From positions 1 through 64,000 of the forward strand of contig CBFDEM010000055.1 of NCBI GenBank assembly GCA_965603825.1: a stretch of 64,000 bases of DNA. Reading direction: 5' to 3'. Below are positions 1-64,000 of this stretch, piece by piece. Each line of letters opens with the position of its first letter. Positions within the stretch are counted from its first letter, which is position 1. The DNA is from Blepharisma stoltei ATCC 30299 (taxonomy: Eukaryota; Protista; Ciliophora). The notes beneath the pieces were generated by a model. It ran no database searches. It was not told the origin of the DNA and saw only the letters and a program-made list of their open reading frames with translations. The translations under genes were made by a program, and so were the position numbers.

Positions 1-3000
1 CTAACACCCTAACACCCTAACACCCTAACACCCTAACACCCTAACACCCTAACACCCTAACACCCTAACACCCTAACACCCACACCCTAACACCCTAACA
101 CCCTAACACCCTAACACCCTAACACCCTAACACCCTAACACCCTAACACCCTAACACCCTAACACCCTAACACCCTAACACCCTAACACCCTAACACCCT
201 AACACCCTAACACCCTAACACCCTAACACCCTAACACCCTAACACCCTAACACCCTAACACCCTAACACCCTAACACCCTAACACCCTAACACCCTAACA
301 CCCTAACACCCTAACACCCTAACACCCTAACACCCTAACACCCTAACACCCTAACACCCTAACACCCTAACACCCTAACACCCTAACACCCTAACACCCT
401 AACACCCTAACACCCTAACACCCTAACACCCTAACACCCTAACACCCTAACACCCTAACACCCTAACACCCTAACACCCTAACACCCTAACACCCTAACA
501 CCCTAACACCCTAACACCCTAACACCCTAACACCCTAACACCCTAACACCCTAACACCCTAACACCCTAACACCCAACACCCTAACACCCTAACACCCTA
601 ACACCCAACACCCTAACACCCTAACACCCTAACACCCTAACACCCTAACACCCTAACACCCTAACACCCTAACACCCTAACACCCTAACACCCTAACACC
701 CTAACACCCTAACACCCTAACACCCTAACACCCTAACACCCTAACACCCTAACACCCTAACACCCTAACACCCTAACACCCTAACACCCTAACACCCTAA
801 CACCCTAACACCCTAACACCCTAACACCCTAACACCCTAACACCCTAACACCCTAACACCCTAACACCCTAACACCCTAACACCCTAACACCCTAACACC
901 CTAACACCCTAACACCCTAACACCCTAACACCCTAACACCCTAACACCCTAACACCCTAACACCCTAACACCCTAACACCCTAACACCCTAACACCCTAA
1001 CACCCTAACACCCTAACACCCTAACACCCTAACACCCTAACACCCTAACACCCTAACACCCTAACACCCTAACACCCTAACACCCTAACACCCTAACACC
1101 CTAACACCCTAACACCCTAACACCCTAACACCCTAACACCCTAACACCCTAACACCCTAACACCCTAACACCCTAACACCCTAACACCCTAACACCCTAA
1201 CACCCTAACACCCTAACACCCTAACACCCTAACACCCTAACACCCTAACACCCTAACACCCTAACACCCTAACACCCTAACACCCTAACACCCTAACACC
1301 CTAACACCCTAACACCCTAACACCCTAACACCCTAACACCCTAACACCCTAACACCCTAACACCCTAACACCCTAACACCCTAACACCCTAACACCCTAA
1401 CACCCTAACACCCTAACACCCTAACACCCTAACACCCTAACACCCTAACACCCTAACACCCTAACACCCTAACACCCTAACACCCTAACACCCTAACACC
1501 CTAACACCCTAACACCCTAACACCCTAACACCCTAACACCCTAACACCCTAACACCCTAACACCCTAACACCCTAACACCCTAACACCCTAACACCCTAA
1601 CACCCTAACACCCTAACACCCTAACACCCTAACACCCTAACACCCTAACACCCTAACACCCTAACACCCTAACACCCTAACACCCTAACACCCTAACACC
1701 CTAACACCCTAACACCCTAACACCCTAACACCCTAACACCCTAACACCCTAACACCCTAACACCCTAACACCCTAACACCCTAACACCCTAACACCCTAA
1801 CACCCTAACACCCTAACACCCTAACACCCTAACACCCTAACACCCTAACACCCTAACACCCTAACACCCTAACACCCTAACACCCTAACACCCTAACACC
1901 CTAACACCCTAACACCCTAACACCCTAACACCCTAACACCCTAACACCCTAACACCCTAACACCCTAACACCCTAACACCCTAACACCCTAACACCCTAA
2001 CACCCTAACACCCTAACACCCTAACACCCTAACACCCTAACACCCTAACACCCTAACACCCTAACACCCTAACACCCTAACACCCTAACACCCTAACACC
2101 CTAACACCCTAACACCCTAACACCCTAACACCCTAACACCCTAACACCCTAACACCCTAACACCCTAACACCCTAACACCCTAACACCCTAACACCCTAA
2201 CACCCTAACACCCTAACACCCTAACACCCTAACACCCTAACACCCTAACACCCTAACACCCTAACACCCTAACACCCTAACACCCTAACACCCTAACACC
2301 CTAACACCCTAACACCCTAACACCCTAACACCCTAACACCCTAACACCCTAACACCCTAACACCCTAACACCCTAACACCCTAACACCCTAACACCCTAA
2401 CACCCTAACACCCTAACACCCTAACACCCTAACACCCTAACACCCTAACACCCTAACACCCTAACACCCTAACACCCTAACACCCTAACACCCTAACACC
2501 CTAACACCCTAACACCCTAACACCCTAACACCCTAACACCCTAACACCCTAACACCCTAACACCCTAACACCCTAACACCCTAACACCCTAACACCCTAA
2601 CACCCTAACACCCTAACACCCTAACACCCTAACACCCTAACACCCTAACACCCTAACACCCTAACACCCTAACACCCTAACACCCTAACACCCTAACACC
2701 CTAACACCCTAACACCCTAACACCCTAACACCCTAACACCCTAACACCCTAACACCCTAACACCCTAACACCCTAACACCCTAACACCCTAACACCCTAA
2801 CACCCTAACACCCTAACACCCTAACACCCTAACACCCTAACACCCTAACACCCTAACACCCTAACACCCTAACACCCTAACACCCTAACACCCTAACACC
2901 CTAACACCCTAACACCCTAACACCCTAACACCCTAACACCCTAACACCCTAACACCCTAACACCCTAACACCCTAACACCCTAACACCCTAACACCCTAA

Positions 3001-3138
3001 CACCCTAACACCCTAACACCCTAACACCCTAACACCCTAACACCCTAACACCCTAACACCCTAACACCCTAACACCCTAACACCCTAACACCCTAACACC
3101 CTAACACCCTAACACCCTAACACCCTAACACCCTAACA
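1..3138 (+). repeat. Telomeric tandem repeat (CCCTAACA)n, about 390 units
   Basis: Near-perfect 8-mer array from base 1 to ...ccctaaca|ttaatt at 3138, with only three shortened units (~80, ~575, ~605). CCCTAACA is the heterotrich (Blepharisma/Stentor) telomere unit. Confidence 0.99.
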
Positions 3139-3817
3139 TTAATTTAATAAAATATAAAATTACTAATACTAAATGGAAGGCATAATCACATTTAGATAAG
3201 CATAGATAGTAGTAGTAGAGTCTTCAGAAGTTAAAAAGACTTTCTAAAAATTTTAAAGACATGATTCTAATTCAGCCTTACAACAATGGAAATCTAAATA
3301 AACTTTATTTAAAAACCCAAGCATACTAGCTAAAGATTTGATCTTAATTTTTTAAAGAGAAGCACGAGCTCTGACTAAAATGCGTACTATAAAGAAAGAT
3401 GCGACTATGTATCTGCCCTTGCCTTTATCGAATGAAATATTGAAACGATTGATAAAAGTATACTGAAGGGGTATTTTGGAGATAGATTTTTGATTAAAGG
3501 GGCAAGACTTTGGAGTTCTGAAAAAGTATATTTGGAAATGATAACTGGATTAAAGAATTAAATATTATAGATTTCGTAAAAAATTACCAAACTAGAATAG
3601 CTTATTTTTTTGTTTTTGTATATAATATCTTTATGTCTACTCTTAGATAAAATAAGCATTTGTATATTTTTAAATATTAAAAAATGTAAAAAATCAATTA
3701 AAATTCAAATAGTAAATTTATTAAAAATTACCCAAAGGGGAAGGAGAATAATATTTATATTTTCTGTTCATTTGGCGATAAAAATATATTTAAAAAAATT
3801 TAGTTGTGAGATCTGAC

Positions 3818-3945
3818 TGTCAATTTCTTTAGGACCTTTGTAATCCCATTTATCAGAATCGATAAATATCCCTTGAATTTTTAATTTTTTCTTTTCAAAA
3901 ACGCTTATAGGCATCCTTCTATAAATCTATAATGTCTTAAATAGA
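3818..3945 (-). pseudogene. Internally deleted remnant of the N-terminal module of the subtelomeric paralog family
   Basis: tgtcaatttctttaggacc...taatcccatttatc...ttttcttttcaa matches ~5795-5875. It is joined directly to acgcttatagg..., which matches the start-codon region ~6047-6090. The start ATG is mutated. Confidence 0.7.
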
Positions 3946-4484
3946 AAGAAGACTTAAATGGGTGATTAAATAACATTTAAAGACACATATCCTATCAAAT
4001 ATAACATTCCTAAACAATAATACGTCTTACAGAGCTTATATAAAATTTATTGTATTTATTATTGCAATAGAGCTTTTAAAGCATAAAATAATTAATTCTA
4101 TTATTCATAGATATAAATGCAATTTTAATTTTTTCTTTTTGGTGAGAAGCATATATTTAGTTTCAATTAAAATCAAATTTATATCAACAGCTCTTAAGGA
4201 GCGCGATGCTTCAGTCTAAAAGCCCGAAAAGAGCAATAAGTCTGACCTGAAATATGTGGAATTCTCGAAAGTGTGAAAAATCAAAAAAATCTGAAAATTT
4301 ATTTTTAGGTAGATTAAAGACCTATTCTTACTGCGCATTTAAAATACTTCATCCTTATATGCTTTATTTCTCCAATTTTGAGAAATTTCCCAATATATTT
4401 AAAATGAATGGAATTAATATAATCTTTATTAAGAGTGTAAAAATTTAAATATCAAAATCTTATTCTAAATTAAAAGCTTAGATT

Positions 4485-6065
4485 TTAGAATTTAATTATG
4501 CTTTTCTTGTTAAGGTCAAACTTATATCAATAATTTTTAACATCACTGCACTCAGACTTATCATAAGGCTTATTATAACTATATGTAGTTATGAATTTTA
4601 AATAAAGTGCTCCATCATTATACACACTATATTTTAAATGCATCCACTCTTTCGGTGTTTTTCCAATTTTAAATCAATTATATTCATTATTTTCCTCACA
4701 TTCAAAAATTGATCCAAATAATTCGAATATATATACTCTGGAGCCATAAGAAACTAGGTATCTTGATCCTGAAAAATATAAATCTGAATATAGGATCAAG
4801 GAGAAACTGTCTATTAATAAATCAAACTTCATTATTATTCTTCAGTAATTTGTGGAGTATATAATGCTTTTATTGAATAAAATCATATTACTATAACACA
4901 TTTCTGATTGTATTTTATATTTATTCATAGTATTTTTTAATAAATTATGTTTGCATAAAACCCATGATCTTGGTTCATTTTTAGGATTTTGAAGGGAATA
5001 AACCGTACTGTCATAATACACAAATGAGCATGGTGGAATTAATTTATTAGTAGGGTTTTTCAATATCGGCATAAATTGTGAATTTGCGAAAATTTCTTCA
5101 TCGTAGCTTTTAATTTTTTTCTCTGAGAGATAAAAACGATTTCGTAATAAAAATAAATTAGTTAGGGAATTCGAAATCTGACTGTCTATTAAAATCGATA
5201 ATAAACAATTCTGAATATAATCTAGATTGAAAAAGGAATAATTCATTAAAATTTTATATCCCTTACGAATTGGCAATAAAAATTTCCTTAATGCTTTTTC
5301 TAGCTGAGACATACAATTTTGCAATCAATCAACCCATATACTTTCAATCCGTAATGACTCTAAGCAGCCAATTGTTTTATTATAAATATTAGTGGATTCC
5401 TCAACATACCCCTCATATTTTGATTTAAATCAGCTGCTTATTAGACAGAATCTATTTATTTCGTTAATAGTGCCAATCCCTAGTTGAAAGGGTAGAAGGT
5501 ATTTTTGGATTTTTTGCTTAATTTCTTCAAATGTAGAGTCGTATTTAAGCTCACAAAGCTTATTATCTTGAATAAATTGAAATTCATTTTTTACTTGAAT
5601 TGGAATTTCAGAGATTATTTTATTTATTTTATCGAGCAAGAAATTAATTCTGAAATAAGCCCAGCAGTAATTTGTGCATTTTTCTCTTATTTTCTGAGTT
5701 TTCTCCATTATATCTCATATAAGTAAATCTAAATTTCTCACACTTTTAGCTTCTAAAGCTGATTGAAACATTTCCTTAATTTTTTCTATTCCTTTGTCAA
5801 TTTCCTTAGGACCGTTGTAATCCCATTTATCTGGGTCTATAGTGATTCCTTGAATTTTTAGTTTTTTCTTTTCAAGCTCATTTTTTTCATTCAGAAGGAC
5901 TTCAAGGACTGCATTGATTTCATGCAGACTTTCGTGTTCTTTATTACAATCCTTGAGATGAGAATCGAAATGAGTAGCACAGAAAAAACTACCTGATGAT
6001 AAATAATTGCAAATATATATAACTTTAGAGCGGCAGGTTGGGATAAAACACTTATAAGCTTCCAT
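4485..6065 (-). CDS. Subtelomeric family copy 1 (contiguous, 526 aa): Cys/His-rich N-terminus, helical middle, degenerate kelch/beta-propeller-like C-terminus
   Basis: ORF-track pieces 5715-6065, 5430-5708 and 4842-5324 are in one frame, separated only by TGA. The frame continues to TAA at 4485-4487 (1581 nt, 527 codons). N-terminus is C-x4-C..C..C-x2-H-x3-H; C-terminus includes KFDLLIDSFS...GSIFECEENNEYNW...YKFDLNKKSIIKF. The fold assignment is tentative. Confidence 0.85.
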
Positions 6066-6912
6066 TCTACAAATATATAAAATGTCTTAATATCAAGAAA
6101 ACTTAATAGATAATAAAATCTCACATAAATTTATATTGTTCATCAAAATTTACATTCCTAAACAATAAAGCGACTACATTTAGTAGCATTTCAAAACCTA
6201 TACTATTACAAATAATGATGAAACCAGAATAAAGCTGGCTAATTTATCAGGGCTAAAGCGCATCAAGCTTTTTAAAATTCAAAACTCATAGTTTTCTTAA
6301 GATTCAAAAATGATCCAAAGCTTTCTCATATATATGATATGGAATTATGAGAAACAAGAAATTTTGCATCAAATATTTAGATCCCATTTCCCCAAGCTCT
6401 CCAAGCCCTCTCAAAAACCCTACTTATGATTGATAGAAAGAAATACTGAAGATACTGCAGTATATTAATTTCTGCATCATTCTAGAGCAATTTGTAGTAT
6501 AGTTTCTGATAAAAACTCTATCTCTTGGCAGTGGAATAAGATACTTTTGGGAAAAATTAACTATTTTATCAAGTTTTGCTTATATTTTGTATTAATAATT
6601 AAATGAATTTATTAGATTTATATAAAAATGAATTATTAAGAATTTTAAAACTGCTAGGCATGCTAATTGATCATAATTAATGCTTAAATATATCTTTACG
6701 GCTATTCAATTCTTTGACTTTATTTACGAATGACCCATTCAATTTGACTAATCAGATATTACTTGGTATATTCATGTTTAAGAGTGAGACCTATTAATCT
6801 AGGTTATTGAGCATAATTATAAACTTTATTAGATTAATAAATCTCGATATAATTATTAAAAAAAATATAAATATTAAAATTCTAAATTTTATGTTCTAAA
6901 ATAAACGCTTCA

Positions 6913-8648
6913 TTATAATTTAATTAAGCTTTTCTTGCTAAGGTCAAATTTAAACCAATCACTTTTCTTGATTTTATAATCTATTCTTTCTCCACTATAA
7001 TAAAAGTATATACCCTTCTTATCGAGAATACTTGGGATATCCTCGTCATCAAATAGAGTATCGATTTTGAAATAAAATGCTCCTTCATGATAGACACTAC
7101 ATTTCAAAATATTTCAATTATTATTTGTTTTCCCAATTTCGGACCAAATATATTCATTATTTTCCTCACACTCAAAAATTGATCCACAATTTTCTATTAT
7201 ATATGCTCTGGTATCATAAGAAACTAAGATTATTTTCGACCATACGTGAAAAGTCAATGGCAACTCTAATGCTTTGTCTCCATAACGTTGGCCAACTCAA
7301 ATTTCATATGCAGAAGTGTAAATACTGTACGGGAGAGCTGAAATTCAGTCACCTTAGCTTCTGGCAAAATTGCCTCAGCATAAGAACCCAGTATCAAGAT
7401 AGGAGTATAAGACAAAATCTAATTCACAAGAAAACCTCCGTGGGAGAGCTAAACTTTCTGTTTCAGCAAACTTTCCACTGAGCTGGTATATTTGTTTTAG
7501 AGTGACGACTCCATAAAATTTTTTGGTCCACCCACTCTATCAGGAGTGCATCTCAAAGCCACTATTCCATGAATGCCGCCATTTATTTTATAAGAAACTA
7601 AAATCTTCCACCCCTGGAGTTCAGAATCTGAGTATGTAATCGTAGAGCAACTGTTTATTAATAAATCGAATTTCACTATTTTTCTTTTATTTTCTAAGAA
7701 GGCAATAATGCTTTTATTGAAAAAAGCCAATTGATTATTTCAATTATTAACTCACATAAATTCATATTTATTCAGTGTATTTTTTACCAAATCATACCTG
7801 CATAGAAAATCTAATCAACATTTATTTTTATTATAATCGTAAGTACCTTTTTTAATAAAATAAATAGCATTTTCATAGTACAAAAACTGGCCATTCATAA
7901 GTTTATTATTCGGACTTTTCAATAATGACATCAACTGAGAATTTGCAATAATTTCTTCATAATCCTTAATTTTGTCATAAATTTGATTGAAAAACGACTT
8001 AAGATCTCTATATAAAATATATGAATTTGTTAACTCACGTAAAATATTATCAAAAATATTGAACTCAGTTTTTCAAAAGTATTCGTATTGCTCATTCTTA
8101 GTATAAATTCTGCTTTGTAAATATTTACTAAAAATTGAATTTTTATCTTTTACTAAAATAACTGATAAAAAATACATAGCATTAGTAAATAAGGGACTTG
8201 ATGAAGAGAATGAAATTTTTAACAATCCTTGCAAGGTTTGCAGCATAGGCATGCAATTTTCTAAAAAATCGATCAATTTGATTTCATTTTGTAATAACTC
8301 TAAGCGCTCAATCGCTTTCTTATAAATTTTATTGCATTCCTCAACATACTCCTCATATTTTGATTTAAGTCAGCTGCTTATTAGACAGAATCTATTTATT
8401 TCGTTAATAGTGCCAATCCCTAGTTGAAAGGGTAGAAGGTATTTTTGGATTTTTTGCTTAATTTCTTCAAATGTAAAGTCATTTTTTAGCTCATAAAACT
8501 TATTATCTTGAATAAATTGGATTTCATTTTCTACTTGAATTGGAATTTCAGACATTATTTTATTTATTTTTTCAAACAAAAAATCAATCCTGAAATAAGC
8601 CCAGCAGTAATTTGTGCATTTTTCTCTTATTTTCTGAGTTTTCTTCAT
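6913..8648 (-). CDS. Subtelomeric family copy 2: lacks the N-terminal module, interrupted by a 374-bp insert (453 aa if the insert is removed)
   Basis: Open with TGA=W from ATG 8648 to ILVSY. It then enters the insert (TAA at 7497). Removing 7216-7589 gives LVSY-DTRAYIIENCGSIFECEENNEY..., colinear with copy 1, to TAA at 6913. Confidence 0.75.
7216..7601. mobile_element. 374-bp insert bounded by a 12-bp direct repeat ATAAGAAACTAA (IES-like or TSD-flanked insertion)
   Basis: Repeat at 7216-7227 and 7590-7601. The empty site in copy 1 has a single ATAAGAAACTA at 4746-4756. No terminal inverted repeats seen. Confidence 0.8.
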
Positions 8649-9146
8649 AATATCTCATATAAAAAGACAGAAAAGTTAATCAGAGTCATTAAAGAAAATG
8701 CTTTGCTAATATTTTGTAGGATACCTGCAAAGATTAATATTTTGCCAGAGATATGCTTATTACTAATAATAAAAACCGCTCTAATTTGGAATTTAGAAAA
8801 ATATCATAAGTAGCACATATATTTTACTCTTGAATTGACTCAATTTTGCAAGCAATATGAGCATGCTTTACTAAAGCTTATAAGTTGTTAGAAATGCTTT
8901 ATTAAATTTATTTAAATTAAAAGTAAGATGGTGATACTCTCAGCATTATCAGTCAAAGGATATTTAATTCAATTTAATAATTTGGCTATCCTTTTCATTA
9001 CTAAAATTAGCTTCTAATTTGAAAACTATAAATCGAAGCTTTAAAGTATATTGAGCATCATTATAAACTTTATTAGATTAATAAAACTCAATATAATTAT
9101 TAGCAGAAATAAAGAATATAAATATTAAAATTCTAAATTTTATGTT

Positions 9147-11615
9147 CTAAAATAAATGCTGCATTTCGAATTTAATTAAACTTTTCTTGTTAAGGTCAAA
9201 TTTATATCATTCTTCTTTGATTTCGTAGGATGTTCAACTCTCATAAATATTATCCTCCATATCAATAATATCCTTATGACTATTATAAAAATAAACACCC
9301 TTCATATCAAATTTAATTTTACTATGGATTTTGAAATAAAATGCTCCATCATTATACACACTGCATTCCAAATTATCTCAGTGATAATTTGTTTTCCCTA
9401 TTTCAGACCAAATATATTCATTATTTTCCTCACACTCAAAAATGGATCCATAATTTTCAAATATATATGCTCTGGTACCATAAGAAACTAATGCTGGCCA
9501 ACTCAAACTTCATATACCGAAGTTTAAATACTGCAAGGGGAGCTAAAATTCAATCATCTTAAGCTTCTTGCAAAATTCCCTCTGCTAAGGAAACAGATAA
9601 TCATGATAAGACAAAACCTAATTCACAAGAAAACCTCCGTGGGAGAGCTAAACTTTCAGTTTCAGCAAGCTTTCCATTGAGCTGGTCTATTTGTTTAAAA
9701 GCGATTTTACCAAAAATCTTTCTAGTCTATCCTCTCCATAAGGAGTGCACCTCAAAACAACTATTCCATGAATGCCATCATTAATTTTATAAGAAACTAA
9801 AAACTTTCACCCCTTGAATTTATTATCTGAATATGTAATCATAGAGTAACTGTCTATTAATAAATCGAATGTCACTATTTTTCTTTCATTTTCTACCAAA
9901 GCAATAATGCTTTTATTGAAAAAAGCCAATTTATTTTCTATTTTATTAATTCTCATAAATCAATATTTATTCAAGGTATTTTTTACCAAATCGTATCTGC
10001 ATAGAAAATCTAGTGAATCTTTATTTTTATCGAAAGTAGCATCTTTATAAAAATAAATAGCATTTTCATAGTACAAAAATTCGTCATTAATGAGTTTATT
10101 ATTTGGGCTTTTCAATAATGACATCAATTGCGAATTTGCAATAATTTCTTCAAAATAGTTAATTTTGTCCAGTTTCAAATACTTTTCATTAAAAAACCGC
10201 TTATATTTTCTATAAAAATCCTTATGTAAACTATATGTTCCCTCTTGTAATAAAAAATTATCAAAAACATTGACTTCAGGAATCTTGCCACTTAAAAAAA
10301 ATCTGTTTTGCTCAGTTTCAGTATAAAAGCTTTGCAAATACTTTTGTTTAATATTACTAAAGATTGAATTTTTTTCTTTTACTAAAATCAATGACCAAAA
10401 ATACAGGATAAATTTTTCAGTATAGTAATCAATAGAAAATTTATTTGAACCTAATTCTAACAATTCTAGTAAGGGTTGCAGTTTAGACATGCAATTTTCT
10501 AATCAATCTATCCGTATGCTATCATTTTGTAATAACTCTAATCGCTCAATCGTTTTCTTATAAATTTTATTGCGATCCTCAACATACTCCTCATATTTTG
10601 ATTTAAATCAGCTGCTTACTAGACAGAGCCTATTTATTTCATTAATAATGCCAATCTCTCTCTGTAAGGGCAAAATGCATTTTTGAAAATTTTGCTTAAT
10701 TTCTTCAAATGTAGACTCGTTTTTAAGGTCATAAAACTTATTATCTCGAATAAATTGAAATTTATTTTCTACTTTAACTGAAATTTCTTTATTTATTTTT
10801 TCATACCAGAGATTAATCCTGTAATAAACCCAGCAGTAATTCGTACATTTTTCTCTTATTTTCTGAGTTTTCTTCATCATATCTCATATAAAAAGGAAGA
10901 AAAATTAACCAGAGTCATAGAAACAAACAGCTTCCTAGTTATTTAGATCAATATTTTTTATGATACCTGTTTAAAGATGCTTAATTAATTGAACATAAAT
11001 ATTTGTCAGAGATAAGTTTATTATAAATATTATGTAAAAAATAGACATTGGATAATATAAAACCTTTCTTGTTCTACTTCTTTTACATTATACATATTTA
11101 ACAGTCGATAAAAAGGGGTGTTTACCGATTATAAAAGACTGTATAATAATTATAATTTTCTGAATATGGGCATGAGTCAATATTCTGTCAGACTTTAAAT
11201 ATCTTTATTAAAAGCATAAAAATACCTTCAAAACTTTTTATAATAAATAATAATTAGGATTATCTCATATAAGTAATTCTAAATTTTTTGCACTTTTAGC
11301 CTGAAGTGCTAAAAGGAATATTTTGCTAATTTTCTCTATTCCTTTGTCAATTTCTTTAGGACCGTTGTAATTTCACTTATCTGGGTCGATAATTATTTCT
11401 TGAATTTTTAGTTTTTTCTTTTCAAGCTCAATTTTTTCATCCAAAAGCATTTCAAGGATTGCAATTATTTCATGAAGACTCCTGTGCTCTTTATTACAAT
11501 CTTTGAGATGAGAATCGAAATGGGTGGCACAGAAAAAATTGCCTGATGATAAATAATTGCACATATATAAAACTTGAAAGGGGCAGGCTGGGATAAAACA
11601 CTTATAAGCTTCCAT
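9147..11615 (-). CDS. Subtelomeric family copy 3: full length (592 aa) only after removing two inserts (381 and 309 bp)
   Basis: ATG 11615 (MEAYKCFIP) runs to ELLIWD, then insert A, MMKKTQK..., FLVSY, insert B, GTRAYIFENYGSIFECEENNEY... and TAG at 9147. 2469-381-309=1779 nt (593 codons), with no TAA/TAG when TGA=W. Confidence 0.8.
9480..9800. mobile_element. 309-bp insert bounded by ATAAGAAACTAA direct repeat, homologous to the 374-bp insert in copy 2
   Basis: Repeat at 9480-9491 and 9789-9800. Internal sequence is shared with 7228-7589 (e.g. aattcacaagaaaacctccgtgggagagctaaacttt). Contains an in-frame TAG at 9687. Confidence 0.8.
10880..11272. mobile_element. 381-bp AT-rich insert bounded by a 12-bp direct repeat TATCTCATATAA
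   Basis: Repeat at 10880-10891 and 11261-11272. Deleting the insert recreates the copy-1 junction (5711-5722) and the frame LLIWD-MMKK. An in-frame TAA lies inside the insert. Confidence 0.8.
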
Positions 11616-12042
11616 TCTATAGATTTCATTATCACATAGATAGCAATTTTTTTAATATTAAAAAAATTCGTTTACTCACAGAGGAAAATTTTACTTCTTT
11701 TTTTGGTTGAAATTAACTAAAGTCAATATTTAATGTCGTAAAATCGAATGATAATGCATGGATTTTTCATTTTACTAGAACCTCAATTTATAGGATATTT
11801 ATTTTATAATAATCTCTTTATTCCCAATTTTTTGGCCTAATTTTCAGACATTAGCAGAAAGAAAATTTCAATGAAGAGATATTAATCTTTAATAGATAAT
11901 AAACTTTTATAAAATAGTCTTCATCTAGATATGCAAATTAAGACATCCGAAGCTCTACGTTTTGAATAAATTCAATTATATAAATTAAATAAGACTAAAA
12001 AAATAATGAATTTATTTAAACCCATTTTAAACCTTGTAATAG

Positions 12043-12264
12043 CTAGCAACCCTTCAATCTCTTAAAGGCAACGATACGGCAATTGTTAACAAGCCCTAAC
12101 TGTTCTAAAGTAAATCCAATTTCTTCTGACAAATGTCGATTTTTATAAATCACATCAAGTTCAAGTTCGTTGCTCCCAAGCATCTCCGCTAAAATGCTTC
12201 GAAAGTGAGCAAGTTTCCACAATCTGTTTACTTGTATTTTTGCGCTTTTAATAATAAAATGCAT
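12043..12264 (-). CDS. Ubiquitin-like protein (73 aa) ending RLKGC
   Basis: MHFIIKSAKIQV...DVIYKNRHLSEEIGFTLEQLGLVNNCRIVAFKRLKGC-TAG parallels ubiquitin LIFAGKQLEDGRTLSDYNI..LHLVLRLRGG in both length and pattern. The start codon is inferred. Confidence 0.65.
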   Translation of the reverse strand: MHFIIKSAKIQVNRLWKLAHFRSILAEMLGSNELELDVIYKNRHLSEEIGFTLEQLGLVNNCRIVAFKRLKGC

Positions 12265-12506
12265 AAGAAAGGAATCTGCTCTCTCTAAGAGTGATATGGA
12301 GGTTAAGATCAACTAATAAAATTTCTTTCAATTATCGAATTTCAGAATTTAAAGTGATTAAATGAAGGTGCTCTGGATAATAAAATATCCCAAAAAGTAT
12401 GAAAACTAAAAGCTTATTGGAAAGGGCATTGATATCAATATTTTGAAAATTAATTAATATCTTGACCATATAACACCACTATAAATCATAATTAAGAGTT
12501 TTTTAA

Positions 12507-13629
12507 TTATTTATGAGAGATCACGTAAAAAGCTAGATATGCATGTGACATGTCAATAGATTGTAAGCTAGCATTTCTTGTTATGAGATCATTATATTCA
12601 GTCCAATTATTCGTATCCCATGTATATGCTATAAAATGTCTTCTATAATCGCATATTAAGCCATACAGCTTGTAAGTATAATATTCTGTATGTGTTCACG
12701 AATGCTTGCAGGTCATTTATATTCTGTTTTAATTAACTATAGATCAACGACCATGAATAATAGGTAGCAATTATTTTCTCGCGATTTTTCCCTGAAGACT
12801 ATTCTTGGGAACTATTTGGCTCAGTAAAAAGCTTTTTATCGAATAATGTCTAATAAGAAAAATCTTAGCCAAATGTCGCAGATGGAGAGTTAGAAAGAGA
12901 AAATGTCGTGGAGGAAAAGACATACAGCCAAATAAAAGTAATCTTATTGAATAAAATAGCTATAATCCCTTCAATATTTAATTCTTCATTAATCTCTATT
13001 CTTCTATTATTATGAGATGGGAAATAAAAGGAAATTGTAGATGGCCAATCAATACCCTCAGTCTCAATAGTAATATCTCTAGGTTGATCGCACCTTTCAC
13101 AATATAATTTATTATCGCCATAGAAAATTTTTGGCTCTCTAAGATTTTCTAAAGTATCTTGTATCGAATTGCAGTTATTCCTTGGGACTACAATAGATTC
13201 TGATATTTCATTGCATTTTGTAATGCTCGAACAAGCATGGCAGATAAAATGGTTTTCAAAAGTTATTGAAAATGAAGTATCATTACATAAATCTGATAAC
13301 TTACCCATAATAACTGCCATCACTTCTTTAGGGTCGTTAAAATTGGGAATACTAAACTATGTAAACATTACCATTGGGAATTCTGCGTTAACCTGGTTTA
13401 TAAATAATCTCACAAGTTGCTTTATATTGCCAGACCCAGGATTTCTAATACTAGATAATAGTGATGATAGAGTAGACAATAATCTATTTTCCGTATGCTG
13501 AATTTTCTCACAAAATTCATTATTGCTTGCAAGAATTTGCAAAAATGAATTAAGATAGCATGTATTTTCTATGTTTGGAATCCCTGATTTTATTCTATCA
13601 TATATCAGCGAACGATTTATAGATATCAT
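12507..13629 (-). CDS. Minimal USP (peptidase C19) deubiquitinase, 273 aa, with a 15-nt intron (13357-13371) and a 286-bp insert (12677-12962)
   Basis: Cys box GIPNIENTCYLNSFLQIL and zinc-finger pairs CHAC/CERC. The His-box segment YKLYGLICDYRRHFIAY...WTEYND...AYLAFY lies at 12507-12676 and is missed by the ORF track. Removing intron and insert leaves 822 nt in frame. Confidence 0.85.
12677..12964. mobile_element. 286-bp TA-bounded IES-like insert
   Basis: TA at 12677-12678 and 12963-12964. Inward-reading ends are TATAATATTCT and TATAGCTATTT. Excision leaving one TA gives ELNIEG-ITYKLYG in frame. Confidence 0.75.
13357..13371 (-). other. 15-nt spliceosomal intron (USP)
   Basis: GTAATGTTTACATAG; splicing removes an in-frame TAG. 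Confidence 0.9.
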
Positions 13630-14275
13630 TATAATTTTTATAGATTTGAGTTTTATTTCATGAATCTATAAATCGCTAAAGTTAAAATATGGCAGATCTC
13701 TATGTTTAAATTTAGAAACCTTTTGAAACTAATATCTTGTGAGAAAAATCAATACCACTTGCAATTTTACTAGTAAAGCTAAATTTTCCTATGAAATAGA
13801 TTCAATAAATTATTTCACAAAATCCAATTATTAATTTTAAACATAATTAAGCTTAAGATGTTCTCTTTATCTCTATGAAAGCATGAATAACGCAGTTATT
13901 AGCCAATCCCAATTGCTCTAAAATAGAAGTTTCTTAAGCATTCATACTCAAAAACTTGCCCGAAAACTGCAATTAATCCGTAGCAAGCTATGGACTTATA
14001 CAAGTCACTAATGATACAAATTAAGAAGCGTTAATCACGGCCTTACCCGCCCGAATAAATAAAACTTTTGTTGACATCAAAGAGGTTAAAAACAAAAAAT
14101 TCTCTCACAAAAATCGACGAGGAGATAAAACGACGAGAATTAGCTGAAAATAAATAAAAGCAAAGCAGAAAACCTCTTATTGATGAAATAAATTGATGAT
14201 TTTCATAATTTGAATAATTATAATATCAATGTATTATAGCATATTAAAAAAATTGATTTCATATTTAAAATGTCA

Positions 14276-17200
14276 TTAATCTTCATCAAAAACAATATCT
14301 TTATCATGCTTCGGTACCACAAAATAACTGTTCAGCGATCTCCCTGTCGGCTCATATTTTACCACTTTATTGAAATCATAATCAAACCTCCCAGGTGCCT
14401 GTCCTTCAATAATTGCCTTAGCTATTTCACTTACATTAATTTTCCCAGCAAACCCATTGCTTTCCATTTTGTTCGCGATATCATTATCTGGCCCATAAAT
14501 ATCATATCTCACTATATTTGTCCCCGTAATCCCAGCTATAACTTCTCCCGTATGAATCCCAATTCTCATATTTAAATTTATTTTTTTGCTTTTATTTACC
14601 CTTTTGATAGCTTTTATCATATCCAAAGCCATTTCTAGGACATTAAGACACTCTGAAGGTGGGTCTCTATTTTCTCCATCTGTAAAGCCTAAGATTACAT
14701 AGCAGTCTCCTATTGTATGAACTTTATATACATTGTGTCGGACACAGAGGTGGTCAAAAATAGAAAAAAGCTTAGAAAGCATAGAGACTACGTCGATTGG
14801 GTCTTTATCAGAAGACCACATTGTAAATCCTACAATATCAGCATAAAGAATGGTAACATCATAATACCTATCAGTAGTTGTGACATCGTTGTGTAGGTTT
14901 CTTAAAACTTGAGGAGGGATCATTTGATTTAAGAGCTTTTCTGTGTTCTTTATTTCTCTTTGAGCACGCTTGTTTAGATTATAAGCTTTTCTTGATTGTC
15001 ATTCTGTTATAAAGCTAATTATAGCGTTAATAGCAAAAAATGCTAAAATAAGCAAAGTTGACTGGACAGCCATAAATTCATCCACATTGCTCATAGACAC
15101 AATACAAATCCAATGCCCTGCATTAATAACAGTTGCAAACAAAATATACCCAAATGGCAGCCCACTAATATGGTTAATCACTAAATTTGTATACATAATC
15201 TCCAACGCCACCACATTTATAAAATAGCTCGGCATTGTTGCAATGGAAACTGCACTCAGCAAGCTCTCAATTATATAAAGCAACATAACAGCCCATGGAA
15301 ATAATGAAGATTTATAAACGTTTTTAAATACCGAAACCAAATAAAACATAGTCGCCAAACATGCAAATCTCAGAACAATTTCTGGGATAGACCCTTGGTT
15401 CCTATCAAGAATAAAAGCTGTAATAAAAATAATGGTCCGAATGGTATATGTGGTAATAGTCAGTCACAGCCCATAAATTAGTCCTTTTAGGTCTCTTTCA
15501 ATGCCAGACAGTCTGAAATCTTTTTGGATATCAGTTTCTTTAAAGCTGCAAACTAGCCATTCTACAGGCCCGACAAGCTCTAAATCACTGTCTTCTTGTG
15601 AGGTTAAATCAGCAAGCTCGAATTTTTGGGCTGCTTTTGTGGTCTCATCTTCTATAGTGATTTGTTGGGTTTGCATTCTTTTGTCCTCAGCCATTAATGG
15701 CTCTATACTTTTGTCGATAGCGTCTATGGAGTCTTCACCGTTCCATTTGCTACTGCTTCCTCCTAAATATACAGCCCGCCTTGTTTTCCGTCTAGCTTTT
15801 TGATTGTCTACTATAAAAGTGTTTAAAAGCCCTTTGCCTTTGGCTTCAACTTTATTAGGAATAAAATTATATTTGGTGTGGTCTCTGATAAAATTATAAG
15901 TTTCTGATGAAATTTGTATGGAATCGGGGGTTTTTAAGGTAGAGCACATTCTTGAGGCGGTATTTACAGTGTCTCCGACTAAGGAAAACTGAGGTTTATG
16001 CTCTCCTACGACTCCAGCAATAACTGAGCCAGTGTTTATTCCGATTTTCACTTGCAGTTTGTGCCCATTTTTAAGTGAAACTGGTTCAAGTTTTTGTAAA
16101 ATTTTGATAGCAGCTTCTAAGCACCTTTCAGCATGATTAAGTTTCAGCTGTTTTGTAGAGAGACTAGCTTCACTATCAGCTAAGCCTCCACAGATCACAT
16201 AAGTTTTATTAACAGTTTCTATTTTGGTAACACCTAATTTTTCGCATAGCCCATCCAGCATAACAAAAAATTTGTCAAGAAGTTCTAATAGCTCATTAGG
16301 TGATAATGATGAACAAATTTTATCAAAATCATATATATCACAAAATACCACAGTGACGCTGCTTTGTTTTTCAGCAATATATCTCACTCCTTCTTTTACT
16401 CTATCTTTTACAAAATTTGGCAATAAATTACTCAAGATGTCTTGGCCTTTTTGGAATTGAAATTCCAGCTTTCGCTGAAACACAAATTCTTCACGGGCAA
16501 ACTTTTCTAGTAAATACCCTACATATGTACTGACTAAAAAAATCCCTATAGAAAGCACTGCATAATTAAATAAAATAATCAAAGCATCCCTGACGTCTTC
16601 ATCTAAGGAATACATAATAGCCATATACACCAAATAAGCAAATAAGAAAATTGCATTTATGATACAAATTTTGTAGTTCCCCACGTTGAATATAAAGAAA
16701 TTTAAGGTTATAACCAGAGCTGTGCTTAATGAGGAATCATAATGATAGAAAACTTCATGGACAAACTTAAACAGCAGATAAGATGCTACAAATGCAAGGA
16801 TTCATACATCAAATTGCCTTATAAACGATTTTCTAGTGGAAAACCATAAAATAAAAAAGCATAGGCATAGTAAAACACTGTAAGAGACGACAACTCCAAT
16901 ATTCCCTGTATTTGAGATAATTACATACAATTCGAAGGCAATACCTAATATAATGATAAGTCTTGCGAGAGCTGTCATAAATTTTGTGATTCTTTGAATT
17001 ATATGAGTTTTGTAGGTTTTTTCGACGTAGGGGTGCTTGAATTGGAGGAAAATGTTGTGGAAGGCATAGTAGTCGTGGTCTTCGTCTTCATTAGCACCCA
17101 TATCGACATTTTTGGGGATGAAAACTTTGTTGAGACAGTCTGCATATTCTTTGACCCTCATAAGGACGAGCTTAGTTCTGTTTTTGGACCTCATTTGGTA

Positions 17201-20200
17201 TCTTTTACTGGGGGCAACTTTGGAATTTTTCACTATTAAAGAATCAGCCTTGGTGGGGTACCACAACATTCCTATATACTTAACAGTAATATAATGAATG
17301 GCGTTAATAACTGGAACCATCATCATACTCACAATATAATACGGAAAATAAAATGTCTTTGTTGAAATTCCCCACATAATATAATTTCCATACCCACTAT
17401 AATCATACCAAAAAATCAGTGGATAAAACAATAGGATGCTCACCCCAGAAGTCCAAAAAAACAGTCAAGTCCAATCATAAGATTCCACTGTAATTACATA
17501 ATTGACCGTTTTTATAGCTATTGCAAATGCTACAACTCCTGTAATATCTAAAGACTGTGGAAACCCATCAACAGTAATCGCATTTACAACAGCCCCATAC
17601 ATGAACCCAAATAGTATTCCACTATGTACAACAGCGAACATAGACCACCTTATAAATCACCGAAGATTGAATTTTCGCTTATAAATGCCATCTGTATAGA
17701 GGACTGGGCGATTTATTATTACTTCTTTACTAAGATCTCTGTCAAGACTGCCTACAATTACGATAGGAAGAGAAGTGAAAACGACGTTGTAGAGAGTCAT
17801 AAGGAAGGAGTCATAAAAGGAGGTGCCGCTGAAGAGATTTATAAAGCTGAAGTAGAAGTTGGGGAGAACTAGCATAAAATTTTTGTAAAATGAGTATAAG
17901 ATAACCTTGGAAACTCTGTTATAGTTTCATCTGCCGTGAATAAGTAGCAAGGGGACTAAATAAGCAAATCTTGCGATTACATACTCGCTAGCATTTGCAG
18001 CCTGCATACCTTCTTTGCCACAGATCCCAACACCTATATGAGCTTCTTGGATCATAGAAACGTCATTAGCCCCATCTCCTATAGCAAGAGTCATAGGCTT
18101 AAATGCTAATCTTTTTTTGACTATTTTTACAAGCTCTGATTTCTGTAATGGGGTAACTCGGCACAAAATGACTGCATGGCATAAGCTAGCAAGCATCATA
18201 AAGTATTTTACAGTAATGGGGTCATTAATTATAAACCCCAAAGCTCGGCCGTCAACTACTAAGCCTATGTTCAGGCTTTCTAAATTTTTTACCTTTAAGT
18301 CCCCTTCAAACATCTCTCCATCATCAGGAATTACTTGATACCTTGTGTTTTTCCTTGTATGATTGTGGTTGATGGTATTTCCAGGTGTATTATCAGTGAC
18401 ACACCTTATTTTATTAAGTACGCTGTTATGACGGTTTTTCTCACCTTTTACATATCTTGCTAAATGTGCCTTAATAAGCCCTCTTGATTCCTCTAAGGTA
18501 TTTGCAGCAATTTTAATAATATCCATATCAGGCTGCAATAATTTGCATGAATAGCCTATATTTACAGCTGTTTCTGTCCTATCTCCTGTTAACACCCATA
18601 CTTTGATTCCTCCCTCCATAAGTGTTTCTATAGCTTCTGGGACTCCTTCTTGAATTTTATCTTCAACAGCCGCAGCCCCTATCAAATCCATATCTTTTTC
18701 AAACTCTTCAGCAAGCTCATAAAGCCTTGCTGCCTTATCAGAAAGGGCATTTTTAGCTGTATTATATCGGATTTGATAGTCATTGGCTTGCTCCATCGTT
18801 AGTTCACGGCGTCCTAATACAAAAGTCCTAAGACCAGATAAAGAAAATTCATCAAGATGCTTATTAATAGTAATAATGTCTTGAGAAGACCCTAAGCAGC
18901 GCTCAAGCATGACACTATCCGCACCTTTACAAAGCAAAATCACGTTTCTATTCCTTTCACTCATAGGCTCTACTACAATTGACATACGTTTTCGTTCTGA
19001 ACTAAATTCATTTATCCCTAAAATCCTGTATTCTAAGGTTTCTCCATTGATTCTTAAAGAAATTGAGCTGTCTTTGTAGCCTATTAAAGAATAACCAAAA
19101 CAATGTGCAGCTATTACTAATGCCTCTTCATCAGGAGAAGCAGCCTGATATATTGGCTCCCCATCAAAATCAAAATCTGGGGTAACCGTATTACAGAGCG
19201 CTAAAAGTTCAAAGAAATCTCCAATTTCTTTTTTCCCTTTGGTTTGCATATCTTCTAACAAATCTGGGTCCCAAAATTCAAATTTTTTGTGAGGATTTAC
19301 TTGACATTTTTGAAATCTTTCGTTTTCTTGGTTAAATCCATAAGATTTTCCTTTAATAGAGCACATTTTAAATTCCATAACATTTTCTGTCAAAGTCCCA
19401 GTTTTATCAGTAAAAATATACTCGATTTGTCCTAAATCCTCATTTAAATCCCCAGTTTTTACTGAAGCAGGCATATCTGTTTCATCATAATACATCGAAT
19501 TATCTCACTGGATAAGCTTTGATTGGACTGCTTTTACAATATCAAGAGTAATATATAAAGAAATAGGAATCAAGCTATTATAAAGAATCAAAAAAGTAAT
19601 AAATGATATTGGTGATAATTCATATGTAGACCCTGAAAAGTAGCTGAATTGGTCTGAGTTTGAATATGACTGGGTCATATAAATTGCGGTGTCGAGGAAT
19701 GCAATTGCAAAGAGAAAAGTGAAAATTATTGTAAGATAACTGTTTATTTTTTTCTCAAGGTTGCTCACTTTATGAGGAGGATGCTTTGAGTTTTTCATTA
19801 ATTTTGTGTCATTTCCAGTAAAAACGACCAAACCAATTATTCATGGAGTGTTTTTTAGTGTGCTGCTTTGCAAAATCATATTTCCTAAATATACAGGAGT
19901 TGCTCGGGGATAGCCTTTTAGCTTAAGCCACCCTTCAAAAGAGTGCAGCCTATTATTTGGCTGTTCAGTTTTTAAAACCCCATCTTCAATTATATGCATA
20001 TTTTTCATAGCCTCAATCGGTGTGGTTCCTTCCATTACGCTCGAAATTTCATTCAAGCATTTTTTAAGTTTCAAACTTTCTTCTCCATCCAGACTTGTCG
20101 TTTCTACATAACATACTTTTTCTCTATGCCCTGAAGCCAATAACATTATATCAGCAGGGACATGGACTTCTCCTTCCAGCAGCACAATATTCCCCACTCT

Positions 20201-20605
20201 CAAATCCATTCATTTCACATCCTCAAATTTCCCAGTTGTGTGCTCCCATTTCTTAGTAATTCTATTATTGATTTTCCTATCCATTGCGTGTCTTCGGTAA
20301 TCCAAATACCCATCTTTGAATAGTGAGACGGATAAGATAAAAGAAAGAGGCGCAATTGTAGCCCAATTTGCAGTAGGAGATAAATTAAAGGGTAAAAGCT
20401 GGCAAATTGAGACTATTAAAAATCAAATATTCGCGACTCTGTTGAACTGCTCGAATAAGTTTTTTGGGACTCAGGACAAAATTGTGTATTTTCCTGATGA
20501 AATAAAATTGTTGGGGAATGCTGTGGGCTCACAAGCTAGGCCGCTTTCGATTTTTATTTGTCGGAATTCTGCAGAGGAACTGTCAATAAATGCTGCATCT
20601 GCCAT
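14276..20605 (-). CDS. P4-ATPase (flippase)-guanylyl cyclase fusion, alveolate type, 2109 aa
   Basis: One frame of 6330 nt with at least 10 TGA=W codons. ATPase motifs: NFISSGKYT, LDGE, DKTGTLTEN, SPDEEALV, KGADS, TGD, GDGANDVSMI. Two TM blocks plus two class III cyclase domains: KIETV...QFSLVGDTVNTASRM and ADIVGFT...HTIGDCY...RYDIYG. Confidence 0.95.
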
Positions 20606-21006
20606 CTATTTTCAATTTTATTTTTATGAGGGAATTTAATTTGTTATAGAGTTATATATAAAGGATTTTTTGGTAAATGCAAGGGGTTTGGAAGGGAATG
20701 ATAATTAATTGAAGAATTTATTATAAAAACTTGGAAAATATCACTTATTTATTCATTATATATTTAAAAAAAATATATAAAAAAGAAAATTATTTAATTA
20801 GGATTATTATGGAGAAAAACGCTATATAAAATATAGGTATATAAATATAAATTTGCTTTGGAAAAATCAGAAAAAGTGTACAAGAATATCATGATTTTTA
20901 ATTTTTGTTATATCAAATTTATTTTTGAAACTCTGATATATAACTCTTGAAAAACTAATATGGCCCTTCACTATTGAAATAGGCTTTTATGATTATTAAT
21001 AAGAAT

Positions 21007-21825
21007 TTATGCACTTTTATAAATTTCATACGATTTTGCATCTAAATAAAAATTACAATTTCTAATATCAATATTCCTTCTTTCTTTGCCAAACGATTCT
21101 ACTAAAGTTTTTCTTTTATAATCTTTGAAGTCAGAATCATAGCTTCCTGGGCCAGGCGACAAGTTATATTCTACCTTAAAATTACTTTCATATGCATCCC
21201 TTCCAACCTTTGAAAAAATCCCTCCTCTTTGCTTAGGTTTTGCACTAACTTTATACTCAGCTGGGCCTGGTGTATCAGTTAGCTGCATAAAGGACTCAAA
21301 TCTTCCTTTCAGCACCTTTTCTGGCTTTTTAAAAGCAAATCCTGAAGAGTTCGGGAAATATTTTGGGTTATATGAACCTGGCGGAGGAGCTTCATTATTA
21401 TTGGGTTTATCTCTTGTTGCCTTGGGAAACGCTATACTTGTAGATAAACTATGAGGATAGTTATAAATAGGTCCAGGAGACCTGTCCATTAAGATGTTTA
21501 AAAAGTCAAATTTTCTTTTAGATTTCGGAAACTTCGTCGATCCTTCTGATTTAGCGACTGATTTTATGTCAGGAAAATAAGCGCTTGATCCAGGCGATTG
21601 GCTGCCTTTTAATTGCTTTGTCAGTTGTCTGCCATAGTACAATTTATCAGTAGATTTTGCCTTGGAAAAAGTTATTTGTGGTGAATTATGATAACGGACG
21701 GACTCTTTTCCGAATAAATTAGGAATTTCGTAGCTGCCAGGGCCAGCTTCAGTGTCTAGTGGAAAGTCGTCATCAAGAAGAATTTGTGAGGAGCTGCGTT
21801 CTTTTTTGGATGTATTGGATTTCAT
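21007..21825 (-). CDS. SHIPPO/PGP-repeat (ODF3-like) axonemal protein; probable intron at 21042-21056
   Basis: Repeated PGPGSY, SPGSSAY, SPGPIY, PPPGSY and TPGPAEY motifs. Confidence 0.85.
   Translation of the reverse strand: MKSNTSKKERSSSQILLDDDFPLDTEAGPGSYEIPNLFGKESVRYHNSPQITFSKAKSTDKLYYGRQLTKQLKGSQSPGSSAYFPDIKSVAKSEGSTKFPKSKRKFDFLNILMDRSPGPIYNYPHSLSTSIAFPKATRDKPNNNEAPPPGSYNPKYFPNSSGFAFKKPEKVLKGRFESFMQLTDTPGPAEYKVSAKPKQRGGIFSKVGRDAYESNFKVEYNLSPGPGSYDSDFKDYKRKTLVESFGKERRNIDIRNCNFYLDAKSYEIYKSA
21042..21056 (-). other. Probable 15-nt intron (no in-frame stop)
   Basis: GTAATTTTTATTTAG matches the window's intron consensus. Confidence 0.65.
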
Positions 21826-22251
21826 AAGGTGAATATTTTATTTATTAATATGGATTTTACGATTATTATTCAGGAGTTTCATATACTGTAATGTAATTGG
21901 GAATTAACGATTTTCTGGCAATTTAAATTGGTGAAAAATATTTTAATTAAGATTTAAGTATTGTAGCTTAAGTTGGAGATTTTTATTATAAATAATGAAT
22001 CAAATTCTTATGAATTGCAATTTTAATGCAATTTAACTTAAAATTTATAAGCAAAAATAATAAACCAATTGATTATCATTAATCTTAATTTAAAATCGTA
22101 ATTATTTATATTAAAAACTATAAGCAGTTCAAAAGTATTATTGATTATCATATTTTATGATTTTCAGGCTTACTATTCTTGCAAATTTCTCTATTATTTA
22201 TTCTGTTTTTTTATTGCTTGCAAGTACGCCATTTCGTTAAAATAATTTTAA

Positions 22252-22989
22252 ATGGAGAGATACCTTAACCCACAGCATCGGAACACTTCTTCTGATCGAA
22301 AGCCAAAATTCCTCCCAAAACCTCCACAAACAGAAGAAACAAAAAAACACTGTGAGCAGCACGCAAACCAAATGCACATAGGAGTCCTTAAATCTTTCAA
22401 CGATTCCGACAAATTAAAAAAGCTTACAACAGAGCTTCAAGAACATAGAGAAAAAGAATTAAAATACTTAAAAATCATTAATGAGCTAAAGCATATAGTT
22501 TCCAGACAAAATGAGCAGCTGACCAAGCTTACAAAAGAAAATGATAAATATCGCAGAAAGTTAGAATCCTCTCGAAGAGAAGAACTTGAGCTGCAAATGG
22601 CTATGAGACTATCAGCCATGGAAGGAATTGACCCAGAAGTGGCTCAGTCTGCCCTTATGAGTGGGGAAAATTTATTTGGGCTTGGAATGCAGCAGGCTAT
22701 GTGAAGCTATCAAGACCCTACAGATCCTGATAATATGACTTATGAGCAGCTGCTAGAATTAGGGGAACAGATAGGAACTGTCAATGTGGGGTTGAGTAAT
22801 GAAGAAATTGAGGGAATTAAAGTTGTAGAAAATGCGAATGGGTGCTGCTCGATTTGCCAAAATGATTTTATTAGAGAAGATGTGAAAGAATTGAGGTGTG
22901 GGCATCAATATCATATTGAATGTATTTCAAAGTGGCTGATAAAGAAAAAGAAATGCCCTATGTGTTTTGAAAATGCTATAGAAGAATAA
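22252..22989 (+). CDS. RING-H2 E3 ligase with coiled coil and UIM-like motif, 245 aa
   Basis: Two track ORFs are joined by TGA=W at 22702. Motifs: EELELQMAMRLS, DPDNMTYEQLLELGEQIG, CSIC...CGHQYHIECISKWL...CPMC. Confidence 0.92.
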
Positions 22990-23663
22990 TTTAAATTTTT
23001 CTTAAGAATTTTGAGATTTTATATTTAGGGCATTGGGTTTATTGAAAAATTAAGTTTAATAGGAAAATAATAAAAATATCAAAAAATATATATTAAATCA
23101 ATTTAGTTAAATAAGCCTGTACGATTGCAAGATAAGTTTTGGTAAAATTTGCTTATATTAAAATAAAATAGCCTAATGATAATAATTTAATTAAGTAGGA
23201 AAAATCATTAAAACATTTAAGTAATTAATAAATTTTTATATATTTCATTTAACCATGAAAACTAAATGTATCTCGTACCCTCTCAGCATTTACCTTTCCA
23301 TTATTGCTATTCAGAAATTATAATAAAGGAATATTGGAAAAATATTTGCCATAAATGGCAATACAATTACACATATTAAAAATTCAAATGATTAAGTCAA
23401 TTAATCTTTCATAAAATTCAATTAATTTATTGATTAAAACGCCAAAGATTTTTATTGCAAAATTCACTATTTCTCTTTAATTATCCTAACCTTAATCTTA
23501 GCCTTAATCCATTTTAATTGGCTAATTGCTAGATTTATAAATCCCTTCTATTTTAGCAAAATCTTTATAAAAATTTCTTCTAAGTTTTCCTCATAAAGTA
23601 TTTAAATTATTAACTTTGGTGAAATAGTTATTTTATTAAGGGGATTTATTACAATAAAGATCA

Positions 23664-26405
23664 ATGGACGAACCTGAATTAAGAAGACCAAAGCCTTATA
23701 AGATACTCGAACAAGTGATGGTAGAGTTGTCAAAACTTGACTATTTTAACTATTTCAGAATCCCATATGGCCGAAAGCCAATCCTTATCCCTGATTCTTT
23801 TACCGCAAATATAAACTCACGTTGCTACTTAGATTGCGCCAATACCAGCCCTTCTATTTCTATCGTCATCTCAAACAAAAAGTCAGACAAGCCTTACAAG
23901 AAGCTAAAATTAAGTTATGATGTCGACGATTTTCTTAGCATTAAGTCTTTTAAGCTAGAAGATGACCCAATTTATGTGTCTAATTATTTAGAGTATGAGG
24001 AATGCCATTTACAAAGTCTAGATGACCTTTATTTCAATGTTATCACAAATTGTTATTTTTCCATTTCTCAGCTGAAAAATGACTTCGTGAAACTAATGCT
24101 GAAAAAATTAAAATCAGCTAGGAATATAGGTGAGAAAAAGTATATTAATGAATTCTGAAACGAAGCAAGTATAAGGTTTAAAAGGTATGAAAAAGATTTA
24201 AAAATCCTTCTAAAAGATGAATGGAAAAGCTTAATTAGCGACAATCCCAACCCCAAAGTAACTGGAAACTGGCATCGGGCACCTTATAAAACTCGTGAAT
24301 ATAAAGAAATTTCTGATTATGAGCCTGTTGCTGGAGGCTCCACCACTGATAGGTTAAAAACTGACAAAAAGGGCTGCTGTAATGGGAAACATTGCTCATC
24401 CTTAGAAGCTTTAGGCCCATTTGACTTAGTCACCGGAACCTGGAAAACTTTAAACAAGGACCGGCTTGCCCGCACAGAATGTTCTGAGACCTGCCCATGC
24501 GTAAAAAATGGCATCTGCATGAACCGCCAAATTTCTGACCATCAAGAAAAGCAGCTCTGACTTGACGTCGTTGAAACCCCCACCTGGGGCTTTGACACCT
24601 ACACCTATCGCAACATTTTCGTCTATCTCCGGGTGCCATTTGACCCTTATTCCTATTGTTTCATTGACAAAGCTCTGCCAAAAGCTATCAATTCTGTAAA
24701 ATGAAACTCATGGGACATACGCGAAGCCTTAGATTTGATACTAAAAGACACCAGAGGAACTTTTAATTTACTAGACATGAAGTACGCGCATGGGCTTTTA
24801 AATGCAATAAATGCGTTAATTGGGGTTTATGGAGCTGATGCTGTGCTTAATGAATTTAAAATTCACCCAAAAGGCACTGGGGTGGTATGCATTAATAGAG
24901 CAGGGATCCCAGCCAATTCTTTAGTGGTAGAATACTCAGGGGAACTATATACGCCTGCATTGTGGTTTGAAAAACAGGACGCTTTAAAAAACGCGAATAA
25001 TACAATGAAAAGGAGGGCAAATGATGCTGGGGAGTGTTTACCGGATTTTTATAATATTATGATAGAGAGGCATATGGACGACCCTGCAGGGTATGATGTG
25101 ATGGTGGTTGATCCGATTTTGAAAGGAAAATATGGAAGCAGACTGAGCCATTCTTGTGCACCGAACTGTGGGACTGTAACTACAGTAGCTAACGGAAGAT
25201 ATACAATAGGGATGTATGCGCTTAAGCCAATTTCTTATTTAGAAGAGCTTACTTTTGATTATAACTCGTTCACGGAAAGCAGGGACGAGCATTTCAGCAG
25301 CATCTGCTTGTGTGGGAGCTCTTATTGCCGCCGGTATTATCTTTCTTTATCTAAAAACTCTACAAATTTCCACCCTTCCCATAATTTTGTCCATCGCATT
25401 GGGCTTATTTTGCGTTCCTGCTATACCCCGCGGTCAGATAAACATATAGAGATTTGCAATAAATTTTCAATTAAATCTGCATTGCTTGATGGCTGCCCTG
25501 ATTGGCTGGTCGTGTGAGTCGCTTTGGTGCTAGAAGTAGTCCAAGAAGAGCTGAATTCGAAGCCAAATGAAATTGAGAAAAAAATTGTCCTGGATTCCAG
25601 GATACAGAATTTGGCAATTACAATAGATAAAATAAAATATTGTATGAGCAATTCAAATGATCACCCTCCTATGCAGCTGCTAAGTAAAAAGGATGCATTA
25701 GATTATATATGAGGAAACGAAGAGTACTCAGTAAAACAAAGCTTGATGAAGCTGACCCACGAGTTTCCAGGTCTAAACAGCCTTTTAGGAAAAGCGAACT
25801 CATTAAATCAAGCTAGAAAACAGTTACTAAAAATCCGTGATCTCCTCAGAGCACATGCCCCAAGCCGCTGAATTGGCGCAGGGATTGCTGATATTCTCCA
25901 CCTTATCGCTTATACCCAGCTTTTCTTCAGAGACATCCCTTACGCTTCTTTTGAGTCGCAAGAAATCCACATCCGCCCAGGCGAAATTTCTCGAAATTCT
26001 AAATTTGACTCAGAAAAACTGACCAAAAAATATTCTCCATTGCATATCCAAGGGATTATGGCAGGCTGGTTCAAGCAATCTGTAGAGAAGCCACACGCGT
26101 CCCTTTCTGCTGACAAGCGAGGAGCAATTACACTGTCATCACTAGAAAGTTTGCCTGAAATGGAATATAATGAGGAGCTTAGGGGAAAATTAATAAAGCA
26201 TCTGCAAGAGAAGCCAGCGTCGCCGTGGCCTGCAAAACATAGTGAAAGATATCCGTGGGGGACTTTTGTGAATTCTGCAAGGGTGATGGGGTCTCCGATG
26301 TTTGATACGTTCCATAATGATGAAGAAGCTATAACTAGGTGCTTGAAATATTTAGATGTCCCGGCTGAGAGCTGTGATATCCCACCTTATTATGATCTTC
26401 CTTAA
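23664..26405 (+). CDS. ATXR3/SDG2-like SET-domain histone lysine methyltransferase, 913 aa
   Basis: Single frame with TGA=W. Motifs: WGFDTYTYRN, HPKGTGVVC, LPDFYNIMIERH..DPAGYDVMVVDP, SRLSHSCAPNC, EELTFDYNS, post-SET CLCGSSYCR, ADILHLIAYT. Confidence 0.9.
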
Positions 26406-26765
26406 GTTTTAAATATTAAGATGATTATTCTTTTAAGTTAGAAATTTTTAGCGATTTTTGATAAAGCAAGCCATTTTTTAATTAATTTACTATTATAAGA
26501 GGAGAAGAAATAATTTGGTATACAGAAAAGTGCCTGCTTAAGATAATAATCAATTATTAGTAACTTATAATAATTTTATATTAAAATTTCAATTTAATTT
26601 TTTAGTTTTTATTCAAATAATTAAGCACACCATGGAAAATTATTGACATAATATTTTTCACAAATCGCTTTCTTCTTCTTTTCAAATCCTGATGAGCTCA
26701 GTTATTTAATTTAAAAACATTCATCACAAAACCATGAAAATTGTTACGTCACTATAATATAAGAA

Positions 26766-28724
26766 ATGTCATTAGATGGCAAGATCCTTTCTTTCCTAAG
26801 AGCTCTTGTGTCTTCTCGTGAAAGAAAGGCTGCTACAACTGGCATTATAATAGGCATCCTTTACCTTTTGCATTGAAGCCAACAAAGGACTTCAGCAAAA
26901 ATTTCTCTTCAGAGGAGTAGAAAAGCGAATAAAGGCAGCGTTGACCTGGACTTTTTCAAGAGGACTGTGGAACTTCTGAAAATTGTTGTCCCAAGCTGAA
27001 AATCCTTAGAAATGCTTAACCTTGTATTGTTAAGCGGCTTGTTAGTTGCAAGAACGCTTCTCAGTATTTCTATTTCAAGTGTTAATGGGAGAATTGTTAA
27101 ATCAATCGTTACAAGAGACTTGAATTTGTTTATGAAGAGGGTATTTTTTATTTAGATCATTCAATTAGCTATGTTCGCCATCCCAGCCTCAATGGTAAAC
27201 AGTGGACTTGACTATTTAAGTCATAAGCTTGCAATACAGTTTAGAGCAAGAATGGCTTATTATTTCAACCAAAAATATTTGTCAGGGTTGATTTATTATC
27301 AAATGAGCAACCTAGATAACAGAATTGCAAACCCTGATCAAAGATTTACACAAGATATCGACAAATGGGCATCATGCCTCAGCAATCTTTATTCGAATAT
27401 TACTAAGCCATGCTTAGATATATTTTTATTCAGCAGAAAGCTATCTGATCTTGTAGGCGCTCAAGGCCCTATAATAATTATAGGCTGGTATTTCCTTTCA
27501 GGAATTATCATAAAATTCATTACCCCTCCTTTCGGACTTCTAACAGCCCAAGAGCAGCAAAATGAAGGCCTGTACAGAGCTTGCCAAAGTGATATCGTAA
27601 ATCATGCTGAAGAAATTGCATTTTACCGTGGAAATGACTGGGAAAAGCGAAGAATTAATGGGACTCTTGGCACCATTGTAAAGCATATCAACAATATTTT
27701 GGCCAAAAGGTTCTTTATGGGAACATTCGACAGCATGCTTGTGAAATATGGAGCGACTATGACAGCTTATGGAGTTCTCGGACTACCAGTTTTTGGGCCG
27801 AATAAAGAAAAATATTTCGCAAGGATAGGAAATGATCCGAGCTCTATTACAAGAGATTATATAAGAAATTCAAGCTTACTCATAAACTTGGCAAAAGCTA
27901 TAGGCAGACTTGTGGTTTCTTACAAAGACTTACAAGCATTAGCTGGTTACACAACCCTTATTCACGAAGCCAAAGTTGTCTTAGAAGACTTATCAAGAGG
28001 AAAGTATCAAAGGACTATGATAGAAGGATCTTCATATGACCAAAAATCACGAGGAAATTTTATAATTGCCGATTATATAAAATTCGAAAATGTCCCGGTT
28101 GTTTCACCAAATGGAGATCTTCTGATAGATAAGCTTTCTTTTACGATCAAACCTGGAATGCATACTTTTATCCAAGGCCCAAATGGCTGCGGAAAATCTT
28201 CACTTTTTAGAATCTTAGGTGAGCTATGGCCACTTTTTGCTGGAACAGTGTATAAGCCGCCTATGGAACAGCTGTTTTATATTCCTCAGAGACCATATTT
28301 GCCTCATGGCAGCTTAAGAGAGCAGATAATTTATCCACATTCTAAGGAGCAAATGGAAAAGTCAGGTATTTCAGATGCCCATTTAGAAAATTTGATGAGA
28401 ATTGTAAGGCTTGAAGACATCATTGAAAAAAGAGGAGGATTTGACCAAATAGAAGACTGGAATGATACCTTAAGCGGAGGTCAAAAGCAAAAAATCGCTA
28501 TGTGCAGACTGTTATATCATAAGCCTAAATTTGCGATCCTTGATGAATGCACTAGTGCTGTCAGTATAGATGTAGAAGGAAGCATTTACCAGCATTATAA
28601 AGATAATGGGATTACTTTGATTACTGTGTCACATAGAGAAAGTTTATTGAAGTACCATAATCACGTATTGAAATTCGATGGAGAAGGTGGATGGAATTTC
28701 TATACAATTTTAGCTGATTCTTAG
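26766..28724 (+). CDS. Peroxisomal ABCD-family half transporter, 647 aa; intron at 27141-27155
   Basis: NPDQRFTQD, AEEIAFYRG (EAA motif), Walker A GPNGCGKS, LSGGQ, ILDECTSAV. The N-terminus extends through two TGA codons and a 15-nt intron. Confidence 0.95.
27141..27155 (+). other. 15-nt intron (ABCD)
   Basis: GTATTTTTTATTTAG; splicing removes an in-frame TAG. Confidence 0.92.
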
Positions 28725-28783
28725 ATAATTTAATTTAAAACTTATTAAAAAGTATTTAAAATTAAAAATAACCTTAATGTACA

Positions 28784-31700
28784 TTAAACCTCAAATTGGT
28801 CGTTGCATAGGTATGAATAATGCTGCTGCAGCGCATCAAGCAGCTCTTGGTAGTTATCTTCTTTATAATGAGTGACAAACATTGAGTAATACCTAATCTG
28901 CGGAATCCTCGTCTTTACCAAGCATCTTTCAGGTTTTTTCAAAAATGCCAAGGTATCAGTTGACGTTTGAATCATGTCATTAAAAATATCTTCGAGTTCT
29001 TCTAGTGTTAATAATCTCCTATCCTCAATCGATTTTCTGCCTAAATTTCTGCTTTGTGGAGTTTTTTTCTTGATCAGTACATCTTTGGATACCCAGCAGT
29101 CAATTTTTCGCTCGACTTTTCATTCTAATTTTTGGGGTTTAATGCTTTGAGATTTTCGCTTGAGGAAAGTTTTAGCTCGAGCTTCTTCTTGACGCTTTTC
29201 TTCTTGTTGAGAAGGCTCGTTTAGAGGATGCTGCTTTGGCTCACAAATTTCTTTTTGCTGCTCATTTTCTTCAGATTTTTTTATGTCAAGTTTTAGCTCA
29301 AACCTTGGAGTTTTTTCTTCAGATCGGGCCGCGAATGATTTTTTGGGCGTTTTGTCTCCAATTTTCGGAGTTTTTTCTTCATTTCTGGATACCTTTTCTT
29401 CAGTTCTAGCTGTTTTTTCTTCATTTCTGGCTGTTTTTTCATCAACCTTAGCTATCTTTTCTTCATTTCTTGCTGTTTTTTCTTCGCCTACAACTTTATC
29501 TTCATTTATTGTTTGTTCTTCAGTATTACTTTCAGATGATTTATTTGGCTTAGGAGCATATGAATTTCTAGTCCCTCTCTTTAAAAAATTAGAAAATTTT
29601 TTCTGAGGAGCTTTAGCCTGCTGCACTGGTATTTCTTCCAGTGCTTCCATAAATGTATTTTGCATAGGTTTTATTGGCAAGTCCTCAAAATTTTTTACTT
29701 TTAGTGGCATCTCGTCATAATTTCTTGCTCTTATTGGGATATCATCATAGTTTTTGTTATTTGGGCTTAGAAATGGAGAATTTCTATATGATTCTCTTTT
29801 TGGTGTCAAATTTACTAGACTGTCATGGAAACTTCTGGGTGACGTCAGAGTTGAGTTAATTTGAGTCCTTTTCATCCCAACCCATTCTCCAGTCCAAAAC
29901 AATGACTTAAAATCCTGCATAAATCTATGTCTCAGTGTCGGCAATTGATTTGAAATTTGGCTTAATAATAGATTGTTTTCTTTAGAGCTCAATAAATCTT
30001 TTTGCAAAGCTAAAGCATCATGAATCCCTGTTTTATGATTTTTTATCATTTTTAACTTGAGGATTTCCCTGGTTTTCCAGCCTAAAACGAGACTTTTTAT
30101 TTTATTTATTGATGATTTTCTTTTTCTAAGAATCTCTCCAAATTTTGCTCTGATTTTGTACCCTTTCCAGTTTCTCTGAATAAAAATTGCTGAATAATTT
30201 ACAAATGATTGTCTTAGTTTTTCTTTTTCAGCTTTTATTTTGGAATTTCATTTTTTTAAAGCTCTTAATATTTTATGGCCATTTCATGAAAACCTTATAG
30301 CCAGCAGCGCATTTCTTAGTCTGATTTCTCTTTGATATTCTAATAAATACCTAAAAGAAGCAGCAATTCTTCTCCTTGTAAGCCAGCCTCTTACCAGAGC
30401 TTGGATTTTTATTGATGAAAACTCCTTGTCTGTTGGCCTTAAAACAGGTGTTTTTGGTGTAATTTTAATTTTGATTTCTTCTTCGTCCTTATCAAAAATT
30501 GGGTCAGAGAATGAAACTTGTGAAGAAGTGTTAGAAAACTCGCTTTGAGGTGTCAGCGGGGCTTCTGAATTTTGTGATTTTTCGATGATTGGAGGCTCGT
30601 CGTGAAAATCAATAGAATAAGAAGAATCAAGAAATGGAGAATAGCGGTTTTGTGATGGTAAAAGGCCTGGAACTGGAGTTACTGCACTGAAAAATTGGGA
30701 AAGGTCAGATTGAACTTCTATTGTGGATAACAAATTTTGATGGTCTGGGTATATAGAAATTGGCTCTGTTTGTAAAGCTTGACTGGTTAGGATTTTAATA
30801 TTTTTTTCTGAAATTTCGGTGCTGATTTCACGAGTGAAAATTTGTTTTTTATCTGATTTGGGGATGGGTGGACAGCTCATAGGTTTTATGTCGAGTACAG
30901 GCTGAATGATAGGTTTTCCTTCAAAAATCCAGTATTCTTTGGTTTCTACTTTTATTTCCTTATTACGCATTGCTATTGAAGGTCTTATTCTAGACTCCAA
31001 AATATTCACAATTGGCTTATAAAACAGTCCAAATTCTACATATTCGTCAATCCACAATTCTGCATGAGAATTATTCATCCCCAACAGTGAATTTTCCATC
31101 CCTAGCTGTAAATTCTCTATCTGTGAATTATCCATCTCTATCTGCGAGTCATCCATCTCTATTTGCGAATTATACCCCTCCATCTGTGAATTATTCATTC
31201 CTATCTGTGAGCTATCAAGCTCTTTTGGATACTCCAAATCCTCTTCTTGAAAAAAACTTTCATCAATCCTCATAAGTGGTGTCGTCATATACCTAATTTC
31301 CTTCTCTTTGCTTATATCCCAGTCTTCTTCCACAAAATTCATGACCTTTTGCACCATTATTTTACTTTCCGCTTTGGCATAATGCTCTTCAGTCCGAAAT
31401 CGCAATTTTTCTTCAGCGTAATAACTTGTTATATTTTTATTACAAAAATACGGCTCTACACTAAATTTTTCAAAAATTTCATATTGGGTTCATGATAAAA
31501 TTTCTATTTGGATTCTATTAGGATTTTTTTCTGTAAGGACTGAAGCTTCTTTTTTAAATGCTGCTAAGTCTGCTTCGATTTTTTCTAAGCTATTAGCAAT
31601 TCTTACTTCAAACACACTCTTTGATTCTTCATTTTCAATTTCTGTTAAGGGGTAATTTGAATCTGGATCTGACTTCTCAGTAACAGTTTGTGACTTTGCT

Positions 31701-31945
31701 CTATGAGTAAGTCGTTGTAAGCCTAAGTCCGAGCTAGAATTACTTTTGTTAATTCCAGTAAAAGTTGAGTGGAATTTTACATATTGTTCTAATATGATAT
31801 CTTTAGATGATGGGGTGGCTGATCCATTGCCTGCTTTTTGACGAAACTCAGCTCTTCGACGAGATTGCAAAATGGGGCGGATTTGTTTCCTTGTGTCTTG
31901 AAGCTTTGAGAGGTAGCTTGCATAGCTTCGAAGTGGAGTTGACAT
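28784..31945 (-). CDS. Large IQ-motif, low-complexity protein, 1053 aa
   Basis: Four track ORFs lie in one frame, linked by TGA=W. IQ motifs: IQALVRGWLTR, IQRNWKGYKIR. 7-aa repeats (SQIEMDx at ~31070-31210; EEKTARN at ~29365-29490). Confidence 0.85.
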
Positions 31946-32119
31946 TTTTAGATTAAAATGCTGATGAATTATTTTTCAAAGGCTCTCAAAATAATTAATT
32001 TAAGTAATTATCCTATATAAAGAATTTCTTTTGCTAATTCTCTTTTAGTATGAATTCTTTAGCTCATTATATTATAAAAAAATTATAAAGACTATTTTTT
32101 ATTACACAAATAAAATTTT

Positions 32120-32575
32120 ATGAGACTTATTTCAAGAACCTTTAGTACTCATCCTTTTAAGATCCTTGGAATTCAACAAATTGCGCTTGGCCACTTAGAT
32201 AAAGTTGTTTTAAGAAAATTTTGGTGCATTATACTTGGAATTCCTAGGGTAGGGAGCTACTATAGTAAATTTGACAATGTTAATCAAGATATTTTGAGGA
32301 TCGGAGAAGGAGAAAACGCTGTAGAGCTACACCTAATGCAGCCAGTTGACCCTCGAAGCTATCCTAATATCCAGGATAATGCTTTTCACCATTTCGCATT
32401 ATGGGTTGACAATCTGGAAGAGTGCTATCAATATTTGGAAGGCCAAGGATCACAAATGACACCAGGAGGAATAAGGAAAAATACATCAGGTTTAGGTGTA
32501 ATCTTTGCTAATCCTAAAGTGACAGGAGGTATTTTGCTTGAGCTTGTCCAGCATCCTGATTATCTTAAAAAATAA
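32120..32575 (+). CDS. VOC/glyoxalase-family protein, methylmalonyl-CoA epimerase-like
   Basis: FKILGIQQIALG, ELHLMQP, HHFALWVDNL, TGGILLELVQ; the N-terminus resembles a mitochondrial presequence. Confidence 0.85.
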   Translation: MRLISRTFSTHPFKILGIQQIALGHLDKVVLRKFWCIILGIPRVGSYYSKFDNVNQDILRIGEGENAVELHLMQPVDPRSYPNIQDNAFHHFALWVDNLEECYQYLEGQGSQMTPGGIRKNTSGLGVIFANPKVTGGILLELVQHPDYLKK

Positions 32576-32828
32576 ATTTTCTATTGAAAAATAATGTAAA
32601 ACTTAAAAATCGAAATTTTTACTTCTTTATAATGAAAAAGACGTTTTTTAAATAATAAAAATTTTTATATATTAAATTAATAGCGACTTTTGCTTTGTAA
32701 AATATTAAGAATCCTGCTATAGTGCCCATAAAGTCCAAGCTTTAAATAGTAGCTTGAGCATGATGCTTATCCAAAAATGATTAGGTTAGATTCTTACATT
32801 GAATTAAAAAATAAAGACTTACTCCCTT

Positions 32829-33677
32829 TTATGGCTCGCTATCTGGTGATATCATATTATCTGGCCATCCCTCCATTTCCTGGTCTCTATTCAATTTTTC
32901 ACTAACCCTTCTTTTTGATTTTTTCCTTACTCTCATAAAGCTAGGGATATATTCTACACATCTTGATGAGTGAGTGCTTTTGCTTGAAGGAGTATTTGGC
33001 CTTGTTGATCTCCCTCCAGATCTAGATCTGGGGGTATTCGATCTCGACTTTCTTTTTTTAGGTGTCCTCTGATAAGCTCTTCCGCCTATAGCAGAATTAG
33101 ATCTAGACGAATTAAGCCTCGAGCTGCTCAGGAACTGGTCTTCCACCACAAAATTTAAATTCAGCTCTTTAACTGCATTCGCAATCACTTTTTGTATTAT
33201 CTGTACATTATTAGTCTTGTATATATTTTCAATCAAATTTTCACAATAATTGAATTTTTTGCTTAATTCTTCATTTTCTGCTACAACTTGTTCAATCTGA
33301 GGCTCAATTTGTAGCCTCATATGCTGCTCGTCTTCTAATTGGGTTTCTAGCTTAGGGATGACTTCTCTTCTTAAATGCAAATTTTCTTTTTTGAGGATTT
33401 TGTATTCTTCTTTGAGGTCTTCTATTTCTTCGTTTTCGTCAAGTGCTTTGGATTCGTATTTTATTAAAATTTTTTTCATTTCTTTGTATTTCTCTTGTAA
33501 AAGTTCTTTATCGTTTTCAAGCTCAGTGATTTTTACCTCCATTTCGCTTAATTTGTCAATATAAAAGTGGTTTTTACGGAGGAGGGCGTCTCTCTCAAGT
33601 TTAAGCTGCTTGTATTCTAGGTAGTCTCTGTAGGAAGATTGTGTAAGATATGACTCTTCTGTAGGATTTTCAGACAT
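32829..33677 (-). CDS. Coiled-coil protein with basic S/R-rich tail, 282 aa
   Basis: Intact ORF with E/K-rich heptads; no recognised domain. Confidence 0.8.
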   Translation of the reverse strand: MSENPTEESYLTQSSYRDYLEYKQLKLERDALLRKNHFYIDKLSEMEVKITELENDKELLQEKYKEMKKILIKYESKALDENEEIEDLKEEYKILKKENLHLRREVIPKLETQLEDEQHMRLQIEPQIEQVVAENEELSKKFNYCENLIENIYKTNNVQIIQKVIANAVKELNLNFVVEDQFLSSSRLNSSRSNSAIGGRAYQRTPKKRKSRSNTPRSRSGGRSTRPNTPSSKSTHSSRCVEYIPSFMRVRKKSKRRVSEKLNRDQEMEGWPDNMISPDSEP

Positions 33678-33852
33678 TTTGGTGATTGAGATTTATAGTC
33701 ATATGGGTGTATTTAAATTTAGTGAATTATTTTACAGCTATTCTATGCTTAGAATTTACTTTATATTAGAAAATTTGCAATTATTTACAATTTTTAAGAT
33801 AAATCATTAGAAAATAATGACTTTTGATAGTTATAATAAATCAACCATAGAA

Positions 33853-35763
33853 TTAATTATTCACATCCGCTATTTCATATCCTTGCATTTCTGCCATCTG
33901 TTTTCTAAGCTCCTGGATTTCTTTTTCTTTTTTATCTATAAGTGCTTTATATAGCTGCATTCCTTCGCATGCAGATCTCATCAATACTTCTTTATGATCT
34001 TGTGGTCCTAGCAGTTTAACGACAGGATAATAAAAATCTGCATGCCACTTCGAAAAAATATCATGTCAAATTTGGAACCTCCTCTGTGAAGCCACTGGCG
34101 ATAAAATATCTTCTTGTCCCTGGACATAAAATGAATTTGTATATTTATCTAAATTTTCAAATACATAAGTCCATACTGAGGACGTATTGTTAATGACTCC
34201 AAATTCTTTTCTCTCCTTCATATTGTTACACATAAAAGTCCCAAATCTTCCTGAGTAAGAAAAATATGTAAGATCGTGCAGCAATAATGAGTTAAATTCA
34301 AAATGTGTAGGAAACTGCACAGTTAATTGATAAACACAGTCTAAAAATTGAATAAAAATGGGCGATCTTTTATCATCATTTTGATTTTCTGAAGCATGGC
34401 CGAGTCTAATTTCAAATTGATGACCAAAGCTTACCCAGTCTTTTTCTATTAGCTGCGCAAATCCTCTGAGGCTTCTATAATGAGCTTCTAATATAAGTTG
34501 CGAAAGCGAACAAAGCTGAGATGTCCTGTCTCATCCGTCACTACAATGAACTAGCACAGAAATCCCTGAGTTCAAGCTTTCTGTAATAGAAACGGCCCCT
34601 TGTAAAATCGATGACAAATGATCAAGCCATTCAGATTTCTCTATAGAGCTAAAATATTTGCTAGGTGGAGAGTTATAAGTGTAGTTAAACATATTAAACC
34701 AACTTTCTCTGACTGCATGAATATTTTCAATATTTAAAAAATGAAGCTCAGAGTTTTCATAATAAGCTGTATTTTCAACACCACCACCTATGGCTCGTTG
34801 GGCGTGGGCGTTAATAAAAGGTCTAGCGTCAAAAATATGCAACTTTGGCTCTCTATGAGAAGTTTTTGCAATATAATTTAAATAAACTTCATCTTCAATA
34901 CACCTTGAAGTCCTAATACCAGTTTTAGGTTGGCTTGATCTTCATAAAGTAGCTTTTCTTCTTTTATTTAGCCAAACTAGTACTGGAAACCTGCTTTTGC
35001 TTCGAAATTTTGCTGAAGCTTTTATATCGGTGATTAATAATTCTTTTGGCACAACAAGAATTTCAGGGTAACTTTTGCAAAATTCTCAGTTTGAGTTGTC
35101 AAGAAATGTCCATTTTGAGCCTGGAATATCAGCGACGCCAAGTCTCCCATAATCTGAATGAGGATTATATAATTTCCATCCATCGATTTGTCCGAAAAAC
35201 CTATGAAAGAATGCAAATCTATTGGTAACTCCATTAGAAAAGATATAAGATGATAGTGTTTCATACACATTGTACTCAAATTGAGCATTTTTATTTATAT
35301 CAACCCGCAATGAACGTCCATCTTTGGTAAAAATCTCAAAGCGACTGTAAACTTTATCGAAAGACATGTCGAATTTTTCAATCATCATTAGCGGGATATC
35401 AAAAAATTCTGGTCTGATTTTATTTTCATAGCAAAAGTGAATATTATCAGGCTCTAACGAAATCTAAATAGAAAATACTCTATAATTCGTCGCACAGAAC
35501 TGTGCTGAAATCCCTGACTGAGGAGTTAAATAAATAAAGCTTGGGATAGCTTCAATAGCCTTTTTGTTTTGTACTATAACGAATCGTTCGCCAGATAATA
35601 ATTTTAGGTTGGATTGCTGAGATGATGCTTGATTTTCTAAAAAACTCTCTGAAATTGAGAACTGAGCAATATTGATAGATTCTGAAGAATCTGAAGAGAC
35701 AGAAACAACAGCTCTCAAAGGGTCAGCGTCAGCAGATTCTATATTCAATAGCCCAGATCTCAT
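33853..35763 (-). CDS. Myotubularin phosphoinositide 3-phosphatase, 631 aa; intron at 35464-35478
   Basis: FRSKSRFPVL, RSSQP, IFDARP, IENIHAVRES, catalytic VHCSDG(TGA=W)DRT, QFPTHFEFN, GTFMCN, and a C-terminal coiled coil. Confidence 0.95.
35464..35478 (-). other. 15-nt intron (myotubularin)
   Basis: GTATTTTCTATTTAG; splicing removes an in-frame TAG. Confidence 0.92.
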
Positions 35764-36609
35764 TTTTGTCAACTGGGTACTTAGTTTTATGATAAAGAAA
35801 ATTAAATATGAAGGAGTAAAGTATAGGAAAAAAACTTATTAATTAAGCTTTATAATATTTAAAGAATGATTAATATAATAAATTCAACTTGTCAACAAAA
35901 TTTGGGATTATTTTACTTGCTAATAGGGAAAAAATGTATTTGAATCTCAATTTTCTTTTTAAATTTTTATGGATATTTGAACCACTAGGCACATCGCGTT
36001 TCAGCAAGTAGTAAGAAAATATGAAAAATTATAAATTTGACTGAATATGGTGAGAATTAAAGAATTTCTTGGACTTTAAATTTGTAAAAATCAGATTTAC
36101 TAAAATAATCATTATTTTTATGTGTACATTAAATTTGTAAAATTTGAAAGATCTTTTATTTAACTGCGACAATAGGCTTAATTAAGCAATAATATTTAAA
36201 AATTTCAAATTAAATCCATAGCTGAGTCTTTCAGATATTAAAACTTAATTATATTATGATTATTATGGCACCATATTTATAATTTTATTATGCTTATGCT
36301 GTTGAGTTAAAAGGCTCTTTATTTTATAAAAATAATGAAGCGAGTAAACAAGTTATTATAAGTATATTTATATATAACTAAAATATAGCTTAATCACTGG
36401 TTTTGCTGCTAAATAAACTGTAATTAAACTTATTTGGGATTAAAAATTTCCCACGAAAAAAAGTTTCAAACTTGCCTTTGTTTTCTTAGTAAGCTTGAAA
36501 TTTCATTCCACTATTTTTATATATGTCAGTAGCCTTGCCCATAAAGTTCATAAGTGGGTTTCGTTGCCTAAGAAAACAAAAAATTAATCATGGCTTATAT
36601 AAAATTAAA

Positions 36610-36939
36610 ATGTCAGAGCTTATTCAAACAAATCTTCTCTCAAGAGCTGAAAAAGACCCTTCAATAATTTCTCCAAAGCCAAAAAGATTGTCAATGGTTC
36701 CTTCCCAGTCCACTATCAGCAACCCATTTATTTCCTTGCTGGAAAATCAATGCCAAAACGAAGAGGATTCAATTTTGAATGAATTGCAGTTTATTCTTAC
36801 ACAGCCTGAAGCACCAAAGCTTAAATGGCCTACCACAGTGAAGTCTCCTGCATTTTGCAGAGCACAACGGCCAATGTCACGTCATACAAGTAATCCAATA
36901 ATCAACGACGCTTTATTCCAAGAATTAAACTGTTCTTAG
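36610..36939 (+). CDS. Small hypothetical protein (about 109 aa)
   Basis: Coding-like composition from ATG 36610, which follows an AT-rich leader. C-terminus is RHTSNPIINDALF. An upstream ATG at 36523 is also possible. Confidence 0.65.
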   Translation: MSELIQTNLLSRAEKDPSIISPKPKRLSMVPSQSTISNPFISLLENQCQNEEDSILNELQFILTQPEAPKLKWPTTVKSPAFCRAQRPMSRHTSNPIINDALFQELNCS

Positions 36940-37338
36940 ACATAGAGCAAAATATGTTTATACTTAATTAAAATTTTCAATTTATATTATAACTCTGTAG
37001 GCTCTTAAGCAGAAGTTTCGTTGGAGAGAATCTAGCTATTTTATTGGAAAATGGTGGAAGCAATAAAAAAGTATTCTTAAAAATAATGTGAAGGGATTTT
37101 GATATTAATTAAATGTGAGCAAATTTTGAGAAATTCAGGTCTTAAATATCGTGATTCTAGAAATAAAAGTTACGATTTTTCTTATCTGATAAAAATGAAG
37201 AATTTATTCTTATTTTTTATTATTTGAAAAACCGTTCAAAAAATGTATACTGAATACCATTTTTCCTAATTGTTTTTTATTTAATTTTTTCTTGCTACTT
37301 TTACTTCTACTTATAAATATCTATATGAAATTATTTCC

Positions 37339-39066
37339 TTATGTTACTTGAACAGAATTCCAGCTTGGTAAAAACTCTTTACAGGCTTGTGTTATTTCTA
37401 TCGGGTTTGCGCCAATTTTTGCTTTAATCCAAACCATCGCGATATGCTGATCTCCTGCCAAATTTGTATAAGCGACCTTTTCAATAGTCTCCACTCCTTC
37501 AATTTCAGCTATTTTTGACCTGATTTTCTTTGATTTTCCATCAATATCTTGCTCCAGCAGCATTTGAATTGATCGTTTTATCAATCCACCTACACTTAAA
37601 AATATTAGACTAGAAATAATAAGAGAGCAAATCGGATCTGCGATATACCACTGCCAATTGTGCACAAAAATAGACGAAATAATCACCCCGACGCTTCCCA
37701 ATGTGTCAGCCAAAATATGTAAGAAAACTCCTTCTAGATTGCTGTTGTCGCCTTCATGGTCATGGAAAAAGAAAAGTCCTATCATATTAACGAGTAGACC
37801 TAGCACAGAAACGAGGATAAGCATTTCTGTTTGGATTTCTGGAGGCTCCATAATTCTCTCAATGCTTTCGATAAAAATATTCATACCTACAAATATTAAA
37901 AATATTGCATTGATATAGCCTGATAGCACTTCATAACGCACGTAGCCATAAGGATTTTCTGCGTCTGGGGGCAGTTTTGATACATAAGAAGCATATAAAC
38001 CTATAGCTAAAGCTGTGCAGTCAAAGCACATGTGAATTGAGTCAGAAATCAAGCCTAATGAGTTGCACCAGTATCCATATGCTGCTTCTACAAACATAAA
38101 TAATAAATTGATCCTGTGTAAATTTTACATTAAAAATAAAGATAATCGTCTTGAATCACGCTGTGAACAAATGTGCATAATTAAGCCTGACTGAGAATCG
38201 GTCATTAAAGGAAGATTTTCTTGAGTCTGATAACGATGGAGGAATAAAATAATTTGATTTATAATGAGATACACAATGTAAAACCCATTAAACACAAAAA
38301 CTGAAAAAGCACCTATAAAGATCGCTAAGTAGCCTAACTGTAAAATATGCTCAGTTGGCTGTCTGTGTAATAAAGAACTAGGCAAAAATACCACAAAATA
38401 CGCCGCGGCCGCACTAAAAATAAAAGTTTGCAGCATGCATCCAGTGCAGTGTTCAGCAGCCTCTGCTTCAGAAGGTATCACAAATTTAATAGCATAATAC
38501 CCTGCTGCAGCAAAAGTTGCGATTATATTGGAGTATGAGTTGTATTTTATTTGGTTTTTCTGCATTGATGAGGCTAAATTGTGTTGGAAATTTCGAATAA
38601 GTGACCAGGAAATTGCCATTAGGCCTTGCAGAACTGAAAATTGAAAACAAATTCCTATGGCACTAATAAAAAATAGCAAAAACGCAGTCGCCGTAATTTC
38701 TGTCAAAGGTCTGATGTGTTGGATTACAGCTAAAAGGCCATTAAATGAAATGTATGCAGGCTGTGACGCTAATGCACTGAATAAGTGTTACAGAACTGGA
38801 GAGTCTGAAGCGATTTGGATAAGAAGGATAATAGAAGAAAGCTTGAAAAAGGCACCAATAAAAATCTTAAAAATCTGAGTAGAAAATACTGAGGATGTGG
38901 TGAATGTTTCACTTGGAATTTCCCAAGCTTTTTCTTTTATCACGAAATAGAGGGTGCTAAAAATTAAAACTAGAAACGCCCCATATGATTGAATGCTACT
39001 TAGGAGAACAAGCCCAAGACCTTCACCCATCCCAATCAGAAATTGTCCAAGGTTATTCTTTCCCAT
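37339..39066 (-). CDS. CDF zinc transporter, ZnT5/Msc2-like (extra N-terminal TM region), 565 aa; two introns
   Basis: SLGLISDSIHMCFDC, YGYVRYEVLSGYIN, NLEGVFLHILADTLGSVGVI, IADPICS. Introns at 38777-38791 and 38114-38128 restore the frame. Confidence 0.92.
38114..38128 (-). other. 15-nt intron (CDF transporter)
   Basis: GTAAAATTTACACAG; splicing removes an in-frame TAA. Confidence 0.9.
38777..38791 (-). other. 15-nt intron (CDF transporter)
   Basis: GTAACACTTATTCAG; splicing removes an in-frame TAA. Confidence 0.9.
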
Positions 39067-39939
39067 CTTTATAGTGAAAAATTGAATTTCATGATTTTAA
39101 TTAATTTTTGTATTTGCTGAGAGTTCTAATATATTAATTTAAATGCATATTATTACTTTTCTTTATAAAAGACTAAATGCTTTATTTTGTATTGGTTTGT
39201 ATAGTGATCAGATGCAACCGACTAATCGATTTAATTTAATCCTAATGCTTTGGATTAGAATAAATTAAATATATACAGAATAATTAGATATTTAAAAATA
39301 ATCAAATTGATTTATCATAAATTTACCGAGATCAAAATATGGGGTTTTATAAAATAAGCTCAATTTAATGAGTAGAGTAAAGAAGATTTTTGGCTTTTAA
39401 AGACTTTTGAAGTGCGTGTACAATTTCAACGAGGAGGAAGATGATAACAGAATTTTATCGGCGTTCTACATAAGGGTTACTTCAAAAAAAATTACCCCCA
39501 TTTTATGATTCTTTGAACTGATTCTGTTTATTGATAAACGATAATTTAGGCCGTGACGCTTTAACCTTTTGCTATGAATTTTCTAATCTTTTGTTTGGTA
39601 ATCCCCTACTTATCATGCATTTTCTTCAAGAAATCCCTTTTAATGGCAGAATCCTTAATTCTGTGGTATGTCTTGATCACAACTATATATTTATCTTTCA
39701 TTTATGAGCATCTTGACAGTGTTCGCATAATCTTTCTTATAGAATTAAAATTAGACATCCAGTATATTTTATCATTTTCTCTCAGGATTAGTTCATTATT
39801 GTATAAAATTATGTTTACATCTGAGAAAATGGATTGCCAGATAATATGAAAAGCGCTTCAGCATATCGTGAAATTATATAATTTAAGTAGAAAATTAATA
39901 TTTTCTAACAATAATTGCTTTATTTACTAGCCTAAATAT

Positions 39940-42435
39940 TTAAGCATCCCTCAAATACTGAATATATCTCGATACAACTGGATCAACAGTAACTCCAGGG
40001 TTTTGCAAGCACCCTTCAAGCGCATCAGGCCCTCCATGCTCTTTAAACAATGCAAAGTTATCCTCATGATTTGCAACCAAAATATTAATCGCCATTATAA
40101 TTGCTTTAATAATTTCAGCATTAGGACTTTCTATGATTCTTTTAATAAGCCTTTCAATAAGTAACTTCCCAATAAAAGTCTTACTAAATGGATTTTTTTC
40201 TGCCATATTTTCAATCAAAATTAGCATTTTTTCTTCACTTTCGTCACCATAGCCTATAAATCCTCCTAATGAAGTGATTAGTTTTTCATCAGCACATAGC
40301 TGCTCATTAGTAGAATGGTCCTTGCTTAATACTGTAATTGCTTGCAGACATCTAGACAGCACTTCCGCATTATATTTATTTCCTAATGCTCCATTTCCCA
40401 TTAAAATCCCTTTTAATATCCCTAAAATTTCTCTAGATATATTTCTCCTTCTTGATGATTCAGTAGCTAAATTTAAAATCATTAATATTGAATATGCCAA
40501 TAATTTCTGGTCTTTTGTAGACAGCCTTTTTACTATTGTAGCACGTGCCTGATATAAAGTCTGCTTATTTTCTCTATTATTGTAAGATAGATTTACTAGA
40601 GAAATTGCAGCTTGTGTAGCTAAAGTATAATTTCTCCCCGCATAAACTTCAAGCAAATGCGGGATAAGAATTTTCAGCATCTGCAAGTCTTGAGCTTCAG
40701 TAACCCCAACCGTAACTCTACATATAGCACTTTTTAGGTCTATCGATGATCCTGGCCTTTCTAATAAATAAATCAGAAGTTTAGGATAAGCTGATAAATC
40801 CCCACTGATTTCAAGCTCTCTTTGTAGGTATCCACATTCTATAAGACCAATCATAACTTTTTCATTGAACATCCAGTAATTATTAGGAGCATAGGAGCCA
40901 CCTTTCACTTTTCCTGCATCTTCTAGCATTCTGTTTACCAGTGGATAAATATCGTCACCTTTATCTTCATCCTCATCTTTTTCATTGGACCGTTTTTTTA
41001 TCGCAAGCATTTCTTTTATAGCGATTTTCAGCTTATTTAAACTTTTTGTGTCTTTTAAGGTACCCTTCATGATGGGCTCAATAACATCTTCTAATGTGAA
41101 TCTACTCTGAAGTAGCCCACCATCTACACAATAAGCTAAATATCTGCAAACTTTTTCACATCATTTTTTATACCCAATTGTATCTCTTTCTGATGCAGTT
41201 GAATTTTGAAACTCAATAATGATCCTCTCTGGAGAGTTTAATTGGTCAAGCGATCTTTGTGTAATTTTTGCTTCGTGCATACCTTCAACTTCTTTAATTA
41301 AATTTTTTATATGAGGGTCATTTGAATCTTTTTCAATAAGCCTCATTATGCTGTACATGAATTGGTAGGCATAATAAATCCTTTCTGGCTTTATATTTAA
41401 ATGAATTTGGTAAAAATTTGCAGCTTCTTCATCAAAGATTAAGGCATCACAGCGAGGCTTTATAATATTGTAATAAAATTCATTAGAAATTGATGTAGAG
41501 TATATAGAGTCTGCAGGCTCCAATGCAATTTGTCTAGCATTTGGGCCGCCTTTACATATAAATACAATATCCTGCCCTGAGTCCATAAGCGGTGGTATAA
41601 ATTTCCTTCTCATTAAAACAACTGCAATATACCTATTCGGAGTTACCAATAAAATTTCTCAGCCTCTCCAGCTTGCTAAATCCATAACCAAATTCATTCT
41701 TTTCATATAAGGGTTATTTTTCAAATACCAAAAATCCTCACCAGGATTCAGCAAGCCTTCAGCTATTTCTTCGGCTTTAGATCTTATATCATCTTTAATA
41801 AACTCTAATTGAATTGCGTCTTCTACATTTACAGTCAAAACATAATGACCTCCTTTTTCATCTTGTCCTTCATATTCTCCCATAACTCTATGGTTGACAT
41901 TTAAATAGTTAGGGACGAAATACCCGAAACCTTTAAGTGTCGATTGTCTTGAAGATGTCGAAGGGTATAAGTATCGTTCCTTGCTAGCTGATTCTTTAGC
42001 TTTGGCTTTATATCGCTTTAAATCAATCTTTTCTTTGTCGATTCACATGTTTCCGATTTTTCCGAGCCTTCACATATAGTCAGTTTCCCAATAGCATTTT
42101 ATATGTCTGACAAGTACATCTTTTTCTGAAGAAATTATAGTCATTTTCGCAGGAATTCCTCTAGGCCGCTCATCGCTAATTTCTAGTCTAAGGACATCTT
42201 GAGGGCCATGCTTGTCTCGCTGCTCTATAAGTCTGGTGATATGAGCATAAAAAATTTCACCTAAAAGGATTGTCATTTGATCGTTTAGAACAAACATAGA
42301 ATGCTCACCAAGGCACAAGATAACTGGGTCTTTAAAAGGCTGCTCGTTAATTCCTATATGCAAAATCTGGCAAAAATAACGGACTCGAGCTTTAAGTTTT
42401 TGTCGTAGTGCTTCTAATAAGGCATAAGACTGCAT
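39940..42435 (-). CDS. Protein with PH-like N-terminus and armadillo-like C-terminal repeats, 831 aa
   Basis: Four track ORFs in one frame via TGA=W. ARM-like helices (AAISLVNLSYNNRENK, LFKEHGGPDAL). Domain calls are by eye. Confidence 0.8.
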
Positions 42436-42569
42436 TTTTAAGTAGTTTTAGATGAATTAAATAGCTTTAAAACGTATAATTTTCTTATAGAAAGCTTAAA
42501 TTATCAAGAAAACTCTGCCAAACGCATAAATTACTTGTAAATTTAAATAAAATTAATTATATTTTTACT

Positions 42570-43040
42570 ATGGAGACATCTCAGTTTTACTATAAACAAG
42601 TAGCAGTTATCCAAGGGCGATTTTTTTCTATTTATGACAGAAAAACTGAATATCAAATCGGAAAAACCCTTCACCAAGAAGCAGCCCCAAACCATCAATC
42701 CGGATACTATGTTTACAAAACTCCATATCAAGCTTTAATATCAAATATTCCTTATAAAGAAGGAGGGAATTTCGTTGCACCAAGAACAATACTAAAAGTC
42801 ATAGCCTGAGGCGAATGCATTGAATACCCAAACCATAAATTCTCATTTTCTTACATTTTACCTGTAGAGGATATTGGGCTACCTTTTGGGTATATATCAA
42901 CGCAATATGCCAGAAATTATGATAGAAAAAATGCAAAATTAAAACCCAAAACTTCTAGTATGAAAGAAGAAACTAAAAAACTTGAAGAAGAGGTAAAAAA
43001 ATTAGAAGATTTAGCAATAAGAATGGGAATAAATATTTAA
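42570..43040 (+). CDS. Hypothetical protein, 156 aa
   Basis: The track ORF continues through TGA at 42807 to TAA at 43038-43040, ending in a short coiled coil. Confidence 0.8.
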
Positions 43041-43110
43041 TGCTATAAATAAAAAAAGTATAAGTAGGTATGGTAATAATAACAAAGAATTGATTATTAG
43101 TAAACCTATT

Positions 43111-46100
43111 TTAATTAAATATCAATAGGATAGACAACCCAAGTAGAATCCAAACGCTCCCATCGCTGTCACTACCCTTTACACTTATCCGACTCATCGA
43201 CGTATATTGGGAGTCTCCACCATACTCCATACACGTCGGCCACATAGGGTAGTTATTGCAAAGAGTAAGATAGCAATAATACGTAGTTCCTTCTTGAAGC
43301 CCTGATATACTCAGTAATTGAGGCACATGTGCTGTCACATCTATAGAACTGACTCTCCCTTTATTGTTTCTCGCATCTAGTCCATCCATTACTTGCCAAG
43401 CAGCTGGATTATCATTAGTAGAATTTATCCCACATGATACATAGGCTTTTCCATTTATTGAAGAGGTCAAGTTGAATCTTTGCATATCGTCTTTTTGCTT
43501 TATTAGCACAGGAAGTAATTCCCAAGCTGGGTTTGTGCTTGGAATTACATCACTGAATGTATATGAAGGAGCTGAGCTTAAGTATAAAGTTGATTTGAGC
43601 TCTGACATGGCGTTGGCTTGATTTTTATTGAAATTCTCAAGGATTTTTGAAGATGAGTATCCTGGGAAACTTCTATCATATATGACATAATAGCTGAAAG
43701 TCGTAGCTGTTCCATAAGCTTGAACTCTTCTATTAGAAGGCTGGCTTGTGCTAATATAATAAAGCCAGGATGGATTGATTCCGCTGTATTTTGCAAGTGT
43801 GCTCGCTACTTTGGAGGAATATAGACTCAAATCCCCAGTTGAAGTGCAGGTTACGAAAAGCGTCATGATTGGTTGGAGAGGCGATGTAGTGAAATTAATC
43901 ACCTTAGGCTGATCGTACGAATGATCACTTAATAGTTTATGATCACCGTAAGCTGCAAATGTATAGTCAGTCCCACCCATAAGGAAGTCAAGATTTATGA
44001 TGGTTGTAGTTTTGGCATAGACTACTTGTGAAGAAATATAATAATCGTCACAATGCTCAGCATGCTGTCTACTGAAGAATTCATAAATATCTTTGTCTTT
44101 AGAAGTGTCAATGTCAGTCTCCTTATTAGCATATTCATCAGCAAGTTGGTCACTTAGTGTATAAGAATTTGGATCTGTGAGCACTGGCGCATTGTCAACC
44201 ATAGTTTTAAAAGGCAAAATATCTGCCCCTTTGCAAGTAAGAGACCAGTACAGAATAACATCGTAATCTGATGCCACTGAAATTGACACAGTACTTCCAT
44301 CTTTTACAGTGCTTTGTAGCTGTAGGTTGGCTTGCATAAGACTTGAAGAAAGCTGACCTACTGAAAGAATAATGCTGGCTGGTGCCTTGTAAATATTTGA
44401 GTTATCCCCAGAAAGTGCAAGGGACATGGTTGTAGTGCTATTAGATGATGCATAATTTTGTGCAACATCAATAGTAAAGCACAATGAGTTTATGTCAGGA
44501 GCAAATTGCAGTCATGCTGGATTAGCAGCTATTCCTATGGAGTCTGAGTTAAAAGTTGGAGTTACCATTAAATTGTTTGCAGGAGCATAGGTCATCGTGA
44601 CACAGACTGGAACACTACTGTATCCTACATATAGCTTAGGAATTTTGGAGATATTGATTGACAGATGCTTGTCTGGATTTGTATGGACTTCTATCAATGT
44701 GCTTGAAGGGGCATTATACATGCTGACATTAGGGTCTTGAGAGTTTTCATTCAATGTCCAGTCGATATAATAAATTCCATTAGGTGTTTCTCGCAGAGCA
44801 GCTACTCTGAACACAATTTCTGAATGCATTTGTTTTAGCACCCAACCGTGGAATTGCGAGGAAAGTTTGAGATAGCTTGATCCAGTCCCACTTATTGTTG
44901 GGATAAATTTAATGGATTTGTCTACTGATGGCCAACTGTTAGAAATTTTCATATGAATATCATCACTTTGCTGCCCTGGGATTAAAGCAATTCGGCCACT
45001 TGGTTCTGAATAATCAACCCCTAATGAGGATGCCTCTTGGGTATAGCCTTTATAGCCACTATTTAAGAGCCCATAGCTTTTGCTAAGAGTAAGCTTGACT
45101 GTATTCCAAACACCGACCTCGAATTTACTTGACCAGAAATTAAAGCTCCCGAACGTGCTAGTATCCATTGTGTCCCATCCAGATCCCTTTTCTCTTTTCA
45201 ACCCACTGCCTGGATTCTGAATATTTGGAATTGTCAATACTATTCTTGATGCTTCAGTTAATCTTATGGAATTATCGGATTGAATGCTCAGCATTACTTT
45301 AGACCCATTTACAGAGCACAGTTGATTAGGATTCCAGGACTTGTCACAGTTATAAGCGTCAGTAGTATTTTGGCAAAGGGCTGAGCTGCATGCTATTGAA
45401 TTTGATTTCCACATATTATAGTTAAACTGCTCCGGGAAATTAATGTAAAACACTGTGTCTGATGTAAATATATCAGACGTGTTTGTAGGATAAAATTCAA
45501 AGGTATAGTCAGCCATCGTAGATTGAGCGTCGTCATCTGTGTCCATTGACTTAAGCATGACTTTGCTTTTGCTTGGATTTACGGTCTGGGTGTATTGGAT
45601 TGAGCTTCCAAATGCTTTGGCATATCCAGTTGAATTATAATGCCAAATTGAAAATTTCCCATCAGTAACCATATATGGGTTTCTGACATTGTAGACGCTC
45701 ACGTCAATATTGGTTTCAGCTGTTACTAGCGTGCTAATATCAGTGACAGTCAGATACCAGTGGTTAGGACTGCAAGAAATGGTTCCCAGAGCAGACGAAC
45801 TGCACTTTAGTTCATATTGGTCTGGCATGAGCACTGAAAATGGGTTGGTGGCGTCGCCTATATATGGATCAAACCCTGATCCAGTGTCTGATCTTGGGAA
45901 TTGAATTACAATAAAATCATCAGCCTCAACGTCAACACTTCCAAATGTAAACTTATACGTCGCGCTTTCTCCCACATTCGCTATATCTGTAATAGCAATG
46001 CTGCTTATTTGGATTGTTGAGTCTATTTTTTGGCCAATATCTAGTAGTGCACCCGAAGTAGAGTCTTTAACAAGTACTGTTCCTGCCCAATTTCCTTGGA

Positions 46101-49100
46101 CTTTAATACCAGATGACGTTTTTCCAGGGACTTTCGGAAGCACAAAAGCACTGTCTATATATATTTCAACAATAGACTCAGCAACCAAATCTTGGCTTAA
46201 AGTAAGTACTACGTTAAAATTTTCGATTTTGCAGGCCAAGTAGGGAACATTGCTCCAGCAGAAGTCTTGGATAGTCCCTAATGGATAATTCCATGATGAA
46301 GCTATACCCTGAGATATAACGATTTTTCCTTTAGCTGGAATTGTTCTGGACATTGAGAATGCCATATAAAGGTCAGCTAGCATTCCTGCATTATTAGGAT
46401 ACACCTCAGTGGTAAGATAAGTAGGAATACCAATTGAGCTTGAGCCACCATCTACCACAACAGGAACACTTCCTGAGTAAGAATCAATGTATTTCCCTGC
46501 AGAAGCTTGTGTCGTCACCAAGGTAAAGCAAACTAAATTCGACGAAGAAGACGGAAGGACGTGTTTTACAAAAATGCTAATAGAAGTTCCAGAAGAAACT
46601 GGGTTGAAGCTTGTCAACAGCATGCTTCCTGATGCAGAAACTTTGCAAGAAATTGAACTTCCATCAGAAGGGGTTAAAGTTGTAGATGAGCATGCCGAAA
46701 TTCCATCAGTGTCAGACCACCCAAAACTTGTGCCCATAGTAACTTCGATTAGCCCACCTGCAGGAATGTCATGGGATATAGTAAAACTTAGCTCTAATGT
46801 GACATCAACAAGCCCTGACCCAGATGATGTCGTCATGCTACAGGTTGGGGAATTAATTTTTCCAGTACTTATAGAAACAGAACTATCTGAGCTTGTGATC
46901 GTTTTTGTTCACTTGCAGCCATTTCCAGGACTACTACCATCTGCAATCCATACACTGTAATTAGTTTCTACTTTTCCTGAAGTTTTGTCAACTTGGTTAG
47001 GTGGATAAACATTTGTTATTTTCAAGGTGAAAGTTGTAGAACTACTAATAGAAGTGCCAGAGTAGCCAGAAAAACCATAGGTCATGACAAAAGCTCCTTC
47101 TGTGGTATCAGTGACTGAGCTTCCACTATATGGGTTTGTCGATGTATAAGTATTTGAGCTAATTAGGAGGCTCATAACTGGTTCCTGCTGAGTTGTACCT
47201 TTAGTCATCCCAACTCCAATTATATCAGTGTTAGCTATAGAACCACTTGCAATTGTTGGAGAAATAGTCAAAGTTGCAGCCTCTCCGACAGTAAAAATCC
47301 CAGACGATGTTGCAGCTGTAAATGTGCTTGTGGGACTAACAATAGACCAGGTGCTGGAGCTCTCATAGAGCTCCATTTTAGTCTTAGGGTCGTCTGGGAC
47401 TGTGTAATAGATCATTGTTTTTGTGTTATAGGTGCCAGTAGCTGTAAAATGCTGTGGGAGATATGTTTTAACTATTGTATTGCCGCTAGTTGGATTATAA
47501 GTCAATTTTCCAAGTGACATTAAAGTTATAACTGCATGGTTCTTCGTCGCTCCATCACTGTCTATCAGCTTGTAATATGAAACAATGGCCCTTGCACCTG
47601 GGGCATCAGATGCGAACTTACTTGAGTCCATTTCTCCTGTCATGATTCCTGTATGCAAAAAGCCATCACTTGAATCATAACCGCTCTCGATGTCTATGTC
47701 AATATAAAGACTGTAACTAGGGTCATCGAAATCTAAGCTCATAGAAATAGGCTCTATATAATTTACTATAGGAATCCCAAATACTGCAGCTGTACAAAGA
47801 GGCACTGAGTACAGTTTTGATGAGCTTACCAATGGCATAACTGAAAATACATTGCTGCCTATCTCGCGTAAAGTCTCGCTTGAATACTCGACCTTTGCCC
47901 ACATCTCGTAAAAAGTGGCGACATTTGAAGCCACAGATGGAAGACTTGTAGTAGATGTTGAGCTGTAGGCAAATAAATAATAATTGGTAGGAGACACTTT
48001 CTTTGAAGAGCTTGCTGGAATGCTTACATAAATCCCACTAGACTGAGTTCCAAAATATGGTGAATAAATAGCATTACCTTCAGGTATAGTTGTTGAAGAT
48101 GTTAAAGCGCCAATTGTTTCTGAAGTGGTTGCCTTTGAATCGATATATACTTTAGTGAAAGAAGGACTGGTGCTATAATTTATGTTGAAAACTATAGTGA
48201 CACCTGCAGTATCTCCCCATGTATATTCTCCTCCTGGCTTGACCCTGAAATACAGTTTTTTTCCTAATTCTCCACCTTGAATATGGCCAGCAGTAAGTTT
48301 ATTTGCACCTTCATAGGTAAGACTATTACCGCCATGGAAAGTACAGTCAGAAAGTAAGATATTGGAGATCGTTAATTCAAAGTCATAAGAACTTGACAAG
48401 GAGTCAATAACGTACAAATCTTCAGTTTTTGACTCAATTTTTGAGATTTGGGGACTGTCTGAGTTGAAGTTGGTAAGGACAGTTATAGTAAATGTTTTGG
48501 GTGTCTGGTAGTTATCAAATTTGATGGTCACTTTTTGGGTTGTGTCAACAGAGCATGATGTCCCATTAATGTAAGGCGATAAATAGCAAAGCCCATTCGC
48601 TGCCTTTGTGCCGTCAAGCTCTTTCCACCAGCTGGGATAATAAATGTCAACACCATAAAATGTAACTGACAAAGTCCCAGATGCCGGAATATTATTCTCA
48701 GTCACGATCGTCAAGTCTGTAAAGATTGTCATGCCTTGCATTATTTCTGTATTTGGTATTGTGCTTCTTGGTAACCATGAAAGAATTCGTGGAGTCCCAG
48801 GAGTCATCGAAAAAGTGCCTGAGCCAGTTGCATGCCGTATAAGGTTATTAGTGCCGAACCTCCAAAGCTTTACTTCCCATGAGTTTTTGCTTGAGCTTGT
48901 AGATACCACATATGACGGCAAATAGAACTCAGAAACTGTAAATGCAATGTCAGTTTTGGTGGTTATATAAGCATCATAAGCTACCCCATAAATGTAGACA
49001 GAATTTTTGGAGGATTCAGAAGAAGAGGTCGTTGTAAGTCCAGTCAAACCACTGCTTTTCGTAGCAACTGCACAAGGAAGAGATGATGATCCAGATGGGC

Positions 49101-49731
49101 CTACTAAAACACCATTGGATGATGAGCAGGTAGGGTTGCTAGATGGAGACCAATCTTTTGGAGGGATGATTTCAATGATGTCGTTTTTCCAAATGCTCTT
49201 GTTTATTGGAAAATGGAAGACAAAACTGTCCGAGCTTCCAATTTGTTTAGCTTGTGAAACCGAATATACAGACAAGTTATTATCTGGGATATCTGGTTCT
49301 GATATGGCAATGCAGCCAAAGACAAAATTGGCATCAGTAATTTGACCTGTTTGGCTTGATCTTGTGATTATCCCAAATGGCCCCACAAAGCCTGGGTTTG
49401 ATGGTAAAGTTGCGGTTGTGGTGACTGACATGTCTGTCCCTGCTTGAATTTCTGAAGATCCCAAATTTGCATTGACTGGGTTTATGATACTAGGGAAAGT
49501 TGATGGGAAAATTATTTGAACGATGCCGCCTTTTAATGTAGTCGTAGGCCTGAAGTTAAAGGTAAGAGTTACTAGCGTTCCTGCGTTTGTTTGAGACAAG
49601 TCGATTGGGTTGTTGTATCAATCTTCTTTTGGCCATGTGATTCTTCCAGGGTCCAAGGAACCGTTCTTGGTAGTAAAGTCTTTGCAAGCTACTAGACTTA
49701 TAGTCCAAAGAAACATAGTTCAGGCTTTCAT
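43111..49731 (-). CDS. Large Ser/Thr-rich surface glycoprotein, 2206 aa, with signal peptide and hydrophobic (GPI-like) C-terminus
   Basis: 6621-nt single frame with TGA=W. N-terminus MKAWTMFLWTISLVAC, beta-sandwich-like repeats, an FN3-like segment (ISGLQEGTTYYCYL), ending WILLGLSILLIFN. Confidence 0.9.
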
Positions 49732-49950
49732 TATATTATTATGACATGTAAAATTTTTTGATAAAGAAATCTTTAAAATAATAGTAAAAATTAAGAGTTT
49801 TGGCATATAATTAGATAATTAAGCTTATATTTAGTTTAACTTTCTTTTAAGTCTTTGATAGCTCGGGATTGGCTTTAAAAAAATTGTAGAAAGAATTGAT
49901 TTTTTGACTTGAGGCAAATGTCGAGATTCTTTCTATATTTTTTATAAGTA

Positions 49951-51510
49951 ATGCGACCCATCTTTTTGCCAATTTTTCTGGTTTTTGCTTCAATTCCTAT
50001 ACATTTCGAGTACTTTGGCCAAGCAGAAAGGAAAATCCTTAAGTATCCTTTCATTGATCTTTTTAATTCAAAAAGATTTTTATCCCAGACAAACATAACA
50101 AACCTTGGAGATGTAATCAGTATTTAGAACCAATATTACGTTGAAGCTGCCATAGGAACTCCTAAACAAGCTGTTACTCTCTTAATCTCGTCAATTTCTC
50201 CATGAATATGGGTCGACGATATAAACTGTTCAAAGTGCAGGCAAAAAAACAATAAGTTCGACTCAAGCCTAAGCTCGACATTTAGCACTTCAGGGTCTAC
50301 CAAAGACTTGGAATCCGTCGCAGAGGTATCAGGAAAAGTCTGTACAGAAAAAATAGAAATTGGGGCATCTCAAATCGAAGTTTCAGAGCAGTCATTCCTT
50401 TTGGTAGATACCGAAAAAAACAGCGATTCGATGATGACTGATGGAGTCTTTGGGCTAGGATTTGACGAAGGCGATTGTAAATCATTTATTTCAAGCTTAA
50501 AAGCTGAGAAAAAAATCGTGAATAGAAGGTTCGCGGTTTATTTGAACTATTATGAGACTTCACCAGATGTGAAAAACTACGGGAAACCAAGCATTGTTAT
50601 AGACGGGTATGATAACCGTCTAAGTTCTGTTGTGTCCTCAGGCTTCTCATACATAAATATAAACACTTCAGAGCAAAAATGAGAAGTAAAATGCAATTAT
50701 GTCGCTTTTGGAAGTAAAAAGTTAACCCGAGGCTCTAAAGCTGAGATAAGCTTAGGAACTAGCTGAATTTTGGGCCCAAACGATGATATCGCAATTATAA
50801 TGAAAAGTTTTCTTGACGATTATGACTGTGATAGTGACACTGATGGCTTTTTTAAATGTAATTGTGATAAGGAATACCCTAAATTAGTTTTTCAGCTAGA
50901 TGGGTATAATTTTACAGTAAATCCAAGCGGGTATTTCGAAAAATACAACGACTTTTGCTATCCTTCGTTAGGCTACGCTCAAAATAGTGACACTTGAATT
51001 TTAGGGGATACCTTTCTTAGAAGATTTTATACAAGTTTTGACATGGATAACAATAGAATTGGGTTTGCTAAGCTTGAAATTAATCAAACAATTCCAAACC
51101 CTCCACCTAATCCTCCAGATCCTCCAACTCCGCCAACTCCTCAGCCAAATACGACCGATAACCAAACAATTTCAAATCCATTACTCAGCCATTCCAGTTC
51201 TTCCTCTAAAAGCTTGGCAATTATTATTGTTATACCTTTATTATTTGTGTTTATAGCAATACCAAGTGCAATTTACATCTATATCAAATCTAAAAAACTA
51301 GAAGCAAAAAAGCAAATGGATAAGGAAACTAATAAGAAAGTAAAGCCTGATGATCCAGCTTTTTCTGAAATCATTATAGAAGATCTCGAAGAAGCCAAGT
51401 TAGCAAAAACCCCTAGCAATGCTCTTACAAGAGAGCCCACAGCTCAGTACGAATCAAATAAAGATAATGAAAAAAATGCTAGTCTATATCCTTCACTAAA
51501 GGAAATTTGA
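49951..51510 (+). CDS. Pepsin-family (A1) aspartic protease homolog lacking both catalytic Asp, with Pro-rich stalk and TM helix, 514 aa; intron at 50113-50127
   Basis: QYYVEAAIGTPKQ, WIWV..CSKC, FDSSLSSTF, DGVFGLGF, WILGDTFLRRFYTSFDMDNNRIGFA. The DTG/DSG positions read LLISSIS and AEISLGTS. Confidence 0.88.
50113..50127 (+). other. 15-nt intron (aspartic protease homolog)
   Basis: GTAATCAGTATTTAG; splicing removes an in-frame TAG. Confidence 0.9.
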
Positions 51511-52651
51511 AACTAATTTGAAAATCATTTTCATAAGTGCTAATAAAATTGACTATTAATATATTTTTATTAGCTATTAGAGTGCTTCATTTTTAGGCTT
51601 ATAATAAATCTTTAGAGTTAAAATTTTATTTTTATTATAAAGTCTTAAATTTTGGGTATTTAATGAATTATCAATAGATGAGCTTATTGATAGCAGAAAG
51701 GGATAAATGAGAAACTGAAATCACTTTTGAAGTTATTTAGAATTTCCTTAAACTTAATAATCTTGATGCTCTTAAAATAAGGAACATTCTTTAAAAAGAC
51801 TTTGCATGCTTGATAATGCTCTAATGACAAAATTTATTGTAAAAATAAAAGATCAGGCAAAAGTGGCTAGATCCCAAGTTATAAAATCATCTGAGCTCAA
51901 AAATATTTCGTCTAAATAAAATATTCCACTCTATTAAATTCTTGATTAGCTTTAGATAGAAATTAATACCTAGTGAGAGTAAACTGATAGGTTTTTTGTT
52001 TCTAAACAACTAGTAAGATTAGAATATCCTAAATAAAGTTTACAGCAAATTTATTTTCTTTAATCCCTTTAAGTTAGAAAGTAATGGTATTTTAACTTTT
52101 AATCGTAGGTCTGTTTAGATTTTTTGACGTGTGCTCATTCTTTATTTAGATAATTTATTATCAATTTTCCATTTTCTCTTAGGAATAAATAATTCAAATT
52201 TAGTTTTCCATTTTCCTTTTAATTTTATGACAATTATAGATAAATTATTTTAAGTCCAGGCCATCTTAAAATTAACCAAAGCCTTATTATGAAATTTAGC
52301 TACTATTAATAGAGTTCTATTAGAATCTTTCGTTTAAAAGACTTTAAACTTTTTATAAGGAATTTTGATATTATCATTAAAGATTGATTTATTTTTAAAT
52401 ATCTGACAATTTCAAATATCGAAAATAATAAGTTTATTTTAATTTTTCTCCATCAGCATCAACACATAAGTATGCTAAAATTCAAAGGGGAAAATTAAGA
52501 CCATATTTAAGTAGAGATAATAATTAAAGGTTTGATTAGAGAAATATTTACAAAAGTTGAATTTCATAGAAAAGTTTATTCTTTACAAAAAGAATCGCTG
52601 CTATGCTTACATAATAATTAGAATTAATGCATCCACTTAAGCTCATTTTTA

Positions 52652-53266
52652 ATGTCGACTATACTTAATATGGATAGCATTTTACAACAAGTGGAGGATG
52701 TTGCAGCTAAAGCAAGAGCCTTAAATGAAAAATTCAAGCTTACAGCTGTTGGGTGCCTTATTAATTTTCTAAGAGATAATGGGCCTGCTACTCTAGAATC
52801 CCTTGTAGATTATATAAGCCTCAAAAGAGATGTGCTCTTGACAGCTAAAGGAGAAAAATTCACTAAATCGGCGGCTGGCATTGTAAAATACGTATTGAGC
52901 TGGCATCCAAAAATCTTTTTAATTGACAGTTGCTTTAATTACTATTTAAGTGTAACTTTCATATAGGAAGAAGAAGCCGCAAAGTGTGAACTAGAATACA
53001 AAAATAAAGAAGAAAATAGACACGAAAATGAAAACTTATTTAGAATCTGCACCAAAAGAGAAACAGAAACAAAAAGACAGAAGAGAATGGCACTGAAAAG
53101 AATAAGGCTTACTATAGAAAGTGACTTAAAAAAGCCTCCTCAAGAATACTCTCCGATAACAAAAGCCTATTTAGTTCTGACATCTGGGGATATTGAAGTA
53201 GCTGCTGGTCTAAGGCAATTGGTGAGAAAAACTTACACTGAACTCGTAGAGCTTAAGCAATTATAA
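52652..53266 (+). CDS. Hypothetical 199-aa protein, possible winged-helix N-terminal domain; intron at 52952-52966
   Basis: Intron GTAACTTTCATATAG links the track ORF to an open second exon ending TAA at 53266. Paralog at 56835. Confidence 0.8.
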
Positions 53267-53744
53267 TAATATCATTGAAACTCATTGACATTTTTTATAA
53301 ATTTTAACTCTATATTTTCCTATCATATATAGATATAAATATTATAATCCATTTTTAAGTAATTCTTTATAAATTAAATAATAAAGATATTTCAAAATTA
53401 ATGTGTGTTTTGCATCTAATTTAAAGTAAAAATAAATGAAATATAGATATAGTTTGATGAAATATGCAAGAAATTATAAAATTCCATTTATTTTTTGAAA
53501 TATTAAAAGCTAAATTTATAGTGGATGACTGCTAATTTTATTTATTCAAATTTTATAAATTGTTTTATATAATTAATCACCTCAGCATTTTATAAGGCGC
53601 AAATAATTGAGTTTGTAAAGTTTAAAAATATCTTAAAGAAATCTAGACACGTTGCATCCCACATAACGTCAAGTACAGAGTGGAAGCCTAGAGCTTTCGC
53701 GTTTTAACACGTGTCGGACCTGCATGCCGCTGGGCTGACCTAAT

Positions 53745-54041
53745 TTAATTAGCAAGAAACGCTTGGAAATGGTGTTTCAACCTCAAAGGTTCAAGAGTAA
53801 GTTGCTTCTGTCTTCCTTGGCACTGTGATATGGCTATATCTTCTTTGCTGCCGCAGCATGAAAATTTAAAGTCATGGGCCTTTCAAATTCCCTCGGAGTA
53901 GGCCAAAGTTCAGGTGCCTACTTTCAAATTCTCTAATGTCTTGGCTGGGATAGAAATCCCATATAAAGCCAAGCCTCATAATAGCAAAATGCAAAATAGT
54001 GGGTACCGATCAGTAAATCGGTGCCTTGGGAATGTTTCCAT
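53745..54041 (-). CDS. Possible 98-aa membrane protein or pseudogene in a GC-richer island
   Basis: Open only with TGA=W (3 codons): METFPRHRFTDRYPLFCILLLWGLALYGISIP...; one hydrophobic segment. Confidence 0.35.
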
Positions 54042-54729
54042 TTTATGAATTTGAAAATATCAATTTATAAATTTTAAAATTTAGTCTAATTGATGAAATT
54101 ATCTTTAAAGGCTTATAACTCATAATCTATTTTTTGGCAAATACTATTCCTTAAAGTTTGCTATTCTGGCTTAAAAATAAGTCAGAATCAAAAAATATAG
54201 CTATTTTTGAAATTAAATCAAATCATGTAATTTATAAGTCCAAAGCCTAAATATTATTTGTCTAAGTGATGGTAATAAACGTCTTGAGCCTTGAAAATTA
54301 GTAGGTATGTGAGTATTCTTAACCTGTGTCGAAAAATATGCACTCTATTGCTATTATTGCCATTATATCACATGCAAATTCTGTTCAATATTAAAAAATA
54401 TTTTCGCATATTGACCTGTATTTTACTCGATTCCGCATAGGCAAAGTTATTCAAAACACATGAATTTTAATTCTCGATGGCTCCAATTATCGATAATATC
54501 AATGATTAAGCAGATAATAAGCTAAACATAAAAGAATTAAAATCTTTATCAATAATTTTATATATTTTTGAAATTTATAAGAGTATTTTGCTCTCTTAAA
54601 TTTGATCCACATTAAAAATACAAAATTATTATATCTTTATCTAGCATATAAAAATTATTATTTCAATAAAACTATTAGAGGCCTGATCATTATATCTTAA
54701 CGTGATATTTTTGCATTTTTTTAGAGTTT

Positions 54730-55505
54730 CTGGAACATCTCATGCTCGATACCAAATTTTCATGCTTTTATTCACATTAATTAGAATTCAAGAGCCGGAC
54801 ACTACATATGGGTGTAGATTGAACTGAGAAACTGTAAATGATATACATTGAATATATACCTTATGAATAAAAGTTTGTTAGACTCTCGCGATAAGATACT
54901 CGATATATCAATTTAGTAGATGTATTAATATCTTAAGACGCATATATACAGAATTTTTGAATTAGCAGAAGACGGGGCTGTTAAAACCAATATAGCCCCT
55001 GCTTTTAGCTGGAATTGTGCAATGAAAATATGTTGATCCTTGGGACATATTAAAATGCCGTTGTTAGATGAGTATAAAGGGCTCCTGGATGGAGACAAAT
55101 CTTTAAGGGGAATTATTTCAATCATATCGTTTTTCCAAAAACTCTTGTTGATTTGACAATTTTCCCAAGTAAATTATGATAGAATGTGCTGAAAAAGCTT
55201 TTTAAATATCTTTATAAGAATAAATTCAATTTAGAATAGCATTAAAGACAAAAGTGCCTGAACTGATATATTTTTATCTTGTGAGACTGAATAGATAGAT
55301 AGCATTTTTTCTTGGATATCTGGGTTTTATATGGCTATAGAACCAAACATATAGTTGGCATCAATAATTTGTCCTGTTTAGATTGATCTTTTTATTATCC
55401 CGAATGCCCTACAAAGGGTAAAGTCGCAGTTGTAGTGGCTGACATCTAAGCTTCATAAGGATTTTTGAAACCCAAATTTGCATTCACTGGGTTTATAATG
55501 CTGGA
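54730..55505 (-). pseudogene. Decayed copy of the 5' part of the 2206-aa surface protein gene
   Basis: Colinear nucleotide similarity to ~48820-49495, e.g. cccaaatttgcattcactgggtttat, gatggagac..atcttt..atttcaat..tcgtttttccaaa, gaact.agaaactgtaaatg. Indels disrupt the frame. Confidence 0.75.
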
Positions 55506-56834
55506 CCTCTAAATCATTATAAAAGATTCATAGCATCATAAAGTTTCTAATGATTGAGAATTATATATTTATCTCTCTAGCAGCTTAGTATGAAATATTT
55601 GCCATAGAATAAACAGCTTTATATCAGATCCTGCAATTAAAGAATATATAAGGGTGAAAAGTAAATATCTTTTAAACGATCCCTGAAGAATTAAAGAATT
55701 GACTACTTAATTGTCTAATTTTAAATTATTTCTTAAACTAGGTAAGTCAATAATCTTAGCGTTGTTATAACTATATTAAATCAAAAAATATTTTTAAAAG
55801 TCTAATAGCTATTTATTTAAGTTAAAGGGATCATTAATTTTGATATTTTATTTTACTCTTTATTTTGGCTTTTAAATTAAGGAATTTACTCAATAATCTC
55901 TTTATTTTTCCTTATGGAATCCTTATACGAAAATTTTTTATTTCCTTTTACAATTGAAACCATTTTAGCCTATAAGTCTTTTATGTCTAAATCATAAAAA
56001 ATAAACTCTAAAATTTTTTAGGATTATATTTCTGAAATGTGAATCATCTCAGATTTTTTTTTCAATCTAGATTTCGAAAATTATTGCAAACAATTTATCA
56101 TAATTATAAAATACCATTTTTTTTGAGGGAATTCCATAATTAACAAATTTTATTGTTAACTCAAAGCAGATGCTAAATAAAAATTTGAAAATATGTCAAA
56201 CTTGATTTATAAATTAATTAAAGTCTAATAGCAGAATAAAGTGATTTGGATAATTGTTATAATGATATCGTATTTTAGTTCATTGAATTAAAAATGACAT
56301 TGAAAGCTCATTTTCTACTTAGGCTATACACTATCTATTTATTTTGCTCAAGTTTATACAATTATTTACTTTCCATTTTTCTGATCTTTAAGAATTGAAA
56401 AGATAAAAAGTTGATTTTCCATTTTACTTTCAATTTTTCAATAATTATAGATAGATAGTAATTAAACCTAAAGTTTAATGAAAAATGAAATTTAAGATTA
56501 ATTTAGAAAACAATTTAGAAAAATAATAAATTTTAGCATAAATAAACGAAGTTTTTAAAAAATTACCCAAATATCGAATTTCTTTTATTTTAAATGCTCG
56601 TTGATGTAGTATATAGAGCTTAATAATAAATAACTTTTATTTCCATCTATATAGTCGTCAATTTATTAAGGAATCATATTGGAGAAAATTTTAATGTTTG
56701 CAATTTTTGCAATAATGATAATCCGAAAAGATGAAATTTAAGTCCTGAGACTTTAATTTGAAAAAGCATCAATAATGATTTTATGAGAATTCATAAGTGA
56801 GCCTTAAGATATGTCCATTTTAGCTGGTCGTTTA

Positions 56835-57449
56835 ATGTTGACTATATTTATTATGGACAATATTCTTCAAAGCCCAGCCAACATTACTGATAAAGCAAGA
56901 ATTCTCGACGAAAAATACAAACTTTCAGCTGTAGGGTGCCTCGTACACTTTTTAAAAACTAATGGTCACTCAACTTTCGAGTCTCTTGTTGACTACATAA
57001 AATTAAAAAAAGATGAGCTCTTGACTACCAAGGGAGGAAAATTCTCTAAGCCAGCGTCTGGCATTGCGAATTATGTCTTAGGTTGGTATCCTAAAATATT
57101 CTTAGTCAATAGCCAATTACGCTATTATTTAGATGTAACCACCATATAGGAAGAAGAAGCAGCAAAACATGAATTAGAGTTCAAAAATAAAGAGGCGAAT
57201 AAGCAAGAAAATGATAACTTTTTCCCAATACATTCTAAAAGAGAAGATGAAGCGAGTATACAAAGGAGAAAAGCAATGAAGAGGATAAGGTTTACAATTG
57301 AAAGCGATTTAAAAAAAAGTCGAGAAGAGTATTCTCCAATTACAAAAGCCTATTTAGTCCTGACGTCTTACGATAATGAAGCGATTACTGACCTTAAAAA
57401 GCTCATAAGGAAAACATATACTGAGCTAATATTATCTAAAAACTTTTAA
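56835..57449 (+). CDS. Paralog of the 52652 gene, 199 aa; intron at 57135-57149
   Basis: Same span (615 nt) and same intron position (GTAACCACCATATAG). Shared AVGCL, ESLVDYI and EYSPITKAYLVLTS. Confidence 0.8.
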
Positions 57450-57975
57450 AAAAATAATTTACATTTTTAGTGATTTTCTCTATATTTTTAACTTTATGTG
57501 TATAAGCGATATTTGAGTTAATGCTATCTAAAAATTATAAAAAAAAGTAAAATTAAAACATTTACAACGTTATTGACCCTCTCTATATATTACCTTTATA
57601 TGTAGATCAAATGATAAATTACCATTTTATTTTATTGTTTAAATTTTAATTTTATTAATTTTAAAAAATTTTGAGAAAGATAAAACAATTTCAAACTAAT
57701 GTGATTTTGGTGGGTTTTATAAGAAATATCACTATTCACCCCAGCATCTATTTGAAGTAGGATTATAAAATATAAAATTAAGCCTTATCTTATTAAATAG
57801 CAAAGCACCTTTAAAAATAATCGATAATTAACTCAAGATAATGCGAAATGTCTAGAGTCTTCGAATTATTAATTTGCTTAAGTAATTTATCATAAAATAT
57901 AACATTAAAATATTGCATAATTTATTATTAAATTCAATTAGACCCCATAAGATTTAATAAATAATTATACAATAA

Positions 57976-58887
57976 TCATCTCAAGTTGTTGGAAGTGGCT
58001 CAACCCCAATTACCTTTGACTGGCTTATGGGTGGAACTACCTATACAATAACAGCATTTGCTGACAACAAATTGATCAATGATACTTCATCATATAAAGC
58101 AATGACTGTCAATATCTCAACTAGTGATCTCCCACAAATCCAATCCACATCAGTTACTTTTTCAGGAAGTATTCCAACAAGCACTGGTGATAGCATCAGA
58201 CAAAAGCTCGCAAAGAATATGGGTGTTAATCCATTATGGTTAACTGGCCAAAGTGTTACCCCATCAACCAGAATGCTCGCAGATGGCACAGGGACAACAA
58301 CCACAACTACATTCGCTTATAATGTGATTTATGATAGAAGCAAACCAAGCTATACACCTTCAGGCATCATTGGAAACCTTGATAGTGCAACTGCTACAAG
58401 TGAATTAACGACATTGGTTGGAACTGCGCCTACTTATGGAGCCACTAATGCTGTTCAAACTGGCACTGCACCATCTTTGACAAGCCCATCAGTAACCACT
58501 AAAACTGACACCTCTGTAACATTGAGTGCAACTTCTAGTCAAGTAGGAACTATTTATGCAGCTTGCAGCACTTCTTCAGGATATACAGCATACTCATGGC
58601 AAGTTGTAGATGGGCTGGATGGTACTTCTTCAGCTGTCCCACATGGCTCGGCAACTGTTGCAACAGCAGCTACAGCTGTGACATTAACAGTGTCAAACAT
58701 GAGTGCAGGCAGGAGTTATAGTTGCTACCTTACAGCATGCAACAGCTATCCATTGTGGTCGACATGCAGTGACGTAACTACATCAACAACTGTCACAGTT
58801 ACAACAAGCGGTTCAAGCTCAACTGATAGTAGTGCAGTTGTCATGGGAACAGGAGTTTTAGCAGCACTCTTCTTAATCTTTAACTAA
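57976..58887 (+). CDS. 5'-truncated paralog of the surface protein (C-terminal about 300 aa only)
   Basis: SSQVV...LMGGTTYT..., WQVVDGLD, CYLTACNSYPLW, ...LIFN align with the end of the 43111 gene. Homology starts right after TAA at 57973-57975, and there is no signal peptide. Confidence 0.7.
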   Translation, partial: SSQVVGSGSTPITFDWLMGGTTYTITAFADNKLINDTSSYKAMTVNISTSDLPQIQSTSVTFSGSIPTSTGDSIRQKLAKNMGVNPLWLTGQSVTPSTRMLADGTGTTTTTTFAYNVIYDRSKPSYTPSGIIGNLDSATATSELTTLVGTAPTYGATNAVQTGTAPSLTSPSVTTKTDTSVTLSATSSQVGTIYAACSTSSGYTAYSWQVVDGLDGTSSAVPHGSATVATAATAVTLTVSNMSAGRSYSCYLTACNSYPLWSTCSDVTTSTTVTVTTSGSSSTDSSAVVMGTGVLAALFLIFN

Positions 58888-59491
58888 GTCTTTTCAATCT
58901 AACTCTTGTTTTAATAATTCTTTTTGCCATTTTCATATAAATCTTATAGATTTCCAATAGAAAGAAAGGTTTTCTCGTTAATACTGAGCTCCTTATCTAT
59001 TCAATTAGAATTGTTTTCGTGAAAACCTTACACTTAAAAAAAGCATTTTTGTAGCTTGGAGTATAGAAAAAAAGCCTTTAATTGAAAATGGGTACTCAAC
59101 CTGGCTTAATTTTATGATTTATAATCAAATGATATCCCTCGTTGAGTAAATTTTAAGATTTTTTAAAAAGAGGAGATTTGCTGCTAAAATTAAAGTTGGT
59201 GAAATCAAGGCACCTAATAAAAATAACTTATTTTCTATTTTAAGATATCACATTCCTAAATAATTCCTTATAAAGTGCTTTAAATCTTTAGCTCTATCTG
59301 CTTTATCATGAATTTTCCAAAAAATCTAATGTTGCGACTCCATTTTGCATAAATCTAGCTTAATCCCTTCCCAGGCTGAATTTCTCTCAACTAAATCTAA
59401 TATTTATCTTTTCTTCAATCTAAGCAAGCTTCCTCATTTATCTCCCTAATAACCTTAATTTCATTCATCCTCATAATTTCTCAAATTTAAT

Positions 59492-61150
59492 ATGAGCACA
59501 ACATGGACAATTGGGAGTCAAAACCAAACCTCAGAACTAAAAAATTACAGTCTCCCCGGCGTCATCTCATTCTTAGGCGAGCACTGTAAACAAATAGAAA
59601 TCGAGCGCACCCATTGGCTAGTCGAAAAAAAGCAGCTGACCGAAAGAATCGCACAGCTGGAAGGCGAAAACAAATCTCAAGACAACATCGTCAAAGATCT
59701 GACCAGAAGAATAAAAATGCTTGAATATTCTTTAAGACAAGAACGCATAAAATACGCAAAACTGACAGGAGGCCATCACAGGGTAAATTCAGATGTGATA
59801 ACAAGCATTTTATCACGGGATGACAAAAATGGGGAAAATTCTGGAAATTCATTGCCTAAGCGACGGACACGGGCACACAGACAGCTTTTATCGAAATATT
59901 TACAAGAGCTAGGACTTGACGATATTTTTACTGGGGACTTGCCACCAAGGCCATCTGCACATCATAGGCCTAGTAAAAGTTATGGAAGCGGAATTCAAGC
60001 TTTAATTGAAGCCCCAGAGGTAGAAACTAAGCCAATTCCGAAGCCAGACGTCATAAAAAGCAATTCTTTAACAGAAGAAAAAATAAAAAGGTCATGGGAA
60101 TTAAAAGCAACCCTAAAATCGCATATGGATGGTGTCAGAAGTGTATATTTCGCCCCGAAAAATGGAATTTTGGCGACTTCTTCTGAAGACTGTGTGATCA
60201 AGCTGTGGGATATTTCAAATTATGAGACACTTAATGAAAGCAGCTTTTTTGAGCCTTATTTTACATTAAGAGGCCATAAAGGCCCAATTTTTTGTAGTAC
60301 CGGAAATCAAATAGGGAATGAGCAGCTTTTGTATACAGCAGGAAAAGAAGGGAACATCAGGGTGTGGGATTTAAGGCCACCTAGTGAAATTGACACTTAT
60401 AACCCTGGGCCTGACAGAGGCTGCTGTGTAGGTGTATGAGCAAGTCATTCAGAACCTATTTGGGATTTGCAGCACCATCCTTTAGATAATTTATTACTAT
60501 CAGTAAGTTCTGATGGTGTCACAAAGCTATGGAAAACCATGGATACAAGAGCTTCTATTGAAAACTGGGAACTAGGTAGGGCAAGCTCAAATTTGCTTAA
60601 AAATTACACATTTCCTACCAATGACGGTGACGAGTTCCACATCCCAACTTGTTGTGCTTGGGTTATGACAGAGCTAAACTCTTTCGTTGTAGGCTACACA
60701 AGCCCATTTTTGAACATTTTTGACAAGCAGACAGGAAAACCTACGATCATAAAATTCGTAAAAGACCAGAATGCACCATCAGTGACATATCAGATAAATT
60801 CTATAGTAACAGATCCGAACCACAGCTTGGCAGTTTCAGGGCACGAAGACAAGCACTTAAGATTTTTCGATTTAAATAGCTGCACTTGTGTAAAAGATTT
60901 GGTAGGACATACTGAATCAGTCAGTTCTTTACTTATGGACAAATATGGAAATTATGTGATTTCTGGAGGACATGACGGAAGTTTGAGGTTCTGGGATATG
61001 AGAAATTATCAATGTTTGCATGAAATTCCTGCTCATAGGAAGAAATACGATGAAGGGGTATTTTCGATTGCTCAGCATCAAAATTTGCCAATTTTGGCCT
61101 CTGGAGGTGCTGATTCTTTGGTCAAGTTTTATCATGCGTCTGATGATTAG
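59492..61150 (+). CDS. STRN: Striatin (PP2A B''' subunit, STRIPAK scaffold), 552 aa
   Basis: YSLPGVISFL..ERTHW..RIAQLEGE..DLTRRIKMLEYSLRQER N-terminal domain plus WD40 repeats ending AHRKKYDEGV..LASGGADSLVK; joined by TGA=W at 60437. Confidence 0.95.
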
Positions 61151-61209
61151 ATAATGATTGTTTATAATTAAGGGTTATTAAAATTAATTTAAAGAAAAAA
61201 ATAAAAGAG

Positions 61210-61282
61210 TTCCGCATCCGGGACTTGAACCCGGGTCTACAGGGTGAGAGCCTGTTATCCTAACCAGCTAGACTAATGCGGA
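61210..61282 (-). tRNA. tRNA-Glu(CTC)
   Basis: Acceptor stem TCCGCAT/ATGCGGA, anticodon arm ACAGG-CTCTCAC-CCTGT, T arm CCGGG-TTCAAGT-CCCGG, downstream T-run. Confidence 0.96.
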
Positions 61283-61817
61283 GATATTCATAAAAAATAA
61301 ATTAACTATAAATACAATTCAGAACAAAAGAAATAAGCATGAATTTTTCGAATTCTTTAAGTTAGGATAAATAAATTAATAAATTTCGATTATTTTGATA
61401 ATTTAATATTTATAAGGTTATGATAAGTTCTTTTGCTTTTTATTTTGCGGCTTTTTGATTAAGGATTCTCATATTTGAGCTTTATTTCTAGCTTTATGTG
61501 GTGTAAATTTTGCAAGCGAAAATTAATAATTAAAAAGTTAAGAATAGATTTTATAATTCATATAAACATTGCAGCATTGATAAAGAAAATTTAAGTTAAA
61601 TAATCTTATTTCAAAAAGCCTTTAAGCATAATTATTATTTAAATTTTAATTTTTCTTATATCAAAGCATTTACATTTTAAATCATGAAGCCTTCTTGAAA
61701 AATTTTTTAAATACTAATATATATATCTAAGTAATTAAAGAGAAGAGCTTCATAAAGCGAATGAATAATTGAGAAGCAAGGACGAGTATTTAAGAGAATT
61801 TGCTTATTTAATTGTGC

Positions 61818-61891
61818 GCCGTGGTAGCTCAGCTGGGAGTAGCGTAAGACTGAAGATCTTAAGGTCCCCGGTTCAATCCCGGGTCACGGCA
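61818..61891 (+). tRNA. tRNA-Phe(GAA)
   Basis: Acceptor stem GCCGTGG/TCACGGC, anticodon arm TAAGA-CTGAAGA-TCTTA, T arm CCCGG-TTCAATC-CCGGG, TTTTT terminator at 61893. Confidence 0.95.
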
Positions 61892-64000
61892 CTTTTTACA
61901 CATTATTGTTTTAATTATTTTAAAATAAATCTAGTGCCGAATTATAAATATTAATGAAGCTTGAACCTTTTCAATAATAGCTTATATCTCTTAAACTCAC
62001 AATTAATAATTTTTAATATAACTAAACATGAAATTATTTTAACAAAGCTTTTTTGTGAGTGTTGGCGTCATTGTATTGATTTCATAGATTGGAATCATTT
62101 TGCACGTTTCACAGCTGATATATCGATATAGAAATTCTTCATTTAGCTCAATTTTTATTAAGCGATTAGAACTATTTTCCACATCTCCGGTGGTGGAGAT
62201 CTAGCTTTGGCTTGGGGAACTTTTAGAATTATGTTTTGGTGAATGCTCGAAATGGGCTTGGGCTAAAAATTTTTTTCTAGACCGACAGTGAGAAGACTGA
62301 CTGAGCAATGCCAGGCTTCATAAGGAAAGTTATATACTGCCTGCAAAAGGTAGAGCTCACTTTCTGAACAAAATGAATCTTCAATAAAACATCGACTAAA
62401 CATTTTTTCAATGGTCAAAACAAAAAGGTATAGGAGCAAATGATTTTAAGGCCCGCCTCATACCTGAAGCCAGCAAAACATATAGAAGGCTGGAATAATC
62501 CTGCTAAACCCACTCTAACTTATGGTAATCATTAAGCTCACGATATGATCATATTTGGAGGGGCATCTTCTGCAAATGGGATTTATCCAAGCTTTCATAT
62601 TAGGCCATGAGGATTGTAGCGAGCAAAGTGTTTTAGCTCAATGAATAGCATGCTTTCATCTCATTGGTCTAGGAATAGAGCTCACTGCCAGATTTTTGCA
62701 CCTATCTGCTCATTCAATGCTTCAGATTTACACTTGAAATGATTAATCATTTGATTATTGAAGAAATAGCGAAGATGATGGCTAAATTAAAGGAAGAGCT
62801 AGAAAAAGAAGAAAAAAAGGGAAAATCGAAGTATAAGGAGGAGAGCAAATCTGAGTAATTTAAGTGAAGATAAATTATCAATGCTTGATACAGCTTATTT
62901 ACTGAATTAGATTGCTGTGGTCCTTATGTTTAAAGTTAATACTGCATTTCCCTGTATACTTTTTTGGCAGATTTCTGAAAGCCAAAATTGGAGATTTGTC
63001 GTTTTGTTTTTATTTTTCTAAAAAATTGGAAAAGCTAAACACCATATTGATATAAAAGCTGATTGTTGATTATTACTCTATTACTCATACCATAGAAGAG
63101 ATCGAAGGAAAACTAAAAGAAAAATTCATGGAATAGCATGAGTGGTTTGACTTTTGAAAAAGAAGGAAACTTAGGTCAATATTTTAGGGAAAATTCAAAG
63201 AAAAAGAAGATAAACGGAAGGAGATAATTTTATAAAGAAAATGGAACTCAATGATAATGAAATAAGATCTTATGAAGTTGAAGGAATTAAAACGGTGACT
63301 TTCAGAGATGAGCGCATCTCCAAAAGAAATGAAGATCACATTCAATTTCAAAACTCAAAAACGAATTATCATAGATTACTTAGTTACATTCTGTAGCAAA
63401 AAATCAGATGCTTGAAGCAGACAAGTTTATAAAAGGATTTTTACCGAGTAATTTTTTTGGATTTAGAAGAATAGCAAGGCTTTACTATAGAGAGAGATTT
63501 CTAAATATAATATTTAATTGTTCATTAATCCGGAGCTGCTTAAAAAATTAGTTAATCCCTTTTTTTAAAAATCTGTTTAGAAACATTTTTAGAAGACTAA
63601 AATCCATTTTAATATGTGAAATTAATGCGCTAGCTTATGGAATTAGGAATAAAATACAATAAAAATGAAGATGCTTGCTGTTTGATGATTAAACAACAAC
63701 AAAATTTAAGAAGTGTGGGCTCATAGCTTTTTGCTCAAGACTTAATGGATTGTTATAAAGCTAAAATTTCGAGATTTAATATCCAGTTACCTTTGAAATT
63801 TTTGTAGGAGTGATTTTAAAAGACAATGCTTCATTAACTATATGTTTTCTTAATTTTGAGTTTATTTATGAAAATTAAAACGATTGATTCTCTTTGAGTT
63901 CACCTAATCTGAATTATTTATAATTATTTTCATTTATGAGCTCTTTATTACAGCAAACAATTTCGCCTTTCTATATAAGTTAAATTACAGTGGTTGCTAT

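Follow-up and report, generated by a model that had tools for sequence, protein, structure and literature searches.

The Blepharisma lineage split early from the model ciliates. The MAC of B. stoltei contains about 10,000 cryptic IESs, resident segments that only a minority of molecules have lost, and excision is described as a continuum (PMC9942856). Paramecium has maternally inherited IES retention and IES-like switches, such as excision at the mtA promoter, in which a germline segment is kept or excised depending on the line and the encoded product changes. Plasticity of retention (PMC6771405) and the dynamics of IESs (PMC3464196) have been described in this genus. Alternative MDS processing in Chilodonella and Oxytricha yields several MAC molecules from one germline segment and involves paralogous coding modules with short direct repeats at their borders (PMC4324306, PMC4684698). 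Transposons and retroposons with target-site duplication are characterized by an exact direct repeat around foreign DNA and by a paralogue with an empty site.

We describe here an array of paralogous genes in B. stoltei ATCC 30299, located in a window of 64,000 nucleotides (the whole stretch of DNA that was analysed), where three inserts, named A3, C2 and C3, are flanked by 12-bp direct repeats, or pointers. Like Blepharisma IESs and cryptic IESs (Seah et al. 2023, PMC9942856), these inserts are intragenic and non-repetitive, are a few hundred base pairs long, have TA-containing direct repeats, and restore the frame on removal. They differ in being present in the MAC reference outside the annotated IESs, in having repeats of 12 bp versus the usual 2-4 bp, and in that exact absence was observed only in another strain. 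The locus would resemble the Paramecium switches in that a germline segment is kept or excised in a line-dependent manner, with an altered product; the genes are orphans here. It shares paralogous modules and border repeats with the Chilodonella and Oxytricha genes (PMC4324306, PMC4684698), but here every copy corresponds to a separate germline segment, all on one contig, no alternative junction was found in four runs, and the stretch that is identical in copies 1 and 2 is consistent with gene conversion. As with transposons and retroposons, an exact repeat surrounds foreign DNA and a paralogue has an empty site, whereas the inserts have no inverted termini, poly(A), coding remnant or other MAC copies. 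The locus is a case of known phenomena, namely IES retention and cryptic IESs, and reveals no new joining mechanism. It offers a compact natural example of the loose boundary between "eliminated" and "kept" DNA in a ciliate, with old insertions that are retained in the soma of one strain and absent from that of another.

A subtelomeric array of orphan paralogs

The array is subtelomeric and adjoins a MAC telomere tract at positions 1..3138 that consists of 389 CCCTAACA units (last unit start 3131), the repeat unit being the one reported for B. stoltei (PMC9942806). Three paralogs lie in tandem, all on the minus strand, in a genome with UGA as Trp, and TGA was read as Trp throughout. Copy 1 (4485..6065) is an intact, insert-free A-B-C gene of 526 codons (ORF 6065..4488), whose translation equals the deposited protein P0002. 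Its pointers are single, and it is the empty-site state; no germline IES was found between 161 and 6802 in the MAC+IES assembly. In copy 2, module C (6913..7215, minus strand; 100 codons plus stop) is followed by insert C2 (7216..7589, 374 bp including one pointer copy, with 12-bp repeats at 7216 and 7590) and by module B (7590..8662, minus strand), which starts with pointer 1 (8651-8662) and corresponds to a deposited model of 383 aa. Insert C2 disrupts the frame, with a stop 31 codons past the last codon of the pointer; its length is not a multiple of 3, and taking out the 374 bp restores a frame of 458 codons. Copy 3 carries both kinds of insert. Its module C (9147..9479, minus strand; 110 codons plus stop) is separated by insert C3 (9480..9788, 309 bp including one pointer copy, with repeats at 9480 and 9789) from module B (9789..10879, minus strand), the ORF of which is represented by the deposited 397-aa model P0001 that begins at Met codons right after pointer 1 and stops inside insert C3. 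Insert A3 (10880..11260, 381 bp including one pointer copy, with repeats at 10880 and 11261) is followed by the Cys/His-rich N-terminal module A (11261..11615, minus strand), which is 78% identical to module A of copy 1, has been called separately as a 125-aa gene and is covered by a putative RNA contig at 11342-11608. Removal of 381 and 309 bp from copy 3 gives 592 codons. The three tandem paralogs, the contiguous copy 1 with single pointers and the doubling of both pointers around inserts in copy 3 had been described in an earlier sequence-only reading, and this layout was reproduced in full.

Module relics are also present in the array. Nearest to the telomere, a relic of module A ("copy 0"; 3747..3899, minus strand) sits within ORF 3561-3926 and shows 55% identity to copy 1 residues 64-115 (E 1.8e-10). 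A relic of module C was found by sequence similarity at 6286-6366, overlapping a 117-bp TAT-bounded intergenic segment (6346..6462) that is present in the reference MAC and missing from a second strain, X8.

The paralogs constitute an orphan gene family whose proteins are B-box-like at the N-terminus, helical in the middle and rich in beta structure towards the C-terminus. Its members are confined to this locus among 1.84 billion representatives searched, and a search for alleles in other strains and species returned only two deposited proteins of this locus. No significant match to Pfam was obtained with either the pieces or the whole proteins, and scans of positions 3100-14000 for Rfam families (E up to 1) and tRNAs found nothing. 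In the Atlas search, the N-terminus had a weak lead to the B-box (0.81), and the matches of the middle region did not convince; the AlphaFold model of copy 1 alone (pLDDT 36) is of value only for a rough outline of secondary structure. The copies are 15-30% divergent from one another, with dN/dS of 0.49-0.56; values near 0.5 denote moderate constraint only.

Pointers, inserts and their shared history

Exact copies of pointer 1 start at 5711, 8651, 10880 and 11261, and the rest of the window contains none even with one mismatch allowed. Those of pointer 2 start at 7216, 7590, 9480 and 9789; copy 1 has an 11/12 match at 4746, and two unrelated 11/12 matches lie elsewhere in the window (42965 and 51332). 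All array positions agree with those given by the sequence-only reading, as does its statement that like pointers share one codon phase (phase 1 for pointer 1 and phase 0 for pointer 2). The flanking repeats measure exactly 12 bp each, the adjacent bases differing on both sides, and a 12-nt match at both ends of an insert is expected by chance with a probability of ~2e-7 at the local base composition. Both 12-mers contain TA, at positions 1, 8 and 10 in one and at 2 and 10 in the other, as in TA-containing terminal repeats of the IES type. By our count, all pointer copies (4/4 of pointer 1 and 4/4 of pointer 2) are intact despite 19% divergence of the inserts. Identical 12-mers appear repeatedly, and in one codon phase, because the insertions were inherited through tandem duplication; the earlier reading had anticipated that pointer sharing follows in part from paralogy, and the openness of every A/B/C combination is indeed a trivial result of it.

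The presence of 12-bp repeats at the inserts and of single 12-mers in copy 1 corresponds to the empty-site pattern of target-site duplication. A 12-bp duplication is not known to fit any cut-and-paste superfamily. The inserts contain no terminal inverted repeats, poly(A) tail or coding remnant and have no further copies in the 41.5-Mb MAC assembly. Insert C has 37-40% GC versus 28% in the coding sequence of copy 1, and its core is ~95% identical over some 93 nt, under a putative RNA contig inside insert C3 (9603-9758). A hosted small RNA or SINE head in insert C was considered and dropped: neither strand of the core folded better than shuffled sequences (z between -0.9 and +0.4), and no coding-type substitution pattern was seen. 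An origin of the inserts as tandem duplications of a neighbouring module was likewise rejected, no similarity being found. Insert A3 is unique in the MAC assembly; contig ends at 11020 and 11163 in run X1 hint that part of it recurs in unassembled DNA.

Inserts C2 and C3 are 81% identical, like the exons, and therefore insert C predates the split of copies 2 and 3. Modules C2 and C3 are translatable only with insert C removed, and exact removal of the inserts restores the reading frame, as it does for IESs, giving the 592 and 458 open codons. Had the copies drifted neutrally after copies 2 and 3 separated, the probability of remaining stop-free would be ~0.003 per copy for module B and ~0.2 per copy for module C. 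All indel events are in frame (9/9 in module B and 4/4 in module C), and module C of copy 2 is still open. The C modules have stayed coding since that split.

In copy 2, the 5' third of module B shares 97-100% identity with copy 1, a sign of gene conversion between them. It includes an exact match of 106 nt (5430-5535 = 8370-8475) that occurs twice in the MAC+IES assembly too, and the boundary of the mosaic lies at ~codon 220-240, away from any pointer. According to the earlier reading, pointer 1 of copy 2 has no partner before copy 3; no module A follows it, as stated, but a homologue of insert A does. This remnant (8663..9048) was left behind copy 2 and aligns over 8663-~9033 with 10892-~11248 of insert A3 (score 128 versus a shuffled maximum of 82); therefore, the breakpoint of the duplication was close to the distal end of insert A. 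The remnant holds germline IESs of 53 and 67 bp, and its end, where the 3' flank of copy 3 begins (a repeat at 9049-9142 matching 6805-6898), marks the duplication breakpoint. These alignments bear out the simpler alternative of the earlier reading, in which a gene that already carried its interruptions was duplicated in tandem, the breakpoint falling in insert A.

State of the inserts in two strains

In the MAC+IES assembly of the reference strain, contig 55 (GCA_914767885.1) differs from the window by the addition of 15 germline IESs, whose repeats are 0-8 bp long and mostly contain TA. Inserts A3, C2 and C3 are all absent from these 15 IESs, and the reference strain treats the three inserts as MAC-destined. 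Contigs of the same-strain run X1 span the inserts at a depth of 79-92 versus 96-98 for the exons, without any joint; one contig (10848-11428) covers insert A3 whole, and two others (7429-7731 and 9628-9930) cross the right edges of C2 and C3. The inserts of the reference strain are consequently not germline-limited, that term being used for DNA of the MIC that the mature MAC lacks, and no excised form was seen among the contigs of this strain, which drop rare variants (Logan). In the germline, insert C3 hosts an extra 258-bp TAA-bounded repetitive IES at 9489-9492, which is excised while the 297-bp insert stays, and module B of copy 3 is interrupted in the germline by two IESs, one of 134 bp at 10204 and one of 71 bp at 10587. 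IES versus retained status differs among paralogous stretches within the array: a 62-bp IES upstream of the copy 3 ATG is 84% identical to the MAC-retained segment 6070-6131 upstream of copy 1, and the 53-bp IES in the insert-A remnant of copy 2 matches the retained A3 sequence 11018-11043.

Joints were sought in the contigs of four runs (X1, X7, X8 and X9), which represent two strains and include one mRNA-like run. X8 comes from the second strain, probably HT-IV, which differs by about 35 SNPs over the array stretch. One contig in this run joins 7215 to 7590 with 12 ambiguous bases, so that insert C2 is exactly absent; exact absence was found for this insert only. A second joint, 6345->6463, removes the 117-bp segment with ends TA..TA and 3 ambiguous bases, and the right edge of a 221-bp deletion (6803/6804) coincides with the germline IES site 6803. 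The three deletions of X8 relative to the reference fall within 1.3 kb. Insert C3 has a depth of 0 in X8, and insert A3 has almost none. Two more joints in X8, 6871->8901 and 9945->11327, were set aside as unreliable, having 21 letters on one side, high depth and AT-rich repeats. No joint between pointers of different copies was present in the contigs of the four runs, a weak test as contigs drop rare forms. An apparent cross-copy joint in X7, 8756->11018, is not at a pointer and starts at most 2 nt from the germline IES site 8754; it is best read as the IES+ germline form placed on a paralogue, because the IES at 8754 is paralogous to 11018-11043.

Explanations of the interrupted copies

The observations to be accounted for are the anatomy and paralogy of the array, the presence of the inserts in the MAC of ATCC 30299, the exact absence of C2 in another strain and the coding constraint. 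We lean towards the explanation that the inserts are facultative, strain-variable IESs carried by old insertions and gene duplication. Insertions A and C would have occurred in the gene from which copies 2 and 3 both descend, and a 12-bp direct repeat of the target came to flank each of them, with copy 1 left empty. A later tandem duplication of ~2.2 kb, broken near the far end of insert A, would have produced copy 2, without module A, and copy 3. Precise removal of the inserts between the repeats over evolutionary time may have kept the downstream modules coding. ATCC 30299 retains the inserts in essentially all MAC copies, and therefore copies 2 and 3 would be read as truncated pieces, and the second strain would have at least insert C2 removed; we infer that the absence of C2 in X8 reflects developmental excision. 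By analogy with Paramecium IESs, insert retention is probably a heritable, epigenetic state of MAC development. If retention is both heritable and strain-specific, genome editing would switch orphan genes between full-length and truncated forms, and the locus would lend itself well to testing the maternal-scanning model in Blepharisma. Against the facultative-IES explanation, the operational definition of an IES does not cover the inserts of the reference strain, 12 bp is long for Blepharisma IES repeats, of which TA, TAT and TATA are the commonest (PMC9942856), and exact absence concerns C2 alone, in one contig of one run.

Alternatively, the inserts could be plain germline insertions, MAC-destined and never excised, with copies 2 and 3 being decaying pseudogenes and X8 having lost C2 by a germline slip between the 12-bp repeats. 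This is an unlikely but serious possibility, consistent with the flank-like same-strain depth over the inserts, their lack of annotation as IESs, the separate deposited genes of 125, 397 and 383 aa, the restriction of the orphan family to this locus among the 1.84 billion representatives, and dN/dS of about 0.5. Decay is, however, difficult to reconcile with stop-free ORFs of 458 and 592 codons and with indels that are all in frame even in the C modules behind the insert C stop; nor does it sit well with pointer copies that are all intact while the inserts diverged by 19%, or with three X8 deletions within 1.3 kb, one TAT-ended and one sharing a known IES edge. The sequence-only reading had proposed pointer-guided excision across copies, at the DNA or RNA level, that would build chimeric proteins such as A3-B2-C2 and A3-B3-C2 from one locus. 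Like pointers are identical and in phase, every combination is open (A3-B2-C2, put at 573 codons, has 572 codons plus stop), copy 2 lacks a module A, and deletion between one like pair does occur, as the 7215->7590 contig of X8 attests within a single copy. But the cross-copy part found no counterpart in X1, X7, X8 or X9, where the 8756->11018 joint of X7 lies away from pointers and is best read as the IES+ germline form; open combinations are already predicted by paralogy, the mosaicism of copies 1 and 2 is explained by a conversion tract with its boundary off the pointers, and local excision, as seen in the MAC+IES assembly, employs other, short TA-type repeats and leaves the inserts in the MAC. 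We consider such joining very improbable, and equally so its low-frequency, strain- or stage-limited form, in which chimeras like A3-B2-C2 would make this a somatic module-shuffling locus in a heterotrich. Splicing of the inserts from RNA as unusual long introns would also restore the frame, yet GT..AG is absent in all 13 registers of each insert, the lengths of 309-381 bp contrast with Blepharisma introns of 15-16 nt (PMC9942806), the sole putative RNA contig in the body of copy 3 falls inside insert C3, and C2 is already missing from the DNA of another strain, making this explanation still less credible. Least probable of all is an assembly artefact, which the earlier reading had named as a possible refutation. 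Tandem paralogs sharing stretches of 30-106 nt may confuse assemblers, but contigs built separately from run reads reproduce the junctions (10848-11428, 7429-7731 and 9628-9930), at least 54% of sampled words were present in each of seven runs, and 15-30% divergence of the copies excludes erroneous collapse or duplication.

For annotators, the array carries a warning: the three "genes" into which the deposited annotation splits it are pieces of interrupted paralogs.

Organization of the array and its gene family

The first ~3.1 kb of the window consist of CCCTAACA repeats, TGA encodes tryptophan in its genes, and all genes of the paralog array lie on the minus strand. Copy 1 (6065..4488) is intact and comprises 526 codons. 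Copy 3 (11615..9150) has 592 open codons once 381 bp (insert A3, 10880-11260) and 309 bp (insert C3, 9480-9788) are taken out, and copy 2 (8663..6916), which is without module A, has 458 open codons after taking out 374 bp (insert C2, 7216-7589). Two relics accompany the genes, namely a module-A fragment adjoining the telomere (copy 0, 3747-3899) and a C-module fragment (6286-6366). A search of the window located both 12-mers that serve as pointers at exactly the positions claimed in the sequence-only reading, and its arithmetic was reproduced on recomputation. Each insert-flanking repeat is 12 bp and no longer, and a 12-bp match at both insert ends is expected by chance with P ~2e-7. In the neighboring USP-like gene, an insert at 12677-12964 is absent from the annotated germline internal eliminated sequences (IESs), the closest annotated sites being 11620 and 13292. 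This brings to four the inserts within 13 kb of the telomere that are retained in the macronucleus (MAC) and break the frame.

The array genes have no match in Pfam. Among 1.84 billion representatives, the B module matched one, P0001, a deposited 397-aa model in which module B of copy 3 reads on into insert C3. The only B-module homologues are those of the array locus, and the family is an orphan. For the Cys/His-rich N-terminus, the genome contains about 35 weak relatives, and there is a weak B-box lead. A low-confidence structure model (pLDDT 36) suggests that pointer 2 falls inside a beta-rich C-terminal region, and not at a domain border.

Duplication history of the inserts and pointers

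Copies 2 and 3 are related by a 2.2-kb repeat unit. The segment behind pointer 1 of copy 2 (8663 to ~9033) aligns with insert A3, scoring 128 where shuffled sequences reach at most 82, with the best fit in the first 150 nt; this insert-A homologue runs into the sequence flanking copy 3 on its 3' side (9049-9142, matching 6805-6898). The identity between inserts C2 and C3 (81-83%) is roughly equal to that of the exons. Given the insert-A homologue behind copy 2 and the exon-like identity of C2 and C3, both insertions are older than the copy 2/3 duplication, the breakpoint of which is placed by these alignments close to the far end of insert A. Empty insertion sites are seen in copy 1. The sequence-only reading had offered, as its simpler alternative, tandem duplication of an already interrupted gene with a breakpoint inside insert A, and this is what the alignments give.

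Copy 2 is a mosaic, in which codons 118-220 match copy 1 at 97-100% and the remainder is nearer to copy 3. Copies 1 and 2 share exact matches of 106 nt (5430-5535 and 8370-8475) and 55 nt (5650-5704 and 8590-8644), and outside of them differ by 30% across module B. The identical stretch looks like a gene-conversion tract, seemingly a recent one, with an inner boundary away from any pointer.

Germline IESs and strain differences at the locus

The germline form of the locus was reached via the encoding locus of P0001 in the assembly GCA_914767885.1 (contig 55, 161-21559, reversed), and was set against window positions 161-17891. This stretch fits the 'MAC + IES' hybrid assembly of PMC9942856. 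It is identical to the window except for 15 additional germline IESs of 53-1375 bp, all of which lie between 6.8 and 17.9 kb; from the telomere to 6802, a span of 3.7 kb, the comparison gave none. The IESs are inserted at 6803 (96 bp, with a 1-bp terminal repeat, G), 8754 (53 bp, TA), 8870 (67 bp, TTT), 9492 (258 bp, TAA), 10204 (134 bp, TTA), 10587 (71 bp, TCAACATA), and 11620 (62 bp, no terminal repeat), followed by eight more at 13292-17346 (71-1375 bp, terminal repeats of 2-7 bp). Inserts A3, C2, and C3 are not among the 15. In ATCC 30299, the excision machinery is active at the array and acts at short repeats, most of which contain TA; the three inserts are left in the somatic DNA.

The 258-bp IES (9489-9492) is placed on the TAA that ends the left pointer 2 of copy 3. 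It has 175 nt in common, at 85% identity, with the 1375-bp IES at 17310, and its right end (GGAGT+AA) resembles the published terminus of Bogo/BogoMITE elements. The 62-bp IES at 11620 is directly upstream of the copy 3 ATG, and its excision possibly removes promoter-proximal DNA of this gene. It is 84% identical to the MAC-retained segment 6070-6131 upstream of copy 1, and its counterpart upstream of the copy 0 relic (3931-3974) is likewise MAC-retained; judged from these alignments, the status of a segment as IES or as macronuclear-destined sequence (MDS) is visibly unstable among paralogs.

Read evidence was taken from Logan contigs, not raw reads, of four sequencing runs (X1, X7, X8, and X9). 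X1 represents the same strain, with zero differing letters. One of its contigs (10848-11428) spans insert A3 whole and others cross the right-hand boundaries of C2 and C3, at depths of 79-92 for insert-spanning contigs, close to the 96-98 of exons; the X1 contigs contain no deletion joints. Within insert A3, X1 contigs match 11020-11163 and then pass into unrelated sequence on both sides. No second copy of this segment was found in the MAC assembly (41.46 Mb, 64 contigs), and the segment may belong to a repeat whose other copies are germline-limited or unassembled. X7, also from the same strain, has a bigger contig set, fitting a MIC-enriched library, and one of its contigs departs from the reference at 10201, at the IES site 10204. 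An apparent X7 joint, 8756 to 11018, begins no more than 2 nt from the IES at 8754. Since that IES is paralogous to 11018-11043 (88% identity), we infer that the joint is the IES-containing germline form placed on a paralogue, and not a recombinant.

About 35 single-letter differences assign X8 to another strain, probably HT-IV, which was sequenced in the MAC genome paper (PMC9942806). In one X8 contig, 7215 is joined to 7590, with 12 ambiguous bases, so that insert C2 is exactly missing; the right side of this contig is 99.5% identical to copy 2. X8 is also without a TAT-bounded segment of 117 bp (6346-6462) and without 221 bp at 6583-6803. The right edge of the latter (6803/6804) is within 1-2 nt of the site of the 96-bp IES of the reference strain, which suggests one IES at 6803 with differing left boundaries in the two strains. 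At C3, X8 carries an in-frame change of 101 nt to 32. Its depth is zero across insert C3 and near zero across insert A3, with a junction listed for neither.

Proposed facultative retention of the inserts, and the search for cross-copy joints

We propose that the pointers recur across copies as the 12-bp target repeats of old insertions passed on through tandem duplication, and that the inserts would be facultative IESs, retained in the MAC of ATCC 30299 and removed, at least in the case of C2, in another strain. The instability of IES or MDS status among the paralogs fits the published description of excision as a continuum, with ~10,000 cryptic IESs in the B. stoltei MAC (PMC9942856), and the maternally inherited IES retention known in Paramecium. 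In the main rival reading, the indel is a plain germline one and copies 2 and 3 are decaying pseudogenes. This accounts for insert retention, but leaves unexplained the coding constraint and the fact that the X8 deletions have IES-like edges. The between-copy dN/dS is 0.49-0.56; at 8% change per lineage, the neutral probability of remaining stop-free is ~0.003 for module B and ~0.2 for module C, per copy; and all copy 2/3 indel events are in frame (9/9 in B and 4/4 in C). Insert C is older than the split and introduces a stop 31-33 codons past the pointer, so coding capacity in the C modules would have persisted only if the insert was removed most of that time. GT..AG ends are found in no register of the inserts and Blepharisma introns are 15-16 nt long (PMC9942806), so removal at the DNA level would be the natural reading.

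The sequence-only reading had further proposed that pointers of different copies could be joined, assembling alternative proteins as in alternative MDS processing. The contigs of the four runs contain zero cross-copy joints, although they are a weak test for rare forms, and the defining feature of alternative MDS processing, one germline segment in several MAC molecules, was not found at the B. stoltei array. Every combination of A, B, and C is open, but only as a consequence of the copies being paralogs.

X9, guessed to be RNA, is limited to two segments, 11342-11608 in module A3 and 9603-9758 within insert C3, with no contig across the examined part of copy 1. A core of ~93 nt in insert C (7405-7500 and 9604-9700) matched nothing in Rfam and showed neither a significant fold nor a coding signal. 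It is ~95% identical between copies, above the exons, with a 40-nt exact run inside, and the only presumed RNA contig in the body of copy 3 overlies it.

Follow-up and report, generated by a model that had tools for sequence, protein, structure and literature searches.

How a gene for a USP/UCH deubiquitinase comes to be interrupted, in the somatic genome of a ciliate, by a segment with the appearance of an IES is the question raised by a locus near one end of the window, the stretch of 64,000 nucleotides analysed here. The window belongs to the somatic (MAC) assembly of Blepharisma stoltei ATCC 30299, which comprises 41.46 Mb in 64 contigs (MAC genome paper, PMC9942806). Its 5' end is made of about 3.1 kb of CCCTAACA repeats, the broken USP gene sits 9.5 kb from the telomere, and TGA is read as Trp in the genes of the window. 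The parts of the locus are the following:

13372 to 13629, minus strand: USP exon 1, 86 amino acids, with the Cys box IENTCYLN (Pfam UCH, E 7.4e-6, above the curated cut-off)
13357 to 13371, minus strand: 15-nt GT..AG intron, at the same position in paralogs
12964 to 13356, minus strand: first part of USP exon 2 (2a), 131 amino acids, fingers region, last residues ELNIEGI (43-47% identity to the C11 and C15 paralogs)
13291 to 13292: site of an excised TA-bound germline IES of 119 bp (MAC+IES assembly GCA_914767885)
12677 to 12964: retained IES, 286 bp plus one duplicated TA, 31% GC, non-coding, unique in the MAC genome
12954 to 12964, minus strand: insert end motif TATAGCTATTT, matching 8/8 specified positions of TAT Agn nnt TT
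12677 to 12687, plus strand: insert end motif TATAATATTCT, matching 6/8 specified positions of TAT Agn nnt TT
12865 to 12867, minus strand: premature TAA within the insert
12507 to 12677, minus strand: second part of USP exon 2 (2b), 56 amino acids, with the His box HFIAY, YND and its own TAA (52% identity to the paralog His box, E 2e-17)

On the minus strand, the USP frame starts at 13629, reaches ELNIEG at about 12967, continues through 32 amino acids of the insert and ends at the TAA of 12865-12867, with the His box beyond. The run past ELNIEG into the insert and the stop there had been described in the first-pass annotation, whose coordinates proved exact. That annotation did not contain the 15-nt intron at 13357-13371, which is needed for joining the Cys box to the remaining USP gene, and the intron was likewise overlooked in the published annotation, where the gene (12507-13629) is split into three models of 90, 151 and 69 amino acids. 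In our homology searches the pieces of the gene were queried separately, with no joined model, and TA deletions were enumerated for the frame check only. A word search for homologs, limited by length and therefore uninformative on absence, gave only the window's own protein. The Cys box, the His and the Asn/Asp of the USP family (PF00443) are all present, but on pieces that lie apart in the ATCC 30299 MAC; the paralog exon 2 that aligns with the His piece matches Pfam UCH positions 85-254. The order of Cys box, His box and Asn-Asp is that of known USP/UCH deubiquitinases (Pfam PF00443; PDB matches USP47, USP21 and USP8), whereas the family found here is lineage-specific, fast-evolving and expanded, and the protein consists of the catalytic domain only, 273 amino acids in three pieces. 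The somatic copy in ATCC 30299 encodes a USP without His and Asp, and the neighbouring IESs are removed. The predicted product of the retained form is a 249-amino-acid protein with a hydrophobic tail and without the catalytic His/Asp.

The limits of the insert follow from comparison with its paralogs. It is flanked by TAs at 12677-12678 and 12963-12964, with 286 bp between them. The closest paralogs, C11 and C15 (68% DNA identity), are continuous at this point and have one TA there; in both, the upstream flank ends and the downstream flank starts on this common TA, which sets the size of the insert as 286 bp plus the duplicated TA. A TA direct repeat with one copy at the empty site is thus seen in two paralogs and, as a 286-bp TA..TA joint, in the sequencing run X12 described below. 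The pair 12677/12963, between which the first-pass annotation had placed the excision, is the only nearby TA pair whose removal is collinear with the paralogs, and precise removal of the 286 bp brings back the USP coding frame. Other TA boundaries were rejected, as several keep the frame but bring in 9-30 unrelated residues.

Read inward, the ends of the insert are TATAGCTATTT and TATAATATTCT, and the Blepharisma end consensus quoted in the first-pass annotation is borne out by the published one, TAT Agn nnt TT, which is given for IES classes of about 153 and 174 bp, the insert measuring 286 bp (PMC9942856 SI). Against this consensus the two ends score 14/16, a value that random TA pairs of the window reach in 0.04% of cases, while 37 sampled real TA-bound IESs nearby score at most 13/16. 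Since both TAs are intact and the ends score so high, an end defect is not visible, and a broken end is not supported as the cause of retention.

Several other identities were considered for the insert and set aside. A spliceosomal intron is rejected by the absence of GT near the 5' junction and by a length of 286 nt, compared with 15-16 nt in Blepharisma. BogoMITE and BstTc1 MITIES are characterized by a TAA/TTA or TATA target duplication together with a C-rich terminal inverted repeat of 30-38 bp; the insert has neither C-rich ends nor a long terminal inverted repeat, and it does not match the sampled BogoMITE IESs. A palindromic or MITE structure was also rejected, as the inverted repeats are short and not co-centred. 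The insert has no Rfam match at E values up to 1, no second copy was found in the MAC genome, and no similarity was found to 43 sampled germline IESs, BogoMITEs among them. At 12737-12742 the insert contains CTATAG, which reads TATAG both ways and would divide it into parts of about 62 and about 224 bp, like two adjacent IESs; the chance expectation is about 0.1.

The descent of the insert can be approached through the same paralogs. Comparison with the published IES annotation and with paralogous empty sites, as proposed in the first-pass annotation, bore fruit: the C11 paralog has a published 109-bp TA-bound IES at exactly the homologous TA, which is excised in the same strain. In the MAC+IES region of the C15 paralog the homologous TA is empty; both paralog regions of GCA_914767885 were reached via neighbouring genes. 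Published TA-bound IESs occupy about 0.8% of TAs, which puts the probability of such a coincidence at about 1.6% for the two paralogs tested. In addition, the 119-bp IES at 13291 occupies a TA homologous to that of a 130-bp C11 IES, which shows that IES positions were inherited through the USP/C11 duplication. Internal similarity was not detected between the 286-bp insert and the 109-bp C11 IES, and likewise not between the 119- and 130-bp IESs, a real pair; this is as expected for old elements. The link to a germline-limited element is thus one of position, and on that comparison the insert is very probably an old TA-bound IES by descent, one that would predate the split from the C11 paralog.

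Whether the window is somatic at all bears on how the presence of the insert is understood. Relative to the window, the published MAC+IES assembly GCA_914767885 has 19 extra germline IESs between 3.6 and 19.8 kb, and their absence from the window upholds the early view that it is somatic. Within the USP gene itself, the 119-bp TA-bound IES at 13291 was removed 330 bp from the 286-bp insert that was kept. The loss of the one and the persistence of the other exclude both a simple carry-over of germline DNA and a regional block of excision. A zone without excision near the telomere was also considered and rejected, as the annotation gives eight published IESs in the interval from 6.8 to 13.3 kb as excised, of which the one at 11619 is doubtful.

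In ATCC 30299 the insert is present in all of the assembled DNA. In X1, possibly the source run, one contig of 1594 bp spans it at flank depth, and in the contigs of run X7 it is present and similarly unbranched. No excised ATCC molecule is found among the contigs of X1 and X7, which drop minority forms, the known form with the 119-bp IES being missing from them as well. Instead of being absent from the MAC of its own strain, the insert is part of the MAC reference and of the X1 and X7 contigs; it is a retained, not a working, IES in ATCC 30299. In run X12, which comes from another B. stoltei sample of the same study, diverged by about 5%, a 939-bp contig skips exactly 286 bp, with TA at both ends. 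Its depth of 68.7 is like that of the flanks, and further contigs reach the next gene, which identifies it as the syntenic allele. The X12 sample is probably strain HT-IV: no B. stoltei strains other than ATCC 30299 and HT-IV are mentioned in the papers, and it was total DNA that was sequenced for HT-IV. We infer that the element was excised in the X12 strain; a precise germline loss would give the same picture. The initial description of the insert as a "retained or inefficiently excised IES" is therefore well supported in its first term, on account of the paralog IES, the empty form in X12 and the ends, and without support in its second, no excised contig having been found in ATCC 30299, whose contigs miss minority forms.

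The gene that carries the insert belongs to a USP-like family with at least 50 matches in the genome, several copies of which are broken. Its Cys box in ATCC 30299 has E (codon 13567-13569), three residues before the catalytic Cys, where 13 other Cys boxes of the family and the second strain have G. Among residues common to X12 and both paralogs, four are changed in ATCC 30299, including this G-to-E replacement, versus one in X12, a difference that is not significant (P 0.19). A comparison of the two strains over the 137 codons listed in full gives 20 non-synonymous and 4 synonymous changes (dN/dS about 1.2), and there is no stop among the codon changes listed. The net frameshift is 0 over about 820 coding bp, versus about seven indels in 850 flanking bp (P 0.003-0.02, a contrast that the AT-rich flanks may inflate). 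Both lines thus kept the frame under constraint until recently, which implies that the ATCC lineage once excised the element. A run that is presumably RNA yielded one contig of the ATCC allele (12526-12716, depth 3.2) that continues into the insert, and no RNA-type contigs were seen over exon 1 or 2a. Low expression is also suggested by the published annotation, which misses the USP intron even though introns were found from RNA-seq. Expression of the gene looks low, and the gene is probably dispensable, so that the biological effect of this single case is likely to be small.

How the insert came to be retained is best explained, with slightly better than an even chance in our judgment, at the level of the MAC, by an excisable germline IES, a past failure and a neutral state of retention, with no regulated switch. 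The C11 IES at the same TA, the seamless X12 allele, the intact ends and the frame constraint all support this reading. BPgm, the putative PiggyBac-type excisase, would have failed on the 286-bp element in one past MAC development, the germline element remaining an excisable IES. Selection would not have acted against retention, given a gene that is weakly expressed, redundant and already drifting. The IES-plus form might then have been fixed by amitotic assortment over decades, the strain having been cultured for more than 50 years, and/or it might have been kept by scnRNA subtraction against a parental MAC already holding the insert. Blepharisma is known from the literature to have scnRNA-like 24-nt RNAs, and maternal inheritance of retention in this genus is not reported in the literature searched.

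The insert could also be the same old IES whose germline allele in ATCC 30299 lost excisability in cis, so that it is now MAC-destined DNA in a newly dead gene. Candidate causes of such a loss are growth from about 110 to 286 bp, the internal TATAG at 12737-12742 acting as a competing end, and a weakened left end. This alternative, which we regard as possible but the less likely course of events, would agree with a retention that looks complete in ATCC 30299 and with the excess there of changes at conserved residues, Cys box included (four to one, P 0.19), and Paramecium offers documented cases of IESs recruited into exons (PMC3464196). Against it stand two intact TAs, ends that outscore those of neighbouring IESs with efficient excision, a length of 286 bp that is nothing unusual (median 255) and a reading frame still intact on either side of the insert.

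It is unlikely that, instead, a non-autonomous TA-targeting element entered a favoured TA independently, in ATCC 30299 only, and was never recognised for excision, in which case the other strain would have the ancestral empty allele. Although the insert differs in length from the paralog IES and is unlike it internally, and the C15 paralog lacks an IES at the homologous TA, such an event would have to strike a second time at a TA where a paralog has an IES, for which the chance is about 0.8% per site. Moreover, the insert shows no terminal inverted repeat beyond TATA, no second MAC copy and no match to the 43 sampled germline IESs, including the BogoMITEs.

The first-pass annotation had proposed that the element acts as an on/off switch for the enzyme, and this found no support. 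A programmed, selectable switch would turn the enzyme off by retention and on by excision according to the clone, as in Paramecium mtA/mtB, with the two strains being of opposite mating type. The somatic IES state does differ between the two strains (mating types 1 and 2 if X12 is HT-IV), and excision-based switches are known in Paramecium (PMC7900874), but mating type is confounded with strain. The size of the family, with at least 50 members and several broken, the dN/dS of about 1.2, the altered Cys box and the RNA-type contig that runs into the insert all speak against a regulated gene, as does the absence of RNA contigs over exon 1 or 2a. Further retained inserts lie in unrelated decaying neighbours, and we consider a switch very improbable. 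Hardly any credence is left for an assembly artefact, in which germline (MIC) reads would have leaked into a low-coverage contig end: the site is indeed 9.5 kb from the telomere, with a depth of 32 versus 61 on one long contig elsewhere (X1), but the 119-bp IES 330 bp away and 18 others nearby are absent from the window, the single 1594-bp X1 contig spans the insert at flank depth, and the idea is already largely refuted.

The insert resembles the TA-bound, non-periodic IESs of Blepharisma (Seah et al., 2023; PMC9942856) in having a TA repeat, a precise intragenic position, an ordinary length, ends of the TAT Agn nnt TT type and a published IES at the same place in a paralog. Unlike them, it is part of the MAC reference, which explains why it is missing from the published insert set, whereas the MAC retention scores of true IESs do not exceed 0.02; it also falls outside the 153/174-bp class behind the consensus. 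With the "cryptic IESs" of Blepharisma (PMC9942856 SI) it shares the condition of a TA-bound segment in the MAC reference. In contrast, those are MAC-destined DNA mistakenly cut in about 5% of reads, while here excision restores a gene and the segment is IES-derived; no deleted form was found among the ATCC contigs, which miss minor forms. The Blepharisma literature describes cryptic IESs and partly excised retrotransposons, and no report of an IES retained, or differentially retained, at the strain level was found in the literature searched.

In Paramecium, IESs that are excised in one species can be part of the MAC in another, about half of them in coding sequence (PMC3698930), and retained IESs concentrate in weakly expressed genes, differ by stock and are partly heritable (PMC8670300). 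The present insert is like these differentially excised or exon-recruited IESs (Catania, 2013, PMC3698930; Arnaiz, 2012, PMC3464196; PMC8670300), in which one lineage excises what another has in its MAC, commonly within coding sequence and in genes of weak expression, and in which retention varies by stock. It differs in belonging to another ciliate subphylum, in occurring within one species and in having the support of an IES at the same TA of a paralog. As in the mtA/mtB mating-type rearrangements of Paramecium (PMC7900874), gene activity is set by a TA-bound segment in the MAC. There, however, excision of functional DNA silences a single essential gene with a linked phenotype, whereas here retention silences a single copy among at least 50 paralogs and has no known phenotype.

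The retained-IES type of editing failure is thus already known from Paramecium. What this locus adds is that the somatic Blepharisma reference contains true gene-breaking IESs beyond the reach of the listing by the published pipeline and that, with X12 taken as HT-IV, two mating-compatible B. stoltei strains differ in somatic IES state. The value of the case is as a marker for testing maternal control in a heterotrich, and a switch is not demonstrated. The locus is a natural, SNP-tagged marker for the transmission of retention from parent to progeny via the 24-nt scnRNA-like pathway, because the published crosses of ATCC 30299 with HT-IV bring each allele together with an old MAC that either contains the insert or is free of it. 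A broader proposition is that Blepharisma has heritable, MAC-templated IES epialleles, this and other hidden ATCC elements being excisable and kept because the parental MAC holds them. It appears rather doubtful; if true, the state of the deubiquitinase, on or off, would depend on the cytoplasmic parent in a cross to HT-IV, maternal control of IES excision would have been shown for the first time beyond the oligohymenophorean models, and existing conjugation data could be read allele-specifically.

The surroundings of the insert show other irregularities. The X7 contigs break at its left junction, at 12654-12684, with depth rising inward (35, 47, 64), which is not an excised joint and is possibly an alternative telomere addition site. 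At 12238-12288, 220 bp downstream of the USP stop, two forms occur in the ATCC runs. The form of the window has a depth of 17 in X1, and the second, which has about 320 different bases, connects to the main X1 contig, while X7 contigs leave the window at the TAA of 12286-12288; the site is possibly a partly retained TAA-bound IES absent from the published set. At 11619, a published 62-bp "IES" without terminal repeat seems to be part of the main X1 contig, a loose end of which matches its first bases, and this segment may have been retained or collapsed in the MAC assembly. Three inserts of 381, 309 and 374 bp, at 10880-11272, 9480-9799 and 7216-7600, have exact direct repeats of 11-12 bp and disrupt copies of an orphan family. 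The intact member of that family (4485-6086) has single repeats at both sites, with no published IES there.

The gene next to the USP gene (14276-20605) encodes a P4-ATPase/guanylyl cyclase fusion of 2109 amino acids, ordinary for alveolates. Elsewhere in the genome, close USP paralogs broken by stops or frameshifts lie in C8 at about 242 kb and in C18 at about 550 kb, the C18 copy also having E for G in its Cys box. The USP paralogs in C15 (about 657-675 kb) and C11 (about 1152-1166 kb) are clustered with E2 enzymes, a ubiquitin-like protein and an E1 enzyme, which suggests co-duplicated arrays of ubiquitin-pathway genes.
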